The position numbers and the translations under genes were made by a program. Of a DNA stretch of 64,000 nt, positions 1-64,000 are shown one piece after another; positions within the stretch are counted from its first letter, which is position 1, and every line of letters begins with the position of its first letter. The DNA is from Eledone cirrhosa. Taxonomy: Eukaryota. The DNA lies in the NCBI GenBank assembly GCA_964016885.1, contig OZ024766.1:6262001-6326000 (forward strand), given 5' to 3'. Below the pieces are notes generated by a model. That model saw only the letters and a program-made list of their open reading frames with translations, was not told the DNA's origin and ran no database searches.

Positions 1-3000
1 TACATTACTCTATATATACTATTGTATTTTCACAGTAAAGGCTTTACCTCACATAATATCCCACATAACATTTACATTACTCTATATATACTATTGTATT
101 TTCACAGTAAAGGCTTTACTTCACATAATATCCCACATAACATTTACATTACTCTATATATACTATTGTATTTTCACAGTAAAGGCTTTACCCCACATAA
201 TATCTCACATAGCATTTACATTACTCTATATATACTATTGTATTGTCACAGTAAAGGCTTTACCTCACATAATATCTCACATAACATTTACATTACTCTA
301 TATATACTATTGTATTTTCACAGTAAAGGCTTTACCTCACATAATATCTCACATAGCATTTACATTACTCTATATATACTATTGTATTGTCACAGTAAAG
401 GCTTTACCTCACATAATACCTCACATAACATTTACATTACTCTATATATACTATTGTATTTTCACAGTAAAGGCTTTACCTCACATAATATCTCACATAA
501 CATTTACATTACTCTATATATACTATTGTATTGTCACAGTAAAGGCTTTACCTCACATAATATCTCACATAACATTTAAATTACTCTATATATACTATTG
601 TATTGTCACAGTAAAGGCTTTACCTCACATAATATCTCACATAACATTTACATTACTCTATATATACTATTGTATTGTCACAGTAAAGGCTTTACTTCAC
701 ATAATATCTCACATAACATTTACATTACTCTATATATACTATTGTATTTTCACAGTAAAGGCTTTACCTCACATAATATCTCACATAACATTTACATTAC
801 TCTATATATACTATTGTATTGTCACAGTAAAGGCTTTACCTCACATAATATCTCACATAACATTTACATTACTCTATATATACTATTGTATTGTCACAGT
901 AAAGGCTTTACTTCACATAATATCTCACATAACATTTACATTACTCTATATATACTATTGTATTTTCACAGTAAAGGCTTTACCTCACATAATATCTCAC
1001 ATAACATTTACATTACTCTATATATACTATTGTATTGTCACAGTAAAGGCTTTACCTCACATAATATCTCACATAACATTTACATTACTCTATATATACT
1101 ATTGTATTTTCACAGTAAAGGCTTTACCTCACATAATACCTCACATAACATTTACATTACTCTATATATACTATTGTATTGTCACAGTAAAGGCTTTACC
1201 TCACATAATATCTCACATAACATTTACATTACTCTATATATACTATTGTATTTTCACAGTAAAGGCTTTACCTCACATAATATCTCACATAACATTTACA
1301 TTACTCTATATATACTATTGTATTGTCACATTAAAGGCTTTACCTCACATAATATCTCACATACCATTTACATTACTCTATATATACTATTGTATTGTCA
1401 CAGTAAAGGCTTTACTTCACATAATATCTCACATAACATTTACATTACTCTATATATACTATTGTATTGTCACAGTAAAGGCTTTACCTCACATAATATC
1501 TCACATAACATTTACATTACTCTATATATACTATTGTATTGTCACAGTAAAGGCTTTACTTCACATAATATCTCACATAACATTTACATTACTCTATATA
1601 TACTATTGTATTTTCACAGTAAAGGCTTTACCTCACATAATATCTCACATAACATTTACATTACTCTATATATACTATTGTATTGTCACAGTAAAGGCTT
1701 TACCTCACATAATATCTCACATAACATTTAAATTACTCTATATATACTATTGTATTGTCACAGTAAAGGCTTTACCTCACATAATATCTCACATAACATT
1801 TACATTACTCTATATATACTATTGTATTGTCACAGTAAAGGCTTTACTTCACATAATATCTCACATAACATTTACATTACTCTATATATACTATTGTATT
1901 TTCACAGTAAAGGCTTTACCTCACATAATATCTCACATAACATTTACATTACTCTATATATACTATTGTATTGTCACAGTAAAGGCTTTACCTCACATAA
2001 TATCTCACATAACATTTACATTACTCTATATATACTATTGTATTGTCACAGTAAAGGCTTTACTTCACATAATATCTCACATAACATTTACATTACTCTA
2101 TATATACTATTGTATTTTCACAGTAAAGGCTTTACCTCACATAATATCTCACATAACATTTACATTACTCTATATATACTATTGTATTGTCACAGTAAAG
2201 GCTTTACCTCACATAATATCTCACATAACATTTACATTACTCTATATATACTATTGTATTTTCACAGTAAAGGCTTTACCTCACATAATACCTCACATAA
2301 CATTTACATTACTCTATATATACTATTGTATTGTCACAGTAAAGGCTTTACCTCACATAATATCTCACATAACATTTACATTACTCTATATATACTATTG
2401 TATTTTCACAGTAAAGGCTTTACCTCACATAATATCTCACATAACATTTACATTACTCTATATATACTATTGTATTGTCACATTAAAGGCTTTACCTCAC
2501 ATAATATCTCACATACCATTTACATTACTCTATATATACTATTGTATTGTCACAGTAAAGGCTTTACTTCACATAATATCTCACATAACATTTACATTAC
2601 TCTATATATACTATTGTATTTTCACAGTAAAGGCTTTACCTCACATAATACCTCACATAACATTTACATTACTCTATATATACTATTGTATTTTCACAGT
2701 AAAGTCTTTACCTTACATAATACCTCACATAGCATTTACATTACTCTATATATACTATTGTATTTTCACAGTAAAGGCTTTACCTCACATAATATCTCAC
2801 ATAACATTTACATTACTCTATATATACTATTGTATTTTCACAGTAAAGGCTTTACCTCACATAATATCTCACATAACATTTACATTACTCTATATATACT
2901 ATTGTATTTTCACAGTAAAGGCTTTACCTCACATAATATCTCACATAACATTTACATTACTCTATATATACTATTGTATTTTCACAGTAAAGGCTTTACC

Positions 3001-3090
3001 TCACATAATACCTCACATAACATTTACATTACTCTATATATACTATTGTATTTTCACAGTAAAGGCTTTACCTCACATAATTATCTCTCA
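1..3090 (+). repeat. 72-bp tandem array (~43 units, runs off the left edge) with an internal 1152-bp (16-mer) higher-order duplication
   Basis: Unit cattactctatatatactattgtattttcacagtaaaggctttacctcacataatatctcacataacattta. Rare variants recur 1152 bp apart (atttaaatt ~578/1730; cattaaagg ~1330/2482). The same unit lies inside the TIR element at 43463-44185. Confidence 0.97.
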
Positions 3091-3444
3091 CATAATATCG
3101 AATCTATTGGTTAGTATTCAGTTTTGGTTTAAGTTTTACCGGTTACGCATTTCTAATGCTTTTCAAAAATAATTTTGAGATAGAGCGCCCGTGATGTTTG
3201 CTCTAATCTGATTAGTTTTGGAAATTCTACCTCTTTTATGAAAAAAAAGTGGCTCCAGATATATATATATATATATATACACATAATATATAAGATCAAA
3301 AGATGGTTAAAAGAGTTCCATGTATTTTAACCTTCTTTTGATCTTATATATTATGTATACTCCAGTCCTACAAACTGTAGAGTGCTTCTTATCCGATATC
3401 TGCATTGCTTTATTGTACTACAATAAAACTCACCTCCTACATTA

Positions 3445-3509
<65 letters not shown>

Positions 3510-3766
3510 ATTGACATATATAGACATACGTACATACATATACATATATATTTACATGTAGACACATACACACAATTCATATATATATATATATATACAC
3601 CTTATTGACCTATAGACATATATACATATATATATTTGATTAATCAATGAACCTTGTTTAACTTTTGATCATATATATATATATATATATATACACATCT
3701 GATGTAGTGTATATATATATATATATACATCTGATGTAGTGTACATATATATATCTGAATATATAG

Positions 3767-3797
<31 letters not shown>

Positions 3798-3804
3798 ACA
3801 AAGG

Positions 3805-3998
3805 AAATGTGGTAAGGAACCAGGTGGACCATAACGCACCAAAGTACTCAATACTTAGGGTAGTAGAGTGGGTAATAGGAACGAGGAGGACCCAGACGGC
3901 TGAGCTCAAGCCGTTTCGACGGCTAATTCTGGACTAAATTAGTCCAGAATTAGCCGTCGAAACGGCTTGAGCTCAGCCGTCGGGGTCCTACTCGTTCC

Positions 3999-4001
<3 letters not shown>
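3805..4001. mobile_element. Short interspersed element with a foldback (two ~63-bp arms centred on 3938), embedded in (TA)n; probable Penelope-like relic
   Basis: ataggaacgag...ggactaa A ttagtcc...ctcgttcctat. The same family occurs at 22659-22800, 31917-32230, 36460-36535 and 41560-41665. The Penelope assignment is inference. Confidence 0.6.
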
Positions 4002-4030
<29 letters not shown>

Positions 4031-4041
4031 TATATACACAC

Positions 4042-4072
<31 letters not shown>

Positions 4073-4637
4073 TACATCAGCAGCAAGTCATAGTTTTACA
4101 CCCTAGTGGGAAGAATTAAGAATTGGTCACCGAACCATGACTAATCTCTCAACCTCACTGAAAGCTTGGAAGGGTACAACCCATAGCTTCTTTAATATAT
4201 CTGCCATTGTGTAGGGGTAGATGAGTGCAAGGCTACTGTGATTCTTGGCTTAATGTAATCAATAATAGCAGATCAATATATATTTGGTTTATTGATTTGT
4301 CTTCCAGTTGTTGTCCAGATCTTAGTTTTATATATGTTAAAAGTCATTTTCCCTGAGTGGATCTGTGTGTGTGCGTGTATATATATATATATGTGTGTGT
4401 GTGTATATATATATATGTGTGTGTGTGTGTGTATATATATGAGAAAAACCACAGACCATCCATCTCAATTCTACTTTTGAAAAGCAGAACTGCGAAACCG
4501 GTAAAGGAACCAAATAAATATATTTTTTTTAAATAAGATTCCAGTTGCATTTTCGATTTCATCTTTTTTTCTTTATACTTTCACTCGTGTAGGACACCTC
4601 GGTTTTTTTTCAGTTTGTAAAAAAAATCTCACTTTCT

Positions 4638-4639
<2 letters not shown>

Positions 4640-4668
<29 letters not shown>

Positions 4669-5200
4669 GTTTAACGTCCATATTCCATGCTCGCATGGGT
4701 TTGGACGGGAGTTTTCCCACTTAAGGCAAGAGTGGTTGTCTTGCTCGCATAGGACTGTCTGGCAGGTTTTCTACGGCTGGATGCCCTCCCTAACACCAAC
4801 CACGTTTACAGTGTGGGACTGGGAGGTTTTTACCGTGTTACCTACACGGCCACATTACAGCGTGGACTGTGTGTTTTTTTGTCGTGACACCTAATCGTCT
4901 GGTGGGTTTTCTACGGCTGGATGCCCTTCCTAACACCAACCACGTTTACAGTGTGGAGCTGGGAGGTTTTTACTGTGTTACCTACATGGCCACATTACAG
5001 CGTGGACTGTGTTTTTTTGTCGTGACACCTACACGACCTCATTTGTTTCGGGCTGGATGTTGTGGTACCAACATAACTTCACATTGAAAGGGGTGGTGTG
5101 GATGGGGTGGGGGTAGTGGGACGGGGGTGTATTTTTGTTAGAGGTGCCTACTGACTGTAGTAGGTTTCACTTTGTACTTAGGCAAGGCGGGTCTTCTCTA
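4640..5200 (-). mobile_element. RTE LINE 3' UTR fragment with (ATG)n tail
   Basis: Reverse complement of the UTR that follows the RTE ORF end at 35303; (CAT)n at 4640-4668. Confidence 0.8.
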
Positions 5201-5256
5201 TTACTGTAATTCTCTATTACTATACTTCTAATATATATATATATGTGTGTGTATGA

Positions 5257-5305
<49 letters not shown>

Positions 5306-5586
5306 TAGAAGGGGTATTTAATTTGTTGGAAATTCGACAAATATAAATGTTTATAACTGATTTAGAGCGCTCAACATATTCCTGGAGTAAATATTCAATG
5401 ATATTAAATAAATTTTTTATATAGTTTCCATTTATTTAATATCATTGTATATATATATAAATATATATGTGTGTATGTCTGTGTATATATATATATATAT
5501 GTGTGTGTGTTTCTGTGTGTGTGTGTGTGTGTATGCATCTGTGTGTATGTGTGTGTGTTTTTCTGTGTGTATATGTGATACGATAA

Positions 5587-6008
5587 GCCCTCAAGATGTA
5601 CTATGCTTTACCCTCAAGATGTGGTATGTTTTACCGTCAAGATGTGGTATGTTGTGCCCTCAAGATGTGCTATGTTCTACCCTCAAGATGTAGTATGTTG
5701 TGCTCTCAAGATGTGGTATGTTGTGCCCTCAAGATGTGCTGTCTTGTGCCCTCAAGATGTGCTGTCTTGTGCCCTCAAGATGTGCTGTGTTGTGCCCTCA
5801 AGATGTGCTGTGTTTTGCCCTCAAGATGTGGTATGTTCTACTCTCAAGATGTAGTATGTTGTGCCCTCAAGATGTGGTATGTTGTGCCCTCAAGATGTGG
5901 TATTCTGTGCCCTCAAGATGTGATATGTTGTGCCCTCAAGATGTGCTATGTTGTGCCCTCAAGATGTGGTATGTTTTGCCCTCAAGATGTGGTATGTTTT
6001 GCCCTCAA
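5587..6008 (+). repeat. 23-bp minisatellite (ccctcaagatgtggtatgttgtg), ~18 copies
   Basis: Direct inspection; it ends ~45 bp upstream of the CACNG-like acceptor. Confidence 0.95.
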
Positions 6009-6055
6009 CTTACAGTATGTCTTCAAAAACTGACCCCTTGTTTGTTTTGTTTCAG

Positions 6056-6190
6056 GAGCCATCCGGGTCTCAACCCCTTACCCTGTGGTTGCCCTGCTCA
6101 TGATTGTCATTGCAGCCATCATCAGTATCATAGGGAACATAAGGGCTGACGTGAAAACCCTAATAGGGGCAATTATATATGTTTTCTCAG
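6056..6190 (+). CDS. CACNG5-like: Stargazin/TARP (voltage-dependent calcium channel gamma-5/7-like), penultimate coding exon (TM2-TM3)
   Basis: Acceptor tgttttgtttcag and donor G|gtaaaa, phase 1-1. Encodes AIRVSTPYPVVALLMIVIAAIISIIGNIRADVKTLIGAIIYVFSG, resembling vertebrate CACNG5 MIRSATPFPLVSL...GIFFILSG (recalled). Joins in frame to 16964. Confidence 0.9.
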
Positions 6191-6234
6191 GTAAAACTTT
6201 ACACCTTTATTTTCTGACTTCTCAACAGTTTTCT

Positions 6235-7195
6235 GTCTCATCTCCTCTCTTCTCTCATCTCTCTTCTCTCATCTCCTCTCATCTCCTCTCTTCTCTCAGC
6301 TTCTCTCATCTCCTCTCCTCTCACCTCTTCTCTCATCTTCTCTCATCTCCTCTCTTCTCTCATCTCCTCTCCTCTCCTCTCATCTCCTCTCTTCTCTCAT
6401 CTTCTCTCATCTCCTCTCTTCTCTCATCTCCTCTCCTCTCCTCTCACCTCCTCTCTTCTCTCATCTCCTCTCCTCTCCTCTCACCTCCTCTCTTCTCTTC
6501 TCTCATCTCTTCTCTCTTCTCCTCTCTTCTTCTCTTCTCTCATCTCCTCTCATCTCCTCTCATCTCTCATCTCCTCTCTTCTCTCATCTCATCTCCTCTC
6601 TCATCTCATCTCCTCTCTTCTCTCATCTCATCTCCTCTCTTCTCTCATCTTCTCATTCTCTGTCTCCTCTCTTCTCCTCTCTTCTCTCATCTTCTCTGTT
6701 CTTCTCTTTTCTCTTTTCTCTTTTCTTCTCTCTTCTCTTTTCTTCTCTCTTCTCTCTTCTTCTCTCTTCTCTCATCTTCTCTCTTCTCTTTTCTCTTTTC
6801 TTCTCTCTTCTCTCTTCTCCTCTCATCTTCTCTCTTCTCTCTTCTCCTCTCATCTTCTCTCTTCTCTCTTCTCCTCTCATCTTCTCTCTTCTCTCTTCTC
6901 CTCTCATCTTCTCTCTTCTCTCTTCTCCTCTCATCTTCTCTTCTCTCCTCTCCTCTCTTCTCCTCTCTTCTTCTCTCATCTCCTCTCTTCTCTCATCTCC
7001 TCTCTTCTTCTCTCTTCTTCTCTCTTCTTCTCTCATCTTTTCTCTTCTTCTCTCTTCTTCTCTCTTCTTCTCTCATCTTCTCTCTTCTTCTCTCATCTTC
7101 TCTCATCTCTCTTCTTCTCATTCTCACTTCTTCTCATTCTCACTCTTCTCTTCCTCTCTCATCTCATTCTCCTCTCATTTTCTCTCTTCCTCATA
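6235..7195 (+). repeat. ~1-kb polypyrimidine (CT/CTT-rich) low-complexity tract
   Basis: Almost exclusively C/T on the + strand, starting 45 bp after the donor. Confidence 0.95.
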
Positions 7196-7354
7196 GATAA
7201 ATCTATTAAAAGACATTTTTCTTTCTTTGTGGTCTTTGACTATAATATCTGGTCAGCTGTCTTAGATCTGTCTGTCTGTATATATTGACATATCCCAGTG
7301 TTCTGTTGGTATTTCTTAATGCTGGCATAACTTCCAGTGTATATCTGGTCAGTT

Positions 7355-7470
7355 GGTTCAAATCCCATCGAGGTTAACTTTGCCTTTCATCCTTACGGGG
7401 TCGATAAATAAAGTACCAGTAATACACTGGGGTAATTGCTGGCCTTGTGCCAAAAGTAGAAACAATTATT
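7355..7470 (+). mobile_element. 5'-truncated tRNA-derived SINE (Nin-domain type)
   Basis: B-box ggttcaaatccc followed by gaggttaactttgcctttcatccttacggggtcgataaa. Confidence 0.8.
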
Positions 7471-7477
7471 ATATTAA

Positions 7478-7875
7478 CTTTTTCAAGTTTCACTTGAAGA
7501 GGAAAATCAGGGCGGAGGGGCAAGTGCTGTCTTCTAGTAAGTTTGTTGAAAGGTGGGTGAAAGTGGCAAGTCTGGTCCGAGTGAATGGGCCCACTCTGAG
7601 TATGCGCCTGTAGACTGAGGAGTGGGAAAACTGGGAGAGGGCGCTTGCCCTGGTGGTCAGGGTCACCGTGGCTTTTTTAATGGGCTTTCTCCACGAATGT
7701 CCCTCGGAAGTCTCCCCCTTATTGGGGAATTTTTTCATTGTTCCTTTTTTTGTTACATCCTCTGTTTTTTTTTGTTTTTTTTTACACACAGAAAGACCCA
7801 TTTGTACCGTCCTGTATTGTCCTGTACTGTCCTTAATGTCTACTTTATGTAAACCCTTGTGGTTAATAAAGAAAT
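7478..7875 (+). mobile_element. 3' end of an L1/Tx1-like LINE (ORF2 C-terminus, 3' UTR, polyA signal)
   Basis: FFKFHLKRKIRAEGQVLSSSKFVERWVKVASLVRVNGPTLSMRL* ends at 7613, then UTR ending gtggttAATAAAg. Clade assignment is from recollection of Tx1-type C-termini. Confidence 0.55.
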
Positions 7876-8119
7876 CATTGTTTATATATATATATATATA
7901 TATGTTTCTATGTCTTTTTTTTTTTCTTTTCTTATATAAATAATAAAAATCTTTACACGCACAAAACCCACATCGTACCGTCCTGTACCGTCTCTAATGT
8001 TTTTCTTAATGTCAGCCCTTGTGGCCAATAAAGAAATCATGGGCTTTCTCCACAAATGTCCCTCGGAAGTCTCCCCCCTATTGGGGAATTTTTCTTTGTT
8101 ATTTTATTTCATCCTCTGT

Positions 8120-11100
8120 TTTTACCGTCCTGCACTGTCCTTAATGTCTACTTTATGTAAACCCTTGTGGTTAATAAAGAAAACATTACACGCAAATATG
8201 CCCATTTGTACCGTCCTGTATTGTCCTGTACCGTCCTTAATGTCTACTTTATGTAAACCCTTGTGGTTAATAAAGAAAACATTACACGCAAATATGCCCA
8301 TTTGTACCGTCCTGTATTGTCCTGTACCGTCCTTAATGTCTACTTTATGTAAACCCTTGTGGTTAATAAAGAAAACATTACACGCAGAAATGCCCATTTG
8401 TACCGTCCTGTATTGTCCTGTACTGTCCTTAATGTCTACTTTATGTAAACCCTTGTGGTTAATAAAGAAAACATTACACGCAGAAATGCCCATTTGTACC
8501 GCCCTGTATTGTCCTTAATGTCTACTTTATGTAAACCCTTGTGGTTAATAAAGAAAACATTACACGCAGAAATGCCCATTTGTACCGCCCTGTACTGTCC
8601 TTAATGTCTACTTTATGTAAACCCTTGTGGTTAATAAAGAAAACATTACACGCAGAAATGCCCATTTGTACCGTCCTGTATTGTCCTGTACTGTCCTTAA
8701 TGTCTACTTTATGTAAACCCTTGTGGTTAATAAAGAAAACATTACACGCAGAAATGCCCATTTGTACCGTCCTGTATTGTCCTGTACCGTCCTTAATGTC
8801 TACTTTATGTAAACCCTTGTGGTTAATAAAGAAAGCATTACACGCAGAAATGCCCATTTGTACCGTCCTGTACTGTCCTTAATGTCTACTTTATGTAAAC
8901 CCTTGTGGTTAATAAAGAAAGCATTACACGCAGAAATGCCCATTTGTACCGCCCTGTACTGTCCTTAATGTCTACTTTATGTAAACCCTTGTGGTTAATA
9001 AAGAAAACATTACACGCAGAAATGCCCATTTGTACCGCCCTGTATTGTCCTGTACTGTCCTTAATGTCTACTTTATGTAAACCCTTGTGGTTAATAAAGA
9101 AAACATTACACGCAGAAATGCCCATTTGTACCGTCCTGTATTGTCCTGTACTGTCCTTAATGTCTACTTTATGTAAACCCTTGTGGTTAATAAAGAAAGC
9201 ATTACACGCAGAAATGCCCATTTGTACCGTCCTGTATTGTCCTGTACTGTCCTTAATGTCTACTTTATGTAAACCCTTGTGGTTAATAGAGAAAGCATTA
9301 CACGCAGAAATGCCCATTTGTACCGCCCTGTACTGTCCTGTACTGTCCTTAATGTCTACTTTATGTAAACCCTTGTGGTTAATAGAGAAAGCATTACACG
9401 CAGAAATGCCCATTTGTACCGTCCTGTATTGTCCTGTACCGTCCTTAATGTCTACTTTATGTAAACCCTTGTGGTTAATAAAGAAAACATTACACACAGA
9501 AATGCCCATTTGTACCGCCCTGTATTGTCCTGCACTGTCCTTAATGTCTACTTTATGTAAACCCTTGTGGTTAATAAAGAAAACATTACACGCAGAAATG
9601 CCCATTTGTACCGTCCTGTATTGTCCTGTACCGTCCTTAATGTCTACTTTATGTAAACCCTTGTGGTTAATAAAGAAAACATTACACGCAGAAATGCCCA
9701 TTTGTACCGTCCTGTATTGTCCTGTACCGTCCTTAATGTCTACTTTATGTAAACCCTTGTGGTTAATAAAGAAAACATTACACGCAGAAATGCCCATTTG
9801 TACCGTCCTGTATTGTCCTGTACCGTCCTTAATGTCTACTTTATGTAAACCCTTGTGGTTAATAAAGAAAACATTACACGCAGAAATGCCCATTTGTACC
9901 GCCCTGTATTGTCCTTAATGTCTACTTTATGTAAACCCTTGTGGTTAATAAAGAAAACATTACACGCAGAAATGCCCATTTGTACCGTCCTGTATTGTCC
10001 TGTACTGTCCTTAATGTCTACTTTATGTAAACCCTTGTGGTTAATAAAGAAAACATTACACGCAGAAATGCCCATTTGTACCGCCCTGTATTGTCCTGTA
10101 CTGTCCTTAATGTCTACTTTATGTAAACCCTTGTGGTTAATAAAGAAAACATTACACGCAGAAATGCCCATTTGTACCGTCCTGTATTGTCCTGTACTGT
10201 CCTTAATGTCTACTTTATGTAAACCCTTGTGGTTAATAAAGAAAACATTACACGCAGAAATGCCCATTTGTGCCGCCCTGTATTGTCCTGCACTGTCCTG
10301 AATGTCTACTTTATGTAAACCCTTGTGGTTAATAAAGAAAACATTACACGCAAATATGCCCATTTGTACCGTCCTGTATTGTCCTGTACTGTCCTTAATG
10401 TCTACTTTATGTAAACCCTTGTGGTTAATAGAGAAAGCATTACACGCAGAAATGCCCATTTGTACCGCCCTGTATTGTCCTGCACTGTCCTTAATGTCTA
10501 CTTTATGTAAACCCTTGTGGTTAATAAAGAAAACATTACACGCAGAAATGCCCATTTGTACCGTCCTGTATTGTCCTGTACTGTCCTTAATGTCTACTTT
10601 ATGTAAACCCTTGTGGTTAATAAAGAAAACATTACACGCAGAAATGCCCATTTGTACCGCCCTGTATTGTCCTGTACTGTCCTTAATGTCTACTTTATGT
10701 AAACCCTTGTGGTTAATAAAGAAAGCATTACACGCAGAAATGCCCATTTGTACCGTCCTGTATTGTCCTGTACTGTCCTTAATGTCTACTTTATGTAAAC
10801 CCTTGTGGTTAATAAAGAAAACATTACACGCAAAAATGCCCATTTGTACCGCCCTGCATTGTCCTGTACCGTCCTTAATGTCTACTTTATGTAAACCCTT
10901 GTGGTTAATAAAGAAAACATTACACGCAGAAATGCCCATTTGTACCGTCCTGTATTGTCCTGTACTGTCCTTAATGTCTACTTTATGTAAACCCTTGTGG
11001 TTAATAAAGAAAACATTACACGCAGAAATGCCCATTTGTACCGCCCTGTATTGTCCTGTACTGTCCTTAATGTCTACTTTATGTAAACCCTTGTGGTTAA

Positions 11101-14100
11101 TAAAGAAAACATTACACGCAGAAATGCCCATTTGTACCGCCCTGTATTGTCCTGTACTGTCCTTAATGTCTACTTTATGTAAACCCTTGTGGTTAATAAA
11201 GAAAACATTACACGCAGAAATGCCCATTTGTACCGTCCTGCATTGTCCTGCACTGTCCTTAATGTCTACTTTATGTAAACCCTTGTGGTTAATAAAGAAA
11301 ACATTACACGCAGAAATGCCCATTTGTACCGCCCTGTATTGTCCTGTACTGTCCTTAATGTCTACTTTATGTAAACCCTTGTGGTTAATAAAGAAAACAT
11401 TACACGCAGAAATGCCCATTTGTACCGCCCTGTATTGTCCTGCACTGTCCTTAATGTCTACTTTATGTAAACCCTTGTGGTTAATAAAGAAAACATTACA
11501 CGCAGAAATGCCCATTTGTACCGTCCTGTATTGTCCTGTACTGTCCTTAATGTCTACTTTATGTAAACCCTTGTGGTTAATAAAGAAAACATTACACGCA
11601 GAAATGCCCATTTGTACCGTCCTGCATTGTCCTGCACTGTCCTTAATGTCTACTTTATGTAAACCCTTGTGGTTAATAAAGAAAACATTACACGCAGAAA
11701 TGCCCATTTGTACCGCCCTGTATTGTCCTGTACTGTCCTTAATGTCTACTTTATGTAAACCCTTGTGGTTAATAAAGAAAACATTACACGCAGAAATGCC
11801 CATTTGTACCGCCCTGTATTGTCCTGCACTGTCCTGTATGTCTACTTTATGTAAACCCTTGTGGTTAATAAAGAAAACATTACACGCAGAAATGCCCATT
11901 TGTACCGCCCTGTATTGTCCTGCACCGTCCTTAATGTCTACTTTATGTAAACCCTTGTGGTTAATAAAGAAAACATTACACGCAGAAATGCCCATTTGTA
12001 CCGCCCTGTATTGTCCTGCACTGTCCTTAATGTCTACTTTATGTAAACCCTTGTGGTTAATAAAGAAAACATTACACGCAGAAATGCCCATTTGTACCGC
12101 CCTGTATTGTCCTGTACTGTCCTTAATGTCTACTTTATGTAAACCCTTGTGGTTAATAAAGAAAACATTACACGCAGAAATGCCCATTTGTACCGCCCTG
12201 TACTGTCCTGCACTGTCCTTAATGTCTACTTTATGTAAACCCTTGTGGTTAATAAAGAAAACATTACACGCAGAAATGCCCATTTGTACCGTCCTGTACT
12301 GTCCTTAATGTCTACTTTATGTAAACCCTTGTGGTTAATAGAGAAAACATTACACGCAGAAATGCCCATTTGTACCGCCCTGTACTGTCCTTAATGTCTA
12401 CTTTATGTAAACCCTTGTGGTTAATAAAGAAAACATTACACGCAGAAATGCCCATTTGTACCGCCCTGTACTGTCCTTAATGTCTACTTTATGTAAACCC
12501 TTGTGGTTAATAAAGAAAACATTACACGCAGAAATGCCCATTTGTACCGCCCTGTACTGTCCTTAATGTCTACTTTATGTAAACCCTTGTGGTTAATAAA
12601 GAAAACATTACACGCAGAAATGCCCATTTGTACCGTCCTGTACTGTCCTGTACTGTCCTTAATGTCTACTTTATGTAAACCCTTGTGGTTAATAAAGAAA
12701 ACATTACACGCAGAAATGCCCATTTGTACCGTCCTGCATTGTCCTGCACTGTCCTTAATGTCTACTTTATGTAAACCCTTGTGGTTAATAAAGAAAACAT
12801 TACACGCAGAAATGCCCATTTGTACCGCCCTGTATTGTCCTGTACTGTCCTTAATGTCTACTTTATGTAAACCCTTGTGGTTAATAAAGAAAACATTACA
12901 CGCAGAAATGCCCATTTGTACCGCCCTGTATTGTCCTGTACTGTCCTTAATGTCTACTTTATGTAAACCCTTGTGGTTAATAAAGAAAACATTACACGCA
13001 GAAATGCCCATTTGTACCGTCCTGCATTGTCCTGCACTGTCCTTAATGTCTACTTTATGTAAACCCTTGTGGTTAATAAAGAAAACATTACACGCAGAAA
13101 TGCCCATTTGTACCGCCCTGTATTGTCCTGTACTGTCCTTAATGTCTACTTTATGTAAACCCTTGTGGTTAATAAAGAAAACATTACACGCAGAAATGCC
13201 CATTTGTACCGCCCTGTATTGTCCTGCACTGTCCTTAATGTCTACTTTATGTAAACCCTTGTGGTTAATAAAGAAAACATTACACGCAGAAATGCCCATT
13301 TGTACCGTCCTGTATTGTCCTGTACTGTCCTTAATGTCTACTTTATGTAAACCCTTGTGGTTAATAAAGAAAACATTACACGCAGAAATGCCCATTTGTA
13401 CCGTCCTGCATTGTCCTGCACTGTCCTTAATGTCTACTTTATGTAAACCCTTGTGGTTAATAAAGAAAACATTACACGCAGAAATGCCCATTTGTACCGC
13501 CCTGTATTGTCCTGTACTGTCCTTAATGTCTACTTTATGTAAACCCTTGTGGTTAATAAAGAAAACATTACACGCAGAAATGCCCATTTGTACCGCCCTG
13601 TATTGTCCTGCACTGTCCTGTATGTCTACTTTATGTAAACCCTTGTGGTTAATAAAGAAAACATTACACGCAGAAATGCCCATTTGTACCGCCCTGTATT
13701 GTCCTGCACCGTCCTTAATGTCTACTTTATGTAAACCCTTGTGGTTAATAAAGAAAACATTACACGCAGAAATGCCCATTTGTACCGCCCTGTATTGTCC
13801 TGCACTGTCCTTAATGTCTACTTTATGTAAACCCTTGTGGTTAATAAAGAAAACATTACACGCAGAAATGCCCATTTGTACCGCCCTGTATTGTCCTGTA
13901 CTGTCCTTAATGTCTACTTTATGTAAACCCTTGTGGTTAATAAAGAAAACATTACACGCAGAAATGCCCATTTGTACCGCCCTGTACTGTCCTGCACTGT
14001 CCTTAATGTCTACTTTATGTAAACCCTTGTGGTTAATAAAGAAAACATTACACGCAGAAATGCCCATTTGTACCGTCCTGTACTGTCCTTAATGTCTACT

Positions 14101-46809: not shown

Positions 46810-49800
46810 TATACACCACTACACCACTACCACTACACCACTACCACTAGATCACCACCACCAAACCAGCCATGACACTCACTCACCACTACCACCACTA
46901 CCACCACTACACCACCACCACACCACCACTACCACTACACCATCACCACACCACCACTACCACTACACCACCACCACCAAACCAGCCATGACACTCACTC
47001 ACCACCACCACCGCACCACCATCACACCACCACCACTACCACTAAACCACCACCACTACACCACCACCACTACACTACCATGCCACTCACCATCCAATCT
47101 ATTCTTCCCAGAAACCCAGTCCCCTTCCACAACTACAACCAACATGTAGACACCACACCACCACCACTACACCACCACCACTACACCACCACCACTACAC
47201 CACCACCACTACACCACCACCACCAGCACCACCACTACACCACCATCAGCACCACCGCTACACCACCACACTACATCACTAAACCACCACACCGCCACCA
47301 CCACTACACCATCACCACCACCACTACACTACCATGCCACTCACCATCCAATCTATTCTTCCCAGAAACCCAGTCCCCTTCCACAACTACAACCAACATG
47401 TAGACACCACACCACCACCACTACACCACCACCACCAGCACCACCACTACACCACCACCAGCACCACCACTACACCACCACACTACATCACTAAACCACC
47501 ACACCGCCACAACCACCACCACCACCACACCACCACCACTACACTACCATGCCACTCACCATCCAATCTATTCTTCCCAGAAACCCAGTCCCCTTCCACA
47601 ACTACAACCAACATGTAGACACCACACCACCACCACTACACCACCACCACCAGCACCACCACTACACTACCACCAGCACCACCACTACACCACCACACTA
47701 CATCACTAAACCACTACACCGCCACAACCACCACCACCACCACACCACCACCACTACACTACCATGCCACTCACCATCCAATCTATTCTTCCCAGAAACC
47801 CAGTCCCCTTCCACAACTACAACCAACATGTAGACACCACACCACCACCACTACACCACCACCACCACCACACCACCACCACCACCACCACTACACCACT
47901 AAACCACCACACCGCCACAACCACCACCACACCACCACCACTACACTACCATGCCACTCACCATCCAATCTATTCTTCCCAGAAACCCAGTCCCCTTCCA
48001 CAACTACAACCAACATGTAGACACCACACCACCACCACTACACCACCACCACCAGCACCACCACTACACTACCACCAGCACCACCACTACACCACCACAC
48101 TACATCACTAAACCACTACACCGCCACAACCACCACCACCACCACACCACCACCACTACACTACCATGCCACTCACCATCCAATCTATTCTTCCCAGAAA
48201 CCCAGTCCCCTTCCACAACTACAACCAACATGTAGACACCACACCACCACCACTACACCACCACCACCACCACACCACCACCACCACCACCACTACACCA
48301 CTAAACCACCACACCGCCACAACCACCACCACACCACCACCACTACACTACCATGCCACTCACCATCCAATCTATTCTTCCCAGAAACCCAGTCCCCTTC
48401 CACAACTACAACCAACATGTAGACACCACACCACCACCACTACACCACCACCACCAGCACCACCACTACACCACCACCACACCACCACCACCACCACCAC
48501 CACCACACCACCACCACTACACCACCACCACTACACCACCACCACTACACCACCACCACCACCACCACACCACCACCACCACCACCACTGCACCACCACT
48601 ACACCACCACACTACATCACTAAACCACCACACCGCCACAACCACCACCACCACCACACCACCACCACTACACTACCATGCCACTCACCATCCAATCTAT
48701 TCTTCCCAGAAACCCAGTCCCCTTCCACAACTACAACCAACATGTAGACACCACACCACCACCACTACACCACCACCACCACCACCACCACTACACCACC
48801 ACCACTACACCACCACCACTACACCACCACACTACATCACACCACCACCACCACCACCACTACACCACCACCACTACACCACCACACTACATCACTAAAC
48901 CACCACACCGCCACAACCACCACCACCACCACACCACCACCACTACACTACCATGCCACTCACCATCCAATCTATTCTTCCCAGAAACCCAGTCCCCTTC
49001 CACAACTACAACCAACATGTAGACACCACACCACCACCACTACACCACCACCACCACCACCACACCACCACCACCACCACACCACTACACCACCACCACC
49101 ACCACCACTACACTACCATTGCCACTAATCCATCCATGCCACTCACCATCCAATCTATTCTTCCCAGAAACCCAGTCCCCTTCCACAACTACAACCAACA
49201 TGTAGACAGTGACCCTGCCGTCTGTGCTGCCATCAGTCGCTACACCACCACCACCACACCACTACACCACCACCACCACCACCACACCACCACCACCACC
49301 ACTACACCACCACCACTACCACTAATCCATCCATGCCACTCACCATCCAATCTATTCTTCCCAGAAACCCAGTCCCCTTCCACAACTACAACCAACATGT
49401 AGACACCACACCACCACCACTACACCACAACCACCACCACCACCACACCACCACCACTACACTACCATGCCACTCACCATCCAATCTATTCTTCCCAGAA
49501 ACCCAGTCCCCTTCACAACTACAACCAACATGTAGACACCACACCACCACCACCAGCACCACCACTACACCACCACACTACATCACTAAACCACCACACC
49601 GCCACAACCACCACCACCACCACACCACCACCACTACACTACCATGCCACTCACCATCCAATCTATTCTTCCCAGAAACCCAGTCCCCTTCCACAACTAC
49701 AACCAACATGTAGACACCACACCACCACCACTACACCACCACCACCACCACCACCACCACCACCACCACCACCACACCACCACTACCACTAATCCATCCA

Positions 49801-50014
49801 TGCCACTCACCATCCAATCTATTCTTCCCAGAAACCCAGTCCCCTTCCACAACTACAACCAACATGTAGACACCACACCACCACCACTACACCACCACCA
49901 CCACCACCACACCACCACCACCACCACACCACTACACCACCACCACCACCACCACTACACTACCATTGCCACTAATCCATCCATGCCACTCACCATCCAA
50001 TCTATTCTTCCCAG
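46810..50014 (+). repeat. CAC/CCA-rich array interleaved with 14 partial copies of the SLC38A9 acceptor plus exon start
   Basis: atgccactcaccatccaatctattcttcccag|aaacccagtcccc...atgtagaca at 47080, 47334, 47549, 47764, 47951, 48166, 48353, 48678, 48953, 49136, 49333, 49467, 49644 and 49800. The complete copy is at 49983. Confidence 0.93.
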
Positions 50015-50159
50015 AAACCCAGTCCCCTTCCACAACTACAACCAACATGTAGACAGTGACCCTGCCGTCTGTGCTGCCATCAGTCGCTACAAATACTACA
50101 AACACATCGAGAAGATCAACGCCACTCAATCGGATCATCCAAGTAGTCCATTGATCTTT
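50015..50159 (+). CDS. SLC38A9: SLC38A9 exon, N-terminal Rag-Ragulator-binding segment
   Basis: ttcttcccag|A ... TTT|gtaagt, phase 2-0. Encodes RNPVPFHNYNQHVDSDPAVCAAISRYKYYKHIEKINATQSDHPSSPLIF, comparable to human KRPF...ASAMNKRIHYYSRL. Confidence 0.85.
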
Positions 50160-50167
50160 GTAAGTAT

Positions 50168-51048
50168 TCCTTCTTTGCCTTCTTCGCCTTCTTTGCCTTC
50201 TTCGTCTTCTTCTTTGCCTTCTCTTTGCCTTCTTCTTTGCCTTCTTCTTCTTTGCCTTCTTCTTCTTTACCTTCTTCTTCTTTGCCTCCTTCTTTGTCTC
50301 CTTCTTTGCCTCCTTCTTTGCCTTCTTCTTTGCCTTCTTCTTCTTTGCCTTCTTCTTCTTTGCCTTCTTCTTCTTTGCCTTCTTCTTCTTCTTTGCCTCC
50401 TTCTTTTCCTTCTTCTTTGCCTCCTTCTTTGCCTTCTTCTTTGCCTTCTTCTTCTTTGCCTTCTTCTTCTTTGCCTCCTTCTTTTCCTTCTTCTTCTTTG
50501 CCTCCTTCTTTTCCTTCTTCTTTGCCTCCTTCTTTGCCTTCTTCTTTGCCTTCTTCTTCTTCTTTGCCTTCTTCTTCTTTGCCTTCTTCTTTGCCTTCTT
50601 CTTCTTTGCCTTCTTCTTCTTTGCCTTCTTCTTCTTCTTTGCCTTCTTCGTCTTTGCCTTCTTTGCCTTCTTCTTTGCCTTCTTCTTTGCCTTCTTCTTT
50701 GCCTTCTTTGCCTTCTTCTTCTTCTTCTTTGCCTTCTTCTTCTTCTTCTTCTTTGCCTTCTTCTTCTTCTTTGCCTTCTTCTTCTTCTTTGCCTTCTTCG
50801 TCTTCTTTGCCTTCTTCGTCTTCTTCTTTGCCTTCTTCTTTGCCTTCTTCGTCTTCTTTGCCTTCTTCGTCTTCTTCTTTGCCTTCTTCTTTGCCTCCTT
50901 CTTTGCCTTCTTCTTCTTCTTCTTTGCCTTCTTCTTCTTCTTTGCCTTCTTCTTCTTTGTCCTTCTTCTTCTTTGTCCTTCTTCTTCTTTGTCCTTCTTC
51001 TTCTTTGTCCTTCTTCTTCTTCATCTTCTTTTTCTTCATCTTCTTCTT
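50168..51048 (+). repeat. (CTT)n/TTTGCC polypyrimidine repeat continuous with the tail of a minus-strand RTE end (51045-51135)
   Basis: Direct inspection. Confidence 0.93.
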
Positions 51049-51207
51049 GAGAGGGTCGAGGGGTCAGAGCCCTCAAGTACTCATCCCAGAAGGTCCTGTC
51101 AGAAGCAATAGTCTGATGCTGACCTTTTGATATTGCCACCAACCTGGAAAAAAAGAGGTTGAAATAAAAAAAAAAAAAAAAATAAAAAGATTAGGGTTCA
51201 CATTACA

Positions 51208-52550
51208 TATTTCTTCTTCTTTGTCACCCACTTATTCCTGAGAGGGTCGTGGGGGGTCAAAGTCCTCAAACACTCCCTCCAGTGGGTCCTGTCAGAAACA
51301 AACGTCTCCAACTGATCTGGTTGGATCCCAAAGAGAGACCAGCCAAGCTCAGGGATGTTATCCAAACATCTTGCTCGGGGTCTACCCCTGGGTCTCCTGT
51401 CGGTTGGGTTTGCCTGTAAAATCTGTCCAGTGATTCTTTCCTGAGACATTCTAACCACATGTCTGTAGTATCAGAGCTGTGATCTCTCAATCCAGAGATT
51501 CTTTCCTGAGACATTCTAACCACATGTCCATAGTATCAGAGCTGTGATCTCTCAATTCAGAGATTCTTTCCTGAGACATTCTAACCACATGTCCATAGTA
51601 TTAGAGCTGTGATCTCTCTATTCAGAGATTCTTTCCTGAGACATTCTAACCACATGTCTGTAGTATCAGAGCTGTGATCTCTCAATTCAGAGATACTTTC
51701 CTGAGACATTCTAACCACATGTCTGTAGTATTAGAGCTGTGATCTCTCTATTCAGAGATTCTTTCCTGAGACATTCTAACCACATGTCTGTAGTATCAGA
51801 GCTGTGATCTCTCAATTCAGAGATTCTTTCCTGAGACATTCTAACCACATGTCTGTCGTATCAGAGCTGTGATCTCTCAATTCAGTGATTCTTTCCTGAG
51901 ACATTCTAACCACATGTCTGTAGTATCAGAGCTGTGATCTCTCAATTCAGAGATTCTATCCTCAGACATTCTAACCACATGTCTGTAGTATCAGAGCTGT
52001 GATCTCTCAATTCAGAGATACTTTCCTGAGACATTCTAACCTCATGTCCATAGTATTAGAGCTGTGATCTCTCTATTCAGAGATTCTTTCCTGAGACATT
52101 CTAACCACATGTCTGTAGTATCAGAGCTGTGATCTCTCAATTCAGAGATACTTTCCTGAGACATTCTAACCTCATGTCCATAGTATTAGAGCTGTGATCT
52201 CTCTATTCAGAGATTCTTTCCTGAGACATTCTAACCACATGTCTGTAGTATCAGAGCTGTGATCTCTCAATTCGGAGATACTTTCCTGAGACATTCTAAC
52301 CTCATGTCCATAGTATTAGAGCTGTGATCTCTCTCTTCAGAGATTCTTTCCTGAGACATTCTAACCACATGTCTGTAGTATCAGAGCTGTGATCTCTCAA
52401 TTCAGAGATTCTATCCTCAGACATTCTAACCACATGTCTGTAGTATCAGAGCTGTGATCTCTCAATTCAGAGATTCTTTCCTGAGACATTTTTGCTCAAG
52501 GTCTACCCCTGGGTCTCCTGCTGGTTCGTTTTGCTCGTAAAATCTGTCCT
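51208..52550 (-). mobile_element. RTE (Expander/Rex3-like) 3' end with a 63-bp coding segment amplified ~17x (51430-52490)
   Basis: HVVRMSQERITGQILQANPTDRRPRGRPRARCLDNI...W; the unit translates as IERSQL*YYRHVVRMSQERISE. Confidence 0.85.
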
Positions 52551-52621
52551 GTTGTTGCTGTTATTGTTGTTGTTGTTGTTTTTATGATTACTGTTGTTGT
52601 TGCTACTGTTTCTATCTGTAG

Positions 52622-52713
52622 ACTATGCCTGACCATGTCGTTCCACCACAGTTCATCACAATTGTCTCAATATCAAACACGGTCGAAGCAAAACAGGGCA
52701 GCCTTGTCACTAT
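52622..52713 (+). CDS. SLC38A9: SLC38A9 exon (PDHVVP motif to start of TM1)
   Basis: tctatctgtag|ACT ... AT|gtaagt, phase 0-2. Encodes TMPDHVVPPQFITIVSISNTVEAKQGSLVTI, versus human APDHVVP...KNTSLVTI. Absent from the ORF track. Confidence 0.93.
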
Positions 52714-52777
52714 GTAAGTAGGGTTTGATAAATACACATATTGTGAAGGTCCTGGGAGTGAGACAGAAGATATAATA

Positions 52778-53628
52778 GAGGCACATGGCTTAGTGGTTAG
52801 AGCATTGGCCTTGCAATCAAAAGGTTGTGAGTTCAATTCTCAGACCGGGTGATGTGTTGTTTCCTTGAGCAAGACACTTTATTTCACATTGCTCCAGTTT
52901 ACTCAGCTGTAGAAATGAGATGATAGGGACTGGGGTCCCTATCATTCCACTGCAAAGTGGTCGTGGAGGTGCCACGGCAAAAAAGCACCCAGCACTCACT
53001 GTAAATGAGGTTGGTGTTAGGAAGGGCATCCAGCTGTAGAAATGAGATGATAGGGACTGGGGTCCCTATCATTCCACTGCAAAGTGGTCGTGGAGGTGCC
53101 ACGGCAAAAAAGCACCCAGCACTCACTGTAAATGAGGTTGGTGTTAGGAAGGGCATCCAGCTGTAGAAATGAGATGATAGGGACTGGGGTCCCTATCATT
53201 CCACTGCAAAGTGGTCGTGGAGGTGCCACGGCAAAAAAGCACCCAGCACTCACTGTAAATGAGGTTGGTGTTAGGAAGGGCATCCAGCTATAGAAATGAG
53301 ATGATAGGGACTGGGGTCCCTATCATTCCACTGCAAAGTGGTCGTGGAGGTGCCACGGCAAAAAAGCACCCAGCACTCACTGTAAATGAGGTTGGTGTTA
53401 GGAAGGGCATCCAGCTGTAGAAATGAGATGATAGGGACTGGGGTCCCTATCATTCCACTGCAAAGTGGTCGTGGAGGTGCCACGGCAAAAAAGCACCCAG
53501 CACTCACTCACTGTAAATGAGGTTGGTGTTAGGAAGGGCATCCCGCTGTAGAAATCAAGCCAGAATCAGTTCCCATCCCACCCTTGCAAGCAGGGAAAAG
53601 CAGACGTAAAATGATGATGATGATGATT
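52778..53628 (+). mobile_element. tRNA-derived SINE (second family) with 5 x 127-bp internal repeat
   Basis: Head, array and RTE-type tail are all visible. Confidence 0.85.
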
Positions 53629-53662
53629 AGATATCAAATGATATATATTATATATAAATATA

Positions 53663-54555
53663 GGGCGGTGGATTGGCAGTATTGGGAGAGGGTCGGACGC
53701 CATGCTTTGATGTATAGAGTTACGGCCCTTGCCATTCTGATTTCAAATCCCGCCGAGGTTAACTTTGCCTTTCATCCTTACGGGGTCGATAAAATAAAGT
53801 ACCAGTAATGCACTGGGGTAATTGCTGGCCTTGTGCCAAAAGTAGAAACAATTACTACGGGGTTGATAAAATAAAGTACCAGTAATGCACTGGGGTAATT
53901 GCTGGCCTTGTGCCAAAAGTAGAAACAATTATTACGGGGTTGATAAAATAAAGTACCAGTAATGTACTGGGGTAATTGCTGGCCTTGTGCCAAAAGTAGA
54001 AACAATTATTACAGGGTTGATAAAATAAAGTACCAGTAATGCACTGGGGTAATTGCTGGCCTTGTGCCAAAAGTAGAAACAATTATTACAGGGTTGATAA
54101 AATAAAGTACCAGTAATGCACTGGGGTAATTGCTGGCCTTGTGCCAAAAGTAGAAACAATTACTACGGGGTTGATAAAATAAAGTACCAGTAATGTACTG
54201 GGGTAATTGCTGGCCTTGTGCCAAAAGTAGAAACAATTATTACGGGGTTGATAAAATAAAGTACCAGTAATGCACTGGGGTAATTGCTGGCCTTGTGCCA
54301 AAAGTAGAAACAATTATTACAGGGTTGATAAAAATAAAGTACCAGTAATACACTGGGGTAATTGCTGGCCTTGTGCCAAAAGTAGAAACAATTATTACGG
54401 GGTTGATAAAATAAAGTACCAGTAATGCACTGGGGTAATTGCTGGCCTTGTGCCCCCAGAAGTAGAAACAATTATTACGGGGTTGATAAAATAAAGTACC
54501 AGTAATGCACTGGGGTAATTGCTGGCCTTGTGCCCCCAGAAGTAGAAACAATTAT
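53663..54555 (+). mobile_element. Nin-type SINE with its 3' half amplified ~10x (77-80 bp)
   Basis: Intact head followed directly by the array. Confidence 0.88.
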
Positions 54556-55246
54556 TTTTTTTCAAATTTTTGTTTGTCAAAATTAGAGTTAGGGTTCTCG
54601 AGGACGAAGGGTCTTTGGCCCCGGGAAATATGGTATATATATATATACATATATATAAATGTATATATATTATATTATTTATCGCATATCAATTAATAGG
54701 CGGTGGATTGGCAGTATCGGCAGAGTCGGACACCCTGTTTTGCCGCATAGAGTTACGGCCCTTTACTGTCTGAGTTTTAAATCCCTGCCTTTCATCCTTA
54801 CAGGGTCGATAAAATAAAGTACCAGTAATGCACTGGGGTAATTGCTGGCTTTGTGCCAAAAGTAGAAACAATTATAATAGTTACGTCCCTTTATATTCTG
54901 AGTTAGAATCCCACCGAGGTTAACTTTGCCTTTCATCCTTACGGGGTCGATAAAATAAAGTACCAGCAACGCACTGGGGTCTATTTAATCGACCCCCCCC
55001 CCCAATTGCTGGCCTTGTGCCTGTACTAGAAACCATTACATATAAATTAATGATTTTATTTATTATATATTATTTACAATTTGTGTGTAGGTAGGTCCCT
55101 CTGGAAATAGGGCTTGGGGTCACTGAGGGTATTATGTGGCCCTGGGATGGGGAAGTGGCCCCAAAGAGTTTCAGAACCTCTGGTCTATCTCGACCATGCG
55201 ACAATGCTCTTCATACACAAACCTTTTACAATCTCTCTCTCTTTAG

Positions 55247-55310
55247 ATTCTCCTTATGGAACACTATGATGGGGACCTCAATACTGAGTATTCCCTGGGC
55301 CCTTAAAATG
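55247..55310 (+). CDS. SLC38A9: SLC38A9 exon (TM1)
   Basis: ctctttag|A ... ATG|gtaagt, phase 2-0. Encodes FSLWNTMMGTSILSIPWALKM, containing the signature WNTMMGTSILSIPW. Confidence 0.97.
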
Positions 55311-55432
55311 GTAAGTTGATCCTTTTTGAAATACAGAAGGGGTGGAAATCTACTCCTTGTTCTTTGTTTTGTAAAATAAAAAAAAAAAAACTGGGCTGGG
55401 CCCTAATTTAACTCTGAAATATGAGACATTAA

Positions 55433-56607
55433 CCCTTTAACATTACTCTATATATACTATTGTATTTTCACAGTAAAGGCTTTACCTCACATAATACCTC
55501 ACATAACATTTACATTACTCTATATATACTATTGTATTTTCACAGTAAAGGCTTTACCTCACATAATATCTCACATAACATTTACATTACTCTGTATATA
55601 CTATTGTATTTTCACAGTAAAGGCTTTACCTCACATAATATCTCACATAACATTTACATTACTCTATATATACTATTGTATTGTCACAGTAAAGGCTTTA
55701 CCTCACATAATACCTCGCATAACATACTATTGTATTTTCACAGTAAAGGCTTTACCTCACATAATACCTCACATAACATTTACATTACTCTATATATACT
55801 ATTGTATTGTCACAGTAAAGGCTTTACCTCACATAATACCTCGCATAACATACTATTGTATTTTCACAGTAAAGGCTTTACCTCACATAATACCTCACAT
55901 AACATTTACATTACTCTATATATACTATTGTATTGTCACAGTAAAGGCTTTACCTCACATAATACCTCACATAACATTTACATTACTCTATATATACTAT
56001 TGTATTTTCACAGTAAAGGCTTTACCTCACATAATATCTCACATAACATTTACATTACTCTATATATACTATTGTATTTTCACAGTAAAGGCTTTACCTC
56101 ACATAATATCTCACATAACATTTACATTACTCTGTATATACTATTGTATTGTCACAGTAAAGACTTTACCTCACATAATATCTCACATAACATTTACATT
56201 ACTCTATATATACTATTGTATTTTCACAGTAAAGGCTTTACCTCACATAATATCTCACATAACATTTACATTACTCTATATATACTATTGTATTTTCACA
56301 GTAAAGGCTTTACCTCACATAATATCTCACATAACATCTACATTACTCTATATATACTATTGTATTTTCACAGTAAAGGCTTTACCTCACATAATATCTC
56401 ACATAACATCTACATTACTCTATATATACTATTGTATTTTCACAGTAAAGGCTTTACCTCACATAATATCTCACATAATATCGAAACTATGAGATTTTGA
56501 TATTATTTATTTTGAGACCAATACCTTAACATCAGTTTGAACGGCCAGTTACAGCCAGTTTCAACAGAGAGAGGTGAGAAAATTCTGGTCGGATACATCC
56601 AGTTTAA
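55433..56607 (+). mobile_element. piggyBac-type MITE copy with ~14-15 72-bp units; right TIR missing
   Basis: TTAA|CCCTTTA at 55429. The post-array sequence is the reverse complement of 43475-43600. Confidence 0.82.
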
Positions 56608-56609
56608 TT

Positions 56610-56770
56610 CATCCTACATGGCTGGAATGAAAACCAGTGTTGCGAAAAACTGAGACATTTTGCCCTCTCAGGGAATCCTGCGCAGTGCACTTTACATCTG
56701 AATTGAGTTCCACTGAAGCCGGTGGAGAAGGAAGTTCAAGTATCTCGGGGTGGAGTTCATGAGTGACTTT
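56610..56770 (+). mobile_element. Degenerate RTE reverse-transcriptase fragment
   Basis: Frameshifted KTE...LSGNPAQCTLHLN*VPLKPVEK/FKYLGVEFMSD (FKYLG motif). Confidence 0.7.
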
Positions 56771-56852
56771 GCCCCTTCTCCCCTTAATGTTGCTGGCCTT
56801 GTTCCTAAAGCAGATATGGGTATAATTGTTGTTGTTGTTGTTGATCTTTCAG

Positions 56853-56946
56853 GCTGGTTTTGCCAATGGTATTGTACTACTTATTGTAATGGCAGCTTTG
56901 ATGTGCTATTCTGCTTACCGAATCATCTCCATCACACAGGGCATGG
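56853..56946 (+). CDS. SLC38A9: SLC38A9 exon (TM2)
   Basis: atctttcag|GCT ... G|gtgagt, phase 0-1. Encodes AGFANGIVLLIVMAALMCYSAYRIISITQGM, versus human [25 protein letters not shown]. Confidence 0.95.
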
Positions 56947-56955
56947 GTGAGTATA

Positions 56956-57003
<48 letters not shown>

Positions 57004-57784
57004 CACTACTACTACTACTACATATAAATTATACATACACAATACTCTATATATACATTCTCTACTCTATATATACATTCTCTACTCTATATATACATTA
57101 TATACTCTATATATACTTCTCTACTCTATATATACATTCTCTACTCTATATATACATTATCTACTCTATATATACATTCTCTACTCTATATATACATTAT
57201 ATATTCTATATATACATTATATACTCTATATATACATTATCTACTCTATATATACATTCTCTACTCTATATATACATTATCTACTCTATATATACATTCT
57301 CTACTCTATATATACATTATATATTCTATATATACATTATATACTCTCTATATACATTATCTACTCTATATATACTTCTCTACTCTATATATACATTATA
57401 TATTCCATATATACATTATCTACTCTATATATACATTATCTACTCTATATATACATTATATACATTATATATTCTATATATTCATTATATATACACTATA
57501 TATACATACTCTATATATACATTATATATATATTATCTACTCTATATATATTATCTACTCTATATATACATTATATATATATTATCTACTCTATATATAC
57601 ATTATATATATATTATCTACTCTATATATACATTATATATACACTATATACTTTATATATTCATTATATATACACCATATATACATACTCTATATGTACA
57701 TTATATATACATTATATATACACTCTATACACACTCTATATACTATATATACATTATATATACATTATATATATATACATTATT

Positions 57785-58434
57785 TTCTTTGAAATTTTTT
57801 ACAGAGCTTCTCCTTGCACAAAACCTACAAAGGCTTTCAAAAATCGATATTGGGGGCCTTTGGAGACATTAAAAAAGTTTCCGTTATTTGTGTGAATTTT
57901 CGTGATTAAGTAAGACAAGAGTTATCTTTAAGTAAGACAAGAGTTATCTTTCGTAATTCGGATTTTAATTTACTGTTTGTACTTGAAACAAAAGGTACGC
58001 TTCCTTGAGACTAACAATATCATTTTGTATATTTCACAACCACCAATTTCTAACAGATTACTAAGTTAAGTTATAGATTTGACATTGTATAATTTATCAT
58101 TTCAAGCTTGATGTTCAGACATTAAGTGATGAAATAACTTCTACAATATTATGCTTTGTACATAATCGTGTCTATTATTCACTTCACTTCTCTATTTAAT
58201 GATGCGCTTTTACTGTTGTCAAAAACATTTATACCTGGACTGGATTTCTGTTGTTACATGGTATAATGGATGACACCGAGCTCACATATTAATTATTTCG
58301 CTGGAATAGTGCCTAAGGTTTTCATGTTTACATAAATTACATTTTTATTCTATGTATTCAAATTTACTTTGCTTAGTTTAATGAGCTACATCGAAAGCTA
58401 CTTGAACTGTCCAAAGGACGGGTACTTTAGCTAG
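57785..58434 (+). mobile_element. Probable non-autonomous Helitron (5' limit uncertain)
   Basis: 3' end ctgtcc-aaa-ggacgg hairpin, then gtactttagCTAG|t at 58434; inserted in AT-rich repeat. Confidence 0.5.
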
Positions 58435-58439
58435 TTTAT

Positions 58440-59345
58440 ATATACATTCTCTATATATACATTATATATAGATACTCTATATATTCATTATATATGCACT
58501 ATACTCTCTATATGTATATATACATTATATATACACTCTATATAATTTATATATACTCTATATATACATTATATATACATACTCTATATATTCATTATAT
58601 ATATGCACTATACTCTCTATATGTATATATACATTATATATACACTCTATATAATTTATATATACACATTATATATACTCTATATATACACTATATATAC
58701 ATTATATATACATACTCTATATATTCATTATATATGCACTATACTCTCTATATGTATATATACATTATATATACACTCTATATAATTTATATATACACAT
58801 TATATATACTCTATATATACACTATATATACATTATATATACATACTCTATATATTCATTATATATGCACTATACTCTCTATATGTATATATACATTATA
58901 TATACACTCTATATAATTTATATATACACATTATATATACTCTATATATACACTATATATACATTATATATACATACTCTATATATTCATTATATATGCA
59001 CTATACTCTCTATATGTATATATACATTATATATACACTCTATATAATTTATATATACACATTATATATACTCTATATATACACTATATATACATTATAT
59101 ATACATACTCTATATATTCATTATATATGCATTATACTCTCTATATGTATATATACATTATATATACACGCTATATAATTTATATATACACATTATATAT
59201 ACTCTCTATATACACTATATATACATTATATATACATACTCTATATATTCATTATATATGCACTATACTCTCTATATATATACATTATATATACACTCTA
59301 TATAATTTATATATACACATTATATATACTCTATATATACACTAT
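58440..59345 (+). repeat. AT-rich 131-bp tandem array (~7 units)
   Basis: Identical ORF starts 131 bp apart. Confidence 0.9.
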
Positions 59346-59432
59346 GTATAATGTTGTCCAAGGGAAAGGTAATGGCTGATACAGCTTGGCACCAGTAATG
59401 TCACAGCATACTCTATATATATACTATATATA

Positions 59433-60670
59433 TATCATCATCATCATTTTATGCCCACTTTTCCCTGCTTACAAGGGTGGGATGGGTCCTATTCAGCACA
59501 GCATCTCTCCATTTGTCACAGTCCTTCGTCATCTCCTCTGTGAGCTTCAGCGATCTGAGGTCAGCTCTCACCACCTCTGCCCATGTTTTTCGTGGTCTTC
59601 CTTTACTACGTCTTCCTTCAACTGACATTTCCTGGCACATCTTTACCCAGCAGTCATCCTCCATGCGTATCACATGTCCATACCATCTCAGTCTCCTCTC
59701 TCGCACACTACAGTTTATCCCTATTATACACAGTTTCTCTCTTAACTCACCTATGCTTGGTCGTTCACCACCCGCCTTGCCTAAGTACAAAGCGAAACCT
59801 ACAGTCAGTAGGCACCTCTTAACCAAATATATACCACCATCCCACAACCCATACTCCACCACACCCCCACTAACACCACCCTTTCTCTGTAAAGTTTATG
59901 TTGGTACCACAACATCCAGTCCTAAATAAATGAGGTCGAGTAGGTGTCACGACAAAAAATACACAGTCCACACTGTAAAGTAGCCGTGTAGGTAACACGG
60001 TAAAAAGCTCCCAGTCCACACTGTAATGTGGCCGTGTAGGTAACACGGTAAAAAGGCTCCCAGTCCACACTGTAATGTGGTTGTGTAGGTAACACGGTAA
60101 AAAGGCTCCCAGTCCACACTGTAATGTGGCCGTGTAGGTAACACGGTAAATACCTCCCAGTCCACACTGTAATGTGGTTGTGTAGGTAACACGGTAAAAA
60201 GGCTCCCAGTCCACACTGTAATGTGGCCGTGTAGGTAACACGGTAAAAAGCTCCCAGTCCACACTGTAATGTGGTTGTGTAGGTAACACGGTAAAAAGCT
60301 CCCAGTCCACACTGTAATGTAGCCGTGTAGGTAACACAGTAAAAAAGCTCCCAGTCCACACTGTAATGTGGCCGTGTAGGTAACACGGTAAAAAGCTCCC
60401 AGTCCACACTGTAATGTGGCCGTGTAGGTAACACGGTAAAAAGCTCCCAGTCCTCACTGTAAAGTAACCGTGTTACCTACACGGTAAAAAGCTTCCAGTC
60501 CACACTGTAAACGTGGTTGGTGTTAGGAAGGGCATCCAGCCGTAGAAAACCTGCCAGACAGTCCTATACGAGCGAGACACGGTCACCCGACAAATCTTGC
60601 TTCAAGTGGGACAACTTCCGTCTAACCCATGCTAGCGTGGAAAATGGACATTAAACGATGATGATGATGA

Positions 60671-60673
<3 letters not shown>
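59433..60673. mobile_element. Head-to-head RTE composite: minus-strand RTE ORF end (59433-59765) joined to a plus-strand RTE UTR with ~10 x 51-52-bp repeats
   Basis: ELREKL...RERRLRWYGHVIRM...GRPRKTWAEVV on minus; (ATG)n tails at both outer ends. Confidence 0.82.
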
Positions 60674-60731
<58 letters not shown>

Positions 60732-60875
60732 TATATATATATAATCACACATATATGCACACGTGTGCATGAACACACATATATACAAGCACATACACAC
60801 AATTTTTCCGATAAAAAATGAAAAAAAAATGTTATTAATATTTTTGTGTTCTTGTTAAATCTCTTTTGTTTTCAG

Positions 60876-60918
60876 GTGAAAAGATGGCTTCGATGGACGG
60901 TTTACCTGTAGATTGTAG
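60876..60918 (+). CDS. Candidate small exon, possibly SLC38A9
   Basis: Strong acceptor ctcttttgttttcag|G and donor AG|gtatag. Phase-1 reading is open (GEKMASMDGLPVDC), but similarity to human ...EYPDVCR is weak. Confidence 0.3.
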
Positions 60919-61073
60919 GTATAGAGCCCTATATATATATATATATACCACCTGGCTAATATATACATACATTTATAATATATATATATATATATATATT
61001 AGGCTGCTCAGCCGTTAATATGCACAAGGAAAGTATATACTTTCAGACGTTCATCTATCTGGCAGGAAGGTAT

Positions 61074-61116
61074 ACGATGCTGACGATAGCTAATAAGCAT
61101 GAAACTAGTACATCGT
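61074..61116 (+). ncRNA. Minimal type I hammerhead ribozyme motif
   Basis: ACGATG-CTGACGA-TAGCTAATAAGCAT-GAAA-CTAG-TA-CATCGT: 6-bp stem I, palindromic stem III, GUA site; stem II imperfect. Confidence 0.72.
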
Positions 61117-61508
61117 TCCTGTGTCAGTGTTGAACAAAAAGGTGACGTGGTTGCCTAAACACTGTACGGCGTAATTCGGGCTGTTTGTTTGTTTACAAAC
61201 AAACTAACCGAGCATTATAATAAATGTTCGGTAAACCGATACGTGCATATATATATGTGTGAATGTATGTATATATATACATACTACTGTACGTCTGTAT
61301 ACATATATGTATGTACGTATACATACATACTTACATTTAAGTAAGTGCCGGACTAAGAGTGAGAAATGAAATTTTGTTTCATTCTATTCCATTTATATAT
61401 ATATATAAATAAATATATATATATATATATATATATTGAACTTATGGTCTTTATATATGTATATGAGTGTATATATATATTATATATATATTATATATAT
61501 ATATATAT

Positions 61509-61539
<31 letters not shown>

Positions 61540-61562
61540 ATATACATATATACACACACATA

Positions 61563-61594
<32 letters not shown>

Positions 61595-61599
61595 CAGTA

Positions 61600-61650
<51 letters not shown>

Positions 61651-61809
61651 ATGTGTATATATTTATATATATATATATGTGTGTATGTGTATATATTTAT
61701 ATATATATGTGTGTATGTGTATATATTTATATATATATATATGTGTGTATGTGTATATATTTATATATATATGTATATATATGTATGTGTATATATGTAT
61801 ATATATATA

Positions 61810-61866
<57 letters not shown>

Positions 61867-62237
61867 GTATATATAGCTAAAGGTGGTATATAAAATATAT
61901 ATATATAGTCATAGCATGCCTCTGCTTAACTCTAGATGTGTTGCACAGCATGTTGGTGGCCTCCCAGGCTCATGGATTGTCTTTTATTTAGAATCGCTTG
62001 CCCTGAGTGTATATATATGTGTGTGCATGTATTTATGTGTGTGTGTATATATGCATGTATATATATTAATTTTCTTTGTTTATTTTAAGTCGTCAAATAT
62101 GAAATTTGTAGAAATTTGTAGAAAAAACACAAATTTCTACAAATTTCATACTTGACGATCCGATATTTGTGTGTATATATATGCATGTATGTATAAGGGA
62201 TATATAATGCTATGACTAATGCAATTAAAATATACAC

Positions 62238-62640
62238 TCTGCTATATATATAGATATATATACCCTCTAGTATGTATAATGGCTTGTTATTGATAATATA
62301 TACACATGTTGCTAGTTATAACATATACACCCTGCTATATATATAGATATATATACCCTCTAGTATGTATAATGGCTTGTTATTGATAATATATACACAT
62401 GTTGCTAGTTATAACATATACACCCTGCTATATATAGATATATATACCCTCTAGTATGTATAATGGCTTGTTATTGATAATATATACACATGTTGCTAGT
62501 TATAACATATACACCCTGCTATATATATAGATATATATACCCTCTAGTATGTATAATGGCTTGTTATTGATAATATATACACATGTTGCTAGTTATAACA
62601 TATACACCCTGTAGTATGTATAATGGCTTGCTATTTATAT
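62238..62640 (+). repeat. ~91-93-bp tandem repeat, ~4 copies
   Basis: Direct inspection. Confidence 0.9.
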
Positions 62641-62799
62641 TATATACACAACATACTAGTTATAATATATGCACCCTGCTAATCTAATATATTGTATATA
62701 TAACCTGGTATATATTATATACACTCACTGCTATATAATAAATACACAGCATGCTCTCTCTATCTCTTTCTTGCTTTTACTCTCTCATGTATATATATA

Positions 62800-64000
62800 C
62801 TAGCTGGTCCATCCGGCTGGTGCCCGGCAAGGTATACCAGCATTTTATCTTTTCAGGAATCCCCCCCCCCCCTCCACTCCATTGCAAATATACTACACGC
62901 CCTCTCAAGTCAGCGAGGTGGGAGGGTGGTTAACGTGCTCTGATGTTGGGTTTGAATAGTTTTTAGGATTCCCCAGTTCAGCAGCCAGTATGTTAAAGAA
63001 AATTGAATTGGCAGTATCGGTAAAGGGTCGGACGCCATGCTTTGACGCATAGAGTTACGGCCCTTGCCATTCTGAGTTCAAATCCCGCCGAGGTTAACTT
63101 TGCCTTTCATCCTTACGGGGTCGATAAAATAAAGTACCAGTAATGCACTGGGATAATTGCTGGCCTTGTGCCAAAAGTAGAAACAATTATTATTATTATA
63201 TTTTATAAAATAAAGTACCAGTAATACACTTGGATAATTGCTGGCCTTGTGCCAAAAGTAGAAACAATTATTACAGGGTCGATAAAATAAAGTACCAGTA
63301 ATACACTGGGGTAATTGCTGGCCTTGTGCCCCCAAAGGTAGAAAGTTATTACGGGGTCGATAAAATAAAGTACCAGTAATACACTGGGGTAATTGTTGGC
63401 CTTGTGCCCCCAAAAGTAGAAAGTTATTACGGGGTCGATAAAATAAAGTACCAGTAATACACTGGGGTAATTGCTGGCCTTGTGCCTAAAGTAGAAACAG
63501 TTATTACGGGGTCGATAAAATAAAGTACCAGTAATACACTGGGGTAATTGATGGCCTTGTGCCAATAGTAGAAACAAGTATGTTAAAGGAAATTGATAGT
63601 TACAACAATAAAGGCTGAACAGAGAACACATGTTTTAACAAACAATAATTTGTACAACCATAATGGAAATTCCAAGTAACAGAAAATATTTAAATAACAT
63701 TGTTAGAGCCTCAGAGTATAAAATACTTTTGTTCGGCCCTCCAGAGCAAAGATGAAGAGATTGTTTGGCAAGCTCACCCTAGAGCATCCTACATACAATT
63801 GACCATGGGAGAATCACTGATTTCGTAGCTCGTCTCACGGAGATGCTCTGTAGACGTTGACTTCTGGACACTCCTGTTGTTCGGCCCTCCGGAGCAAAGA
63901 TGAAGAGATTGTTTGGCAAGCTCACCCTAGAGCATCCTACATCCAAAAGACCATGGGAGAATCACTGATTTCGTAGTTCGTCTCACGGAAACGCTCTGTA
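62800..64000 (-). mobile_element. Helitron 3' part: decayed RepHel PIF1-helicase C-terminus (duplicated 148 bp) and 3' terminus; interrupted by a Nin-SINE plus array (63005-63580)
   Basis: Minus strand FSHGQLYVGCSRVSLPNNLFIFALEGRTKSILYSEAL (~63700-63823, second copy 148 bp further). Terminus ccgg-gcaccag-ccgg...cagCTAG|t at 62800. Confidence 0.85.

Follow-up and report, generated by a model that had tools for sequence, protein, structure and literature searches.

Introduction

In amphioxus, arrays termed mirage minisatellites have been described in the globin genes BflGb6 and BflGb9, in Adh3, in troponin C and in PGBD5 (PMC3087553, PMC3902484). At BflGb6, the 3′ end of an intron and the following exon's 5′ part are repeated in tandem, in units of 150–160 bp that are present in 3 or 6 copies depending on the haplotype, and RT-PCR results were suggestive of normal splicing (PMC3087553); the Adh and troponin C mirages are reported to yield no aberrant mRNA (PMC3902484). 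Human genes carry minisatellites that repeat a donor site, in F7 intron 7 (37 bp, 5–9 copies), 6-16 intron 2, CBS intron 13, lamin B2 and PDGF intron 4. The authentic site alone is used in three of these five, F7 included, with two further pseudo-sites used in 6-16 and CBS intron 13 (PMC1557585). A related duplication is the CBS variant c.844_845ins68, in which 52 nt of intron end and 16 nt of exon start are duplicated together with the 3′ splice site (PMC7490669; also PMC2630376) and in which splicing uses the downstream copy and removes the upstream one (PMC7490669). Our literature search, to which most subscription papers were closed, found no mirage or other splice-boundary array in a cephalopod. 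Among regulatory VNTRs, the one in ABCA7 reportedly changes splicing.

Here we describe an array of splice acceptors in DNA from Eledone cirrhosa. The window analysed is a stretch of 64,000 nucleotides (contig OZ024766.1, positions 6,262,001 to 6,326,000), and all coordinates below refer to it. We consider it probable that the array is a mirage minisatellite with a likely origin in slippage within a CAC microsatellite, and that its 14 extra acceptors are likely skipped, so that the array is tolerated and not used.

Results

Fifteen copies of one acceptor precede a single donor

A 75-nt unit occurs 15 times on the forward strand between 47078 and 50055, separated by spacers that are mostly of CAC type. 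Each unit joins 34 nt of intron end, the AG included, to the 41 nt with which the next exon begins, in agreement with the original prediction of about 32 nt before the AG and about 41 nt of exon in 15 copies; the intron part consists of a pyrimidine tract with CAG at its end. The repeat region is made up as follows.

46812..47077, forward strand: CAC-type microsatellite tract leading into the array, likely the host repeat (from the sequence)
47078..50055, forward strand: compound minisatellite with 14 decoy acceptors plus the true one, spacers of 59–250 nt (from sequence repeat analysis, and from run contigs, by their decoy form and their depth ratios)

The exon parts of the copies start at 47112, 47366, 47581, 47796, 47983, 48198, 48385, 48710, 48985, 49168, 49365, 49499, 49676, 49832 and 50015. 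Fourteen of the 15 units are the same over all 75 nt, the exception being the 49499 unit, which has a 1-nt deletion 16 nt into its exon part. The same 16-nt acceptor is kept in every copy, and the claim that the spliceosome would have to pass 14 identical acceptors is supported. All decoys except one end after exon base 41 (13 of 14), and the remaining one, at 49168, extends to base 77. As had been foreseen, only the last copy reaches the full exon and its GTAAGT donor (50160), which places the true site at the edge of the array. Within the leading tract, two copies of a short non-CAC word (46860–46890 and 46978–47005) look like the beginning of the intron part of the unit, of which they may be older copies that have decayed.

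We searched the window with probes for the boundaries of nine exons (n = 18, three of which were off by one or not true splice sites). The array acceptor alone gave more than one match, with 15, and no echo of any other exon boundary was found in the window among the 18 probes. The repeated acceptor is not due to chance. A search for inverted repeats found no pairs, and an Rfam search of 44000–53000 gave no match.

The array lies within an intron of SLC38A9

A search with the exon that follows the array, exon D, returned one relative, P0001, which is 85% identical. The cluster of P0001 includes Octopus members named SLC38A9 or SNAT9 (RefSeq ‘sodium-coupled neutral amino acid transporter 9’), and P0001 matched zebrafish SLC38A9 (7KGV) with an E value of 3.7e-110. 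PDB matches at E 0.001 were to SLC38A9 chains only (zebrafish 7KGV, 6C08), and PF01490 (Aa_trans) was found on a second relative, P0006. Exon D by itself retrieved no SLC38A9 chain from the PDB, where it had one chance match (E 2.2), and no family from Pfam. We assembled a seven-exon model that uses acceptor 50015 only; it has an open frame and AG–GT introns, and 151 of 180 residues are identical to P0001 (84%), with one 1-residue gap. By homology, the host gene is the octopod SLC38A9, as had been proposed. Its exons in the window are the following.

38181..38371, forward strand: exon A, coding part from the ATG (14/17 identical to P0006)
41452..41517, forward strand: exon B (seven-exon model)
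44204..44278, forward strand: exon C, 75 nt, with donor 44279 (12/23 identical to O. vulgaris P0006, E 5e-7)
50015..50159, forward strand: exon D, the true exon, 145 nt, followed by the GTAAGT donor 50160; part of the N-terminal tail (homology, seven-exon model)
52622..52713, forward strand: exon E, encoding the PDH (N-plug) motif (seven-exon model, homology)
55247..55310, forward strand: exon F (seven-exon model)
56853..56946, forward strand: exon G (seven-exon model)

Beyond exon G no further SLC38A9 exon was found in the window, which holds the first seven coding exons only. The donors at 41517 and 38371, originally thought to be those spliced to the array, proved to be the wrong ones: exon C had been missed, and the donor is the one at 44279. 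Because exon C is backed by homology, the array sits in a 5.7-kb intron starting at 44279.

In human SLC38A9, residues 39–97 are described as binding Rag GTPases, with Ile68, Tyr71 and Leu74 required (10.1101/2020.07.28.225524); the PDH motif at residues 85–87 is likewise described as binding Rag GTPases (PMC9994763). Exon D aligns with zebrafish SLC38A9 from residue 56 on. At an inferred offset of 11 from PDH, where the alignment is weak, the equivalents of human Ile68, Tyr71 and Leu74 in exon D would be Tyr, Tyr and Ile. The PDH motif is kept as well, but in exon E. The name ‘Rag-binding exon’ first given to exon D therefore suits the equivalents of the helix residues, subject to that weak alignment, and not the PDH motif, and it is in part supported that exon D encodes a portion of the putative Rag-binding tail of octopod SLC38A9. 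The RefSeq SLC38A9 models P0003, P0004 and P0005, from two Octopus species, begin at the PDH-bearing exon and are without the N-terminal tail, which P0001, P0006 and the window encode.

Sequencing reads contain the decoy form

Identity among 14 of the 15 units could point to an assembly artefact, in which one acceptor was expanded when a low-complexity tract was mis-assembled, and the original prediction had named a single copy in the raw reads as the sign of such an error. A search of public runs with words from the array placed three runs of one sample (X1, X2 and X3) at the top, with 47–52% of 115 words; runs X4–X22, with 6–31% of the sampled words, were set aside as low-complexity matches. 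The RNA data that this search returned were metatranscriptomes, each with a small share of the words. X1–X3 and one RAD-seq run from another individual (X23) were compared on a 218-base single-copy stretch, where X23 had no reads. In contigs of X1, X2 and X3, the unit is joined to decoy-type flanks on both sides.

Five X1 contigs, placed on the window by coordinates and loose ends, had depths of 16, 32, 107.1, 90.2 and 12.2, and their mean 31-mer multiplicities in the window were 2, 4, 13.6, 10.4 and 1.46. Depth per copy was accordingly 8.0, 8.0, 7.9, 8.6 and 8.4 (range 7.9–8.6), scaling with the assembled copy numbers, depth being a proxy and strictly not a copy number, and the sample possibly the one that was assembled. 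These depths fit about 15 copies in the reads. Words present in two and four copies stood at 1:2 in X1, against the 3:5 expected if an array-free allele shared the flank, so the sampled animal seems to lack an array-free allele. The contigs of the runs neither span the whole array nor cover 50056–50159, and this, with the possible identity of sample and assembly, is what remains on the side of an artefact. Given the two-sided decoy flanks in all three runs, the even depth per copy and spacers that differ in a structured way, we regard an artefact as barely credible. The array is a real feature of the DNA, and it has the structure that defines a mirage minisatellite.

We also scanned metagenomes (33 of 64 parts) and obtained at least one locus, L001, an intron-less, GC-rich and repeat-free gene that was rejected as a chance match.

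Microhomology and block duplication mark the spacers

Three pairs of spacers within the array are identical, and longer exact repeats extend across units. One is a block of 552 nt at offset 402; a second, of 294 nt, lies at offset 847. An exact match therefore exists at the 847-bp offset at which a duplication had been reported, but it covers only 294 nt (48951–49244 = 49798–50091) and is shorter than the block at offset 402.

48951..49244, forward strand: exact 294-nt duplicate of 49798–50091, including the 49168 decoy with 77 nt of exon (sequence comparison)

The 552-nt and 294-nt blocks indicate that several units were copied together, and the presence in the 294-nt block of the decoy with 77 nt of exon indicates that capture of the boundary involved two or more break points. 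At each of these, after exon bases 41 and 77, the copied stretch finishes with ACA or CTACA. Counts of the two words within 46812–50014 are 192 and 85, respectively; copies do break off at microhomologies with the spacer, as had been noticed earlier. The first 41 exon bases are themselves 78% C+A.

The surrounding window is rich in repeats. Tandem repeats make up 70.6% of it, with 32 merged arrays of period at least 15. Eight of nine exons are free of repeat bases, and repeats lie within 50 nt of seven of nine exon starts. This background makes a neutral origin of the array likely. A CTT-rich compound microsatellite occupies 50170–51048, starting 10 nt after the exon D donor, so repeats lie close to exon D on either side.

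Other repeats in the window were recorded in passing. One unit of 77–81 nt is amplified in tandem at 36540–38137, 45053–46484, 53778–54556 and 63113–63581, and one of 72 nt at 1–3087, 43604–44177 and 55440–56478; both units are apparently parts of dispersed repeats. At 34085–34726, a 48-nt near-perfect palindrome has a right arm that runs into a 22-nt array of 27.7 copies, each unit of which contains a donor-like GGTAAG, with no exon linked to it. A scaffold gap of 200 N (31718–31917) lies 15 kb upstream of the acceptor array. On the forward strand, 6057–6190 and 16965–17269 are the last two exons of an upstream gene with hydrophobic segments and a match to PMP22/claudin that is weak and does not reach the Pfam cut-off (E 0.023); the intron between them contains an 8-kb array of a 96-nt unit in 86.6 copies.

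Only the last acceptor has a donor at normal exon distance

We scored every GT within the array against a 9-position donor consensus, by which the best reached 5/9 and real donors 6–8/9. The last copy is the only one with a donor inside the normal length of an exon. Measured to the donor at 50160, the predicted exons are 145 nt for the true acceptor, 328 and 484 nt for the two nearest decoys and 661–3048 nt for the rest, and within 600 nt of the distant decoys there is no donor. In vertebrates, exon definition has a limit of about 300 nt, a figure that may not hold in cephalopods. The open frame of the seven-exon model with acceptor 50015 only, together with the lack of any array donor above 5/9, supports skipping of the decoys.

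The internal GTs bear on another proposal, that the array is a snapshot of exon duplication or intron gain in progress, in which a decoy exon head would turn into an exon through an internal GT. Mirages have been put forward as a route to new introns (PMC3087553), and every unit does have a GT at exon base 33. This GT scores 5/9, without the G at +5 and the T at +6, and the true exon has it as well, with read-through there shown by homology. A tandem exon duplication has a complete copy with acceptor and donor; here the longest copy covers 77 of 145 nt, donors reach at most 5/9, and no copy has a whole exon or a real donor. The proposal fits poorly, and we judge it highly unlikely.

The original prediction had added that most wrong choices hit stops, and the exact figure is 12 of 14: these decoys lead to a premature stop at least 449 nt before the donor at 50160. 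The two that do not are the two nearest, 49832 and 49676, which are in frame and free of stops through to the donor.

49832..50014, forward strand: nearest decoy block; with acceptor 49832 the exon would be 328 nt long and in frame, adding 61 residues rich in His, Thr and Pro (computed)
49676..49831, forward strand: second-nearest decoy block; with acceptor 49676 the exon would be 484 nt long and in frame, adding 113 residues (computed)
49972..49976, forward strand: CTAAT motif resembling a branch point, 40 nt upstream of the true acceptor (sequence motif)

The predicted additions of 61 and 113 residues, both rich in His, Thr and Pro, contain a repeated 13-residue motif and poly-His runs. The CTAAT motif is found at −40 in four of the 15 copies (49168, 49365, 49832 and 50015) and is missing from 11; the three decoys that retain it also keep 46 nt or more of the intron unchanged. 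All 15 have in common a weaker CTCAC at −23. Upstream of the true acceptor, 49955–49999 holds a 17-nt tandem near-duplication, and 11 decoys lack 18 nt there, CTAAT included. Masking of the decoys by RNA structure was considered and rejected, as folding gave z scores of 0.19 and −0.28 and thus no unusual structure in the RNA.

The observed pattern, with the two nearest decoys as the only ones in frame, would fit selection on leaky use, and this argues against full skipping. So do the three decoys that keep CTAAT, the lack of masking in the folding analysis and the use of pseudo-sites in two of five human donor arrays. One may then suppose that the array had a neutral origin but that one or both of the nearest decoys are used to a measurable extent, adding 61 or 113 residues, with purifying selection keeping the adjoining blocks frame-preserving. 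In favour of such use, the exon from 49832 would be 328 nt, with CTAAT kept; in the human arrays, 6-16 is reported to use the nearest pseudo-sites, 6-16 uses the nearest pseudo-sites and CBS intron 13 uses two (PMC1557585). When the order of the 14 blocks was shuffled (20,000 trials), the nearest two were the in-frame ones in 3.4% of trials (P = 0.034), and with the 11 distinct blocks in 1.7% (P = 0.017), values to be read with the test having been picked after the pattern was seen and with the blocks related by duplication. A 75-nt unit and CAC triplets moreover favour multiples of three, a third stop-free and frame-neutral block (48985) lies in mid-array, and the octopus relatives P0001, P0006 and P0007, from other species, have no such insertion. 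On balance we find measurable use of the near decoys unlikely, although it is the strongest of the rivals to skipping.

The prevalence of stops also bears on the suggestion that the array is an adaptive rheostat, whose copy number would set the share of transcripts lost to nonsense-mediated decay (NMD) and thereby tune amino-acid sensing by mTORC1. In its favour, 12 of 14 decoys lead to stops, and the exon encodes part of a tail whose human counterpart, residues 39–97, is reported to bind Rag GTPases (10.1101/2020.07.28.225524). Stops, however, are expected in intronic or out-of-frame sequence, and the decoys far from the exon lack a donor within 600 nt. The window has 32 merged minisatellite arrays, this one included, and tandem repeats fill 71% of it; similar arrays in unrelated amphioxus genes, like the one in F7, are reported not to disturb splicing (PMC3087553, PMC3902484, PMC1557585). 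The suggestion is unsupported, and we hold it to be extremely doubtful. A combined version, in which the two nearest decoys are real acceptors inserting 61 or 113 residues into the putative Rag-binding tail, the distant ones feed NMD, the order and number of blocks set the amount and form of the lysosomal amino-acid sensor, and selection on frame shapes the array, appears very unlikely.

Discussion

The reading we prefer remains that of a mirage minisatellite whose decoys are passed over. The acceptor would first have stood at the edge of a CAC-type microsatellite, before a C+A-rich exon start, and misalignment at ACA or CTACA microhomologies would have placed copies of the boundary in the tract on two or more occasions, with break points after exon bases 41 and 77. 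Unequal exchange may then have multiplied blocks of one or several units. If commitment of an acceptor requires pairing with a donor over the span of a short exon, the sole usable donor, at 50160, would lead to the choice of the last acceptor, 145 nt away; 11 of the decoys also have no branch-like CTAAT. Occasional mis-splicing to one of the 12 distant decoys would yield premature stops, and the resulting transcripts would likely be removed by nonsense-mediated decay.

On this most likely reading, mirage minisatellites extend to cephalopods. The locus also offers a natural test of acceptor choice, with 15 identical acceptors set apart only by how far they lie from the donor and by one branch-like motif, and it carries a warning for annotation, as such arrays can hide or extend exons. 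Should splicing turn out to employ the two in-frame decoys, a regulator of mTORC1 would be having its signalling tail altered by a repeat, and selection acting on a mirage would be evident from the order of the blocks.

Like the amphioxus mirages, the octopod array repeats an intron 3′ end and an exon 5′ part in tandem, with AG signals and with the authentic site at the array edge. It differs in having 15 copies, in units that are identical where those of amphioxus are 81–100% alike, and in setting a fixed 75-nt unit within CAC microsatellite spacers that vary. Reports on amphioxus describe both undisturbed splicing and polymorphism in length. With the human donor-site minisatellites it shares the reiteration of identical splice sites into an intron, and in those arrays splicing relies mainly or solely on the site closest to the exon body. 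The human arrays repeat a donor and extend downstream, in simple units without microsatellite spacers, whereas the octopod array repeats an acceptor and extends upstream. CBS c.844_845ins68 is similar in that an intron end and an exon start are duplicated together with the acceptor. That variant is a single extra copy outside a microsatellite, with a known RNA outcome; the octopod array has 14 extra copies, set in a CAC microsatellite.
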